DNA from: Adineta vaga
Lineage: Eukaryota; Animalia; Rotifera
NCBI GenBank assembly: GCA_021613535.1
Contig: CP075497.1
Location: 5,456,001 to 5,520,000 of the forward strand
Length of the DNA stretch: 64,000 bases
Direction of reading: 5' to 3'
In this document: positions 1 through 64,000 of the stretch, in pieces
How positions within the stretch are numbered: position 1 is the first letter of the stretch
Layout: the number at the start of each line of letters is the position of its first letter
Made by a program: the position numbers and the translations under genes
The notes under the pieces: generated by a model
Database searches by the model: none
What the model was told of the DNA's origin: nothing
Seen by the model: only the letters and a program-made list of their open reading frames with translations

Positions 1-2619
1 CCTTTGACTATTCCAAGATTATAATTTATATACGATTGTAAATCAATATGTAGATAATATTCAATTGCATCCAAGAAGAGTGGAATGAGAATATTAATAC
101 CACGTAAATTGATACGAAATAGATCACCACTATTCAATAAGATGGATTCTATAATAGTTTGAGAACGTTGCTAGAAGAAAAATATTCATTCGTTTTGAAA
201 TTTTCTAAATTTTATATTACTTCATCTCCATGATAAAATCGAAGTCCTTGCTGTAGAATATAATAGAATCGGCTTAAATATTCCGGATAAATAAATTCAT
301 CACATTGTGCATTACCAAAGATTGTACATATAGTCGCAAATGATTTGGCAAATGCTTCATCCATTAAACGTTCATTCTAAAATAGAATTGATAGAAAAAG
401 ATTCAATCGAAAAAAAAATATTCTCTTTTACTTGAACATCAATGACCTTTTCTGTTTCATTTGCTCGTGAAGCTAAATATAAATTGAATAAAGATTGATT
501 CAGAAAATAAATTGGCATACTTAAACCCGTCAGTAGTTTATTTCGTATAGCCATGTCGTATGTTGTCAATAGCTTTAATTACGCACAAAACATGTACACA
601 TAAACTACTCACTCAGCCGTATCAATCGAATGAGGCAAAAAAAGAAAAGTCGTATTCGAAATAGTTCGCTCAATTTATATCTGATCACATCACGAAGAGA
701 CGAATAGAGAGTCAATTATGTCCTATTGTTTTATTTACATAAGACTTTATCTACTTACTATCAAGGAGTGACGAACGTGAATGACGATCTTTTATTTGTA
801 AAAGACAACAATCTAATATCCATGAGCCATAGAGATGCATTAGACTATTGACAGTAGGATGATTGATATGTATGGTTTTCAAAGAAGGTTTTTCAGATCG
901 ATTCGTAGCAATCAATAATGGCGTCATTGGAGAAAGATTTTGATTAGTAGGTAAAGGAACTAAAGAAAAAAAAAATTCCAAGAAATATAATGATAGTATG
1001 TTCATTATCATACTTTTTCGATTATCAATTTGTGAACGAGTGGTTCGTAATGTTGGAGGTATAGAAGTCTGTTGATGTTGTTGAACACTCGATGGCACAC
1101 CACGAAGTGAATGAATTGATTGTCGTGGTGTTTGAATATTGTTAGGTGTTGATGGAGTATTTTCATTCATGATTGCTATGGAATTATTTGAAGGTTTTGG
1201 ACTATATAAACATGATGGATCGACATCTTTTCCTAAAGTAAGAATATGAAAAGAAACGATGAATCAGATCGTATGTCATTTTACCTAACCAAATATCAAC
1301 AAACATTCCTATTGCTTTTGTAACATTAACAAATATTCGTGGTAATTCTTGTAGAGATGTAAAATCTTTTAATTTGAAGTTTGCATTCATTTGTAATTGA
1401 CTAGAATATGTTGGCATTTGAAGAAAAACCTAAGAGAATCGAAAGTTTCAATTTATTTTCTTTTATTTTTGTTGAAAATTTTCTAATTACTGAAACATCA
1501 CCACATTCCGATGGATTTTGTAGAATCGTTAAAAATTGAATCCATGTTATTACAAGTTTGTCTAACGAAAGAGAATCGATAACTTTTTGCGTATATTCAC
1601 CTTGATCTGTCTCGGTACCTAAGAAAATTGGATTCGCAAAAACAGAATCTATATAAATTCGAATTTCGTACAAACATATTGCAATGGTATGAAATCTGAC
1701 CACCATAATTTATGTACAACTGTCGATGTAAGAACACACGTGAGCTGCGCCCAATCTATATATTACAATGAAATTTTCATAAAATATCGATGTTAAATCT
1801 AACCATAGACAACAGCTGGCCGATGACGCCAAGTTTGAGTATAATCACGAAACGTTCGCCATAATCCAGGTGGAATACGTATTTTATCAATTGCTGCCAT
1901 AAATACTTGATATATCGAAGGAACAAGACGATGACTCATAACAGCAGTACATTCTTCATTTGCTAGAAAATCGAACGAAGAAATAAGAAGGATTGAATCT
2001 TATTGCTATACTTCGATATGATGGAGATAAAACTGTATCACCAATTGCAAGAAAGACTTGTAATAAGATATGCCATAGATCTACACTTAATTCTGTTTGA
2101 CTAATCATAATTTGTAATTGACGTAAAACTTTGTGTGTATACATTCGTTTTGTTAATAAATCTGCTGTTTTTTCTAATAGATAAACGAAGTTTGAAATCA
2201 AATTTTACGAGATTCTATTTACCATCATGAATAACAAATAAATGATAAAGATGCCAAAACATTTGTGACCAATAGAATTCTGTTTTTTCACGTAGAATTG
2301 GTGGAATTGAATTTGAATTTGCCGATAGATTTTCAAATACTTTCAACCATTCAACATACACATTAGCACATAATTGATAAATAGAACTTTCTTCACATGT
2401 AAAACCAAAAGCAAAGATTTCTAATGTCCATTTAAAATCTTTATCCGTCGTTATAGAAAATGGACGATTACTTATAATTAATTCATAGATATGTGTTAAA
2501 TATGGTGCAGCTATTTTCTCTGCTACAATCGATGGTATATTACATGATAATGGTGAATTACAAATACTGTGTCGCTGAATTTCATCATCATATGATGAAT
2601 ATCCATTGTACATAAACAT
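1..2619 (-). CDS. RALGAPB: Ral GTPase-activating protein subunit beta, 5' portion (multi-exon; continues beyond window start)
   Basis: Exons translate to FKWTLEIFAFGF, LLQVFLAIGDTVLSP, IPPGLWRTFRDYTQTWRHRPAVV, HPTVNSLMHLYGSW and YPEYLSRFYIILQQGL...ESILLNSGDLF, in the order of conserved RALGAPB blocks. Short GT-AG introns. Confidence 0.85.
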
Positions 2620-2663
2620 CTAAAATAAGTGTTTGTTTTTATTTATTAAAAACTAAAAAAAAA

Positions 2664-3963
2664 TCATGAAACATCTGTATTTTTACTAAAGATAAAAATG
2701 TCTGTTTTAGTACGAATAACAAAACGTTCATTATCAGTGAATGGTATCATATTTCGTATTTCATTACAATCAAATACACGTACAGATCCAAGGCCATTCA
2801 TATTCACATCAAAACAACTGCCAGGATACGATCCTTGAACTAGCCAACCTTGATTTCTACTTGGACATATCCAATCACGTTCGATTCGATCATCAATCAT
2901 GACTTTATATAGATAACCATCTGCAAGAGATGTTGTTGAATACACTAATATATAATTTTTTTCATCATTCGCAATTACTAATAAAGCTAAATGTTCATTT
3001 GTATGATTATCAAGAGCTATTCGTCGAGAATTATATCCATCAGCAATGGGATATTGATCTGCTTGAAGATTTTCTAAGGAATCTTTATCATATTTATATA
3101 TAGTTGATTTTTTGACGAGATAGAATATACTACGATGATTATCGATTGCTCCACATATGTAACCAATACCAGACTCGATTAGATCATATTGTGTTGTTCG
3201 ATAGTCTAGTAAATAGACATTTTCATCTGTAATAACGATACATTTTAACAACCAATCCACATAACATAAATCATGAATCGTAGAATTATTATCCAATTGT
3301 GTAGAAGTTAGTTGTTTCGAATTGCTTAATGGAAGAATAACTAATTCATTTAAATTTTGAGAATAAACTAATGTATGATTTTCACAAAGAACCATGGACA
3401 TATCTTTTGTTGGAGATGATAAATGTGCTAATGTTTCTAATGTAAAATCTCGACCGAAATCAATAGAATTAATTGCAATTTTCTTTTGATTAGGTGATGA
3501 AGATTTCATTCGATTGATGGATACTTCAATTTTTTTATCTGTCTTTTCCGATGAATAACTATGATAATTATTCGATATATCATTTGATGTCGATGAATTG
3601 TTGGATTGATTTATTGGTGGTTGTTTTATTAGAGATTGTTTCGGACGAGGAGGACATTTAACAGATTGTCGTCTACCTAAAAATATTTAAAGAAATAACG
3701 ATAGAAAACTTTTGAAGAAGTATTTTACTTAAACTGTCATCAAAGGCATTTAAAATCAAATGACCAGCTGTACGTACACGTTCATCAAGTTGTTCTAATC
3801 GTTGTAAACGCCATTGATCAATATATGTTAAAGCATGTGTTCGTAATCTTACTGCTTGTGATCGATTTGAACAATGATCAATACAAAAAATAAATTCCTG
3901 AATATTTTCATCAAAATCATCTTCACTTCGATCATTAGTATTATAACGATCCGATAATTCCAT
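2664..3963 (-). CDS. Hypothetical protein: helical N-terminus plus probable beta-propeller (NHL/WD-like) C-terminal domain
   Basis: ORFs 3673-3981 and 2664-3509 are joined through an intron near 3676-3730. The C-terminal exon is rich in short beta-strand/Asp-Gly repeats. Fold is inferred only. Confidence 0.6.
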
Positions 3964-4519
3964 CGTATATATTCTTATCAACTAAAAGAATGATTCTGCT
4001 CGAAAAAGACTCATTTCATCCATTAGATTATTTAAATAACATGTTTAGTATAGAAATGAAAAATGGTACTCAATTACGTGAAAGAATGTTCTTTGTAAAG
4101 AAAAAAAAGAAAAAATTGGTTCCCTCGACAGATTCAAATGTATAAAATGATAAACATGTATGTATATATATAGAGACAGAAAGAGTTATTTTCTCTTTTT
4201 CTTTCTTATGTACATATAAAAAAATTAATTATCGAACACGTACACTGGCATACATAGGTTTTTTTCTCTGAAGAATTATTCACAATTATACATAAAGTTA
4301 ACTATACAATGGCACACACTACTGACAAAAAATGAGCATCTGTATTCTAAATAGGAAATAAAAAGAAGTGAAAAGTAATGGCAAAGTTGCGAGTTTTGTT
4401 TAATATATGAAATAAAAAAGATAAATAGGAAAAAGACGTTATGTTCAAGAAGAATAATATAGAAAAAATAAAAGTTTATAGAATATATATATATATATAT
4501 AAAGGTTCTGTACTGAGCA

Positions 4520-7500
4520 TTATTTACGTTCACTGGCTGGTTCATTCATTGTTTTATCGCATATTGTACATACACGTACAGGTGTTAACCAATCTCGTTC
4601 TGGTACTGAACGTTTATTTGGTGAACATTGTTCACAAATACCCTCGCCACAATTTCGACTAGAACAAAAACAAAAGATGTTAATATGTAAATGAGATATA
4701 AAACATACCAATGATGTAATCGATTGGTTGTACTATTAAATGAACGTTTACAAATATTACAAGCACGACATTCATTATCTGGTCGCCAATAATTTGGTCG
4801 AGTACTTTCTTTTATCAGTTCTATATGAAAAACAAACAGAAAAGATTATTCTAAAGAAGAACAGAACATATTTCAAATGTTTACCAATAGGATAATTAGC
4901 ACCTATCTTTTCGAGACCATTTATTACAGTTTCATAAACACGTCTAGTTGTAGGAATATCAACTGTAACTGGACCTTTGAAAATAGAAAAGAAAATGAAT
5001 AGATATTTTTAAAAGAAAAGACAAAATCAATCGGTTTTTTTGTCAAAAGATGGAACAGCATGCACACAGGAGCATCAACATCAAACGAGACGAACTGATA
5101 CGTGAAATAAACGAATAAACGTACGAGAAAATGACCTTTTAGCATACCTGCTCCTGGCTGTTCGATATCGAAAATATCAGTTGGAGTTAAACACAGATCG
5201 CTGAGATGCTCACCGGATGAGACAATACTTGCTGAATCTGCATTGTTACCATTTTCATAACTATTGACTTTTGGTCTTTGATTGTTTTGTTTATCTTTTT
5301 CTATCAAAGATGATGAAGAATTTGACGTAGATGACGGTGGACGAGATTGTGGATTGCCATAACAATGATTACATACACGAACAGGTTTTTCAGTATCAAT
5401 CCATGGAACAATACGACGATTGCTTGTACATGTGTCACAAAATACATGGCCACAAGCTAAATAATAATAAATGTCGTTTATTTATGCGAAGGTTTTATTA
5501 TTCTCAATTCTTCTCATGAGCATCTTGTAAAACAAACCTCGACAATGATGTTTGGAATAATCAGAACCAAATTGTAAATCACATGATGAACATTTCTATT
5601 AAGTTTAAAAAACAAAATTTTTTTCAATGATTACGAATAAAACAAGTATCGTTCTTACATGAACATCTTTATTTGGAACCCAGTAAGATGGTGCTACTTG
5701 ATCAGCAACCATTTCTGTTAACATCTTTGTTGGAGCCGAAAGATAACTAAACGAATATAAAATTTTACGTTGACATTTTTCTTTAAAAAAGAAAGAATCA
5801 TTTAATCCGACCTTCCAGCATAGACAATCAATTCAATAAATTTTCTAGGTGTTACATCACTTGCTAATCGACTAGCATCATCTCCTGGCCAAACATGAAT
5901 AACTTCTACACGGGTAACATCTTTTGGTTCATTGTTTCCATACCAATGCTTTCTTGAACGATAGATTTCTCCATGAGATGGACATTCAATTACAAATCCA
6001 GACCACATATATTTCAAAAGTCCCTGTACAAGACTATCACCTTTCGGTATAAGTTTTCCATACACAATCATATCACGTCCTTCACGATGACATCTTAAAC
6101 ACTTCCAAACTTCATTATCGAGATCTTTACTATATGAACATCGTTTATCACATTGATGAGGAATATTTTCTTTGTGATGATTTGCGGTCATTATACATTT
6201 AGATCTTAGAAAATGAAAATCAAATACAAGAGAATTTGTGAAAATCGACTAGTCTTACCCGCATGACAAACATTTTTCACAACATGCAAAAAAATCATCT
6301 GGCAAAGTGGAAGGCATTTCTGGTGGAATTGCATGGTTAAATTTTTCATTCAAAGCCTAAATAGATATGACAAAGAGCGTAGTGTATTGAATTTATTTTT
6401 CTGATCATTAATTATTTGAAAAAGGAATCTTATTATCAATAGTATACTTACCCGTAAGGCTGTATATACTGCTGACAAACGTCGTGGAGAACGAATCTTG
6501 TTATTTTCCAAAATGGCTGTGATTGTCGCTTTCAGTTCACTAAAATCTGTCTGTTTTCCACCCAACGTTTGAATTCCAACATATTCAATCGAACTATAAC
6601 AAGCACTCTCATGCACATTACACAATAGAACACAACGATAATAACACCTACCTATATGCATCATACGACAGTTTCATCTTCTCGAATCGTTCTTTCACTT
6701 GTTCAACCGCTGTCTTTTGACATTGAAAGTGGTCTACATCATACATTTCATCGTCATCTCTTTTTTCATACTCTCCACCAAAACAACATACCTCTCAACA
6801 CTTCCGTGTGTTGTGTTTCATGGAACACAATCAATGTTGGTCCCATCGTCGAAATCGGTCCATCCACCTTGCATGTTCTCATCACGTTTTCGAGTTCTTT
6901 TCGAAAATATTTCAAGAATGCATTGGATGCATCGGAGAGAAATTGGAACATGTCATTGGGTAGTTTAGGTGCTCGTGTTCGAAAGATGAGAATATCACTG
7001 ATGCAAAGAATTTTGAGAAGGAGTCGATTTCGAATGTTATCATTTTGTGATAATCCGAGTCGACCTTCGGTATCGAGAACGAGTGTTCGATGATTTTCAT
7101 CGAGTGCTGACCAAACACCCATGGTGCATGAATCGGAAGTTGACGAAGTGTTAAATTTTTCTTGACCATTGAAGAAGACTTGATTTAGTGTGAATGATTT
7201 TCCATCACCTGTGTTGCCAATGATAGAGACACATTTGACTGGAAGATCTTTCGATGTGGCTCTGAGCTGTCGAGTGAATTCATCTTCATTGTTGATCTAA
7301 TTAGAACACATAAGAAAAAAAGACTTTTGAAATTGAAAAAGAAGTTATTGCAAAGAAAGCTGATGAGTTACCGTGAGACGTTCATTTGCATCAAGAAGTA
7401 AGAAAACACCATTATGATCGGTATTTAATTGTGATTTCTGAGAAAGACGATGGTTGCTTTTAGTAATATATCGATTATCAATTTGATCTTCATCTCCATG

Positions 7501-8317
7501 ATCTACCATTGAATCAAGTAACATTTGTTCATCAAGATTATGTTGTTGTGGAATATTATTTGAATGTTTATATTGATGATGTGAAGCAATCGAATTTGAA
7601 TTTTTTGATTTTATCAGCTTTTCTTTTCGTACTGGTGGTGAAGTAGGACTATCATCACTATCATCAACTTTCACATCTTCAAATGAGGATCCTGATTGTT
7701 TAGGAGTTGATATTCGTCCATTTGTATTCATTTTATTATCATAATAACCATTCGACGATGAATTGATTTTAATGGGTCTCGATTCGGTACGATATTGATC
7801 ATTACTTGAAAAAACAAAATTCATTTGGAAAAAAGATACGTTTTTATTTCGATAGAACTTACGGATTCTTTTTTGTAGGTAATAATATTTGTCGATCTCT
7901 ACATTTTTGTGGTTTATGTACTTTTCCATCTGAATGTTGATGTTGACTTTCATAACATGAATAACAAAATGATAATTCACAAGTTGAACAATAAAATACT
8001 GCTTGATGTTCTCGATCAACTGAGCAATGTTCATCAACCATTTCATCTAAATTCAACCGTTGATGTTTGGTATTTTCGATATTTTCATGAAGTTCTTTTT
8101 CACATGAAATACATTGTAATGATTTACATTGTAGGCAATAATGTAATGCGTCAGACAAAACTTTTGGTTGACGTGCTAAACATCTTGTACATTGTAAATA
8201 TGGTGGATTAGGAATAACATCTTTAGTTGGTGATGAATCACTCAATGGAGATGAAGGTGAATCTTCATTAGTTTTATATGGATAATTCCATATTTGTACT
8301 GATTCAGTGGATTGCAT
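4520..8317 (-). CDS. ZFYVE1: Zinc finger FYVE domain-containing protein 1 (DFCP1), copy A
   Basis: N-terminal B-box-like Cys/His fingers; P-loop IIGNTGDGKS; DTEG; WSGFVIECPSHGEIYRSRKHWYGN; two FYVE domains (SKHHCR, RLHHCR...RVC). Confidence 0.92.
6483..7290. repeat. Near-identical direct repeat of 10596-11403 (offset 4113)
   Basis: About 11 substitutions and no indels over ~808 nt by manual comparison. ORFs 6766-7122 and 10879-11235 encode identical peptides. Confidence 0.95.
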
Positions 8318-8830
8318 AATACAAAGGTGGAAATTTTTTCGTTAACTCGTCGATATCTGATAACTCACTGTCTGTTAGCTACTATGATCATTAAGTACAA
8401 GCAATGTGACTCATACATCCATCCAATAGAAATTTTTGATAAGATCGTTTTCTATTAAATCGATTTCTCGGACAATATATACATATATGAGTAAGAAAAG
8501 AAATCAATTGATACTATCAATAGTTTAATCATATGATTCGGTTGTTATTGGTAGATGTCCTTAAGGATAATGATGATGTCGCTAATGGTTGAAGGATAGG
8601 TCACAATCATTTGTGTGATTGATCTGATATGATTTTTCAATAATGCGAAAAAAAAGAAAATATCTTTATTAAATACATATGTAAATATTCATTTTTATAT
8701 CTCAGGATTATTTTATACAATAGAATAAGTCAAAAATACATATTACTATGAAAATGAATTGATAAAATTGATTATAAGAAATATTAGAAATTGCATATCT
8801 GTTCTGCAGATTATATTTTCACTGTTAAGT

Positions 8831-11800
8831 TCACATATTGATTGTTTTCTCACATGATTTACATACACGCTCTGGAGTTAACCAATCTCGTTCTGGTACA
8901 GAACATTTATTCGGTGAACACATATCACAAACACCTTCACCACATTTTCGACTAGAATATGAAGTCGAACATCTCTTGATAAACAAAGACAATTCAATGA
9001 CATACCAATGATGTAGACGATGTGTAGTATTATTGAATGGATGTTGACAAATGCAACAAACATGACATTCACTATCAGGTCGCCAATAACTTGGTCGAGT
9101 ACCTTCTTTTATAAATTCTACATACAGAGAAATATTTTTTATTTGAGTGGAAAATCAACTTAGTTCTATTTTTACTTACCGATTGGATAATCATACACGA
9201 CTGGTGCAACATTATTCTTGACAAGTTCTAAAAAACGTCTCGACATAGGAATATTATACGATGTTGAATCTATAGAACAAAAGAAAAAATTAAAATACAC
9301 ATCTATTCAAATAAAATACATACTTGTGGTACTATCGTTATGATTTGTTTCGTAGTCAAGTGAATGGATTCGTTGTGAATTTAAATCATTATTTTGAAAG
9401 ATTGATGAAAGTGTTTGTGCTTGTAGCTTACGATAACATTCATCACAGACACGTTCAAGTGTTGTATTATCAAGTAAAGGAACAATAGTACGATGTGTTG
9501 TGCACGTATCACAAAAGATATATCCACATGCTATAAGAAATTGTATTATCTATTAGAGTTGATGGGAAAACTTCGAGCTAGAGAATCTCATGGTAACTAT
9601 TGTTCAATTGTCATCTTTGTATTTTAATCAAATTCAAAAGTATTCAAGTAAAAATGTATAAACAAACCTCGGCAATGATGTTTAGAATAGTCCAAACCAA
9701 ATTCTAATTTACATGATGAACATTCCTTCAATATAAATAAAGAATATTTCATAATATTAAAATGTTAGTATTTTTCTACATGAGCGTCTTTATTCGATAT
9801 CCAATATGATGGTGCTACTTGATCAGCGACCATTTCTTTTAACATCTTTGTTGGAGCTGTTAAACAACTGAAACAGTTAGAAGTACTCATATCTTTGTAT
9901 ATTTGAAATCTTAGAGGCAAACCTTCCAGCATTACGAATGATTTCGATAACTTTTCTTGGTGTTACATCACTTGTCAATCGACTGTTGTCATCTGCAGAC
10001 CAAACATGAGTAATTTCGATATGGGTAACATCTTTTGGTTCATTGTTTCCATACCAATATTTTCTTGAACGGTAGATTTCACCATGTTTTGGACATTCAA
10101 TTACAAAGCCAGACCATACATATTTTACGATGCTTTGTACAACATTATCATTTGCTGCTGTTAATTTTCCATAGACAACAGTATCATGTCCAGCACGATG
10201 ACATTGTAAACATTTCAATAATTCATTATCGAGATCTTTATTATAAGAACATTGTTCTCGACATTGATGAGGCATATTCTCCTTCTGATGATTGGAACTC
10301 AGTACACATTTAGCTCTAACATTACAATGTGAATGAAAAAAATGTCATAACTTTGCAAAAAGAGTACTACTAACCCACAAGAAAGACATTTCGTACAACA
10401 CGTGAAAAAGTCATCTGGTAGGATAGATGGCATCTCTGGTGGAATTGCATGGTTAAATTTTTCATTCAAAGCCTAAATTGATATGAAAGAGAGAGAGATT
10501 AATCAAAAATTAACTTCTTGTTTCATCTAGTCGCTTCATTACTCATTCAAAATCATATACAAACCTTCAAAGCTTTGAAAACAGTTGATAATTGACGTGG
10601 TGAACGAATCTTGTTATTTTCCAAAATGGCTGTGATTGTTGCTTTCAGTTCACTAAAATCTGTCTGTTTTCCACCCAACGTTTGAATTCCAACATATTCA
10701 ATCGAACTATAACAAGCACTCTCATGCACATTACACAATAGAACACAACGATAATAACACCTACCTATATGCATCATACGATAGTTTCATCTTCTCGAAT
10801 CGTTCTTTCACTTGTTCAACCGCTGTCTTTTGACATTGAAAGTGATCTACATCATACATTTCATCGTCATCTCTTTTTTCATACTCTCCACCAAAACAAC
10901 ATACCTCTCAACACTTCCGTGTGTTGTGTTTCATGGAACACAATCAATGTTGGTCCCATCGTCGAAATTGGCCCATCCACCTTGCATGTTCTCATCACGT
11001 TTTCGAGTTCTTTTCGAAAGTATTTCAAGAATGCATTGGATGCATCGGAGAGAAATTGGAACATGTCATTGGGTAGTTTAGGTGCTCGTGTTCGAAAGAT
11101 GAGAATATCACTGATGCAAAGAATTTTGAGAAGAAGTCGATTTCGAATGTTATCATTTTGTGATAATCCGAGTCGACCTTCGGTATCGAGAACGAGTGTT
11201 CGATGATTTTCATCGAGTGCTGACCAAACACCCATGGTGCATGAATCGGAAGTTGATGAAGTGTTAAATTTTTCTTGACCATTGAAGAAGACTTGATTTA
11301 GTGTGAATGACTTTCCATCACCTGTGTTGCCAATGATAGAGACACATTTGACTGGAAGACCTTTCGATGTGGCTCTGAGCTGTCGAGTGAATTCATCTTC
11401 ATTATCAATCTAGAGAAACAAAAAATGTAGCGTAATAGAATTATTTGAGAAGGAAGGTTATGACTGACAGTGAGATGTTCATTTGCATCAAGAAGTAAGA
11501 AGACATCATTTGAATTAGTTTTCGTAGTAGGATTTCCTTCATTATTCTTGTTTGATCGTCGTTCGACATCGCCACGCGTCCTGTTTATTTGATTGGAGTT
11601 TTGATGTTGATGGTAAATGATCGGTTGTGGTACTATTAATGATGGTACAGAAAGTTGCTGATGTGATGATGTCAATTGAACGTGTTCTAATAAAGGTGCA
11701 GTAGAGTTTAATTTCTGATTGAATTTAGAATAATTGTTGTCATTTGAATGATCTGGTTGAAGAGCATTTCGATGTTGAATACTACGAATACATATACACA

Positions 11801-12397
11801 TATTACGTTAAGTATGAACTATACAAGTTTATAGACATTCATCGAAAAATAATAATCTATTTCAATTCAAGTGGATTTTTAGATGGAAAGATTTTAATTC
11901 AAAGGAAAAAGGTTAAGACTATCATAAAGGTATCTTCGTTTCCTCCAAATAGATCCTATAAACTGAGCAAAAACGATTGCCTATTTGTCGTAACAAATTA
12001 TATCTTTGTTTTTTTCTAAAACTTGCTAGTAACGACTGGTATAGATGGTTGACTTACTCGACTTTGTTCGTGATTAAGATTGATTTTTCTCGGAATTTTT
12101 GTGGTTTATGTACACTTCCATCTAATTGATGATGTCGATTTTCATAGCATGAATAACAGAATGACATCGTACATGTCGAACAATAAAATATTGCTGGATG
12201 TTGCCCATCTATACAACAATATTCATCATCGATCTTAGTTAAATTTAATCTTTCATGTTGTTCATGCTCAATATGCCCATGAATTTCTTTTTCACATAAA
12301 ATACACTGCAATGATTTACATTGTATACAATAAAATGCTCCTTCAGAAGTTGTTTTAATATCACAAACTCGATATACTACACGTTTAAAGAAGACAT
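8831..12397 (-). CDS. ZFYVE1: ZFYVE1/DFCP1 tandem paralog, copy B (start uncertain)
   Basis: Same exon order and domains as copy A (B-box, GNTGDGKS, WSGFVIECPKHGEIYRSRKYWYGN, two FYVE). The nearest ATG (12397) is one base out of frame with the B-box exon. Confidence 0.88.
10596..11403. repeat. Near-identical direct repeat of 6483-7290
   Basis: Second copy of the tract, including two virtually identical introns. Confidence 0.95.
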
Positions 12398-12775
12398 TGT
12401 ATATAAAGATGTCAATCACAATTTTTACCGATATATATAGATATACGAAATACAATAGAAAACTGGTCTCGATCTCGAGTTAAATTTTAACATGATTCAT
12501 TCTTTTGACAAATGGAAAGGCTTTTCCAAATCTATTGTAAATACTTCGAGTGTTTTTTTTCTTGAGATAATATATCTCATTCTCATCAAATACTGTATCT
12601 TTTCAATCAATCTATAGATCACATTCTATTTTAAATAGATGTCACTAAACATTTTTGTACGTATTTATCTATTGGTTGTACATTTTGTAATATCTATCTA
12701 TGCGTGTGGTGTGTGTGTTACAAACTATTTTTATACTAGACAACTAGACAAAAAGAAAGTGTTTTAATTGAGATA

Positions 12776-15700
12776 ATGGCTGATCAATATCTTGGATCAA
12801 TGATTGATTCAACTCGAAGCATATCATTTGAGTCTGGTACTCTATTAACAACATCGGCGATCAATGCATTACATTTTCCAGGTCTTTCATCATCAGGAAT
12901 ATCTGATACAGGTGGTAATCGACGAGCAAGCCTTCTTCTTGATGGTATTGGTATGTGTGAATCAATGACAGAAAGTTTTTGTTCAAATGGTGGTCAGGAT
13001 GATTCACTGATGATTAATAGTTTAAATCCACTTTCATCAGATTCATTAACAGTTAACAATCTAAGATTGGAACGAAAAGATTCGACTGCCCAAAGAAAAC
13101 GACGTTCACGTAAATCTTTATTCGATGGATCAATCGATGGTCCATCACTTGATAAAATTGAAGCTGTCACATTAGTTGATGAACAAAATGAACCCGATGA
13201 TGTTTGGTAAAAACGAATAAATTTTTTTTCGTTGAAAAAATAATCAGCAATTTCCTACATAGGTTATTTGAAGTACCAAAACATGAACAGAAAGATGAAC
13301 AGACAACTGATAATATATTTTCATGGGTACACAAAGAATTTAAAGCAAATGATATCAATGCAAGTAAACATCGGCTTCTTTGTAAACTTGATGATATGTC
13401 AAATGGTAAGAAAACAAAAGAATTAATTGTATTTTTCTTTACTATTTTAATTTAATCTAGCACGAACCATACGAAGTGTATCATGCCATAATTTTGCTGA
13501 TAATCAACGATTCGAACATGTGAAAAAACATTCAACTGAACAACAAGTGAATACAGGTATGAATAAATTCTACTATAAACAAAGATTCATGCAATAACAA
13601 TCAAGCGAATGCATTGTATTACTCGAAATTTTAGATAATCAATATGAAATAGTTATTGTAAGACATTATAGCATGATGTGAGGACAGTTTGAAGACGGAA
13701 GAGAATGACTTTGTAAAGCATGTGCTTATTTTCATTGATATGAATAATATAATTGTAATTTTTTCTCAATATATTTATAGAAACCGTTAAGAATGGTCGA
13801 TTAAGTTCACCATTACGTGCATTACCTGCTAATATTCGACCAACAATATCAGCTAATCTATCACCATTACAATCCACAATAATACCTTTACATACTGTTG
13901 AAAATAATAATCATATTGGTACAGATCGTGTTAAATCAAGAGATGTTTCAAGAGAACGTGAAAAAGAACCACCCATGGATTATACTGATCTTGAAGGTAA
14001 GTTTATTAATACTCTATCTCAATATCAAAACGTGATGTTTAGTTGAATTAGACAGATGTAAAAGAAAGAAAAAAGAATGCATTAGATCGAATATTATGAA
14101 TTTAAGAAAATAAATAAAATTTTTTTTCTTTATTTATTTTAGTTATTGCTAAACTTCAATTAGAAAGTAAATATAATGCTTGATTGAATATCAATGTCAA
14201 TTGCATCTTTGTTTTTCTTTCATTCAGATTTACGTCAAGCTGAAAGACAAGGTCCATTATCGAAACGTTTTGGTATGTCTAGTTATGATTTTATTATATC
14301 TTTTATTTGGCAACGGGAAGATTTGTATCGATATACATATGGTTCATCTAGATGTTTTCAGGAGATAGTTCAAATATGTGATAAAGTAAAGATTCACATT
14401 ACATCTTATCTACAATCTTTCGAATTATAATCAATATTACAAATGAGATCGACGGAAGAAATCCATACCACTTATTGTACTTCTATGAGATTATCGTATG
14501 AATTAGTGGTATCGACTGAATATCGAGCAAAACTATATCAGGTTCATTGTGGTACATTAATCTGTGTCTTTCTCTCGCATATATGTTAATGCTTCACTAA
14601 ACCCTCTTGATTCTACTCCTTCGCATGTGTTTTTTAATCCCGTTACTTTACTTTTATATGTTTGTAGGTGGTTCTAATGTGTCGCTTGCATCAACGAGTA
14701 GTGGCACAAGTGTAACGATTACAAGTAAGTTTTTTTTATTAATATAAAACTTTCGAAGAGACGAACAAAAACATATAGTTTCGTACATTGTATTAACTTG
14801 GCTGTTTAATATCAGTCGAAAAACCATAGGCTAAATTATCATAAGCATATAGATATTTAGTGGTCGTAAAGTTCGACGAAAAGTTTTGTGACGAGTGTTC
14901 TCTTAACTTTGCATTAGATTTCGGTTTTTCTCTATAAAATTCTAAAAGAAATGATTCGATTTAATCAAGAACATATTGTGTGTAAAAAATAATCCATACT
15001 TTTCATGACTTTATTTGTATATTTGAATTTCCATTCATTTACTTGACTATTCATATTCGACGTAAAAACAAATCAATACTTTATTAATAAATATACACGT
15101 ATGTCATGAATACGTAGAAGTGATCAGTTCGATGTAATATTAAAAAAAAGAGAAAATGTATGATTGTAAAGAGAAAGAACAGAAAGGCAGAATGAGAAGA
15201 AAATTGTTTTATGTGACAAGAGAAAATGGAAGAACAAGAAAAATAGAAAATAATCTTGAAGATGTAGATATTGTCAATAAATCTATCAAGTTTGACCTGT
15301 CTGTTTTTTCATGTAAAAGAGCAAATCGTTCATGTGAATTAAGTATATTTCATTTCCGAGTAACTGTTCAAGTTGTTAGACTATTTGCGATCAATAAAAA
15401 CAAAATACGCGAAAAATAGAATAGAAAAAGTATAAAACAACGCTAAATAAGTACATAAAATATATAAAAGTGAATGAGAAAACTGTCACAGAACGTATCT
15501 AGAAGTTTTTGTTCATATGTCTCCTTACTCAACATATACTTTGAATATATGTGCGTGCATACATGTGAATTTGATCATTATGTAAATATTGCTTCTGTGA
15601 AAAACCTAATTATATTTCATATTTTAATAAAATGATCATCATCATTTTTTTCTATTAGATCGAACAGGAACTAAACCCCCAGTTGCACCAAAACCAACAA

Positions 15701-16748
15701 TAACAAAGTTTGTACTTTCTAAACGAATTCTATTCTTTCGATATAAATATGTAAATATTCTAGAAATGGTACTCGTCTCAGTACGTATATTCGTTCAAAT
15801 ACTCAAACAATAACAACTAATAAAACCAATGGACATGATACACCCACAGTTACGGAACCGAAGCTTATGACAACACGTACCAGTGTTTTACCATCAAATT
15901 CTGCAAATAATATTCGTACACGACCACCAACAGCACGTCCTATTCAAGCTTATCGTGGTTCGCAAACATCTTATGTAAACAATGCAAAAGTTCCGATTGC
16001 ACCATCGTCAGTTCAAAGAAATGGTAAAAAATCTGTCACTGATTTTGGTTCAACATATACGACGAAAGCATTCTCATCAAATCAAAATGGTTTACTTAAT
16101 GATGTAAGTAATAAACCATTAACAGAACCCATGCGCTCTCATTTGGGACCACAACGACGTACTCTACTACCACAATCATCGACTTATTCATCTGTTGATC
16201 AAATTTCATCGACATCATCAGCTAATCCACCGATGAATAGACAGTCCACTGTAACACGTAGTTCATCATCCTTAAGTCAAGGAAGAAAAAGTGGTATACC
16301 AACTGTTGGAAAACCACAAAAACCTACTTCAGCAACTGTTGCACGGTAAGTTAAACTATGTTGATTTCTTATCGAGCATTAATACACTTTTGAATGACTC
16401 ATATTCTCTTATTTATTGATGCTGAAATCTTAAATATGTTTTCAGTCATCATTCACTGTCTTCTCGACGTACAACGATGAATGGATTTTAACGAGGCATG
16501 AGTATAGTAGTTTATAAAATAAAAGACTAACACAATATTTCTAATGGCATGGTACATTGCATGGCTTTTTCTTTATTCTTTCAATTGAAGTTTAAAACGA
16601 ATCTATTTGTCTTCTTAGGCCCACATCGTCACAAATAATTTCTCCATCTCAATCATCGAATAATATGATGGTCACAAGAATTATTCGTTCGAAAATATCT
16701 CCACAAATAACTGAACCAATATCATCATGGAACGATGGATGCTATTGA
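12776..16748 (+). CDS. SLAIN: SLAIN motif-containing microtubule plus-end protein
   Basis: DDVWLFEVPK...FSWVHKEF...SKHRLLCKLDDM and DYTDLEVIAKLQLE resemble conserved SLAIN blocks. It has an S/P/R-rich region with SxIP (SGIP) and a C-terminus SWNDGGY* like SLAIN WKDGCY*. Confidence 0.75.
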
Positions 16749-17321
16749 TTCTTCTTATTTTTCTTTCTTTTTTTTATATGTAAATCTATCATATAAACGC
16801 ATTTTCTTGGTTGATTTTTCTCATCTGCTTAAGCAACGGTGACCTATACATATATCTTATCCATTTCTGACTATAGTGACAAGTTATTTTCTTTTTGTTT
16901 TCTCTGTACAAAAAAATCTTTCTTTTTGGTTGTTTTTTATTTAAAATATTAATAGTTTGGACTTGTTACTGTTGATAAGTTTAAATTTATTGATCAGCAT
17001 TCTATTTGACTGTAGAACTAATTCTTCTTCTTCTCTTCCCTTTTTTCCTCTGTTTATTATTCGCAGTAATTGTGCCTTGGTGTTTGTTTGTTTGTTTGTT
17101 TGTTATTTCTTTGCTTTCTATGATGACACATCTTACTTTTCTACTGGTAATCTTCTGAAAAAAAAGTAAATCAACGATACGTAACTATATATATAGTTAT
17201 ATAAACAAACGAACAAAAAAAGAATAGAATTTTTTTAAACTAATTATTATTATAATATTAATAAAAGATAAAAGACATTTTCATTGATTATACTTAGATT
17301 GATCTTTATTAAAAAATAAAT

Positions 17322-18312
17322 ATGGCGAATACAAATACACAGGTTGGTTCTTCGATAAGAACATTTAATTTTTTACTTAAGTTCCATCGTATAGTTTCGT
17401 TTAACAAAGGAAGAAAGTGCTCTCATGGACGAATGTCGAAAATCGAGTTTCTGGTATCGATGTAAGTAGTTCAATATGGATTTGAAAGATATACTTATTT
17501 CTTCTATTCTATAGCGGTGCCATTAATGGCAATTACATCAGGTATCATGACATATCTTCGTATTAATAGTAAGTATTGTCATCGTTTTGCTTTAGAGAAA
17601 AGCGAACTACTTTGGTGATTTATTTAGATCGTATACCACCAAAATTCTATGGAATAAAGTTAGCTAGTACAATCCTAGGAGGTAAATTAATGCACTCTTG
17701 AAATGCAGAGCATATATTATGAGAATATTTTGTTGTAGCTTATATTGTGGGCAAAGTATCATATATATCTGAATGTCGACGATTGATAGTTGAGCGATTA
17801 CCTAATTCAAATCTTGCTCATGCATTAGAATCCAAACCATACGATCTTATATCTGATATGTATGAACATTTTCTTCGATATATCTCTGAATTATATTAGG
17901 TTTTCTTAGGGCACAACCACCTGAAATTGTTTCCAAAACTACCACCACGAATATATTCGGTGTTCGCAATCAAGAAGAAGAAGAAGAAGAACAGCAACAT
18001 GATGATTTGATACCTGCAGATAAAAATAACGTTCGAAGATATGTTACATATGATGAATTACGTCAAAGAAATCGTGCTGAACATGCATCAAAATTTCCAG
18101 GAGTTAAGCCTCGAAATGGTTTGTTTCTAAATGTTTTTCTTCATCATCTTTCGAATTTTATTTTAGATACACCTACACCGATTGAAGACAGCAAACAACT
18201 TCCACCCTCACCAATCGTATCCAATGACCTCGCTCCTCGTCCAATTACTAGTAGTCTTTCTAAGAAATCAAATATTCGAAAGAATCAATATGGTGATGAA
18301 GTCTACGATTAA
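17322..18312 (+). CDS. OCIAD1: OCIA domain-containing protein (asrij/OCIAD1-like)
   Basis: LTKEESALMDECRKSSFWYR, AYIVGKVSYISEC...RLPNS, TYDELRQRNR and C-terminal KNQYGD. Confidence 0.85.
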
Positions 18313-18433
18313 TCTTGTAGACGATAGTATTTTTCTTTTTTCATAAAATAAAAGTGACTCCTTTTGTATACTCATAAATATAAATAGAATTACCGATGAT
18401 TTTATTATTTACCATACTGAACGAAATCTTTCT

Positions 18434-19527
18434 CTAATTCGAAGATGAAAATGTTCTTATTGATTGTGTCACATTTGTTTCGGAACTTTTCTCTGAAAAG
18501 ATATCGTCATGTGATGTACTACTTAATCTATGTAAATGTCGTTTCTTTCGTCGTTGATGTCGATGTTTTGAGGGCATTTTCTGTCTATCAAAAACATCCG
18601 TTTTCGTTCGTGCAATATGTCGAATAACTGGTAAACGATTTTTATTATTATCGATTTTCACTTCTGCTTTAGCATGAAGCACTCTTGAATTTTGTTGTTG
18701 ATTATTGATATCTTCATGATTAATCGTCGCTGCTATCGTACCAAATTGAGATTGAATGGCAAACTTGTCAATCGGTTGACTAAACTTTTTGGAAACGGTT
18801 GATTGAAGTAATTTATGAAGTAGTTCAGACGAAAGATGAACTTTAAGTTTAGGAATAGTTGATTTGTTTTGTTGCTTTACAAGAGATTTAATGAAACGAC
18901 GTGGTAATCGAATGATCAATGTCGTTTGAGAAGAGATTTCTCGAGGATAAAGCTCATGTTCATTACATTGAATGTTTTTATTATGAATAAGACTACGTAG
19001 AAAGAATAGTGATGAAATCAAGAACTAGATAAAATTGCTAATTTACACTTTTTGTTGATGTTGATTGACATCCGAACTGAGAAATTGTTTGTTAAACAAA
19101 ATCTTCTCATTCATAACATCATTTACATAATAATTTTGATTTTGTGCAGAATTTTTCTTCTGTTTTCCATATTTCAAGACTGATCGATCGAATGGAATAG
19201 AAGAATTACTGAACTGTGAAAATTTTTCCATTCCATATTCAGTTTTTTTTCTTAAGTATCACTCACTTTTTTCTTCGAAGAGTTTGGTACAGAACTCGTT
19301 CGATGTTTATGATCAAGACTATTCGATACAGTAGAACTGTGACTAATATCTTCATTTGAAGATGTTTTTCTTGTTTGTGAACTCAAAGAACTCATTTGCA
19401 TGAGATGTACTTTGGATCGATAATAGGCACATTCATTTGATTTCAGTTCAATAAATTTCTCTAAGAATATCAATCGATTGAGTAAATCTTTAGTTTTATT
19501 TGATGGAAAAGGAGAATTTGTTGTCAT
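18434..19527 (-). CDS. Hypothetical basic, Ser-rich protein (multi-exon)
   Basis: Three consecutive minus-strand ORFs (19252-19527, 19043-19231, 18434-19021) separated by intron-sized gaps. No family recognised. Confidence 0.55.
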
Positions 19528-19691
19528 ATTAAATATATATCAATAGTGATAAACGTGAGATAAAGAATGGAATAAATGACAAACTAACACGTTTCGCGCC
19601 ATTCCACGAGTGTCAAGTTTTTTTTTAAATTATTTCATTTTATTGACCCGAAATGTGTTAGAGATATAGCAGTTAAGAAAAAGACTGATAT

Positions 19692-20041
19692 TTATCGTCG
19701 ACCAGCCCATGCATTGAAACGTCGTTTGGTTAAAATATTTCGTTTACCAGCCCACGCATTAAAACGACGTTTTTCAAATTCATGATCATCATTTTCATCA
19801 GAATTATCTATCATGGATGCTTCATCATGATAGGTTGACATTAATTTATTCGGAGAAAGTCATAGGATTGATGAATAAGGAAATGATCTTCATCATTGTT
19901 TTCTTTGTTTGATAATGTAAATGAATGAGTCATACTTAACTAAAAAACAAAGAGAAATTTTATCTCTATAACCAAAATTTCATTTATTACCATTAGTAAA
20001 AGATAACTGAAAATACCGGCGATGATGCGTGTTGTATTCAT
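19692..20041 (-). CDS. Neuropeptide precursor encoding 2x RFNAWA-amide (leucokinin-like); 1-nt frameshift near 19850 as given
   Basis: Signal peptide MNTTRIIAGIFSYLLLM|LSMTHS split by a GT-AG intron (~19940-19990), acidic spacer, then EKR-RFNAWA-GKR-NILTKR-RFNAWA-GRR-stop. Confidence 0.8.
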
Positions 20042-20981
20042 GATCGGAGTTGTTGTTTATTTCTGAAAAATTATCTAAAGAGATGATCAATGTTATATAC
20101 TTATTGTCGATAAGCAGCACACGACTAAATCAATGCAAATACGATTGCTCAACGCGAAATGTAAATCTACAATTATGTAGATCTAGACAACGACTACTTT
20201 ATGAAAAAAAAACCACATTCATAGATAAAGAATAACTTTCTTCTTTTCCGAGAACATTCATTACCTAATAGTTATTGTTGTCTGAATATTTGTATGTAAT
20301 AGAATGCGTAAGAATTGTTCGTCTACAGCCTGCTTTTCTTTTGTTTAATAACACGATGTAGTACAATTATTAATATTTCTTCGTATATTCCTGATAAATA
20401 AACCCCATAACAATTCTCTCATGTTTTCTCTCTTCCCACTTATTTGTTCCTTTTTTCTTGTTGAATAGCTTTTTCCTCTCTCTCTCTTTCTTTCTTTTCT
20501 CGAGGTTTATTTCATTTCGTCAGAACATAACGAGTTGACTTTGACTTATATATGCATACTGTTAATCAGAACGAGAATAGATGTGTGAATTATGATCGAT
20601 AGTTTTCGAAATATGAGAAAGAAATAAGTTCATCGATTGTCAAGGCAAACAAGAAGAAAAATCATCATTCATGCACCAATTATAGAACCGTTCAAGTGAC
20701 GAACGAAGATACACTTGTTTAGTATTAAATATTTCATACATCGTCATCCAATAACGAGCCGATCGAAGGATCTAACAATGCCGTTCATACAATTAGGAAC
20801 AGAGAAATGAAACGAAGAAGATCTTCTTCCTACACAGAAGCAAATAGGATAGAGAAAATTTATTTAATTGACTTAGTTAATCATCAAAGAAATAAATATA
20901 TATATGAATGTTTTCTTTTCGGTAAAGAAAAATAATAGGATGTCGTTTGTTTTTTAGTCTCAATATGATACAAATGATTGA

Positions 20982-22799
20982 TCAACTGCCTCCTGGTTTT
21001 GTATCAAATTGAACGGCTATTGGTTTTAATGTTTGACGACCTTTCGGTTTTTCACGGGGTGTTGTTGAAACTGAAGATGGTGTTGGACGCCAAACCGATT
21101 TATTCGGTTTAGTATGAGATTGTTCACTTGATGATGGTGCTGCTGCAGCTGCAGTTGTTCCTGATGGTTTGACTTTCAAACGATCGATTTCTGTTTGTAA
21201 TTCTCGATTTCGTCGATCAAGTTCACCAATTTTCATATCACGTGTTCGAATTTGATTCGCTTGATCATGTTCTACTTTTGATTGCAGAACATCTTTCGTA
21301 CATATATTTGCTAATTCAGTCACTTGATTTGAACCATACAAACCGACAAGTAAATCACGAAATGGTTGATTCTTTCGATCATCAATTGGTAAATATCGAC
21401 TTGTATAAAGTGATTCATACAAATCTTCTTTAAGTTTTTCTGATCCTATTTATAAATTAAGGTTTAAATGAATATAAGAAGAAATATTTTTCACTTACCA
21501 ATGCCATTTTTCTTAAGTGATTCAATTTCTGTTGTATATCGTTTGAATTTATTTCGTAATTGTTCATTCGAATCAGATTCAATACTCGTTTGTAAAATAC
21601 TCGTTTTCAAAATGACATCTAAATGATAAAGAGTTTTGACATGTTTGTTTTCATAAGAAAAGAATAATAATATATACCAAGAGAACGTAACCAATCGGAA
21701 AGTAATGTCATTTTATCATTCATATTGAATACTGTTCGATTATTTGCATCAACCTATCGAAGAAGAATCGACAATGATATTTGTTTCGAAAGATGCGATT
21801 AGATTTACCATTTTTATCTGATTTGACCATTTTTGTTCATATTCACTTTGAACTCGACCCATTTCATTACGAAGTTCTTTCATTTCTTCTTCCTATTGAT
21901 AATCGATGAAAACAAATTTCAATGTCAAGAAATCATCTACTTTTTGTTGTCGAATTAATTGTTCATTTTGAAGTGTTTCTTTCAGACTATTCGCTGTTCG
22001 TTTTTCTCTAAAACAAAATGCCTGATATTTATCTATACATCATCGATTCAAACCTACTCTTCGACTGAATCAATTAATTTCTGACGTGTTTCATAATGTT
22101 GTCGTTTTAAATTGATAAATTCTACGGATTTACCTTGATTTTGTGAAGTCCATGTATCATTTACATGAGCTTTAACTAACTGAAAACGAAAATGAACAAG
22201 CGATAAAAATGTTTTCAATCAATCATCAATTCACTTGATCTTGAAGATAAGTTTTCAATTTCTCTCGTGTATCTGCACGTAATTTATCAACTCCTGGACA
22301 TTTCTTGAGAAGTTCATCCCCAATAACGATTCGTTGTTGTGATGCATCATCTGATGTTTTCTTGTCTAGAAATTTTACGGAGAAAAGAAAACAACAAATT
22401 TCTTCTACTTAGTCAAGTTCATGAACGATCAAAGACAAATATTCAATGTAAACTTACCTTCACTTTCGAGAAGTTCACCTAAAAATGGTTGTCCACTTGC
22501 AATTAAACCTTCGACTAATTTAATAAATCCTCCATCACCTTCATCGATAATATGACCGAGAAATTTCTTATTCCTTTCCACCGGTGATGGTAAATTCTAT
22601 TGATAAAATCGATGAATTTATTTACGGAAAACAAAAAAGAAGAATTTCATCAAAAGTCTACTTTAATATCATTAATTGTACGTTCTAAAAGAATACTTTT
22701 ACTTGTAAACCATCCAAGAAATTCATCTGTCAATACCAAATTATTCTCTAATAATGTACGATATCGTTCTAATATATCACGTTTCTTTGAATTAACCAT
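20982..22799 (-). CDS. CARD (death-fold)-like N-terminus plus long coiled-coil protein
   Basis: N-terminus KKRDILERYRTLLENNLVL...ERNKKFLGHIIDEGDGGFIKLVEGLIASGQPFLGELLE fits the CARD pattern. Later exons are E/K/Q-rich heptads. About 9 short introns. Confidence 0.65.
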
Positions 22800-23602
22800 T
22801 CTTGTATCTTCGAACTAATTGAGAATAAAGAAGTACCCGTATAATGTCGATGTCATCCACCTAATGACACTGAAGAAAAACATCATTTTCATAGTTTTTC
22901 TCATTTTTTTCTTTGACAAACATTTCTCAATTTCTTTTTTTTCTATTGACGTACCTTTGTATACCTAGTATGTCGAGAGAATAGTAGTCATCCGCTAACA
23001 GAAATGTTTGATTTATTTAATATATATTTATACTAATCAAATATAAATATGAAGATGTCTTTAAATAACAGAAGAAATCGAGAAAAAAAATAATAGTTTT
23101 ATTTCATCGAAGAAAAAAAGTACGACATTGACTAGGAAATGATCATTTTTGAAATGTATTAAGTTAAATATTCTCACTTTTTTTTCTTTTATTTTAAAAG
23201 ACAAAGAAATTCTTTTTGAAGAATATAATGCACTTGCATTGCTGTATTAGAAAAAAAAGACATGTCCTTTTTTTGTCGTTTAACAAAATACACATGATTC
23301 ATATAAATTTCTTTTATTGACATTAACTCTAGTAGAAAAGATTCCTTTTAATACAAATTTTATGTGATCTATCTCGAATTAGAATTGTTTTCTTTCAGAT
23401 TCTGACGATCATCTTGATATGTTTACATATACTCTTTCTTTTCTCTTCGTCCGTTTAAATAAAGAATGAATATCTATTAACTACGGACGTATTGATATGT
23501 TCAAAGTATTCTTTTCGTCTGTATGACGACAATCTATATTTAAAACTGATCATTCATCATACTATCTCTATTCAGTCGATTACAAGTGAAGAAAAAAAAG
23601 TC

Positions 23603-24095
23603 ATGTTCAAGTGAGTTAAACAGAATTCTTTTGATATTATTTTTTTCTTTTTCAATTAATAGATTTACATTCTTATGTGTTATTCTTGCTATTAGTTACA
23701 TTTATTACAGCCAAGCAATAGATGTCAACAAGGATTCAAACTCAACTTCTGTTCTAGGTAATACAGTTTTGTTTTTTCATGATTAATATTATTCAATTGG
23801 GATTTACTTTTAGTCGGAAGTCTTGTTGACGTCCATGAATCTAATATAACAGTTCGACCACAGTTATTCACAATAACAAGTACCAATCAATCACCTGTAA
23901 TCACATCTACAAATCCATCAGTCATTAGAAATCTTACATCTGATAGTTAGTACTTTATTTCTCTTTCAATTTATTATTTCTGTTTGTATTTGTTCAGCTC
24001 ATGAGGATAACAATGATGTCAAAGGGTATTATGATTGGTTGGATTTTATTAAATCTTCAACTCCAGATACTACACAAAATAATACCAAAGCATAA
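23603..24095 (+). CDS. Small secreted Ser/Thr-rich protein (4 exons)
   Basis: Spliced product MFKFTFLCVILAISYIYYSQA-IDVNKDSNSTSVL...YYDWLDFIKSSTPDTTQNNTKA*, with a signal peptide and several N-x-S/T sites. Confidence 0.65.
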
Positions 24096-25000
24096 CAAAT
24101 GACCGTTTGAATAATTGACAAAAACAATTTTTTTTCGAGTATTAATTTCTTCGTGTTTTTATAACATTTCATATAAAAGTAAATAAAAATTTATAATATC
24201 TAATTGATAAAGTTAATTGCACTTTTTATATTTAAAGAATGACAATGATGGAGTAGAGAATAGAGCATTGGTGAATGAATCTTTTTCTTTAGCACATGAA
24301 TCTTTAAATAAAATTACACGAGAATTTTTGAGAATCATAATAATAATTACAAACATTTCGTGATGAACAGGATCGTTTTTCGGGCATGCTACCTATATGC
24401 ATAAGATTTATAAATCGATTCATCTCGTACAAGCTTTATCATCAGAAATTGGGTGAAATGAACCGTCAGACGGTGGTCCATCATATTTCCTTTTTGACAA
24501 CATTTATATTCAGTTTAACTTGATTGGAGTCTTGTATGTTATTTTTTTCGATGAATTATTCTTCATTGCTTAGATAATGTCTGATTTATTCAAATCATCA
24601 AACAATCAGTAAATACTCAATAAACTTCTCTGGTGTGCACGGATCTGTCCTTTGTTTTATCTACAATCAATGAAACAACGACAGCAAGAAGATATTTCTT
24701 TCGACAAATGAGAAGAGATCAGATCAATACATATATATGTACAAGATGCGAGATGTTGTTCTGTTTCTTTCTTCATTGTCCTAATGAGTATAATGCATTT
24801 ATGCACTTCAATAGATAGATAATTAAGATTATGAAAAACTGACAACGTTTTTTTTCAACAGAATGAAAAGAATTTTATTTTTATTGAATCCAAACGATAA
24901 AGAATGTAATTTTTCATTGGATTATAGCGATGAAGATATATGTAGATAGTTGAAACATCTCACTCATTAATCAGACAATTTGTTTGAGTATACGTGGAAG

Positions 25001-28000
25001 ATGTTGGCGCAATGGATTGTTTTGTTAATGATACTTTGCTTTAAATCGATTCAAACAATTAGTAAAGGTTATAGAATAAAATTTATTGATTTATTATTGA
25101 GAGAAAAAAATATATATATAATTTAGATGATTTACTTGTCGTTTCGGTCGCTACAAATGAAACAGATGGTTATCAACGTTTTGTTCGTTCATTAAATATT
25201 TATGGGTATAAATATGAGGTATTCATGTTTGTTGATTTTGTATAAATTCTATATAAAATTTTTGTAAAGATTTATGGACTCGGCCAAGTATGGAAAGGTG
25301 GAGATATGAAAAATGGTGCAGGTGGTGGCCATAAAATTAATATTCTTCGAGAGAATTTAGTTCGTTATAAAAATGATAAAACAAAAATCATTCTTTTTTC
25401 GGATTCTTATGATGTTATATTTACTCAACCACCGGAATTTCTTTTGGATAAATTTCGATCATTTGATTCTGCTCGAATTATCTTTGGTGCTGAAGATTAT
25501 TGTTGGCCAGATAAAAATTTACAAGTAAAAATTTTTAAATTCTTTAGTTAATTGACTTTCTTTTCTTTTAGTACGACTATCCATTGGTTGAAAGTAATGA
25601 AAAACGCTTTCTAAATTCAGGTGGTTTCATTGGTTATGCATCGGATATTTATGAAATGATAACAAGTAAAGAAACAATCGATGATAAAGAAGATGATCAA
25701 TTGTTTTATACAAAAATATTTCTCGATGAATATACACGAGTAAAATGAAAAATTTTTCGATTCGAATTGATTTCTTTTTTTCTTTGTTTAGACAAAATGG
25801 TCGATTGTGTTGGACAAACGTGCAGATATTTTCATGAATTTAAATGGAGCAACTGATGAAGTTGAATTACCTCTTATTAATGATGAAGTTTATGTTCATA
25901 ATTCATGGACAGATTCAGTTCCAATTGTTATTCATGGAAATGGACCTGCTAAAGTAAGAATTTGATATTTCTGAAAGATTATTAAGATCTTTTTTGTTCT
26001 AGAAAAGTTTGAATTATTTAAGTAATTATGTCGCTCGTGTATGGTCACCGACTCGTGGATGTTTACAATGTAAAGAAAATGTAATCGATTTAACAAAAAT
26101 TGATAATGTAAATATCATGTTTTGTATCATTTTTGATTGTTTCAAATCTTTGAATTTTGTAGGAACAATGGCCAATGGTTTATATTGCCATATTTATTGA
26201 ATATCCCACACCATTTCTTCGAGAATATTATGAAAAAATATTTAATTTAACTTATCCAAAGAATCGTTTAGGAATATTTATTCATAATCAAGTAATGTTG
26301 ATTTTCTCGTATTTCTAAAACGTTTAATCGTGTCAATCTTATTTTAGGTTGAATATCATAAAAATCTGACTGAAAAATATATGACTCAATTCAAGGAAAA
26401 TGGTTATAAATTTGTTAAATATTTCAATTATGATGATGATATTACAGAAGGTGAAGCTCGTCAACAAGCAATGTATGTAGTTTTGTCAATTTTGAAACTA
26501 TGAAATATCTTTTGATTTTTGTTTGTTAGCACGGAATGTCAAGAAGATCAATGTGATTATTTATTTGTTATTGATTCAATCGCTCATCTTGATAATCCAG
26601 AAACGTTAGTCAAATTAATATCATTAAATCGAACAATAGTTTCACCAATGCTTATACGAACGGGAAAAACTTGGAGTAATTTTTGGGGAGATTATACAGA
26701 TGAAGGATTTTATAAACGATCACCGGATTATGTGGATATTATTAATTATAATAAAACGTAAATGAGAAAAATCTTGAATGAACAATAAGAAATCTATTAC
26801 TTTTTTCTTTTTCTTTTAGAGGTTTATTTAATGTTCCATATATTACTCATTGCTATTTAATAAATGGAACATTTTTAAAACGTTTCATACCGGAATATAT
26901 TCATGCAAATGCGGATTCCGATGTGAAGTTTTGTCAATCAATACGAGATGCGGTAAGATAGAAACATATCGATATTGTTTTTTTTATTAACTAGACGTTT
27001 CTTTTATATAACGATAGGGTTATTTTATGTATTTACATAATGAATATGATTATGGACATTTAATTGATCCAGATAGTTTCAATACTTCATTGATTATACC
27101 TGAACTTTATGAAATATTTAATAATCTGAAAGTAAATATTTTTAATTTTCTAATGTAAATTTTTCTGAATTAATCTGTATGTGTTTTGTTTAGGATTGGA
27201 AAGCTCGTTATATCCATCCAGATTATTATAAAACACTTGAACCAAATGCAACACTTCAACAAGTAAGTCAACGATTACTTTCCGAAGAAATTCTTTAAAC
27301 GTAATGGTATTCATTGTTAACTAAATTTTTAGCCATGTCCTGATGTTTTCTGGTTTCCAATGGTTACTCATGAATTCACTTATGATCTGGTTAAAGTTAT
27401 GGAAGTATTCAATAGATGGTCAGGATCTGGACATAATGTAAGTTTCATTCAAATATAAAACGAATATTTCAATTCCATTTGATTGATTTAGGATGCACGT
27501 TTAGCAGGTGGTTATGAAAATGTACCAACAGATGATGTTCATATGACACAAGTCGATTTCAATGAACATTGGTTATATATTCTTAAAGAATTTATTCAAC
27601 CAATGCAACAAAAAGTATATACTGGTTATTATAATGATGTAAGTTTCTTCAAGATGGTCTTCTCAAAGATTTCATTAATTTATGATTTCGTTTAATAGCC
27701 ACCAAAAGCAGCATTGAATTTTGTCGTTCGATATATGCCTGAATACCAATATAAACTACGACCACATCATGATGCATCGACATATACAATTAATTTAGCA
27801 TTAAATGATGTTGAAAAAGATTATGAAGTAAGAAATAAAGACTAGTTCACAGAATTTCTTATAGATATTTGAACCTTTTCAGGGTGGTGGATGTCGATTT
27901 CTTCGTTATAATTGTTCAATAGCATCTACTGTTCGTGGATGGGCATTGATGCATCCGGGACGTTTAACTCATTTACATGAAGGTTTACCTGTATTAAAAG

Positions 28001-28038
28001 GCAAAAGATATATAATGGTATCATTTATTGATCCATAA
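25001..28038 (+). CDS. PLOD: Procollagen-lysine,2-oxoglutarate 5-dioxygenase (lysyl hydroxylase/glycosyltransferase)
   Basis: Signal peptide; VATNETDG; GGGHKINIL; FSDSYD; FLNSGGFIG; WSNFWG; GGYENVPT; LRPHHDAST; [12 protein letters not shown]; YIMVSFIDP*. Confidence 0.97.
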
Positions 28039-28337
28039 ATGAATTCGAGGAAAAAAAGTATTATTTAATCATGTTTTTACAATTCTTATCTTTATCTGAG
28101 TGTGTGTGCCTAATAATTGTTAATTGTTTTCTATGTACCTCTTGGTGCTATTTTTTACTCATTTTTGAAGTTTATACTAGTCGACTTACAAGTCATTATT
28201 TACTAATCATATGAGCAATGAATTGACTTTTGTTTTTTGTTTTGCTAGTGTGTAGTGTGAATTAAAATTAAAGATAATCTTTCTTTTCTGTTATAAAAGA
28301 AATCAAAATTTTTCTTGTTTTTTTTTCAGACCAGAAA

Positions 28338-29624
28338 ATGTCTTCATTAACTGAAAGTACATCATTTCTTTCAAATACGTTAAAACGACGTCAACAAAAA
28401 CGACAAGAAGTAACAAAAATCTTACAAGAAGGAATAAGTTCTCTTCATCTTTCATCATTATCATCATCTGAACAACAAACAAATGAAGGCGTCTATCCTC
28501 TTTTTAATATCGATCCTGAATCTTATCTATTAGATGAAGGTGATGAACGTTCAATGCTTGAACCAAGTTCATACAATAATTCCGATTTTAAACAAACAAA
28601 AAATAGTCTTTTTAATTGGCTTAATTCCACATTAACGAATGATTCTATCATTATTCGATCATTCGAAGATGATCTTTATGATGGTTATATTTTCGGAAAA
28701 TTAATTGAATTCTATCAATCAAATGTTCACTTACTTTCCGATGGTATACCTTTATCTGAAGAATGTAAAAAGAAAACTCTTCAACGTGTTTTAAATTATC
28801 TTGAAATATATTTTAATCAACAAAATCAAGGAATTAAATGGACATTTAATGAAATTTATAATCATGATTCAATTGCCATTTTACATTTATTATTAGCATT
28901 GATGAAATGTTTCAATAGGAAAATCTATGATGAATTACCGAGGACATTACTTTTGAAAGTTGTTGTTGTTAGAAAAACAAATGGAATATTACAAACGAGA
29001 ATTGTACATGAACGTTTTATTGATGAACATGATCGAGAAATAATACCGGTAAGAAGATTTATTCAGCTAAAAGATACAAAAACTTGATTATTTAGGAAGA
29101 ATCTTCGAAATCAGGTGATCTTATCGATGTTCTATTTGATTTAGCACCTGAAAAATTACTTACAGTAGAACGAACGTTATTGAATTTTATAAATAATCAA
29201 TTAAATTGTTATAATATTCATATAAAACAAATTCATATAGAATATTTTCGAGATGGTTTAAATTTACTTTATTTAATTAGTCATTTAGAAAATTCATTTA
29301 TTATTTTAAATAAATATCATCATAAAAAACCAATAACACGTGAACAATCTCATGCAAATTTTCAATTAGCTTTTCAACTTATGAATCAAAGTAAATTGAA
29401 AGAGAGAAAAAACAATGATTTCTTTTCATCAATCTTTTCATTTAGTTGGTATTGAGATTGACGAATATTGTCGAATCAATGATTTACTCGATGGAAATCA
29501 AAGAACGTTATATCGACTTCTTTTTCAACTTTATCTCAGATATAATTCCGATTCAAGTCATTTATTACAATCGATATCACATCTTCAATCTGTTCGAACG
29601 AATGTCGATAGTCCATTTTTATGA
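28338..29624 (+). CDS. PARV: Parvin-like protein (two calponin-homology domains)
   Basis: LDEGDERSMLEP, LFNWLN...SFEDDLYDG, DSIAILHLLLAL, VVVVRKTNGILQT, LIDVLFDLAPEKL, FRDGLNLLYL. Confidence 0.85.
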
Positions 29625-29797
29625 ATGCTTATTTTCGAATCTTTTCATATAGATACATTTTACTTTTTATTTGCATGTTTTTAACTATTCAATGTCAGAT
29701 TTTGTTTTTCTTTTGATTCTTTCAATAATCAATTACAGAAATCAATTTCTTTCATTATTTATTATTTACAAAATATCTGTATTAACGAAAACAAAAA

Positions 29798-30579
29798 TTA
29801 CTTGGAAGTGTCTTTCATTGTTTCAAGTATAGATGCAACATTAGCAACAAAATCTGGAAATGTTTCATCACATAAATATTTCTCTAAAAAATCATTGGTT
29901 TCTTTACAATCAAAAGATGCTTCTTGATTATAATATGTCGATAATTTGAGCGAAGTATCACCCGTTAGTAGTTTAATCATATCAACAATTGATACAATTG
30001 AATTGGATCTTTCAACTAGATTTGTCGTGGTCATTGATGATGATGATGGTATCGAATCAAAATGTGTAATCTTAATTGCATGTGAAAGTAATTTTATACA
30101 ATCTTCACAATGTTGACGAGCATTTTTTGTAGCTGTTGAAGCAAATTTAACAAGAAATTTACGTTGAATATTATCATGTGGAATAAAATAACTCAATAAA
30201 AGACTATCACCCGTATAAGTACCAATAATTGAAGAAGAATCGGTAGTTAACAAATCGATACATTCGATTTTTTCTGTTTCATCTCGAATAACATATAATT
30301 GTTGAGTTGATGTTAACATTAAACGAAGTAATCCTTCGGAGCAATCGATCAATTGACGTTGTGGTCTATATAGTAAAATAAATAAGAGAATTAATGTAAT
30401 CAAAGATACAGACTGTTGTCGTTCGCTCGAAGATGTCGAATTTGGACTTGATAGAGGTGTGTAATGATTAATTTCAACAGCATAACGTAATAATGTCCAG
30501 TTTTTTGTCAATATAGATGAAATATTCATCTAAAATATTGAACATTGCTGATGAAATTAATTTTTTGAAAGTTTACCAT
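29798..30579 (-). CDS. REC114: Meiotic recombination protein REC114-like
   Basis: WTLLRYA; PH-like core GDSLLL...RKFLVKFASTATKNARQHCEDCIKLL; C-terminal FLEKYLCDETFPDFVANVASIL, resembling vertebrate FLRLCLMDQNFPAFVEEVEKEL. Confidence 0.8.
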
Positions 30580-30960
30580 GTGAATTCTATCTCGTTTGCA
30601 TCGTTTTGTACAATCATATTAAAACTTTTTTCCGAAATTCATCAACCAAGATATAAGAGGGATTTCAACTGATTTATTCATCTACATTTTACGTGTATCA
30701 TAAACAAACAAATGAATCTAGATCAGGATTGTAATATTCATAAATAGAAAGGGAACTCTGAAAACTTGCATTACAATAGACTATATAAACACACACAGAA
30801 AAACTAAGGTAAATGACAAGATAAACGATTTGTATTATGCACTGTATACAGGTATATAGAACTTATGTAAGGGAAGAAAAAAAAAGATCATTCTTAATCT
30901 GACTACTTAATTGAACAGATATATAATACATATGAATATGAAGGAAGAGTCAAAACTAAA

Positions 30961-31844
30961 TTAATGAGGCCGTACCGGCGCATTCTTTTCAAATGAGTGA
31001 TGATTCTCATTTTTATCTGGTTTAGATTTGATAAAATCTCTGATATGTTCAATAATTAGATCGACAGCAATAAGATTGTCAGCACCACGTGGTATGATAA
31101 CATCAGCATATTTTTTTGTTGGTAAACAAAAATCTTCAAATGATGGTTTAACATGATTTGTATAACTCGTTAAAATATGTTCTAAACTACGACCATGTTG
31201 TTTCATATCACGTAGAACACGACGAGCTAAACGAGTATCCGCATCTGTATCAACAAATAATTTCATTTGAAAAAGCTCCTAAACAAAAAGAGAAGACATT
31301 ATTTAAATGAAATTTTTAAATCAAAATTATTTACTCGAATTTCTGGAAAATAAAAAACAAGAATGCCTTCAACTATAATAACTGGTACAGGTTCGATTGT
31401 ATCAAATACGCCATCGATATGTTCATATTTACCAGCATCATACTGAGCAATCTAAATATTCACGAAATGAATTCAAAGAAACAAAGTAAAAAACGTCATT
31501 GCAATACTTTAACAGTTTCACCTTTGAGTAATTTTATCAAAGTACTATATAAAAGTTTCTCATCAAATGCTTTTGGATGATCGAGATTATAATCGCCACG
31601 TACTGCCATATCACGTTGTTCGGCTGTTTTGGGTTTATAAAAATTTTCCATTGCTATCACAGTAACACGCTTTTTCTTATCGGTTGCATCTTCTGGTTGT
31701 AATGCATCGACAATTCTTTGGCATACTGTTGATTTACCTATACAAGTTATCATGTTAAACAGTCATCAATTTTGTTCAAAACTTACTCGAACATGGTCCT
31801 CCAGAAACACCAATAAGAAATGGTGCTTTAGATAATGTTGGCAT
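30961..31844 (-). CDS. UCK: Uridine-cytidine kinase
   Basis: PFLIGVSGG...[68 protein letters not shown]. Confidence 0.95.
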
Positions 31845-32773
31845 TTGGAGGTTGATAAATTAAAATTATCTGAAAGAAAAAGACAATCGTTTTCTTGTGC
31901 AGAATATATAAAAATGAATGGCTTATATAATAAAAAATAACCCAGTATTTCGCCATTTAAATTACTGGATTTTTCACCAATCTCAGCCAATGAGTGTGCG
32001 TGTATATGTCATTCGTTCAAATCAGACAGCACCGTCACTCGCAGTCGTACTTTTACATAGAGAACGCACACATATTAAAGGGTAAACAATACGGGCGAAT
32101 GAAATCGAACCTGAATCACATGCTAAGAAAATATTCATAGATTTTACTCTAATGTCGGTAAAATGATCTACATATACTCATTTAGCAACTATAATGATTG
32201 CCGTTTTATTATAAGAGATGATATAAAAAAAAACATTTCACAATAACTCTATAGATAAATCATTCTCACGCGGAAAATTCCAAATATGCTTTCTAACTCA
32301 AAACATAATTTGAAAAACAAATCCATCGATATTTCAACTATAATCTTGGAAATTTTCATTTTATATGATTTCCTGTTCCTTTCCCTCGATCGAAACTTTT
32401 CTTGTCAACAACACATCAATAAACAAACAACATCATTATCTATACATATACATATATATATATACAATCAAATCGGCTATGTTAGATAAACAGCACGAAT
32501 TTGCAATGTCGACTTGACCTTGTCTTCATCAGAATAGTCGGAAAAAAGATCTCTTCGAATTTTCATGTTCGATCTACAAGAAAAGGAAGATAAATATGTT
32601 TTTATAAAAGCAGATATATATATATATTTATTTATTTATATCATATTTAGTTTGACTCAGACATCCAAAGAAATGAAACATTTAGAGGAAGAACGAAAAC
32701 CAACAACAACAACAAATAAAGTTTTTGATCATTTTTAAAAAGATAAAGTAAAGATATAAACGAAGATAAACGA

Positions 32774-35700
32774 CTAGTTACTACTGAGAATAAGTTCATA
32801 AGCTTGAACGATTAAATTTGCTACGTCCGGAATTTTGGTTTTTAATGAAAACTAAAAATAAAGAGAAAGAAAACAATTTTCTTCTTTTTTTCCTATTATT
32901 TATACAAATTCTTACTGCTATCGTTCGATTTCCTGGTGTAATTTTCAACTCAACTAATGCCGAAATTCCATTGACTAATTTAATTGTTTGATAGAGCATT
33001 TCTTTTTGTTCAATAATCGTTCGTGTAACTGTATGAATATTATTCAAACGTAATTTATTTTGTAAATCATCAATTGATAGACCATTTACATTTTGTAATT
33101 GATGTTTAATTTCATTCGTTTCGGGCATTTCTTGCCATATTTGAACAAAAGCCATTTTATCTATTTCATTATCTTGAACGAAATAAACATGAATGGGCAC
33201 GGTACATGCAAAATAAAATACATCCACATTGTTTTTAATCGCCACTTGAAGATTGGTTAATGGATCCATTTTCAGAACTGATCCAGTATTATTTAAAACT
33301 AATTGTGTTGATACAGTTTGATTTGGAAGTAATGGACTTGTAACTTGTAGTGGTTGAGCAGGTGTTAAACCAAAACTATTACGATTTAATTGCAATGCAA
33401 AATCACTCATTGGTTGAAGTGCTTTGTTACTAAAATCCATTTCCATAACAATTTGATTATTTCGACGAGCAAATGTACCGGACACTTCTAAACCTTTACC
33501 TTTCTGTGCACTTAACCAAACCTACAAATTCGATAGAAGAAGTTTTTTTTTTTTATAAAAATAGATATGTCTATTGACGCACTTCTTTTGGTAAAGCAAA
33601 CGTATTCGGAGCTGAATAGGTAAGTCCTGTACTACCACCTCCACCTAGATTTAAATCACCGAATAGAGCATCTAATAAGTTTCCACTTTTAGCTGGTTGT
33701 GTCACTGGAAGTGAGGTTGTAGTCATTGCTGGTATTTGAGATTGTGGTGTTTGAGCAGTACCAATATGCATATCGGGTCCAAGAATTGATGAAAGTTCAT
33801 CATCAAGTAAATTGGGTACAGCTGATGGTGCTCGTGGTTGTGTTTGTCCAATATTGGGAGCTGTTATTGTTGTATGCGATGTTCCTGGCATCGGTCCCAA
33901 TATATCAAAATCATCAATTAATGAACCAACATTACCACCAATAACCACTTGTTGTTGTTGATGATTTCCTGACATAATATCATCACCAGGTGTTTCTTCA
34001 TCATCACCAGCCTCACCACCTGCACGAAGTGGTAGATTCTTTTTCAATGCATGACGACCTTCAACAAAGGCATTGGGTGGTTTATGATAAACAGATGCTA
34101 ATGTTCCAATATAACAAATAAGTTCATTCAGAAGTGTTGGTTCAAGTAAATCAGTTTCTTCGGAAATAAGTGGTTTTTCTGCGAGAACAACTTCTTTAGC
34201 TGCTTTTGGATCAGTTGATAAAAGACGCCAATAAATATAACCACGATCACGTAAATCAGGATTGTCAGTTTCCTATTCGACATAAATCTTTCTATTTTTA
34301 AAAAACAAGATTTTTCATTTTAACTCCATACCTGTGTTACAAGTGTTAAAACACGTGTAACTAATTCCTGTGGCGTTTCTGTTGGTTTTTTTAAGAATAA
34401 TTTAACAATTGCTGTTAATAATTGTAATTGTACTTGACTATTTTCATCTTTGAAACCATCAAGAAAACCTTCAAGCAATTCATCAGCATTATCAATACGT
34501 TCTGCATATTCTCCAATAATCCAAATCATTGATGCACTAAATTATAGACAAAAGTCTTCAAGAAAATTCAACAAAACAAATTTTAATTTACCGAGCTTCA
34601 GGTTCATCAAGTGAATCGAGATTTTCGCATAATGTTGCAATGATACTTTCATATTTATTTGGGTATTTTCGAAATATATCCTATAACAATAGTAATAATA
34701 ATTATAATAGACTTATTATTCTGTAAAATTTCGATTCAAAAACAAATTACTTTGATAACAACAATTGCTTCTTGTACAACATAATTAACTTTTGTTTGAA
34801 TCAAATCAATTAATGTACTAACACATCTCTCTGCCGATTGTTCAACTTTAATTGCACAACGACCAATGGCACGTACTGATTTTCGAACAAAATCAACATC
34901 AACTTCAGTTGCATATCTGAATGAAATAAGGTTTTATTTATTCTATGTGATTTCCCGAATGACAATTCAACATACTCTTTCAATTCTGCTAAAACCTGAG
35001 CAATATTCGTTGCATTTGTTAATCGTATCATAATATCCAATTTTTCAAGTTTAACATAGATTGGATCATTGTATTTAACAAAAAAGACTTTCATTTCATT
35101 TTTTAATATATCCGGTCTATAAATAATCGAAAGAAATCTAATCCTTTTTTTTCTTATCTAAATAAACAATTATTTACCGTTTTTGTACGATTAAATTTAT
35201 ATTACGTAAAGCAACATATTGAATTTCAGGTTCTGCCGATAAGAGTGTAACTAATGGTGGTGCTAATTTTCGATGAAGATTTTGAACAAATTCGCTATGT
35301 TGATCAACTAATTCAAGAAATTTCATTAAAACCTACATGGATGATAACGAATATTCCATAGAGAATATAGATCGTATGAAATAATTACCTTAACAGCTGA
35401 TAAAACAACAGCAGCATTGGCATGAGCAAGACGTGGTGTTATGCGTTCACAGATGCTTTGTGCTTCTTTATCATCCTAAAATTACAAAATCTTCTTTTCG
35501 AAAACAAATTCTTTTTATTCCAAAAGTGATAATTGCTATTTCTATAATATGATATTTTCAACGAACCTTCGGTGAATAATTAGCAATTGCATCAAGTATA
35601 AAAACTTGACCCCATTCAGTGCATTCATTAAGTGCTGTTAGTAATTTATTAATTGTCGGACCATTTAAATCAAAAACTCGTGTTTGTGGTGATTGTTCAG

Positions 35701-36556
35701 CTATTTCACTCAATGCAGCAACAGCATTTGCCACAACCTAAATCAAAAACAAAATTCATTTAGAACTTCATTTTCTATTCGTCTTACCATTGGATTTGAA
35801 TCTGAAATCAAATCTCTCAACATATCAAGAAAACCTTGATCATCAACGAGTTGTTGATTAATATCATATAATTTTGCAACACAAACAGCTGCTGTTTTTC
35901 GAACATATGGATCTTCATCTTTTAAACATTTACGTAAAGGTTCACATAAATGTTCAGTGATTTTTTCTACACGTATACAACCCATTGTACGTACAGCTAA
36001 AGCACGAATTAATGGATTTGGATCATTACAATCCTAATAAAAGAAAAGAAAAGAAAAAAAATATTTTAATGATTTTATTTTGTTCTTTTTACTTTTGCAA
36101 ATGTATTGACAGCAAGAATAGCCATTTCTGGTTGTGTCTTAGCATAATTCATCAAATAAAGATAGACGAGTTTCTTTAATTCGAGATTATCTGTTTGCAT
36201 ACAATTGACAACATCAGGAAACAATTGACTAGAACAAATCAAAGGCAAAAATTTGATAAAAATTTTAAAAATCATAACGAATAAATTTACCTAACGTCTT
36301 TACCAACTGTCATACTTGCAATAACCTAAAGGAATAACAATACGCATCGATTGAAAATAGTTTTTTTTCATGAATAGATTACCTTTTTAACTGCTTCCTT
36401 CTTACGATCACGTTTATCACTATTTAATTCCGCTTTCAATTCATAAATTTCGCCTAATTTACAAAAAAAGATAAATTAGATTTTATGTCTTTTCATTAAA
36501 TAGATTAATTTGTCACGAATACCTTTCTTAGCTTCAGCTTCATACATCGCAGCCAT
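32774..36556 (-). CDS. AP1B1: AP-1/AP-2 adaptor complex beta subunit
   Basis: [14 protein letters not shown]; [29 protein letters not shown]; [19 protein letters not shown]; [20 protein letters not shown]; hinge with LLD motifs; appendage [14 protein letters not shown]. Confidence 0.96.
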
Positions 36557-39500
36557 GTCTACTCGTGTTCAATTTTTATCTCTCAACCGTGAGGATGTTA
36601 TGATTTTAAATGAATGATAAGATAACTGATAGTTTAGTGCGAAAGAAAAGAAAGTTACTTTTCTATAGAGAGAGAGAGACAGAGAGCAAAAGCGAAGTGT
36701 GTGTCGTTTGAAAGAGACTAACGGCAAAAAACTAGGATGAGTATGTTAAAATAATATGAAGAAAAAGAAAACGTTTGTCGTCGTCGTCGTCACCTCTTCG
36801 CAAAGCAGAGAAAGAGAAGAAGAAAAAAAAGTCCTCTTGATTTTTCTTGTTTCTTCACAATTTTATTCAGAAAAGAAAGAAGAAAAAAAATATGTGACAA
36901 TCAAGATTTTATTATTTCTTTGACCAATACTAAGGAGAACCATTAAAAAAAAGAAAAAGAAAGAAAGAGAGAAAGAAAAAGAAAATTGGTCATTTATAGT
37001 CATATCGAAGGTACCTGTGGCTTTTTTCTTTTCTCTCGATTTCATTCGTTCTTTTCTTCACCTCTATTGTGACAATATTCGTATATTTATTCAGCTTTCT
37101 TTATTTCACACGAGTAGACGACAGAAGAACGAAAAATTACAACGAATATGATTCATAACATGAGACATCAAATATGAATGAACGTCAAAAGATTGATTTA
37201 CCTTTACGTGTTGTTGAGAAATACTTTGAATCCGTCATTCTCTCGTCGACAACAAATCTAAAATAAAATGTTCTTCTATTTGAAAACTCATTGATCAATA
37301 TATATATGTATGAGTAAAAAACAGCAATAACAATAAAGAATCTGAATTCATTGACAATGCGATCAAATCAACAACAATCGCAAAAATAAATAACAAGAAT
37401 TCGTTTGTTCATTGGTTTATTACTAAAGCTTAGAACTAGTCAATGAAGAGGTCGCTAGCTATTGTTCTTGTCTGTAGATTGCAGTACAATGTTAGATATT
37501 ATATAGATTTTCAAACATCATCAAATCATAAATAGTAATGTATGAAATTTTTTGTTCAAAATCGACAAATATTCTGATAGATAGCTTCTTTTTTTTCAGT
37601 TTGTTTGATTACTCATCAGGGTATCCAACGAACAAACTTCCTGTCAAAAAGTTCTGCTTTTAATATTTGCCGTCTTTTCTTTTAAAAACTAATCCATGAT
37701 AAAGCTTGTCAAAAAGCAAAGAAAAGAAGAATTATCCTATCGGCATTCTCAATTCATTTATCAGAATTATAAATAGATCATAAAAACACGACTTGACTCG
37801 TTTCTTGTTGATCATTTACATGATAATTGATGACTTCTATTCATTACATCATTAATGAAATCTTCTTCGTTGTTATTATTATTATTTATAATAAGATCAT
37901 TTTCCGTTTTCCGTAAACAACGAACTCTATCAATCATTTGATTAATATCGAGAGAAATAAGCACGATGCGAATCTCATGAGATATTTTAATTACTTTTCG
38001 ATAGACACTCGAAACTTCTCGACATCTTAGTTTATTAAACTCCAAACTATTATAGCATAAAATGTTTATGAATGACATTCGATCATCATCATCAAACTCA
38101 TGATACTTGTTTACATCTGACTTTAATTATAAGCTGTATCATATCTTCTTTCTTCACTGCTGTTTTAGTCCAAATAGAGATCTTCAATGTCATTATATGC
38201 TTATTTATATATTACAATTTTTGTTTTCTTCTGTCCGTATATAACTGACCTAAAAAAGAATTGTTAATGGATAAAGATGTGTAACCTAATGTATCATTGA
38301 CGTCAATATTGTATATGTATATAAACTACATTATTGATATAGGAAAAAAGAAGAAAAATCATTTCCTCTTTTGATCCGCCTTGACATTGTCAGTGGTTAA
38401 TGTCTCTTTGACAAGCAAATATTAGAGATCTATTTTGATGGGTGTGTATATATATATTTAATTGATTATTTATAAAAAAAATATGATAATTTCATCGACA
38501 ATAGAATAGAAGACATTCAAGCAATTAATCAAACGCTCATAGAAGCAGAATATACCAATGACGTTTTGCTTTGATATATAGATCCATCAAACGTCATTTT
38601 TTGTTGTTATTATGTGAGTATATGGTTTGATTTGTTTATTTTTCGAACACGAATGATTTTGTTCTTCTGCAATTAATATAAACTGTCAGTGTCAGATGTC
38701 CAAAGAAAACTATAGTTAAATACAACTAAACATCTGTTACGATCAACAGTCAATCGAAATAGATCGATTAGTATTTACAAAAAATTGTCTCATATTGTAA
38801 TAATAGGTAAAAGAAATCTATTTTACTAAGAATGATTGAATACATTCGTATAGTTCAGTTAACGAATCTAATTAAACCTTCAGTCTCTATTCTTCTCATT
38901 TTTGTAAAATAACAACATAAACATGAAACCACAGAAATGATCTTGAAGAAGTAAGTTTCTTTCTTTCTTTCTTTTTTGTTCATAGAAGACATATGTCATG
39001 TTAAAGAAATAGTCGAGAATAGTATCTCATTAAATTCTTCTCTTTTTAGTCATGTTCACACGTGACTCTACATTAAAAATGAGCAGAGAATAGAAAATTC
39101 AATATGTTCGTAACAAAAGATTGAGATGAGATTTTTCTTATGAATATGATTATTTTATGTTTACTTTGTATAAATTTTTCTTTTACTTTTAGAATGTTTG
39201 TAGTTTTATGTCTGTAGACCATTTTCTTCCGATGAAAAAAAATACAATTGTTTCAACAATATAATCGACGGTTGCTTTTCATTTGTTTTCTTTTTATTAA
39301 TGAACCGATAGAGAGAGAAAAATAGAGTAGAACAATATATTAATAGCAGAAACAAATGTAAAATACTTCTTTCCGATTAACATATTATCTATCCGCAAAA
39401 AAACATTCTATAGTTTATCTTAACAATGAGAAAAAAACGAGAATTTTTGATATAGTTTTTATTTTTCTTAATCGTCATTTAACGCGCCTCAATAGACGAC

Positions 39501-42332
39501 TGAATGAGTTTTTATTCTATATAATTAAATCAAATCGAACTGTATGAAATGAATAAGATATTATTCGCCGGTTTCTTTCCTATTATTGATGCCATTTACT
39601 TATGTAAGAATCCTAGAGCTGTTTGTTAATAAGCTTATTTTTTGTGTCTATGATATTATTTAACCAAAGTATTTATGCTTCTGGTTATCTCAAACGCGCC
39701 TGCTAATGATTGAACGAAAACAACAAAAACAGCAACAATAATAACATCACATCGTAATAGTCCTAGACTAACAACGATGAGCGTTCGAGTACAATATAAA
39801 AACAACTGTTCGACCATAGATAAAATATAACAATATAGATTTATATCGATCAACGAAGAATTAATTTTGTGCGTAATATTTCTCTCGTTTTATCGATTAG
39901 TATAAGGACTGTTGCTGCTGTTGTTATTGTTGTTGTTGTTGTTATTGCTATAACTATCAGTATTATCAAATATCTTGAATCTTTCTTCCTATCTTCTTTA
40001 CCCTACATCATGTCGTTGCGAATTCCATAACAAATCAATTCTACTCTATGTTGTGTACGCGTTCTGCATGTAATAGTAACAGTCGAGATGTCAAAACGTT
40101 GCACGAACATACAGCTGATCATCATATATAACATCCTTTCTGTGTAGAATATGCGTGTATATAGACTTCTCGCACGCGTTATTCTTTTTTACTATTCTAT
40201 ACATTTTTTCTTCTGTTCTTTTTCTCTCTCTCTCTCTCTGCTTCTCTTTCTCTCCTTCGTCTTTCCTTTATTTTTTTTCATACTGCTGGATATAAAGCCC
40301 ATAAAGCGAAGAAACCAGCCGAGTATTCTACTACTATTCTCGAACGTTGCACTCACGCACAAACACACATACTACGTGAATTTGTCGGCACCACTTCAAC
40401 GTCCTTAAATCGATTCAATTTTCATGTGATAGGCATTGTGTGTGCTTTTTTCTGGATACTTCATTTTAAAAAAAAGAAAAGAATCCAAAATCGAAAAGAA
40501 GGAAAGAAAGGTGAGTGTTGTCTCTGCCTATTTCTTTTGACGTTTATACAAATCCATGCACACACACACACACATTTTTGTAATATAGGTCTTTGAATTG
40601 ATAGAAATTGGATAAAATTATGTCGATATGACGTAAGAAGAAGAATAAGAATGGTGACAATTCAGACGTTTGTCACATATATACCCAGATATATAAGCAC
40701 ATCCGATCGTAAAACTATTGGCACACATATCAGTTGACTATAGGGAATATATACAATTCGAGTACCATTATAAAAATAAGAGTCATTAATAGTATCAACT
40801 AGAGTAGAAAAAAATGCATTTTTTTTGTCCAATTTTCTAATCAATTAAATCGAAAGAAAAGATTATGTTGCGATATGAAAATTAGAAAGTATCAATAGTA
40901 TTTCCTTCTTACATATTATCAAGATACTTTGAAAGTTGAATTGATAAAGCTAGAAGATTGAGATAATGTATTAAATTTCACGTAACATCAATTTCTTTTT
41001 CTTTTCGTGCTCTTTTCCTGAAGTAAAGGTTGAAAAATTACATTAGTTCAGTATTTATATAGAACAAGAACTTTATACGCTTCGATAACCTTGATGTATT
41101 CTAAGAGATAGTATATATTCTTCATATATGCCCTCAAGCCAAGAACGAGTCAGTCCAAGCAGCTATATTTTCATCGCAGAGAAAAATGACACTCGTAGAT
41201 TCTCTCATTATTCACCTTGTAATGAGTAACTTCGGAAAGAAAAATCATTAGCGTTATATTTATATTTACATATATATATATCACAATTACATTCGCTTTT
41301 CAATTTATTGTTATTTTAGTTTTGAAGAGTATTACACGATATCGATAAGTAACATTACTAAATAGAACATATACACATTGTTATTATAACAACTCGCATG
41401 TTTATTGTAATACACAATATAAACTAGCTCAATTTATAGACATGAACTTGATATATAAGACGAACAGTAGAGAGAAGTGAAGTGGTACTTGTGTATATGT
41501 ATGTTTTTTTTTGCTTCATTTGAAAAAGAAAAGGTATAGTTTCAATGTACAAGTGAAGTAAACATATGTTAGGGAGTAGCAATGTTGTTGTCATCAATTA
41601 AATTCTTGGAGTGTATGTCTGACGTTTAGATAGTACTAGACATGTCTGTTAATCATCAATGTATAAATTCTTGATCATCATCATTATTATTATGTCTATT
41701 TCGCTCTTTTTCTCTTCTCAATGCCATCTAACATGCAAAAACGTTCTACCGAATCTAATGATGATCTATACATAATATACACGAAAGTAGTTCGCTCGCT
41801 TCTCTCACGGCTATGCTACGCCTCGTATATTTATATTATAAATATGTTATATGCAATGACTTATTATACATACTGTTCGTCATTATCATTGACAAGGAAA
41901 AATATTTAGTGGACCATGTAAAAGACGACGAGAGAGTCTTTTTCATCAGTTAGTTTCTCTTTCCCTCCTTCTACTACTCGTTTTAGACATATGCAATCCA
42001 TCTTTATCATTCATTTCGTATGTATATAATGAATACAGACAAGTATCACATACCTAATCGGTGTGTATATCAGCAGAATACATACGTATTCAAATAAAAA
42101 CTTCAGTAATAGATTGGTTTATATTGACATGCTACTTGAAAATCGTTCGAGAAGAGAAGAATAGTAAAATAAGAAGAAACACACGTATACACATCGAAGC
42201 TTTTTTCTTTTTTCGTTTGAATATTAAGCTGAACGGTCGTACTTTGAATGAGGGTTGAAGGATGAAAGACAATCTTATTATTAATATGTTCTTTCGATTT
42301 TTAATTCTAGTATTACTTAAAAGGAAATAATA

Positions 42333-45300
42333 ATGAAGAATTTCGTTGTTAAAACATCACTTGGTATACTTATTTTACTTGTGTTGGTGGAGGCGGATGT
42401 AGAAAAGTCAAATACGAATTTTAATCAACGATGTCAAGTAAATAAATATATAATATAATTCTATAATCATTAATGTATATATTTTTTTCTACTATTCAGA
42501 CTTTGAATTGTAATCCAACAACAGAAATCTGTCTAAGAACTCCTAATTGTGATGATAGTAAACAAGACGATCCGTTAAAATGTTATTATTGTGCTTTCAA
42601 AAGTGATCCTAATCCAGACATAGTTTCTAAAACTTTACTCACTTCGTCTATTTCACAACAAAAACCATTAGCACCTCGTCTATTAGCAAAATCAGGTACA
42701 CCACGTCTTTTAGCTGATAGTCGTGGTTTGGCAACAACTCCTATTACAGGAAAATCTGTTAATAAAACAACTGATGAATTATCTTATGATGATTATTATG
42801 AATATGATGAAGAGGAAAATACAGATAAAAATGATTTAGGCGAAGAAGATGAATATCTTGATGATTATGCTGAACCCATCGATTCAATTGTTCCAAGTTC
42901 GAATACAATTCGTAAGATAGGAATTTGTCCTAAAGCAGTCGAACCTATTGGTAAATGTGATTCATCGAAACCAACTCAATCTGAATGTCGATTTGATACG
43001 GACTGTACTGGTGATCACAAATGTTGTGAATCATCATGTGGACAACGTGTTTGTCGAGCACCGATTACAAGTAAGAATGAGATAAAGATCATCTTAATAT
43101 GATTTTTCTGCACTGTTAGAGATGTAATATTTGTATATGAATCCGATTATTTCAGCAAAGTTGATCAGATTTGCATAAAATATTTTTTTCATCAAACAAA
43201 ACTCAATATTGAATAATTCAGTGAAGCGAAAAAAAGATAATATAGAAAACAAATTAATTAATTTCATTAAATACATCTGATATAAATCATTCTAATATTT
43301 ACAAAACATCGTTTCTTTTTCTTTTCAAATTATTTCTCCATAACCTTGGATAACATCATGAGACTTTTCATTTAGAGAAAATATTTACATTGTATTTGGA
43401 TCTTTGTTGACAGAATAGAAATAATAATTAAATTTCTTTCCGTTTTAGAAAGTGTTTCTGTATGTCCATTATCGTTTACATGCACACTAAATTGTCGACT
43501 TGGTTATCGAACTGATGCAAATGGATGTCTTCTATGCGAATGTCAATCATGTCCTTCGATGGATCGTTGCAATAAAAATTGTCCATCGGGATATTTAAAA
43601 GATTTATTTGGATGTGATATTTGTGAATGTAGTGATCAATGTCCACCATTTTCATGTGGTCTTCATTGTCCGAAAGATGTTGGTTTTGCTAAATCATCGG
43701 ATGGTTGTCCACTCTGCCAATGTGCAACAACGAAATCGAAACCAACAGAATATACAACTTCATGTCAAGTATATTCGACAATTGTCATGAACTTTTATTT
43801 TTAACTATTGTCATTTCTCCAATTAGGATGATGTTCATTGTCCTCCAGGGTTTCGATGTCTTAATGATGCACGTAACGTGCCAATGTGTCAAGCAGGTAT
43901 ATTGAAGAATTCTTTTTCTTTCTTAATTCTCTGCATGAATAATTATCTCTCAACTTTCTGAACGTTTATATGGCATAACAATTTCTTTTCTTTTTCTTTT
44001 TCTCTTTCTACATCATCTGAGGGGAAAAGAGAAAAAGTCTCCACGGCGGATTAAGGGAAGAAAAAAGTCGACGATAGGTCATAGTATGAAAAAGAAGGTG
44101 CATGCATCTTGTTAGTCGTAAATAAATCAACACCATAACACACCGAACCATGCAAAATAATACGAAGTTTCGCATGAGATATTTTTAGTAACAAGCAAAA
44201 TACAGTTATAAATACATTCTATCTGTTGTTTAGATTTATATTACTTTTATATTATAGTATCGTGAAACAAGCAGTGCACAGCATTTTTTTTTCTTCCTGT
44301 AATATTCTATCTGGAGAGAGAAGAGGAAAAAAAGACGGAGTGAACATTATATTATAAGATGGAGCAATGATAGAAGACATACAAGAAGAGAGAGAGAGAA
44401 AGCGAACAAAAAATAGAAAAAAAAGAAAGCAAACTAAGATAAAATCGTCTGTCGTATATTTCTTCTCTCTTTTTTTTCTTTACTACGCATTCTTCGATTT
44501 GTAAGAACATTGACATAAACGATTGATTTGTCATTCCTCGTTGATCGACAACAATAACAAGATTCTATTTGCTCCAAGGATAAAATATTTTTATTAGTTT
44601 TCTATAAAATTGTTCGAGATTCTTAGATGATTAAACTACTTAGTCGAATTCTGTCGAGTTTATTACTCGTTCATTATGTTTCAGCATTTTTACAATCAGC
44701 AATAGGTTTGATATTGTTCTTGTTTACTTCATACTTCATGTCTATGCTTTTAGTTTCCGAACTTGATGAACCACCATCACCAACCAAAGAATGTCCTACT
44801 AATTTGGCAACCACATGTAACCTTCGGTGTACAAATGGAAATTACTTACTCGATACCAAAGGATGTCCAACATGTGCATGTACATCTGAAGCATCGATCA
44901 AACGTATTGGTCGACCACCAATTAATTGCCCGTTAGTTAAATGTACGGAAGATTGTGGAGATCGTGGTTATAAACTTAATGCAAATGGTTGTAGAACATG
45001 TGAATGTTCATCAGTAGATTCCAAAGGTATTGCATCAAAACCACGTGTCGAATGTTCCGACCTAATGTGTCGTATGCATTGCGTTCATGGTTTTCGTCGC
45101 GATGAAAATGAATGCGAACTTTGTCAATGTAATGATTCTCCACAACCTTGTCCAAAATTAAATTGTCAAAATACATGTTCGAATGGTTACCGAAAAGATT
45201 ATAGTGGTGAGATTAGACGAAAAATAATATCTATTTAATATATTATCTATTTTTTGTTTGTCAGGTTGTCCAACATGTAAATGTAATGGAGATAAATCAC

Positions 45301-46485
45301 AGAAAACGATTGATGATAATAACGGTTGTTCACCAATGACAAACTGCAAGTTAAATTGTAAATATGGTTATGAACGAGACTTAGTTGGATGTCAATTATG
45401 TTCTTGTAATCAATGCCCTGTACAAAAATGTCGTATGTATTGTATGTATGGTTTTAAAAAGAATAATGATGGATGTGATGTTTGTGAATGCAATTGGGAG
45501 CCTGTTTCCGAAAATATTCAATGTAGTGAGGTAAAGAAAATTTAACGAAATTATCGTATGAATGATTGATTTCTTTGTCTTTATAGAGAATTCCGTGTAA
45601 GGGCAATCGTGTATGTAATGTCGATTTACATTTATGTGAATTAGTTAGTGGCGAGAAGATTAATTATTTTGTTTATGATTTTGACATTGATACCAAACTT
45701 TATAATGATCCAAAATTTGTTGCTACATTCAAAAAGTAAATCAATCTTTCTAACTTTAATGATAAATCTTTTTGTTGTTTCTTTTAGTGGTTTAATTAAT
45801 AATATTGCTACGAAATATGGCTTGGAACCAGCACAAATACTTGTTTCATCAGTTGAACGTAATGGTATCACAGGATTTCAAATAATGCCATATTATTTAG
45901 AAAATATGGGACAATTTCAAAGAAAAATGGATCAAATTGATCTTGATGTATGTTTAAAATTCAAATCGAGACGTGATTCTTTTTATGTCGTTATATCTAG
46001 TTGAGTTCAAAGGAATTTCGTACAGTTTTACCAGCTGTTGTCAATGCCGTTGATAAGAATATGCATGTATCAAGTAAATCATTATGGAGTCTTTTTGTAA
46101 ACAAGAAATGTTTGGGATCAATTTATGGTATAAGTGTTTTAATTGGAATTGTTGCTTTAATTCTTGCTGGACTCTACATTTTCGTAAGTTCAAAACTCAA
46201 TCCATGTTTATTTTTATATAAAATTTCTTCATATATGAAATTAGATTACTCGACAATGCAATATTTATCCACGTCGTTCAGAAGTAAATTCAGAATTTTC
46301 TTTTTTTATTGAAAAACTTATGAATTTCATTTTAGTCGAAATCACCTATCTTTGATACACCATATCATCCAGCACCAACAGAAGAAGAACAGTATCATGC
46401 TGTACATGCTCCTGATGGTACAGCTTATGTTGTCGTTGAAAATGAAGATTCACAGCCATTCAACGATAGAAAAGCACTTGTTTAA
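42333..46485 (+). CDS. Type I membrane protein with a WAP domain and nine antistasin-like repeats
   Basis: Signal peptide; acidic Tyr-rich tract; WAP (CPK...CRFDTDCTGDHKCC...CGQRVCRAP); nine C..C...C..G(Y/F)..D..GC..C.C repeats; TM YGISVLIGIVALILAGLYIF; tail ending DRKALV*. A probable 5'UTR exon has its donor near 40511. Confidence 0.85.
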
Positions 46486-47462
46486 ATAACTAAAGTATAT
46501 ACAATTTTATTTTTTTCTTTCTTTCAGTTTAATCTCTGAATCGTCGTCTGCTTATTATTATTTTTTGTTCATTATATCGCCGCACTCATTCTTCATTTAT
46601 CTGTCTCTCAATTCTTTATTCTCACGGTGATGTTGTCATTCAGTTTCGTTCTAACGTCCTTGATCAATCGAAGTCCCTTCTCTTTTTCTTTTCTTTTTTT
46701 TATTGTATTGTACAAAATTTTTTGCACTTCTTCATCGTACTTGAAAGATGTATTTATGTGTCACTTTGTATGTGTTCAAAGTATATGCGTATAGTAGAAA
46801 ACGAATAGACAGTATGAATTCTATTCATTTTCAACAGAATTTCAATGATTTAAACGAACTTTATTTGACACTAGAAGGTACCGAACACGATTTCATTGAG
46901 AAATTTCAAAAGAGGTTTTGAAGCATGCAAATGACAGATTTACAAGGATAAGCATCTGTCATGTGTCGAAGAATATTTATGTATCTATGTAACTTATTTG
47001 AAAAAAAAATGTTATACGTAGGATATGAAAATAACTGAGTGTCTACGATGATTATTTTAATGCGTGGATGGTTTGAATGGCATATGAAATTCTAACATGT
47101 CCACTTTCATTTCATTCTGTGCACATGTTAAATAGAAAAGAATAAATTCATTCTTCGCTTATCTTCAAGGTCCTTTATCGGTCAAATTGTTACTAAAGAA
47201 GTAAATCTAAATCATCTATTTTTGTATACAAAAATATTAATCAGAGATTTAAGCTTTTGAAATGTTATTTTTGAAAAGTATGATTTTGATATTGAAATAT
47301 GGAGAAAAAATAAACTATTAATAAATAGGAAATATCTCATTTTGCTTTATAAATATTTCTTAACATAAAGAAAAGATAAAATGACTCTCAAATTTTTTCG
47401 TTTCTTTTCTTATCTTTGAATTATCACGTGTGTATATTCTTCATAGTAATACATAGTTTGAA

Positions 47463-48523
47463 ATGACTGAAGGAGGTGTGATTTGTGCTGGATCAGTAAT
47501 TACAGATTACGTTGTCATTGTCGATCAATGGCCATCAGAAAATTCTCTATCAAATATTCATCGTCAAACGAAAACAGGCGGTGGTGGACCTTTCAATATT
47601 GTTAAAGATCTACGTGCAATGGATAAAAATTTACCATTATCAATCATTGGTTTAGTAGGTAATGATGATAATGGTCATTGGTTACGGAATGATTGTCAAA
47701 GTTCTGATATTAATATTGATCAATTACATATCACCAAAGATGAAACACCAACATCGTATACGTATGTAATTACGTTGAATCAACTGGTCGACGAACATTT
47801 TTCAATCAACGTGGTACTAACGCTCTATTGGATACTGTACATTTTGATTTTGATGCTTTAATGAAGACAAAACATTATAATGTTTTCTACCTTGGTTATA
47901 TTACAATACTTGATAGATTAGATCATATTGTTAATAATGAGACAGTTGCTGTACAAGTATTAAAACAAGCTAAGAAGTATGGATTAGAAACTGTCATTGA
48001 TTTTGTTAGTGTTCCAAATGAATTCTATTCAAAAATTGCTCAATTTACATTACCATATGTTGATCATTTAATTTTAAATGAAATTGAAGCTGGTCTTATT
48101 TTAAATCAATCATTTCAACAAGGTACTTTCTCACATGTAGAAGAAGCGGCACGATTTTTAATGGAAAATTTTCATGTACAACGTACTGTAACGATTCATT
48201 TTGATCGTGGTGCTATTTGCATCAGCCGAGAAAATAATTCAACAATTGAATGTTTCCATCAAGGATCACTTTTACTTCCTAAAGGATATATTAAAAGTGC
48301 CGTTGGTGCCGGCGATGCATTTGCTGCTGGTGTAATATATGGTATTAATAAAAAATGGCCTGTTCAAGAACGATTACGTTGTGGTGTTTGTGTTGCTGCC
48401 ATGTGTTTGAAAGATATTTCACCTTATAGTGGTGTTGAAACTATTGATGAATGTTTACAATTAAAAGAAAAATTTAACTTCCGAACAATTGAACCATCAA
48501 TGACTATTGTTGATGTTGAATAA
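47463..48523 (+). CDS. PfkB/ribokinase-family carbohydrate kinase, bacterial type, intronless; 1-nt frameshift at ~47772-47774
   Basis: TGGGGPFN, GLVGNDDNG, (V)ESTGRRTFFNQRGTN, LILNEIEA, SAVGAGDAFAAG (PfkB signature). Confidence 0.9.
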
Positions 48524-49396
48524 CTGATGCATGTTTTCTTGAATTTCTTTCATCGGAATTGATAGTTTTAGTGATGAATATGGTTTTTTTGCTTATAAGT
48601 CTTGATAATAGTTAGATAATTAGATAAAACATTCCGATCTATAAGTTCAGTTATCTCGAAGAATGTCAATCGTTATGTGATAGAATTTTTCATAGATAAA
48701 TGAAATATCAATTCTTATTAACTCATTCAATGTCAAACAACAATCATCTTCTTTTCTTTCAATAATGCTCCACTACGCGTTTTTTTATTGAACTTTCTCG
48801 TTATTAATTTCCGCTAGGCGTATTTGTAGAATTGATAAGTTTAGACGAAGACAATCTTTTCCTAAAGTTCATCGATAGAACTCAGTAATCAAATAAAAGC
48901 ACAAGCATATTCAATGTAACCATAATTTTGAAAATAAATGAGAAGAAAACTAAATCTCTCGACGTATTCGATCATTAATTTTAAATAGAAACGATTTACC
49001 ATCATGCAATCATTTAATACTATTATTTTCCTTGACAACTCTATTTATTAAACAAATAACTGAATTAAAATGATTGTTCATATATTTTCTTTTTTAGCGT
49101 GTTGATATGAACAAAAAATTATAAAGACGTAAGCTTTTTCTTTTTTTACAACGATGTATCACTTGAAATTTAATTAAAATATAAAAGTAGGAAAAAGAGA
49201 TAATTGATTTTTGTTTTTAAGTATTCGTCAAATATTTTTAATATAAAATTTTGTTCATGAGAATATTAATTGTTTATTTGTTTTCTTTGTCAATGGAAAC
49301 AATGTAACATCTTTCTTTTTATGTAAACAGTGAAAAACCCAACTTCGACTACATTATATTTCTTTTTCTTTACTTTAATAATCATTACTAAACAAT

Positions 49397-50233
49397 ATGT
49401 CGTCTTCACCTACTCCATCGTCGGCATCGTCAGTATTTCTGCCACCATCACCACGCGTTCAATCAGCAAATAATAAAACAAATGAAAAATTTTCGAAAGA
49501 TTCTATCGATACAATCACAACGTCAGTAGAATTATCTCGTCCAGCATCAGCACAAAAGTCAACAATCAATTCCACTGATGTAGGAATATTGCAAGATACA
49601 CATATTGTTAGTAATGAAGAAAGTCGTTCACTAACCGCCACTTCGAATGAGCGTCCGACTTCCGCAAGTAAACAATCTGTGGTGACTACTATTGCTGTTG
49701 AAACAACACGACCATCGTCAGCTATAAAAACTGAATCGATTTTAGCTTCTACCACAATAAGTTCAAGGCCAACATCTGCTAGTCAATCACAGGAGTTAGA
49801 TATTAAACATAATAGTATGATAGATTCAACAAATATAAGGCCAACCTCAGCCAATAACAAAACAGAAGATTTAACAACTAGAACTATTTCTGCGGCATCA
49901 AAAGGTTCAAGACCTCCATCGGCTATCACTACTCTTTCAACTTCGCGGCCATCATCAGCTCAGAAAAAGTTAGAAGAATCAATAACAAACAATACTGCCA
50001 CTGTAATAAAAGATGCTACATCAACTGCAATGAATTTAAATGATTTAAACACAACTCAGCCAGTTACAGGACGACCGTCTTCATCATCTTCAGCAGCAAA
50101 AAAATCATCGGTCGACGGACTCACTACAATTATTACTGCAATTCCGCTTCATTCTATCACATTAAATGACAATAATCAAATCTCGAACTCTACAGAACCA
50201 TTACCTACTACTTCACAAGATAATCCTACATAA
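49397..50233 (+). CDS. Intronless disordered Ser/Thr-rich protein with repeated RPxSA motifs
   Basis: 278-aa ORF with seven RPxSA motifs plus RPSSS and RVQSA. GC content is above the flanks. Confidence 0.75.
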   Translation: MSSSPTPSSASSVFLPPSPRVQSANNKTNEKFSKDSIDTITTSVELSRPASAQKSTINSTDVGILQDTHIVSNEESRSLTATSNERPTSASKQSVVTTIAVETTRPSSAIKTESILASTTISSRPTSASQSQELDIKHNSMIDSTNIRPTSANNKTEDLTTRTISAASKGSRPPSAITTLSTSRPSSAQKKLEESITNNTATVIKDATSTAMNLNDLNTTQPVTGRPSSSSSAAKKSSVDGLTTIITAIPLHSITLNDNNQISNSTEPLPTTSQDNPT

Positions 50234-50319
50234 TAAAACGTTCCTTCATATACTTCAACCTTTGGCGCATGAAAATTTTTTCTTCATAATTTTTTTTTCT
50301 TCAGTAAATTTCTTCTTAT

Positions 50320-50529
50320 ATGAATAATGCAACATTGTTTATTCTCTTTGGTTCTTTATTAGTATCAACTCTTGCTGGCATCATCTATATGGTAGTGATG
50401 ATAACAAACACTTCGTCGATCAAAACTCAATCACTTGATTTAGCTGAAGATCATCAACGAATTGATACAAAAGATCCATCAGCACCAAGATTTTCCGATA
50501 AATTTATTATAAATTCTTCTTATCCATAA
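50320..50529 (+). CDS. Small single-pass membrane protein (69 aa)
   Basis: ATG-initiated ORF with hydrophobic LFILFGSLLVSTLAGIIYMVVMI and a polar tail, preceded by a pyrimidine tract-AG. Confidence 0.55.
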   Translation: MNNATLFILFGSLLVSTLAGIIYMVVMITNTSSIKTQSLDLAEDHQRIDTKDPSAPRFSDKFIINSSYP

Positions 50530-50709
50530 AATAATCTCATTTTTATTCCTATTATTAATTTTACACTTGTAACACAACGTTTGCTTTTTTGTTTTTGTCC
50601 GTTCGAATTCAAATCAACTAATCATCTGACGAAAATAATAAATGATTATTCGTTCATTTTTTCCATTTTGTATTCTAGAAAAACAAAAATCATTTTCTAC
50701 TAGAATCAT

Positions 50710-52766
50710 TTTTTCTTCGATCATTTACTTCTAATAAGGATACCGCACGATTGTATGATGAATGTTCTTTCGGAATACGTCGAATTAAATGTTCCAATTG
50801 CATTCGATCTCGAAGAACATTTGCCATAGTCTTTTTTTACAAACGAAAAAGAGATAAGAAAACATTATACAAAATTAACTTACATCCATTGCAACATTGT
50901 AATTTTGATATTTCTCAGCATAATGAATTCGTCTTCTTGGATTGTGAATAAGATTTACAAATGATTCTGCTTTTTCACTCGCTTTTTCTTGACCTTCACC
51001 ACTTAATCTAACCCAATTGTAAACCATCTCTGCGAAATTTTCCGGTTCTATGATGTATTTCTTACTAAATAAATGCTTGAGAAGAGAAAAAAAAACGATG
51101 CAAATGTTTGTTCTCGCTCAACTCGAAATCTAATAGAAACCTGACGCATTGCTTGTTGAACAAAATCCTCATAGTGTGTTCGTATAGTTAAATGTGTTAT
51201 CATAGATAATCTTGCACACATGATCATCTCTTCCGTTAACTATTCAATAAAAATAGAAGGATTTAAGTAGGAAATGAAGAAATCTATTTACATTTAAAGC
51301 CGATTCGAGTTCTTTACTTCGATGAAAATTCTGAAACAAATGTTTATATATAATTGATTCCAATAAAAGATTACTTACTGTTGCTTTATCACCATTTCGT
51401 TGATATTTATGTCGTCGAAAATCGACTTCATACATTGTTTTGTACGTATCACGTGTAGTTCGATTTTCTAATTGAATATTATTATCAGAAGATATGGAGG
51501 ACTAGTACAAAAAAGAAACGAAACTTCATGAAATCAATTAAATGATTTTTCATTTACACTTTGTAATTCTCGTTGTGTACGAAGTAAATGTTGATATTCA
51601 CCAATTTGTGAATACCACCATTGATGAGAACGAAGATCACTAGAATTATTCAAAAAATAATGTAGATAAGACAAATTGAGAATGAATTTTACTTCGCAGC
51701 TTGATCAAGTAAAGACATTTTACTATGAAAATCAGTTTTCTGATTTGCTTGTCGAAGACGTATCATCTCAATAAAATGAAATAATTGTAATCATATTCTT
51801 TCATTTTACTTACAGCTACATCTTCATTTCGATCGAATTCTCTATGAATAAAAATTTAAAATAAATAACGAATGAAATCATTGATCTAATACTTAAGCAT
51901 GGCAATGTAATAATCATTTGGAAGTCGTAATTTTGCGATATTTATATAGTTTCTAATTGCTGATGGATGTTGTTTAAGTAATTCGTAGAATACAGATTTT
52001 GATAGAGTATTTTCAAGAAATAAGATTACCTAGATAGGATAAGAAGGGAGAGGAATTGAGAATGAATGATTAGTTAGTAATTCATTACCGGAACAGTGAT
52101 TTTTGGTGTATTGAATGAAACAGCAATGCGTAATAAAGAAACTTTTTTATCATAATCTCGACAATTATAGAAATTCACATTCTAAAATCGAATACACAAA
52201 GAGCAAATTTTCTATTTTTGATTATTTACTTTATTTTCCATTAAATCTTGACAGAGTGTTTTCATTTCTTTATCGTGTTGTGAACTTGAATCTTTCGTAA
52301 ATGATTCCACTAAAATCCAGTCATTTTATGCCTAATAAATCTTCATTTAAATTATATTACCTGGCTCATCAATATTCGGTTGCCACTGTGCGCTAGAACG
52401 TGTTCCATCCGATGAGATCGAAGAATTTGAATGACTAAATCTATCACCTGAAATAGTTTCATTTTCTTTCAATGAAATCATTTTTCTAATAAAAGATAGT
52501 ACCATGTTTATGACGAAATACCGCTTTCGGCGATTCTGAATGATCATGTGAATGATATTGCATTGAAATAGCATCACTTTGATCATTATTGTAATCACAT
52601 CTGAACGACGAGAATTTGTAGATAAATCACTTGTTGATGCGAATTCGTGCGATAAATTTGAACTTGGAAGACCGAGACTTTGTTCAAATTTCTCTAATTT
52701 TTTACCAACTTTATGAAAAAGATTGCGATGAACTTTTTTCATTGGTTTAGAAGCGTCATTTTCCAT
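50710..52766 (-). CDS. Helical protein, possibly VIPAS39/SPE-39 (Vps16 C-terminal-like); 3' end approximate
   Basis: About 10 short exons. LIFLENTLSKSVFYELLKQHPSAIRTYI resembles an SPE-39 block. The gene is well supported but the identity is tentative. Confidence 0.5.
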
Positions 52767-53119
52767 GATTAAAATATTTCGACGAATCTTTCTTTAAAAT
52801 AATTTTTTTGCGTTGTATGGATGAATGCACGTTTACATACAGAATAAAAATGTCAATGGTTAAACTTTTTCGTTTTCTCTTCTTTTCCAACAAAACGTAC
52901 ACGTGAAGAAAAAAAACAACACACGTAAATTTACATTTACCGTTCTCTTATTTAGTAGGTTAATCAAAAGCACATGAAATACCTTTTGTTGGCACAAGGT
53001 TAATACGAACGAAGAGTGTTTTTTCTTATCTTATTTGAATTCAATGCTATAAATTCGTTTAGTTTTGTATTTATACACAATGAACTTGAAGAAGAAGAAA
53101 AAAGAAGAGAAAAATATTT

Positions 53120-54792
<1,673 letters not shown>

Positions 54793-55660
54793 CGTACATA
54801 TCCATTGATGTTTACATCTAGAAAAGGCACAGAAGAGAAATAATGTGGTGCATGCGATAAGCAATAAACAGTGTTTTTCCGTGCGATACTAATATATATA
54901 TGTTCTCGATATGAATGCTAGCAAGAGAAAGTATTTCCATTGACTCAATACGAGAATCAATCGTATCAAAGAAAACTATTATGAATAACAAAGTTGGAAT
55001 AAAAAACTGTTGTAGTATATCGGATCTTATTTTTATAATATACTCAGAATATCAATGAAAATGACCTTTCTTCTTCTTCTCTCAGTCGTTATAGGAATAC
55101 CAATGGTATTCATTGGAAACCAAGGAGCATTAGAAGGAAAAGGAAAGGAAAGATATAAATGTGTATGCCTGTTTTTCTCAATGCACGATGACGGAAAGCT
55201 AGTTTGTTTATTTTTGATCGATAATATTAGACAAAAAAAAGGGCAATGACCTCGAGTATATGACATTATTATGTACAATGATTTGTCAGTTGATTGTTCT
55301 TATAATTAATACACAATACAGATGTTCGAAAAAGAAAATGTATCGTTCTATATCAAGCAAAAATACCGTTTCTCTGATTGATTGATTAGATCTCATTCAG
55401 TTGTTTGGTCTTATACCAACGTAGAATAGATGTTTTGATGATTTATGAAAGATATCAAAACGTGCTTTAAATATCATTAGTGGTTGCATAGATAAAATGA
55501 GTCGAGACTTTATACACAATCATCAAAGTTATGAAAATCTAAATTTCAGAAGAAAATGATGATCGTTAAGAATTTTTATTCCACTAGAATGAAAGTAATA
55601 TATTTAACTATCGACAAGAAAAAGTATGCGTTCGTAATAATTTATTCTGGTTGTTTATGT

Positions 55661-56144
55661 TCATGAATCTTTTTTTGGAGAGACGGCAATATGTATATTT
55701 GTTTTTGGATGTTTATCGGTTAAAACGGGTACAAATCGTTCAGAACTGTAGATGATTTCATTTGATTTATCTAATATATCACATCTTATACCATAGCAAA
55801 GATTTTCATCAATTTCACCATCATTATAATAAAGGGTAAATGGAATTGGAAAACATGTAAAATCATCTAATTTCATATTTGAAATCACATATCGAAGTGG
55901 AATATGAGGAAAATCCATACGAGCCCAGTGTAAATTTGTTATATCACAAAGAGTAATCATAATAACATCATCATTAGCTAACATAGAGCGTTTAATTGAA
56001 CAATCAATAACACCACAAAGTGTTCGTCGAACCATTTCACTTGAACTTCGAAAAAGTGTCGATGATTCTAATCATACAAACATTTGTGAGAAAAATAAAT
56101 GAATGAATGAACAATTGAATATCTAACATACTTTGTTTGTTCAT
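55661..56144 (-). CDS. YbaY/YscW-like (bacterial pilotin-type) domain protein without signal peptide
   Basis: LCGVI...DVIMITLCD...FPIPFTLYYNDGEIDENLCYGIRCDI...IIYSSERFVPVLT follows the YbaY pattern. The first exon MNKQ is joined by a GT-AG intron (~56068-56131). Confidence 0.65.
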
Positions 56145-57047
56145 TTTAAACTATAATATTCTTTGATTCGTCGTCAATACGAAGAAATTGATAGAATGAA
56201 AGTTTTAATAATTTAATCTAACACTATATATGAGAAACTTCGACACGACAAGAATCACAAACATTCAACGTTCTCAACGAGATCGTTTTCTATTTCCAAA
56301 TGTTTCTATGTGTGAAAGAAACAAAGAAATGTCAACAGATTTTTCTCTCCATTCTAGAAGGATTTTAACTTCATTAAAATATCAAAGTTGAAAAAATATG
56401 TTAAATATATAGACAGGAAATGACATTCTCCTGTTGCTTTCTCTTGACTAGAATTGAAGGACAATGATTTTCTTTACTTTGAAATAAATACACTCAAACA
56501 ACTCTATTTCATTTTAAAACATTTATATAATATTCATTTCTTAGAGAAAGCAAAAAAAAAGTACCGAAGAGAAACGAACAGATATACCTTCTATCATGAT
56601 ATTGCACAAACATTAACGTCGGCGATTGCTTTTGATTCTTGAGCAAAATTAATTTGACAAAGACATTATCTTTGCTAATTTTTCCTATTGAATTACCTTC
56701 TAAATTGCTCATTAGAGAGTATGTAGTCAATAGGAATTGAATGGTTTTGAATAGTAACAAACCAATGTTTTTTTTCTGTTCTAAGATACATAATCTAATA
56801 TAAATTTACAAAGTTTAATTTACTTCTAAGTTCATGATTTTTGATGCCGATCATATGAAACAACAATAACGCCTCCTCCTCCTCTCCTCTTTCAATTATA
56901 TTTGATACAATTAACTCTAGTAAATATCATTTTATTCTAATTATGCTATGTAAAATAGCTACAAATACTACAATGCATCTATTTCATTCAAATAAAATGT
57001 CATACAAAAAAAGGACGGATTAGTGTACTGAATAATAATCTGAAGTA

Positions 57048-57940
57048 TTAAGATAAAGTTTGACCAGTTAATTCTAGATCACGTTTATAAAGTTTTTCAG
57101 CAATGAGATTTAAATAAGATGTTGCTAGTCGCATATTAGAATAGACATTGGAAAATAGATAAACAGGAATATTATATTTTGCTTGAAACTCTTTCGCGTC
57201 ACTTTCAGTCAATACAGCAAATTGATCAAATCTAAATAGATCGAATGGAAATCATGTTTGCAAGAAGATAATATCTCACTTAGTAATAAATACTAAACTA
57301 ATAAATGGACGAGTCGTACTACATTGTTTACGTTTTTCTTCAATTAATGTAGGTAATTCATTGAAACTTTCTCGATCAGCAGCTGATACCACGAATATAA
57401 TCATATCAAGAGAATCAATTGAATCCTAAAATGAAAAGTAATTGTCTATACAAAATGTCTAATAATATAATAGCATACATCATCAATATAATCAAATCTT
57501 GTTGAACTTGTATAACCCACATCCCAAAAATCAAGACGAAACATAAATAAAGGTTTATTAGGTTGATTAACTCTTATAGGCCAATAGATATTCGTCGTTT
57601 GAATGCCAAGTGTTGGTTGAGTATTTATGGATGAAAATTCTTTACCCATCAAAGCTCGTATTAAACTTGTTTTACCTGCACCTAGTTTTCCAAGAAGAAG
57701 AATTTTATAACGATATTGTTTCACAACTAAACCAGCGGAAAGTGCTGGACTAAATAACAATGCTAAATAAAGAATAATTAGAATTCAAATGAAAAAATTT
57801 TGATTATTCTTACAGAAATCTCTTAATTGATTCTCTGTTCGATCTTTAATTGCTTTTAAATATTCTGTTGCTTGATCACTATGAATCCATTGATGATCCA
57901 AAAGAGTATTGGATTGATTATCAGTTATTAATGTTGTCAT
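57048..57940 (-). CDS. CPLANE2: Ciliogenesis and planar polarity effector 2 (RSG1 small GTPase)
   Basis: WIHSDQATEYL; YKILLLGKLGAGKTSL; TLGIQTTNIYWP; MFRLDFWDVG. Confidence 0.88.
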
Positions 57941-57966
57941 TTTCTATCTAAAATAAACGCTATTTT

Positions 57967-60246
57967 TTATTCATGTTTTCTGTTTTGTTTCTTATTCCAT
58001 CTTCCACTGAATTTTACAGTTGATTCAACAGCTGTTAATTCATCTTCTTGATGAGCTTCGATCGTATGCAATCGAATCCAACAATATATAATAAAAATAG
58101 AACAATAAATCGAAATCAATAACAAAGGTAAAAATGGTAAAAGACGATCGATATGTAATACTGAATGTAAACATTCAACATAAAGACAAAGTGGAATTAA
58201 TAGAATAATTGAAAATGTTTCTAATCGATTAAGCAATGGAAGACAGAATTTTGAACCACGATCACTAGATATTACAAATATAAATTAAATTTTTAGATTG
58301 AATAAATATGGGAACATACCCATGTATTTCACCGAGTGTATAAAAAAGAAATGTTGTATAGGCGACAAAAAGTCCAATTTTAATCGGTATTTCTATATAA
58401 AATACGAATCAATTAAGAAAATGCAAATAAATAATGATTACCAGGTCCAGTGAATATCAATGGAAAGAGTGAAAATCCACCAAATGTTGAAAGTAGAAGA
58501 AAATAATGAGCATGTTCTCGACTGTCAAATGCTAATAAACTAAACAACAACGTAGATTATTTGATTTGATCATTGAGAAGAAGATTACCTAAGTGGTATG
58601 ATGGATAATAAAATAGCTTTTTCATGAACATGCCATCCGAAAAGAAATGAAGTTAATGCACAAAGAATAATTGTTTCTAGAAATGTTCGTTTTGAACAAC
58701 GACGAAATAATCGAATTAGACTTGGCTATACAAAAGAAAGTGAATAAAATATCAATTAAGAAAAACAAATCAATCCTTACAATCATAAAGACTAATGTTA
58801 AGATAAATGTCATTGTTGGTGTAATTGAAGGTAATACTTGATGTTCAATATCTTGTACAAGACCAGAAGTCATCGATACTGATACAGAACGAACATGAAA
58901 TAGATGCGTATATCGTCCTACAAAACATATTCATATTAATTTCTACTAATAAACATTGTTTTTTCATGTTCATTTACCAGTTATAGCTAATACTTTATCG
59001 AAAACATTGTATAATGCCCATACATTAGGTGCCCAATATGCATGACAAAGACCACGTTTGAATGGAAATAACCGTGCAAGTACTTGTGGTAATTGATTCT
59101 ATTGTGAAAAATAAACAAAAAACAAATCATAAAACAAGAACGAATAGAATACCATTAAAACAAATGGACCAAAAGATAATACGAATGGAAGAAGTGTTGC
59201 TATTCCCAAAGTAATTAAATTGATTAAAAAACGTTTCCAATTTGAACCTAAATGAATATGTAATATTTAGATTCAATGAAAGAGACTTACTTTGTTTAAT
59301 ACAAAAGCCATAAAATAAATAAACAATATATGCTGGAGCAATGTAAAGAAAAATATGTTTGAAATTCAGTAATGTTGAAAACCATATTGCACTCATTAGA
59401 TATTCATTCTAGACTTTGAATTGATTATAAGAATTCGTTTGCAATGAAACTTACTCGATACATACAACTGATGGATAGTAAGAGAATACCAAATAGAAAG
59501 CCATTGTATTGAAAATGCATGTCTAGATAGAAATTAAGTTAAGGAATATGAACAAAGAGAAAGCAAAATAAAATTGATTATTTGATAGAAAAGGATACGA
59601 TCAACGATAAGTAAACCAAAATTAACCAATAAACTTAAAGCAAATATTAATTGAATAATTGGCATTGGAATATCATGATTTTTTCTACCGATTTGCATCG
59701 TTTTTAACAATCTATTTTTCATCGAAAACAAATCAATTCAAATAGATATTCGATAAAGAAAAAGTATTATTTACGAATAAATGGCTAATGCTAAAACAAT
59801 TTCACTACCAATAACAGTTAATCGTTGAAATAATTTTGTTTTTTCACTTGCATAATTTAGATTATCAATATTAAGCATAGCTGGATCAAAATATGGTGCA
59901 AGTTTTGATAAACCATACTCAAAATGAGCAAAAAATGGTGGATAATCCAATGTCCATTCCGATCGATTCTATATAAAAGAAGAAAAAAGGCCTAACAATT
60001 GATATCATTCGAATTCTTAATATTACTTCATAATACCATTGTTTCAATGGTAGACTATTCGTTAAAGCAAGCCAATTACGATGTACTTCAAAATCTGTTG
60101 AATGACTAGAAAAATACGTGATATTAAACATATATTTCTATAAATAGAGATACATACTAGCATGGTAAAAGTGATAGTTTAATAATAGCACCAATTGTAA
60201 AACTCAATGCAACGACAATTCCTTTATAATAATTTTTTATACTCAT
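57967..60246 (-). CDS. ALG8: Dolichyl pyrophosphate Glc1Man9GlcNAc2 alpha-1,3-glucosyltransferase
   Basis: [79 protein letters not shown]. Confidence 0.96.
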
Positions 60247-60313
60247 CTATAAGAGAAAATATTCGATCTATGCTTTTGTTATATTCGTATTTAATAAATA
60301 AATATATAAATAG

Positions 60314-61694
60314 TTAAAATAGATCTTTAGTATTAACAAAAAAGTCTTCGAATATATTGGCAATCATATTTGGTGTTAATTTAAATGAATCGATACTTGA
60401 TGTTGATGTTACAGCTGATTGATTATGAATATTTGTTCGATTTTCATTTTGTTTCAATAAAGAATATGTATTACGTTTTAAATTTGTTCCACTTGAAAAT
60501 TGATGTGATGATATACCTTCTTTTTGAGATGATACTCTTTCTAAGACTTTTGAATTTGTAATTCGTAACGATTCATTTCGTTCTATTACTGATTCATTCA
60601 TCGGTACTTGATCTTCTTTTATTCCTTGTCGATATAATTCTTGACTGTTAGTTTCCGTTGAAACATTTGGTAGTTGACGTAAATAATTTGATTCAGCTTC
60701 AATTGTAAATGCAATACGTATAAGACGATTTAATATATTATTTAATTCACTAATTGCATTTGCAGCAATAGGTATGAGAATGATTGAATTAGCAATAGAT
60801 GCTTGTCCATTGGATGATAAAACTGATTTCGTCGCATCACGAATATATTGAATAAATTCACGATATTTTGTAATAATCTTAAAGGAAATGTTTTTATTGA
60901 TAACCGTAGATGAATATGACATACCATACGAAAACTAATAGCTATTTCAACATAATCACTTAGATCATCTTTCGATATAGAAGAAATAGATTTTTTATTG
61001 ACTTTTATTTGTTTTGTTGGTAATTTTGCCTAAAATAGATAATGTTGATCTTGATTTTATTTATTCGAACAAATAACTTACACTTTCATCAACGTTTGTT
61101 TTTGATTTTTCTTTTTTCTTTTTCTTCTTTTTCGTTTGAAAATCACCACCATTGTCTTTAACTAAACGCATTAATAATTGTACTTTTCTATTTAATTGTT
61201 CGACTCGAACATTCGTCGAAGCAACAAGTAAAAGCGTTGTATTTGTTCCACGTGAACGTGATACACGTAATAACATCAAATTCGCCTTAAAACAAACATT
61301 CATTCTTTATCATTGATTTTCGTTTATGAAAATTACTTTTGTTCGTTTACATGATTGTAAAATACGATCAAGATAAAGATTAAGATCATATTTTAATGTT
61401 GTTGTAACCGTACAAGGTTTGACAGGAACATTTACCATACCGAATTCAGTTTTTTGTGCATCAGATGCATCTTTAAGTTGCATAGCAAGATTAACACGTC
61501 GATTTCGATCATTAAAGTGTGATTGTAAACGTATTGTATCGAAGACATTGATTGAGAAATCAATAAGATCTTCAGTTGCAGTTAATAAATCTATTCAAAA
61601 ATCAAATGATTCGATTTCAATAAATTCATAGAAATAACCTGATAAAACAAAATCCGCGGTGGGATCGCTTAAAGACGTTCTACGATCACACATG
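60314..61694 (-). CDS. Hypothetical protein (multi-exon)
   Basis: Exons MCDRRTSLSDPTADFVLS | DLLTATEDLIDFSINVFD...RILQS | ANLMLLRVSRSRG...KTNVDES | final 202-aa ORF, with GT-AG introns. No family recognised. Confidence 0.6.
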
Positions 61695-61893
61695 AAACTA
61701 AAGTCGATTCGTCATTAGTATTTTCTTAGTTTTGTATTATAGAAAAGAAGAAATCAAATAGAAAAAATTGGACTATATTAGATGAATTATTAACTTAAGA
61801 CTTTTCGCGCTTCTACCTTTCGATTTATTTCTTCTTTTCGTTTCTAAAAACATCATTTTGGATTCCTTATAGTCAACTAACATAATTGAACTA

Positions 61894-63779
61894 ATGGATA
61901 CATTGAAAACTAATGACAATTCAATAAAAGTAACAAGATTTAATTATTTGAATTTTCCATATCCTCATCATTCAAAACCACACTGTCCGAAATGTGGACG
62001 TCGTACTCGAAATCATAATAATAATCTAATCCAACATTCTTCTCATTATGATAATGGACTTGTGCAATCGAATCATAATCATAATCATATTCGGAAAGAT
62101 AGCAAAATAAATGTACTAATTGATCAATTGATTCAAGTACAACAAGTTGATAATTTTCAATGTAATCATATGTCTACCGAATAGAACCATCAAGGACGAG
62201 AAAACCCTCCAATACACTCAATCAATTATATCAAGTTCAACAAATGATTCATCTCAAACAAAACCTTAATAAGTGATATCTATAAGACGGTGAATGTTGG
62301 TGAGAAATTCGTTTGTTTTAGTCTATCCTATCGAGAATATTATTTTCCACGTGAATACATCATACTAAAACGACTGGAAGAAAAAAACAATTTTATCAAT
62401 CAAAATCGTTGTAATGTTGATCATCAACTTCGTTCGTTTCAACTTCAATATCAAACGATGAGGTTTGTTTTATTTTCTCACTTGTATACTTTTTAAAATT
62501 TTCTCTTTCTTCAATAGCATTTTACTTCAAACTACAACAATCACATCATTTATCTATTCTAAACTGGATTCATATCATCAAAGACCAATAGTCAATAAAT
62601 TAAATCAGTCTTTATCAAGGAATGAACGATCTGTTTCTACAACTGCAGAAAGAAATTTGATAAAATCACCAGAAATTCTAACAAGTACTGAGCCTTCAGT
62701 TTCATTAACTCTTCTAACATCTTCAAATGAATTAAAACAGCAGCAGCTGCAGCAACAACAATATTCTCAAAATGCGACTGAATCATACATTAGTAGTGAT
62801 TATCCAACAAATTCTTACTATGACACCGCAGTTATTGTCGATGTCAGAAAATGTTCACGAATGTCGACATCAAAAACGAATCTAATATATCCACCAATAA
62901 TACAAAACAATGGCAATATCCCTGACTCTGACACTTTTCAACAAGCATTATCTTCAGTCTATCCTTCTACAAATCAACCAATTTATTACGATCAACATCC
63001 ACAAACAATATTTCTTTCATGGCCATATAATTTAAGTCATACTCCTCATCAACAAATATCTACAAATTTTCATTACTGTAATCCTGTGATAGTAGATTTC
63101 AAAATCAAACACACGTTTGTTCTACTTAGAATTACAATGAATCAGTTTTAAATATCTCACAAGAAACTACACGATTTTCTCGTTCAACTAATTTTTCCGT
63201 TTCTGTTCATCAGTTTACTGAAAGTCAAAAATTATTATCTTATACCGATGGTGAACAACCTCAGATATTTCTACTGTTCATATGATTAGTGAAGAGAATA
63301 ATCGATCAACAAAATATACGCAAACAATGAATAAAATCAAAGAAATATTAACTATTATTCAAAAGAATTTCTTAAATAAATCAATACACAAAACTTCACT
63401 CGAACGAGAATTAAAATCCATTTCAGCTGATTCTTTAATATCGAATACGAATATACAAACAACTTATTCTGTATCTTCGACTTTATCACTTTTAAACCAG
63501 GATATGTTCCCTCTAGTATCTAGTAAATCAATTGTTAATGAGGAAAATAATATATTACAAAATGAATTAGACTCTCTCAATAGTAATCACTATTTAATTC
63601 AGAAAAATCTTGTAAATAATCGGAATACAAATCAACAATCAAGTGATGATGAAAATGATTCAAAAACATCTTTCAAGTGTATTAGTTTACAATCCCGAAT
63701 AGTAATACTATTCTTAATCATAAAAAGCTTCTTTATAATCTTACATATCTATGTAGTATTCATCTCATCAAACATCTAA
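61894..63779 (+). CDS. Hypothetical low-complexity protein(s), possible C-terminal TM; structure uncertain
   Basis: Successive plus-strand ORFs 61894-62184, 62465-63151 and 63282-63779, with a CPKC motif early. Divergent from the 61694 gene across ~200 nt. Confidence 0.45.
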
Positions 63780-64000
63780 ACAATACATGTCTCCTTCATT
63801 TATGTTTATCTTACAAATCCTACTTTTCACCTGCATTATAAATCACATTTTAATATATTATCTGTTTGGTAAGATACCAAATGAAACTTTGACCTATAGG
63901 TCTACCACTCACAATTTGTTACTCCGATTTCATCACCATCATACATTAGTAAAACAGAAGAAACAGTGATACATAATAATTATAAAATACTATCTAAAGT

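Follow-up and report, generated by a model that had tools for sequence, protein, structure and literature searches.

Operons that are resolved by spliced-leader (SL) trans-splicing are known from nematodes, tunicates, flatworms and chaetognaths, and rotifers have been known since 2005 to use SL trans-splicing. In bdelloids, work by Pouchkina-Stantcheva and Tunnacliffe from 2005 reportedly described trans-splicing of individual mRNAs and not of operons, and SL1-type operons of C. elegans were reportedly described by Williams et al. in 1999. SL-resolved operons without intercistronic DNA occur in Ciona intestinalis (Satou et al. 2006, PMC1488885). The same publication cites the SL1-type operons of C. 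elegans (its refs 42 and 43) and gives intercistronic regions of ~100 nt together with a dedicated SL2 for the SL2-type operons of this nematode, and of 23–30 nt for operons of Oikopleura. Operons are unreported in rotifers (PMC7986045), and a published rotifer or bdelloid operon was not found in the searchable literature.

We analyzed a junction of two genes on the minus strand of a 64-kb window of the Adineta vaga genome (the window being the whole stretch of DNA that was analyzed). An upstream gene, here called gene U, ends directly in front of RALGAPB, and an earlier note had proposed a polycistronic transcript that is processed by SL trans-splicing. In our analysis gene U and RALGAPB probably constitute an operon of two cistrons that is resolved by the SL and has hardly any DNA between the cistrons. 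The locus resembles the Ciona operons in its same-strand, functionally unrelated genes, in a single SL for monocistronic and operon genes and in its expected output, which would be either the upstream or the downstream mRNA in a mutually exclusive manner. In contrast to Ciona, about 5–10 nt are left here between contig 3′ ends and the acceptor AG. A canonical AATAAA is present and conserved (12/13 lineages) but is missing from most operons of Ciona, for which dicistronic cDNA and SL-ESTs have been obtained; neither of these was seen here. With the SL1-type operons of C. elegans the locus shares little or no intercistronic sequence, a canonical AATAAA upstream and the use of a general rather than an operon-specific SL, although the phylum is a different one and the SL is unrelated. 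The SL2-type operons and those of Oikopleura are alike in that a polycistronic RNA is resolved by 3′-end formation coupled to SL trans-splicing; however, only about 5–10 nt would separate poly(A) site and acceptor here, no second SL class is evident, and neither the ~100-nt spacer nor the dedicated downstream SL of the SL2 type is found at the U–RALGAPB junction. The comparison with nematode operons that had been drawn before is imprecise, as the junction fits the SL1 type and the operons of Ciona but not the SL2 type. Relative to the known trans-splicing in bdelloids, the same 23-nt SL family and an acceptor near the start codon are found, but individual mRNAs were reportedly described there whereas an operon is proposed here.

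Layout of the junction and identity of the genes

The features of the locus are summarized in Table 1. Exactly 44 nt (2663–2620) lie between the gene U stop and the RALGAPB ATG on the same strand, well within the distance of <~100 nt applied to same-strand neighbors. The 44-nt gap, the poly(A) signal and the acceptor at the ATG had all been claimed in the earlier note, and each element was indeed read at its minus-strand coordinates. The putative cleavage zone of gene U would be located 7–12 nt past the second AATAAA. An ORF-based scan yielded no second junction with a short gap, AATAAA and AG|ATG elsewhere in the 64-kb window. Genome-wide, the pattern AATAAA-N(5-25)-TTTTAGATG gave 165 matches compared with 114 for the control (1.45x). 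As this difference is too weak and the layout is not pervasive, we rejected the exact junction layout as a common feature of the genome.

Table 1. Features of the U–RALGAPB locus, listed in the direction of transcription (positions in the 64-kb window)
Feature	Position	Strand	Basis
Stop codon of the upstream FYVE/ZFYVE1-like gene	4520..4522	-	ORF; PF01363 FYVE in orthologous neighbors
FYVE-gene 3′ UTR and region upstream of gene U, candidate shared promoter region	4024..4519	-	homology to homoeolog spacer
Gene U 5′ leader, colinear with genome	3964..4050	-	X1 contig up to 4050, no loose letters
Gene U exon 1, annotated ATG 3963-3961	3729..3963	-	RNA contigs, protein match, orthologue alignment
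Gene U exon 2 including stop	2664..3676	-	ORF; 100% identical to P0001 (A. vaga I4U23_028977)
Gene U stop TGA	2666-2664	-	sequence read
T-run between gene U stop and AATAAA pair		-	sequence read
Twin overlapping AATAAA, gene U poly(A) signals	2647-2642 and 2643-2638 (span 2638..2647)	-	sequence
Gene U mRNA 3′ ends, putative cleavage/poly(A) zone	2626..2631	-	contig ends X5 and X11
Polypyrimidine tract and YAG acceptor, proposed SL trans-splice site	2620..2628; YAG 2622-2620, AG 2621-2620	-	
RALGAPB ATG	2619-2617	-	directly adjoins YAG
RALGAPB exon 1, 132 codons	2223..2619	-	ORF; RNA contigs; PDB 9qwp_B alignment

RNA data were available as contigs from four runs (X1, X2, X5 and X11), which count as RNA-like because GT..AG introns are skipped in them. 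Gene U is a real, spliced and expressed gene whose 52-nt intron (3728–3677) is skipped in the runs X1, X2 and X11; its counterpart is the A. vaga hypothetical protein I4U23_028977. Since the X1 contig is colinear with the genome up to 4050, gene U has a conventional 5′ leader of its own. Comparison of the leader translation with the N-termini of orthologues places an ancestral start in this leader (ATG 4023–4021); in A. vaga this start is closed off by a TAG in the same frame (3984–3982). The product of gene U is a bdelloid-only coiled-coil/beta-propeller protein. No Pfam family was matched with the exons searched one at a time. The AlphaFold model reaches a mean pLDDT of no more than 56, and a fold search returns generic beta-propellers only. 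The downstream gene is identified as RALGAPB by homology to the N-terminal domain and to a solved protein: exon 1 aligns to residues 90–162 of the Ral GTPase-activating protein subunit beta (PDB 9qwp_B, E=4e-6) and exon 2 matches PF20412 (E=2.9e-5, just under the curated cut-off), a family that is also found on orthologous full gene calls.

RNA contigs on both sides of the acceptor

The gene U contigs end at 2626 (X5), 2631 (X11), 2649 (X2) and 2672 (X1). The first two ends are about 5–10 nt away from the AG at 2621–2620; they are given by contigs and not by reads anchored in a poly(A) tail. On the other side, RALGAPB contigs of three runs cover 2223–2617, 2223–2618 and 2223–2621 and then jump an intron. 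The mRNA ends of gene U and RALGAPB abut at the AG. In X1 and X2 the RALGAPB contigs start at 2617 and 2618 without extra letters. The X11 contig starts at 2621, and 5 letters past this position, known only as unaligned letters, do not fit the genome. For an SL with the end ...GAG, the match to the genomic ...TTTTAG would be lost at exactly this point. A RALGAPB start site within the 44-nt spacer, with a 5′ UTR that is unspliced and very short and with an incidental YAG, is very unlikely in our view. The X1 and X2 ends fit a nearby start and an SL junction alike, but the X11 contig ceases to match the genome immediately upstream of the AG. Furthermore, the polypyrimidine-YAG at the ATG is invariant in the 14 sequences compared below whereas the remaining spacer varies in length, and the shortest gap found is no longer than 17 nt.

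The SL itself is present in this genome. The rotifer SL exon with a GT donor behind it occurs at least 58 times, one of these genes was read through, and the SL sequence is identical to that reported for rotifers (PMC3795323), so that the trans-splicing background presumed in the earlier note could be confirmed. Only one SL family with minor sequence variants was found in the genome. An exact pattern composed of the final 7 nt of the SL and the conserved first RALGAPB codons gave 0 matches in metagenome contigs. When a 258-aa ORF from the N-terminal part of RALGAPB (L017) was used for a word search, 25 fragments were returned, none of which opens with SL-encoded residues; the sizes of these contigs look genomic. 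A JGI contig with a 467-aa gene U (P0012) was considered as an mRNA reaching RALGAPB and rejected, as its ORF reads in frame through the intron and the contig is hence genomic.

The same contigs bear on whether U and RALGAPB are a single gene, fused by a cis intron (for example from GT 2672–2671 to AG 2621–2620) or connected by a RALGAPB 5′ exon that is cis-spliced from within U. The frames are compatible in A. vaga, the gene U contig of X1 ends at 2672, and the automatic annotation of A. ricciae (P0013) continues from gene U into RALGAPB exon 1. Nevertheless, gene U contigs continue unspliced to 2649, 2631 and 2626, and the GTs at 2672–2671 and 2653–2652 are present but used by no contig, which makes the previous statement that there is no usable donor essentially right. 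A cis-spliced 5′ exon, named beforehand as an observation that would speak against trans-splicing, is absent from the three RALGAPB contigs that reach the ATG, and among the joints listed, which are all but two, none leads into 2620. In addition, the GT at 2672–2671 is not conserved whereas the gene U stop and the AATAAA are, and the N-termini of RALGAPB and of the solved RalGAP beta chain lie close together in the alignment. We regard a fusion as extremely unlikely. The chance of a stable bicistronic mRNA, from which RALGAPB would be translated by reinitiation or leaky scanning, appears almost negligible: the very short gap and the common strand would suit it, but the contigs stop on either side of 2626–2621 with none crossing in the four runs, and gene U, with 415 aa, has many AUGs. 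Both possibilities were rejected on the basis of RNA contigs and conservation.

A dicistronic contig across 2626–2621 is absent from the four runs, which is weak evidence as contigs drop rare precursors; in X11 one contig does span the FYVE gene and gene U. This absence would also be compatible with two independent units. In such an arrangement, RALGAPB would have a promoter inside the gene U body, an outron overlapping the 3′ part of U and SL trans-splicing at AG 2621–2620, while U would terminate after its poly(A) site. The contig depths of the genes differ (52 for gene U versus 13 for RALGAPB in X11; 10.8 for gene U in X5, where RALGAPB is represented merely by a single 22-nt piece), although such depths are a poor measure of expression. 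Many SL-trans-spliced genes are monocistronic in other phyla as well (PMC1488885). Even so, we consider an internal promoter rather unlikely. Formation of the gene U 3′ end already demands transcription past the acceptor, and the promoter would need to lie in a protein-coding sequence with strong conservation across 13 lineages. A further argument comes from the homoeolog described below.

Conservation in bdelloids and a homoeolog without gene U

We distinguished 13 bdelloid lineages by pairwise identities of ≤90% over the last 300 nt of gene U. The gap between the gene U stop and the RALGAPB ATG measures 17–59 nt in all of them, the lowest value being that of a single lineage. YAG|ATG does not vary among the 14 sequences, which are those of the 13 lineages and of the U-less homoeolog. 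In 12 of the 13 lineages an AATAAA is found at or after the gene U stop and ends 11–44 nt before the ATG, so cleavage must fall at or past the acceptor in several lineages. Judged from sequence comparison, the junction layout exceeds chance, given that it is unique in the 64-kb window and recurs in 13 bdelloid lineages. The adjacency of the FYVE gene and gene U is likewise conserved with a distance of about 460–550 nt; therefore conservation of gene order alone is not specific for an operon. As a side observation, a branch-site-like YTAAT overlaps the AATAAA in A. vaga. As judged by eye, roughly half of the lineages show this overlap; because it is not found throughout, any role would be speculation.

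A. vaga carries a homoeolog (C3) of the U-bearing copy (C6) from which gene U is wholly absent. There, the same polypyrimidine-AG|ATG of RALGAPB is located 485 nt past the FYVE stop, with the acceptor at L009:1499–1500. In semi-global alignments the C3 spacer (L009:1016–1478) scored z=6.9 against the FYVE-to-U region of C6 but z=0.0 against the gene U body, and its homology to C6 runs down to about 4024 and resumes from 2644. RALGAPB of C3 is colinear with that of C6 and its exon frames are open; the first exons are 80% identical with a dN/dS of 0.22. Since RALGAPB is intact on C3 behind a homologous spacer, the same upstream region would serve U on C6 and RALGAPB on C3. In the homoeolog, the same AG|ATG is preceded by DNA that matches the U-upstream region, which makes this region a candidate shared promoter, and the comparison suggests a promoter position upstream of gene U. 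A promoter inside gene U is difficult to reconcile with this copy, which keeps RALGAPB with open frames, the dN/dS of 0.22 and the same acceptor behind U-upstream-like DNA although the U body is missing. A homoeolog pair with and without gene U is a rare natural test of the position of an operon promoter.

Proposed processing and significance

According to the operon reading, RNA polymerase II would initiate upstream of gene U, at or beyond 4050, and continue through U into RALGAPB. As the contig ends indicate, the gene U mRNA would be cut and polyadenylated around 2631–2626, past the twin AATAAA, and the 5′ end of the RALGAPB mRNA would be created at the YAG (2622–2620) adjoining the ATG. The rotifer SL of 22–23 nt, trans-spliced at this acceptor, would then represent the entire 5′ UTR. 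If poly(A) site and AG are separated by no more than 5–10 nt, as presumed, trans-splicing must use a branch point within the 3′ UTR of gene U, and the U/GU-rich element for the gene U poly(A) site would have to lie in the first RALGAPB codons. Each precursor probably gives either gene U mRNA or RALGAPB mRNA, but not both, as has been proposed for the operons of Ciona and the SL1-type operons of C. elegans. The polycistronic, SL-processed transcript of the earlier note is in part borne out: the rotifer SL, the abutting mRNA ends, the cis 5′ exon not being seen, the conservation in 13 lineages and the U-less homoeolog speak in its favor, whereas no dicistronic contig occurs in the four runs and a promoter inside U is still the main rival.

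More tentatively, and with somewhat less confidence than doubt, bdelloids could possess conserved SL-resolved operons without intercistronic DNA. At this locus, poly(A) and trans-splice signals would be packed into 17–59 nt, competition between cleavage/polyadenylation and trans-splicing would set the ratio of U to RALGAPB, and the homoeolog would have lost a cistron while promoter and acceptor were kept. If this is true, the homoeolog is a natural ‘cistron deletion’ experiment. The annotation of bdelloid genomes is also affected, as the automatic call in A. ricciae already runs U into RALGAPB. With a conserved junction of the U–RALGAPB type, rotifers would join the few phyla in which SL-resolved operons are known, and this bears on the question whether operons arise wherever SL trans-splicing evolves.

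The junction between gene U and RALGAPB

The earlier note had described a poly(A) signal and a splice acceptor packed into the 44 nt between a stop codon and an ATG, and a second reading of the sequence found this description accurate. On the minus strand the long open reading frame of gene U, a two-exon gene immediately upstream of RALGAPB, ends in a TGA, after which come a T-run, two overlapping AATAAA hexamers and a short polypyrimidine stretch terminating in an AG that directly precedes the RALGAPB ATG; stop and start are exactly 44 nt apart. GC content is ~30% across the whole window. An ORF-based scan of the 64 kb yielded no other junction of exactly the same kind, and genome-wide the narrow motif AATAAA-N(5-25)-TTTTAGATG reached only 1.45 times its control. 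A weaker operon-like junction is found on the plus strand: an AATAAA-containing stretch follows the stop of a 140-aa open frame and, 132 nt on, an AG adjoins the ATG of a 60-aa ORF.

Features of the junction region and contig ends (window coordinates)
Feature	Position	Strand	Remark
FYVE gene, alternative joints	4972-5212	minus	one shared site
FYVE gene stop	4522-4520	minus	
FYVE contig 3′ ends	4259, 4218, 4182	minus	runs other than X11
U contig 5′ ends	4050, 4172	minus	runs other than X11
Ancestral U ATG	4023-4021	minus	
In-frame TAG	3984-3982	minus	
U exon 1	3963-3729	minus	annotated start 3963
U exon 2	3676-2664	minus	
U stop (TGA)	2666-2664	minus	
AATAAA (two, overlapping)	2647-2642, 2643-2638	minus	
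U contig 3′ ends	2626, 2631, 2649, 2672	minus	X5, X11, X2, X1
Acceptor AG	2621-2620	minus	
RALGAPB ATG	2619-2617	minus	
RALGAPB contig starts	2617, 2618, 2621	minus	X1, X2, X11
Weaker junction	18312-18447	plus	stop at 18312

Exon 2 of RALGAPB matches PF20412, which is also present on orthologous full-length gene calls. Exon 1 aligns with 9qwp_B, a solved Ral GTPase-activating protein beta subunit (query 55-129, chain 90-162), which places the ATG near the native N-terminus. The best protein match of U is the A. vaga hypothetical protein I4U23_028977 (415 aa), which is U itself; a Pfam profile search assigned it no family. All 25 relatives come from the bdelloids Adineta and Rotaria or from assemblies and metagenomes, and mean identity is 64% among the 13 that were aligned. 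In a low-confidence model (pLDDT 56), U appears to consist of a helical hairpin at the N-terminus, a disordered linker and a beta-propeller-like domain at the C-terminus. In other bdelloids the U reading frame is ~19 codons longer at its 5′ end (MDKMN...HLST..ME); the ancestral ATG persists in A. vaga but is shut by an in-frame TAG, which therefore leaves a 13-codon upstream ORF before the annotated start.

The junction is deeply conserved. U homologues were traced to their own contigs and to metagenome loci, giving 13 distinct lineages (pairwise ≤90% identity over the 3′-terminal 300 nt of U): A. vaga, A. steineri, A. ricciae, Rotaria sp. Silwood2, R. sordida, two Logan assemblies, two ENA contigs and four JGI contigs. 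RALGAPB directly follows U in every one, with a stop-to-ATG gap of 17-59 nt and an invariant YAG adjoining ATGTTYATGTA; AATAAA occurs in 12 of the 13, ending 11-44 nt ahead of the ATG. Judged by these spacings, normal cleavage 10-25 nt past AATAAA would in several lineages land at or beyond the acceptor. Unlike this short gap, the distance from the upstream FYVE/ZFYVE1-like gene (FYVE gene) to U is ~460-550 nt in the same loci. A deposited A. ricciae gene call (GCA_905250095.1; 481 aa, partial) extends from U into RALGAPB exon 1; the short distance between the genes is the probable cause of this annotation fusion.

RNA contigs across the locus

Logan contigs of four runs (X1, X2, X5 and X11) from three studies were compared with window positions 1-5600. 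All four runs are RNA, since their contigs skip GT..AG introns. The ends of U and RALGAPB contigs abut, and none of the contigs listed for the four runs spans 2626-2621. A cis 5′ exon is absent from all three RALGAPB contigs, and the joints listed for the four runs include none into 2620; two joints fall outside this list, one of which must be RALGAPB intron 1, as contigs continue past 2223. These contigs contradict a cis fusion of U and RALGAPB, which we regard as extremely improbable, as well as a stable bicistronic mRNA, the least probable explanation of all. The X11 RALGAPB contig carries 5 further letters past 2621 that mismatch the genome. A spliced leader (SL) ending in ...GAG would fit the genomic AG and then diverge, and this candidate overhang is exactly such a pattern. 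Transcription starting in the 44-nt spacer without trans-splicing fits poorly with these non-genomic letters and with the invariant YAG, and is very unlikely.

A promoter of RALGAPB inside U would agree with the lack of dicistronic RNA among the contigs of the four runs and with the differing contig depths of the two genes, although depths are poor expression measures (52 for U and 13 for RALGAPB in X11; 10.8 for U in X5, where RALGAPB is represented by one 22-nt piece only). The 5′ leader of U is an ordinary one, as its X1 contig is colinear with the genome as far as 4050. Further upstream, a single X11 contig (2631-4658, minus strand) runs from the FYVE gene across its stop and a 557-nt spacer to the U 3′ end; FYVE, U and RALGAPB could form a three-gene operon, or UTRs may overlap. 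Two joints from one site in the FYVE gene, skipping 173 nt (X11 only) or 239 nt (all four runs), suggest alternative splicing.

A homoeolog that lacks U

A second RALGAPB copy (80% identity in exon 1) lies on another A. vaga contig, C3, whereas no second U copy was found in the genome. On C3, tttttcAG|ATG of RALGAPB comes 485 nt after the FYVE stop. The spacer aligns to the sequence that separates the FYVE stop from U on C6, the contig of the window (z=6.9 vs shuffles), and not to the U body (z=0.0). The similarity reaches approximately 4024, just ahead of the ancestral U start, with a weak tail that makes this left boundary approximate, and picks up again at 2644, ~22 nt ahead of the acceptor. 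Colinearity of the C3 RALGAPB copy with C6 extends over >6 kb, its exon frames are open, and exon-1 dN/dS is 0.22. A functional-looking RALGAPB therefore stands directly behind DNA homologous to the U-upstream region. This arrangement would be expected of an operon whose promoter lies upstream of U, whether the first cistron has been lost or not yet acquired. A RALGAPB promoter inside U, which we consider possible but doubtful, is difficult to square with it. Downstream of RALGAPB, ~3.9 kb on C6 (within C6:5446001-5456000) are absent from C3, with colinearity resuming beyond.

Spliced leaders and processing of a proposed operon

The A. vaga assembly (100.8 Mb, 6 contigs; the window is C6:5456001-5520000) contains at least 58 copies of the rotifer SL exon with a GT donor. 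The sequence is the published 23-nt rotifer SL (PMC3795323), apart from the preceding genomic base, and one gene pair read directly is arranged head-to-head. Many SL RNA genes are paired in this way, with SL exons ~156 nt apart (copies on C1, C2, C4, C5 and C6). Clusters lie on C5 at ~9.88-9.93 Mb and 10.91-10.93 Mb, and several copies bear single-base variants, e.g. C-to-A at SL position 10.

We consider it moderately likely that U and RALGAPB form a two-cistron operon resolved by the SL. In the literature searched, no rotifer operon is described; a paper of 2025 does name rotifers, loosely and with no data, in a list of lineages with ‘trans-splicing and operonic transcription’ (PMC12460157). 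In the proposed U-RALGAPB operon, transcription of both genes would begin at 4050 or further upstream, and the SL would be added at the acceptor AG. The U/GU-rich AUGUUUAUGUA of RALGAPB would sit at the expected place of the downstream poly(A) element and, given a spacing of 5-10 nt between poly(A) site and AG, the trans-splicing branch point would fall inside the U 3′ UTR. Because of this geometry, processing of the U and RALGAPB mRNAs would be mutually exclusive, the same argument from poly(A) site and acceptor that has been made for Ciona operons (PMC1488885).

Follow-up and report, generated by a model that had tools for sequence, protein, structure and literature searches.

Operons of the SL2 type in Caenorhabditis elegans typically contain an intercistronic region of ~100 nt, which recruits the specialised spliced leader (SL) SL2. 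A minor class, the SL1-type operons of the same nematode, has no intercistronic region, as summarised in PMC1488885 (citing Williams et al. 1999). The operons of Ciona intestinalis are also mostly devoid of intercistronic DNA, the upstream mRNA ending at the trans-splice AG of the next gene (PMC1488885). Intercistronic distances of 23–30 nt are found in Oikopleura dioica, and a distance of <250 bp serves as the working definition in the chaetognath Paraspadella gotoi (PMC1488885; PMC12460157). Rotifers use SL trans-splicing, which has been known since 2005 according to the account given in PMC3795323 (citing Pouchkina-Stantcheva and Tunnacliffe 2005). Operons and polycistronic mRNAs were unreported in Rotifera as of a 2021 methods paper (PMC7986045), and no later description of rotifer operons was found in the searchable literature.

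The DNA analysed here (the window) is a stretch of 64,000 nt from the bdelloid rotifer Adineta vaga (contig CP075497.1, positions 5,456,001–5,520,000; all coordinates below are positions within the window). On its minus strand, three genes lie head to tail: a bdelloid gene without recognisable domain, hereafter the first gene, followed by ALG8 and then by CPLANE2. The spacers between them, of 67 and 26 nt, lie within the same-strand spacing used to recognise operons (<~100–250 nt) and are shorter than the ~100 nt of SL2-type operons, with which the trio shares co-oriented genes of unrelated function and, in the scheme proposed below, trans-splicing coupled to 3′ end formation. On its architecture and on comparative grounds, the trio is a strong candidate for a spacer-less operon of the C. 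elegans SL1 type or of the Ciona type. New in this work are the SL matches in the genome, the maintenance of the trio in eight bdelloid loci, the conservation of the acceptors and an RNA contig that bridges two of the genes.

Layout and identity of the three genes

The first gene (60314–61693) comprises five exons (61693–61639, 61590–61336, 61284–61082, 61029–60925 and 60877–60314), which encode 393 aa and end with a TAA stop codon at 60316–60314. The 67-nt spacer that follows (60247–60313) contains the hexamers ATTAAA (60295–60290) and AATATA (60285–60280) and a pyrimidine tract, ttttctcttatAG, which ends at 60247 with an AG (60248–60247) touching the ALG8 ATG (60246–60244); the ATTAAA is located 42 nt upstream of this AG. 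ALG8 (57967–60246), the dolichyl-P-Glc:Glc1Man9GlcNAc2 alpha-1,3-glucosyltransferase, has 13 exons and 539 aa, and its TAA stop codon (57969–57967) falls within the sequence AATAAA (57971–57966). The second spacer (57941–57966), of 26 nt, is shorter than every intron of ALG8 and CPLANE2, all of which measure 43–76 nt. Past the ALG8 stop the sequence runs ...tttattttAGatAGaaa and then reaches the CPLANE2 ATG at 57940; it includes the acceptor-like motif ttttAG|at, whose AG (57949–57948) lies ~16–18 nt downstream of the AATAAA, and a second AG at 57945–57944. CPLANE2 (RSG1), a small GTPase of four exons and 246 aa (57048–57940), is followed by an ordinary 3′ UTR (56911–57047) with an AATAAA at 56936–56931, at which the transcribed unit ends. 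All three reading frames are open once the introns of the gene models are removed. The stops, hexamers, AGs, ATGs and 67- and 26-nt gaps claimed in a first-pass annotation of this DNA were each confirmed at their coordinates on the minus strand.

The next gene on the same strand begins ~0.9–1 kb downstream of CPLANE2. At the other end of the trio, a divergent intergenic region of ~200 nt (61694–61893) separates the ATG of the first gene from that of a plus-strand open reading frame, and may constitute a shared promoter. An AG at 61698–61699, separated from the start codon of the first gene by 4 nt, is a possible trans-splice acceptor for the first cistron.

Homology searches were run exon by exon, joined models being used only for the frame and the stop-codon count. 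The ALG8 exons match the Pfam profile PF03155 (Alg6_Alg8), together spanning profile positions 11–481. Only two PF03155 loci exist in the genome; the second gives 6e-12 against yeast ALG6 (6snh), whereas the gene in the window gives 0.016 or no match, and by exclusion it is therefore ALG8. The GTPase exon aligns with CPLANE2 from PDB entry 7q3e (chain 7q3e_D) at 7.9e-15, whereas other small GTPases (Rab, LRRK2 Roc) score no better than 1e-4; it also matches the Roc/Arf Pfam profiles. CPLANE2 is the name that the source databases give to its orthologues, which are its nearest named relatives across many animals. Two further candidates were rejected, one (P0034) being a vertebrate RhoGEF–GTPase fusion and the other (P0035) coming from an organism of 23–25% GC and having no ALG8 upstream. 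The first gene has no match in Pfam or the PDB, look-ups in the ESM Atlas gave nothing usable, and its exon-level homologues are from bdelloids only. All three genes are single copy, which ruled out the use of an ancient second copy within the genome as a test of conservation.

Conservation of the trio among bdelloids

The order and strand of the trio are kept in eight loci of other bdelloids, the named hosts being A. steineri, Rotaria sp. Silwood1, Rotaria sp. Silwood2 and Didymodactylos carnosus. Where they can be measured, the gaps in these loci are 22–89 nt (first) and 23–38 nt (second). The argument of the first-pass annotation that there is no space for promoters between the genes is supported, since gaps of 22–89 nt leave no room for them. 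Gene order is also conserved more widely around the trio, so that order alone is not specific to an operon. In contrast to the trio gaps, the next conserved same-strand neighbour is 0.5–1.1 kb away. The spacers have diverged among loci in both sequence and length, and because tight spacing nevertheless recurs in eight loci, the layout stands above chance. The divergent plus-strand neighbour of the first gene is kept in A. steineri and in locus L015. In D. carnosus, an intact CPLANE2 is found ~2 kb from the first gene, with only remnants of ALG8 between them.

Several short elements persist at the junctions. The ALG8 start reads AG|ATG in 8/8 bdelloid loci, and a pyrimidine tract with AG|AT (ttttAG|AT) is present 14–23 nt past the ALG8 stop in all six loci with an intact junction. 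As for the acceptor previously proposed ahead of CPLANE2, an AG is indeed present there, but the conserved one is the first (57949–57948) and not the one nearest to the ATG. With this amendment, the putative splice acceptors of both downstream genes are conserved across Bdelloidea. A hexamer (ATTAAA or AATAAT) is located at or over the ALG8 stop in A. steineri, L015 and Rotaria sp. Silwood2. Before the first gene, the motif cgaYtt(t/c)AG-NNNN-ATG is shared by the window, A. steineri (locus L019), L015 and L030.

Spliced leader and RNA contigs

The rotifer SL is 22 nt long, and its 3′ part reads …CTTACCAAGAG. The published sequence (PMC3795323, Table 1) was used for the search, which covered this one leader family. 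The genome (six contigs, 100.8 Mb) contains 59 matches, compared with 0 for the reversed control, and in the one SL copy that was read a GTAAAT donor comes directly after the SL exon. The spliced-leader machinery presupposed by an operon of this kind is present in the genome.

RNA data, in the form of assembled contigs from four runs of three studies, were aligned to the window. The 15 introns of ALG8 (12) and CPLANE2 (3) were all seen spliced out, as was the intron at 61285–61335 of the first gene. The joints listed (15 of 18) all correspond to introns within a gene, and neither junction AG is used by any of them. In run X12, a spliced contig of 2369 nt crosses the ALG8 stop, the second spacer and the CPLANE2 ATG without a break (57814–58264). 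This contig bridges ALG8 and CPLANE2, yet a de Bruijn contig across two genes is no proof of a single molecule; contamination with DNA is argued against by the silent flanks, which are at depth 0 in the same run. Between the first gene and ALG8, no contig of this bridging kind was listed. In run X2, the ALG8 contig stops at 57947, one base beyond the conserved AG, the end point expected if polyadenylation took place at the AG. The contigs of CPLANE2 end at 56911–57006, and the depth is 0 across 56600–56790 in the four runs. Contig depths, which are a poor measure of expression, are ~5 for the first gene in every run and from 11 to 43 for ALG8, and they hint that the levels of these two genes are uncoupled at the first junction; by the same measure, ALG8 and CPLANE2 are within 1.1–1.4 fold of each other in three runs.

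Contigs of the four runs reach neither exon 1 of the first gene nor the divergent gene. The SL was not found at either AG in the aligned contigs, an absence that says little, as the alignment table demonstrably omits short unaligned ends. Two metagenome scans, one with the SL fused directly to the start of ALG8 and one with the SL, 0–20 nt and then the CPLANE2 start, gave 0 matches each, rotifer mRNAs of low abundance being unlikely to be assembled there. Three sets of signals in the RNA data were discarded. The loose contig ends at 58509, 59631, 60862 and 61846, considered as alternative 5′ exons, are artefacts: the contigs derive from transcripts of other loci (C6:6.70 Mb and C4:3.53 Mb), unrelated to the trio, and match the window by chance over only 18–19 nt. 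The depth at 61757–61947, the only depth there, is due to an unrelated contig with a 19-nt chance match and does not represent RNA from the promoter region. Finally, the CPLANE2 contig ends at 57941 (runs X1 and X2) are not an RNA 5′ end; they come from an assembly bubble caused by a single-nucleotide polymorphism at 57911.

A candidate operon and its alternatives

We lean towards reading the trio as one transcription unit, an SL-resolved operon with almost no intercistronic DNA. RNA polymerase II would initiate upstream of the first gene, transcribe all three genes and terminate past the AATAAA of CPLANE2, which is of the ordinary kind. The 3′ ends formed at the two junctions would be directed by poly(A) signals located at or beyond the stop codon of each upstream gene, and the 22-nt SL would be spliced onto the pyrimidine-tract AG just ahead of the next ATG. 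This predicted acceptor touches the ATG in ALG8, whereas in CPLANE2 it would be the AG at 57949–57948, leaving a 7-nt leader. At the ALG8/CPLANE2 junction, cleavage and trans-splicing would occur on the same or neighbouring bonds, and one precursor may give the upstream or the downstream mRNA, not both. We infer the addition of the SL at the junction AGs, the poly(A) site and a single promoter within 61694–61893. The co-transcription of the first gene with ALG8 is the weaker half of the operon claim, because 42 nt separate the ATTAAA from the AG, a long distance if cleavage is to coincide with the acceptor, and the contig depths look uncoupled. A broader proposal, which seems to us evenly balanced between true and false, is that bdelloids have true spacer-less SL operons, that the trio has been one ever since the ancestor shared by all living bdelloids (Adineta, Rotaria and Didymodactylos each retain it), and that ALG8 poly(A) cleavage and CPLANE2 trans-splicing compete for the same AG.

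The C. elegans SL1-type operons, as they are summarised in the source cited above, resemble the trio in that the upstream poly(A) site adjoins the downstream acceptor (a predicted arrangement here), in the canonical AATAAA of the upstream cistron, which here lies over the ALG8 stop, and in the general SL, with no specialised one, that would resolve the transcript. The first-pass annotation had drawn this analogy on the grounds that cleavage and trans-splice sites almost coincide, and the ~16–18 nt between AATAAA and AG at the ALG8/CPLANE2 junction fits it. The trio differs in belonging to another phylum with an unrelated SL sequence, in that its use of the SL is a prediction, and in its first junction, where a length of 67 nt and an interval of 42 nt from ATTAAA to AG may mean that a short genuine spacer is retained. 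The Ciona operons likewise join same-strand genes of unrelated function and are served by a single SL class, and the end of the X2 ALG8 contig one base past the AG mirrors their “AG + poly(A)” pattern (PMC1488885). However, the trio has an AATAAA-type hexamer, whereas most upstream cistrons of Ciona seem, in that account, to have different poly(A) signals, and the Ciona operons are documented by dicistronic cDNA clones and SL-bearing full-length ESTs, compared with one bridging contig here (PMC1488885). Very short gaps and housekeeping-type genes are shared with Oikopleura dioica and the chaetognath (PMC1488885; PMC12460157), and the lack of an operon-specific leader with the latter (PMC12460157); in those animals SL reads validate operons genome-wide, whereas the present case is one locus, described by architecture and conservation.

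If the operon reading is true, Rotifera would be added to the few animal phyla known to have operons, and the trio would provide a conserved and easily assayed test locus. A conserved, near-spacerless operon would bear on the question of whether having a spliced leader always leads to operons, and also on the constraint of gene order in a lineage that is anciently asexual and whose genomes are heavily rearranged. The locus offers a compact test of two junction designs, an AG touching the ATG versus an AATAAA 16 nt before the AG, and what it adds is comparative evidence together with precise predictions of acceptor sites.

A competing account, appreciably less probable in our judgement, is that the genes are tightly packed and independent, each downstream gene having a promoter of its own within the 3′ exons or introns of its upstream neighbour, and SL addition at the conserved AG removing a short outron, no polycistronic RNA being made. 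The conserved acceptors are explained equally well in this way, the bridging contig could derive from outron-bearing transcripts that start in ALG8, and the depths of the first gene and ALG8 do not vary together from run to run, as far as such a poor measure can be trusted; moreover, the CPLANE2 of D. carnosus, intact at ~2 kb from the first gene, can function without a tight upstream partner. However, the promoters would have to reside within coding exons conserved at 75–97% protein identity, there is no obvious reason for gaps as small as 22–23 nt to persist in several lineages, and the depths of ALG8 and CPLANE2 agree to 1.1–1.4 fold in three runs.

Ordinary overlapping genes without trans-splicing, whose capped starts would lie in the upstream gene and whose 5′ UTRs would overlap it, are improbable. 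The compactness of the genome, and the absence of an SL junction from the aligned contigs and metagenome scans, would suit such an arrangement, the AG being then start context or chance and the X12 contig reflecting overlapping UTRs. Nevertheless, a pyrimidine tract and AG kept at every locus amid spacer divergence constitute a 3′ splice-site signature rather than a start-codon context, no cis donor uses the junction AGs among the joints listed, SL RNA genes are abundant in the genome, and the X2 ALG8 contig halts at 57947 instead of entering CPLANE2. Because the acceptors resemble normal 3′ splice sites, they might alternatively serve cis-splicing in read-through or fusion transcripts, in which an upstream-gene donor would be joined to the beginning of the gene that follows. 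We regard this as very improbable: the 15/15 joints listed across the four runs are internal, with none at 60247 or 57948, every locus retains the stop codons of the upstream genes, and in A. steineri and Rotaria sp. Silwood2 the NCBI gene models treat the trio as three separate genes.

Gene models and identities

The window was placed at C6:5456001-5520000 of a 100.8 Mb genome in six contigs. The bdelloid gene at 60314-61693 (hereafter the first gene), ALG8 and CPLANE2 all lie on the minus strand, and reading the sequence confirmed the coordinates of the first-pass annotation exactly. The first gene ends at a TAA stop (60316-60314), followed by ATTAAA (60295-60290), and is separated by 67 nt from ALG8, whose ATG (60246) adjoins a pyrimidine tract and an AG (60248-60247). 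The ALG8 stop, TAA at 57969-57967, lies within AATAAA (57971-57966), and the CPLANE2 ATG (57940) is preceded by a 26-nt gap ending …tttattttAGatAGaaa. Contigs from four public runs (three studies) were placed on 56600-62300; their introns are removed, so all four runs are RNA. In these contigs, the introns of ALG8 and CPLANE2, 15 in total, are without exception of the GT..AG type and measure 43-76 nt. The models comprise 5 exons and 393 aa for the first gene, 13 exons and 539 aa for ALG8, and 4 exons and 246 aa for CPLANE2, with frames open in all three once the introns are removed (scripted frame check). Database searches were run exon by exon, the exons being joined for the frame check alone.

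The ALG8 exons match most of the length of the Pfam Alg6_Alg8 profile. Only two loci of this family occur in the genome, and the other, on C2, matches yeast ALG6 far better (6e-12) than the window gene does (0.016 or no match), which by exclusion identifies the latter as ALG8. For the GTPase exon, the match to CPLANE2 of PDB 7q3e (7.9e-15) is much stronger than that to any Rab or Roc, and the closest named relatives among animals are CPLANE2/RSG1. Homologues of the first gene were found in bdelloids only, and Pfam, PDB and Atlas gave no lead to it; as far as this gene permits, the three can indeed be called functionally unrelated, as had been proposed.

Conservation of order, spacing and predicted acceptors

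Since each of the three genes is single copy in this genome, relatives were obtained through protein look-ups. The order and strand of the trio are repeated at eight other bdelloid loci: in Adineta steineri (L019), Rotaria sp. Silwood1 (L014, with the first gene and ALG8 exons 1-8 recovered), Rotaria sp. Silwood2 (L020 and L021, one place in two assemblies), Didymodactylos carnosus (L017) and bdelloid contigs from ENA and Logan (L015, L016, L018 and L030). The gap between the first gene and ALG8 measures 48, 59, 22, 36, 89, 64 and about 55 nt at other loci, and that between ALG8 and CPLANE2 33, 38, 23, 36 and about 35 nt. Gene order and a short gap, the comparison suggested in the first-pass annotation, are both kept in bdelloids (eight loci; gaps where measurable). 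The wider gene order is also conserved, including the divergent upstream gene and three more same-strand genes downstream, so that order alone is not operon-specific; these flanking neighbours are 0.5-1.1 kb apart, whereas the trio always lies within tens of bases.

The spacers vary in length, and those of different genera do not align. The ALG8 ATG is directly preceded by AG at 8/8 loci, and every intact ALG8-CPLANE2 junction has a pyrimidine tract and AG followed by AT, 14-23 nt past the ALG8 stop. Because this position is kept, the first of the AGs ahead of CPLANE2 in the window (57949-57948) is the predicted conserved acceptor. An AG stands 4 nt upstream of the ATG of the first gene at all four readable loci, and at most loci an AATAAA-type hexamer overlaps or just follows the ALG8 stop. 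In D. carnosus (L017:4440-5666), 6 of the 13 ALG8 exons are detectable (39-75% identity), exons 1-3 do not have enough room, and the interval holds no NCBI-annotated gene; with the first gene and CPLANE2 intact on either side, this looks like a decaying ALG8 copy within the conserved cluster.

Spliced leaders, transcripts and the operon reading

The published rotifer leader (PMC3795323, Table 1), searched with up to two mismatches, matches 59 places in the genome, against none for the reversed sequence. A GTAAAT donor comes next to the leader in the one copy read, and many copies form head-to-head pairs. Leader starts in such inverted SL RNA gene pairs are ~154 bp apart (G000:C1:2551160-2551336), SL RNA genes cluster heavily on C5 (9.88-9.93 and 10.91-10.93 Mb), and variant leaders are present with A for C at position 10 and with A for C at position 13.

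One contig of run X12, 2369 nt long and spliced throughout, is continuous over 57814-58264, from ahead of the ALG8 stop across the spacer to beyond the CPLANE2 ATG. Contaminating DNA is an unlikely source, as X12 has depth 0 in the silent stretches 56600-56790 and 61948-62300. An ALG8 mRNA ending and a CPLANE2 mRNA starting at the AG would have no common 31-mer, and bridging would thus require junction-crossing RNA, which the contig would represent if the mRNAs meet there, although it does not prove one molecule. The ALG8 contig of run X2 stops at 57947, one base past the conserved AG; this base is A, followed by T, as would be expected of a graph branch point if the AG were the site of poly(A) addition, by analogy with Ciona (PMC1488885). 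CPLANE2 contig ends fall at 56911-57006, past an ordinary AATAAA (56936-56931), indicating that the transcribed unit ends there. Several contig ends are separated by exactly 31 nt from single-base differences to the reference, of which there are 37 in 57027-61423, common to the runs in varying combinations; these ends are therefore assembly bubbles and not RNA ends. A low-depth X12 contig (61264-61600) keeps intron 61285-61335 of the first gene and extends 10 nt into intron 1, so unspliced RNA of this gene is detectable. Four listed loose ends were ruled out as real exons, being chance 18-19-nt matches to unrelated transcripts.

SL2-type operons have spacers of ~100 nt, and the trio is unlike them. 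Its nearest likeness is the spacer-less class, in which AATAAA lies within the upstream cistron (C. elegans SL1-type operons) or the upstream mRNA terminates at the acceptor AG (Ciona) (PMC1488885). A 2021 paper states that rotifers had yielded no report of operons or polycistronic mRNAs (PMC7986045), a 2025 paper makes just a passing mention of rotifers when listing lineages that have trans-splicing and operonic transcription (PMC12460157), and our literature search found no description of rotifer operons.

The operon proposed in the first-pass annotation is partly supported, by the architecture, the SL genes, the conserved acceptors and the bridging contig, and we somewhat favor a true spliced-leader operon. 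Two metagenome scans for predicted leader-gene junctions gave zero matches, and none appeared in the contigs of the four runs, the latter result being uninformative because the loose-end listing omits short unaligned ends (such as five letters of one X2 contig). The contigs reach neither exon 1 of the first gene nor the divergent gene, so the promoter candidate (61694-61893, ~200 nt) is only inferred. The case is stronger for ALG8-CPLANE2 than for the junction between the first gene and ALG8. Contig depth, a poor measure for ranking genes, is ~5 for the first gene in all runs; ALG8 has 11-43, and CPLANE2 9.5-20 where it has a contig to itself (three runs). On a literal reading, ALG8 and CPLANE2 move together and the first gene apart. 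Competition between polyadenylation and trans-splicing, as in spacer-less operons (PMC1488885), could account for this, as could an internal promoter. Internal promoters combined with outron trans-splicing seem less likely than the operon. The remaining, smaller share of probability goes to overlapping or fusion transcripts; each of the 15 joints listed on the contigs is an intron within a gene, with no joint among them running into a junction AG (the listing leaves out three more joints).

Other features of the bdelloid loci

In one assembly (ENA ERZ26165376) the whole cluster occurs twice, on separate contigs (L015 and L016), as diverged copies with the same flanking TPR and YscW-like genes, versus one copy in the genome of the window; the two could be ancient duplicates in one bdelloid or the copies of two species. 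ALG8 intron 1 spans 0.7-0.9 kb in both Rotaria species (L014:8022-8965, L021:2594-3323) versus 52 nt in the window; most of their remaining introns are short, and the genes are still separated by tiny gaps. The Rotaria sordida CPLANE2 protein (P0205) is annotated with 354 aa, ~108 aa above other bdelloids, and the tiny gap may have caused its gene model to run on into the last part of ALG8. Finally, a 124-aa ORF on the minus strand (55661-56035), ~1 kb past CPLANE2, matches Pfam YscW (a bacterial domain, type III secretion lipoprotein chaperone) with E 1.9e-4, just under the family cut-off. Five other bdelloid loci carry the ORF in the corresponding place, with 62-68% identity, and it may be a horizontally acquired gene.
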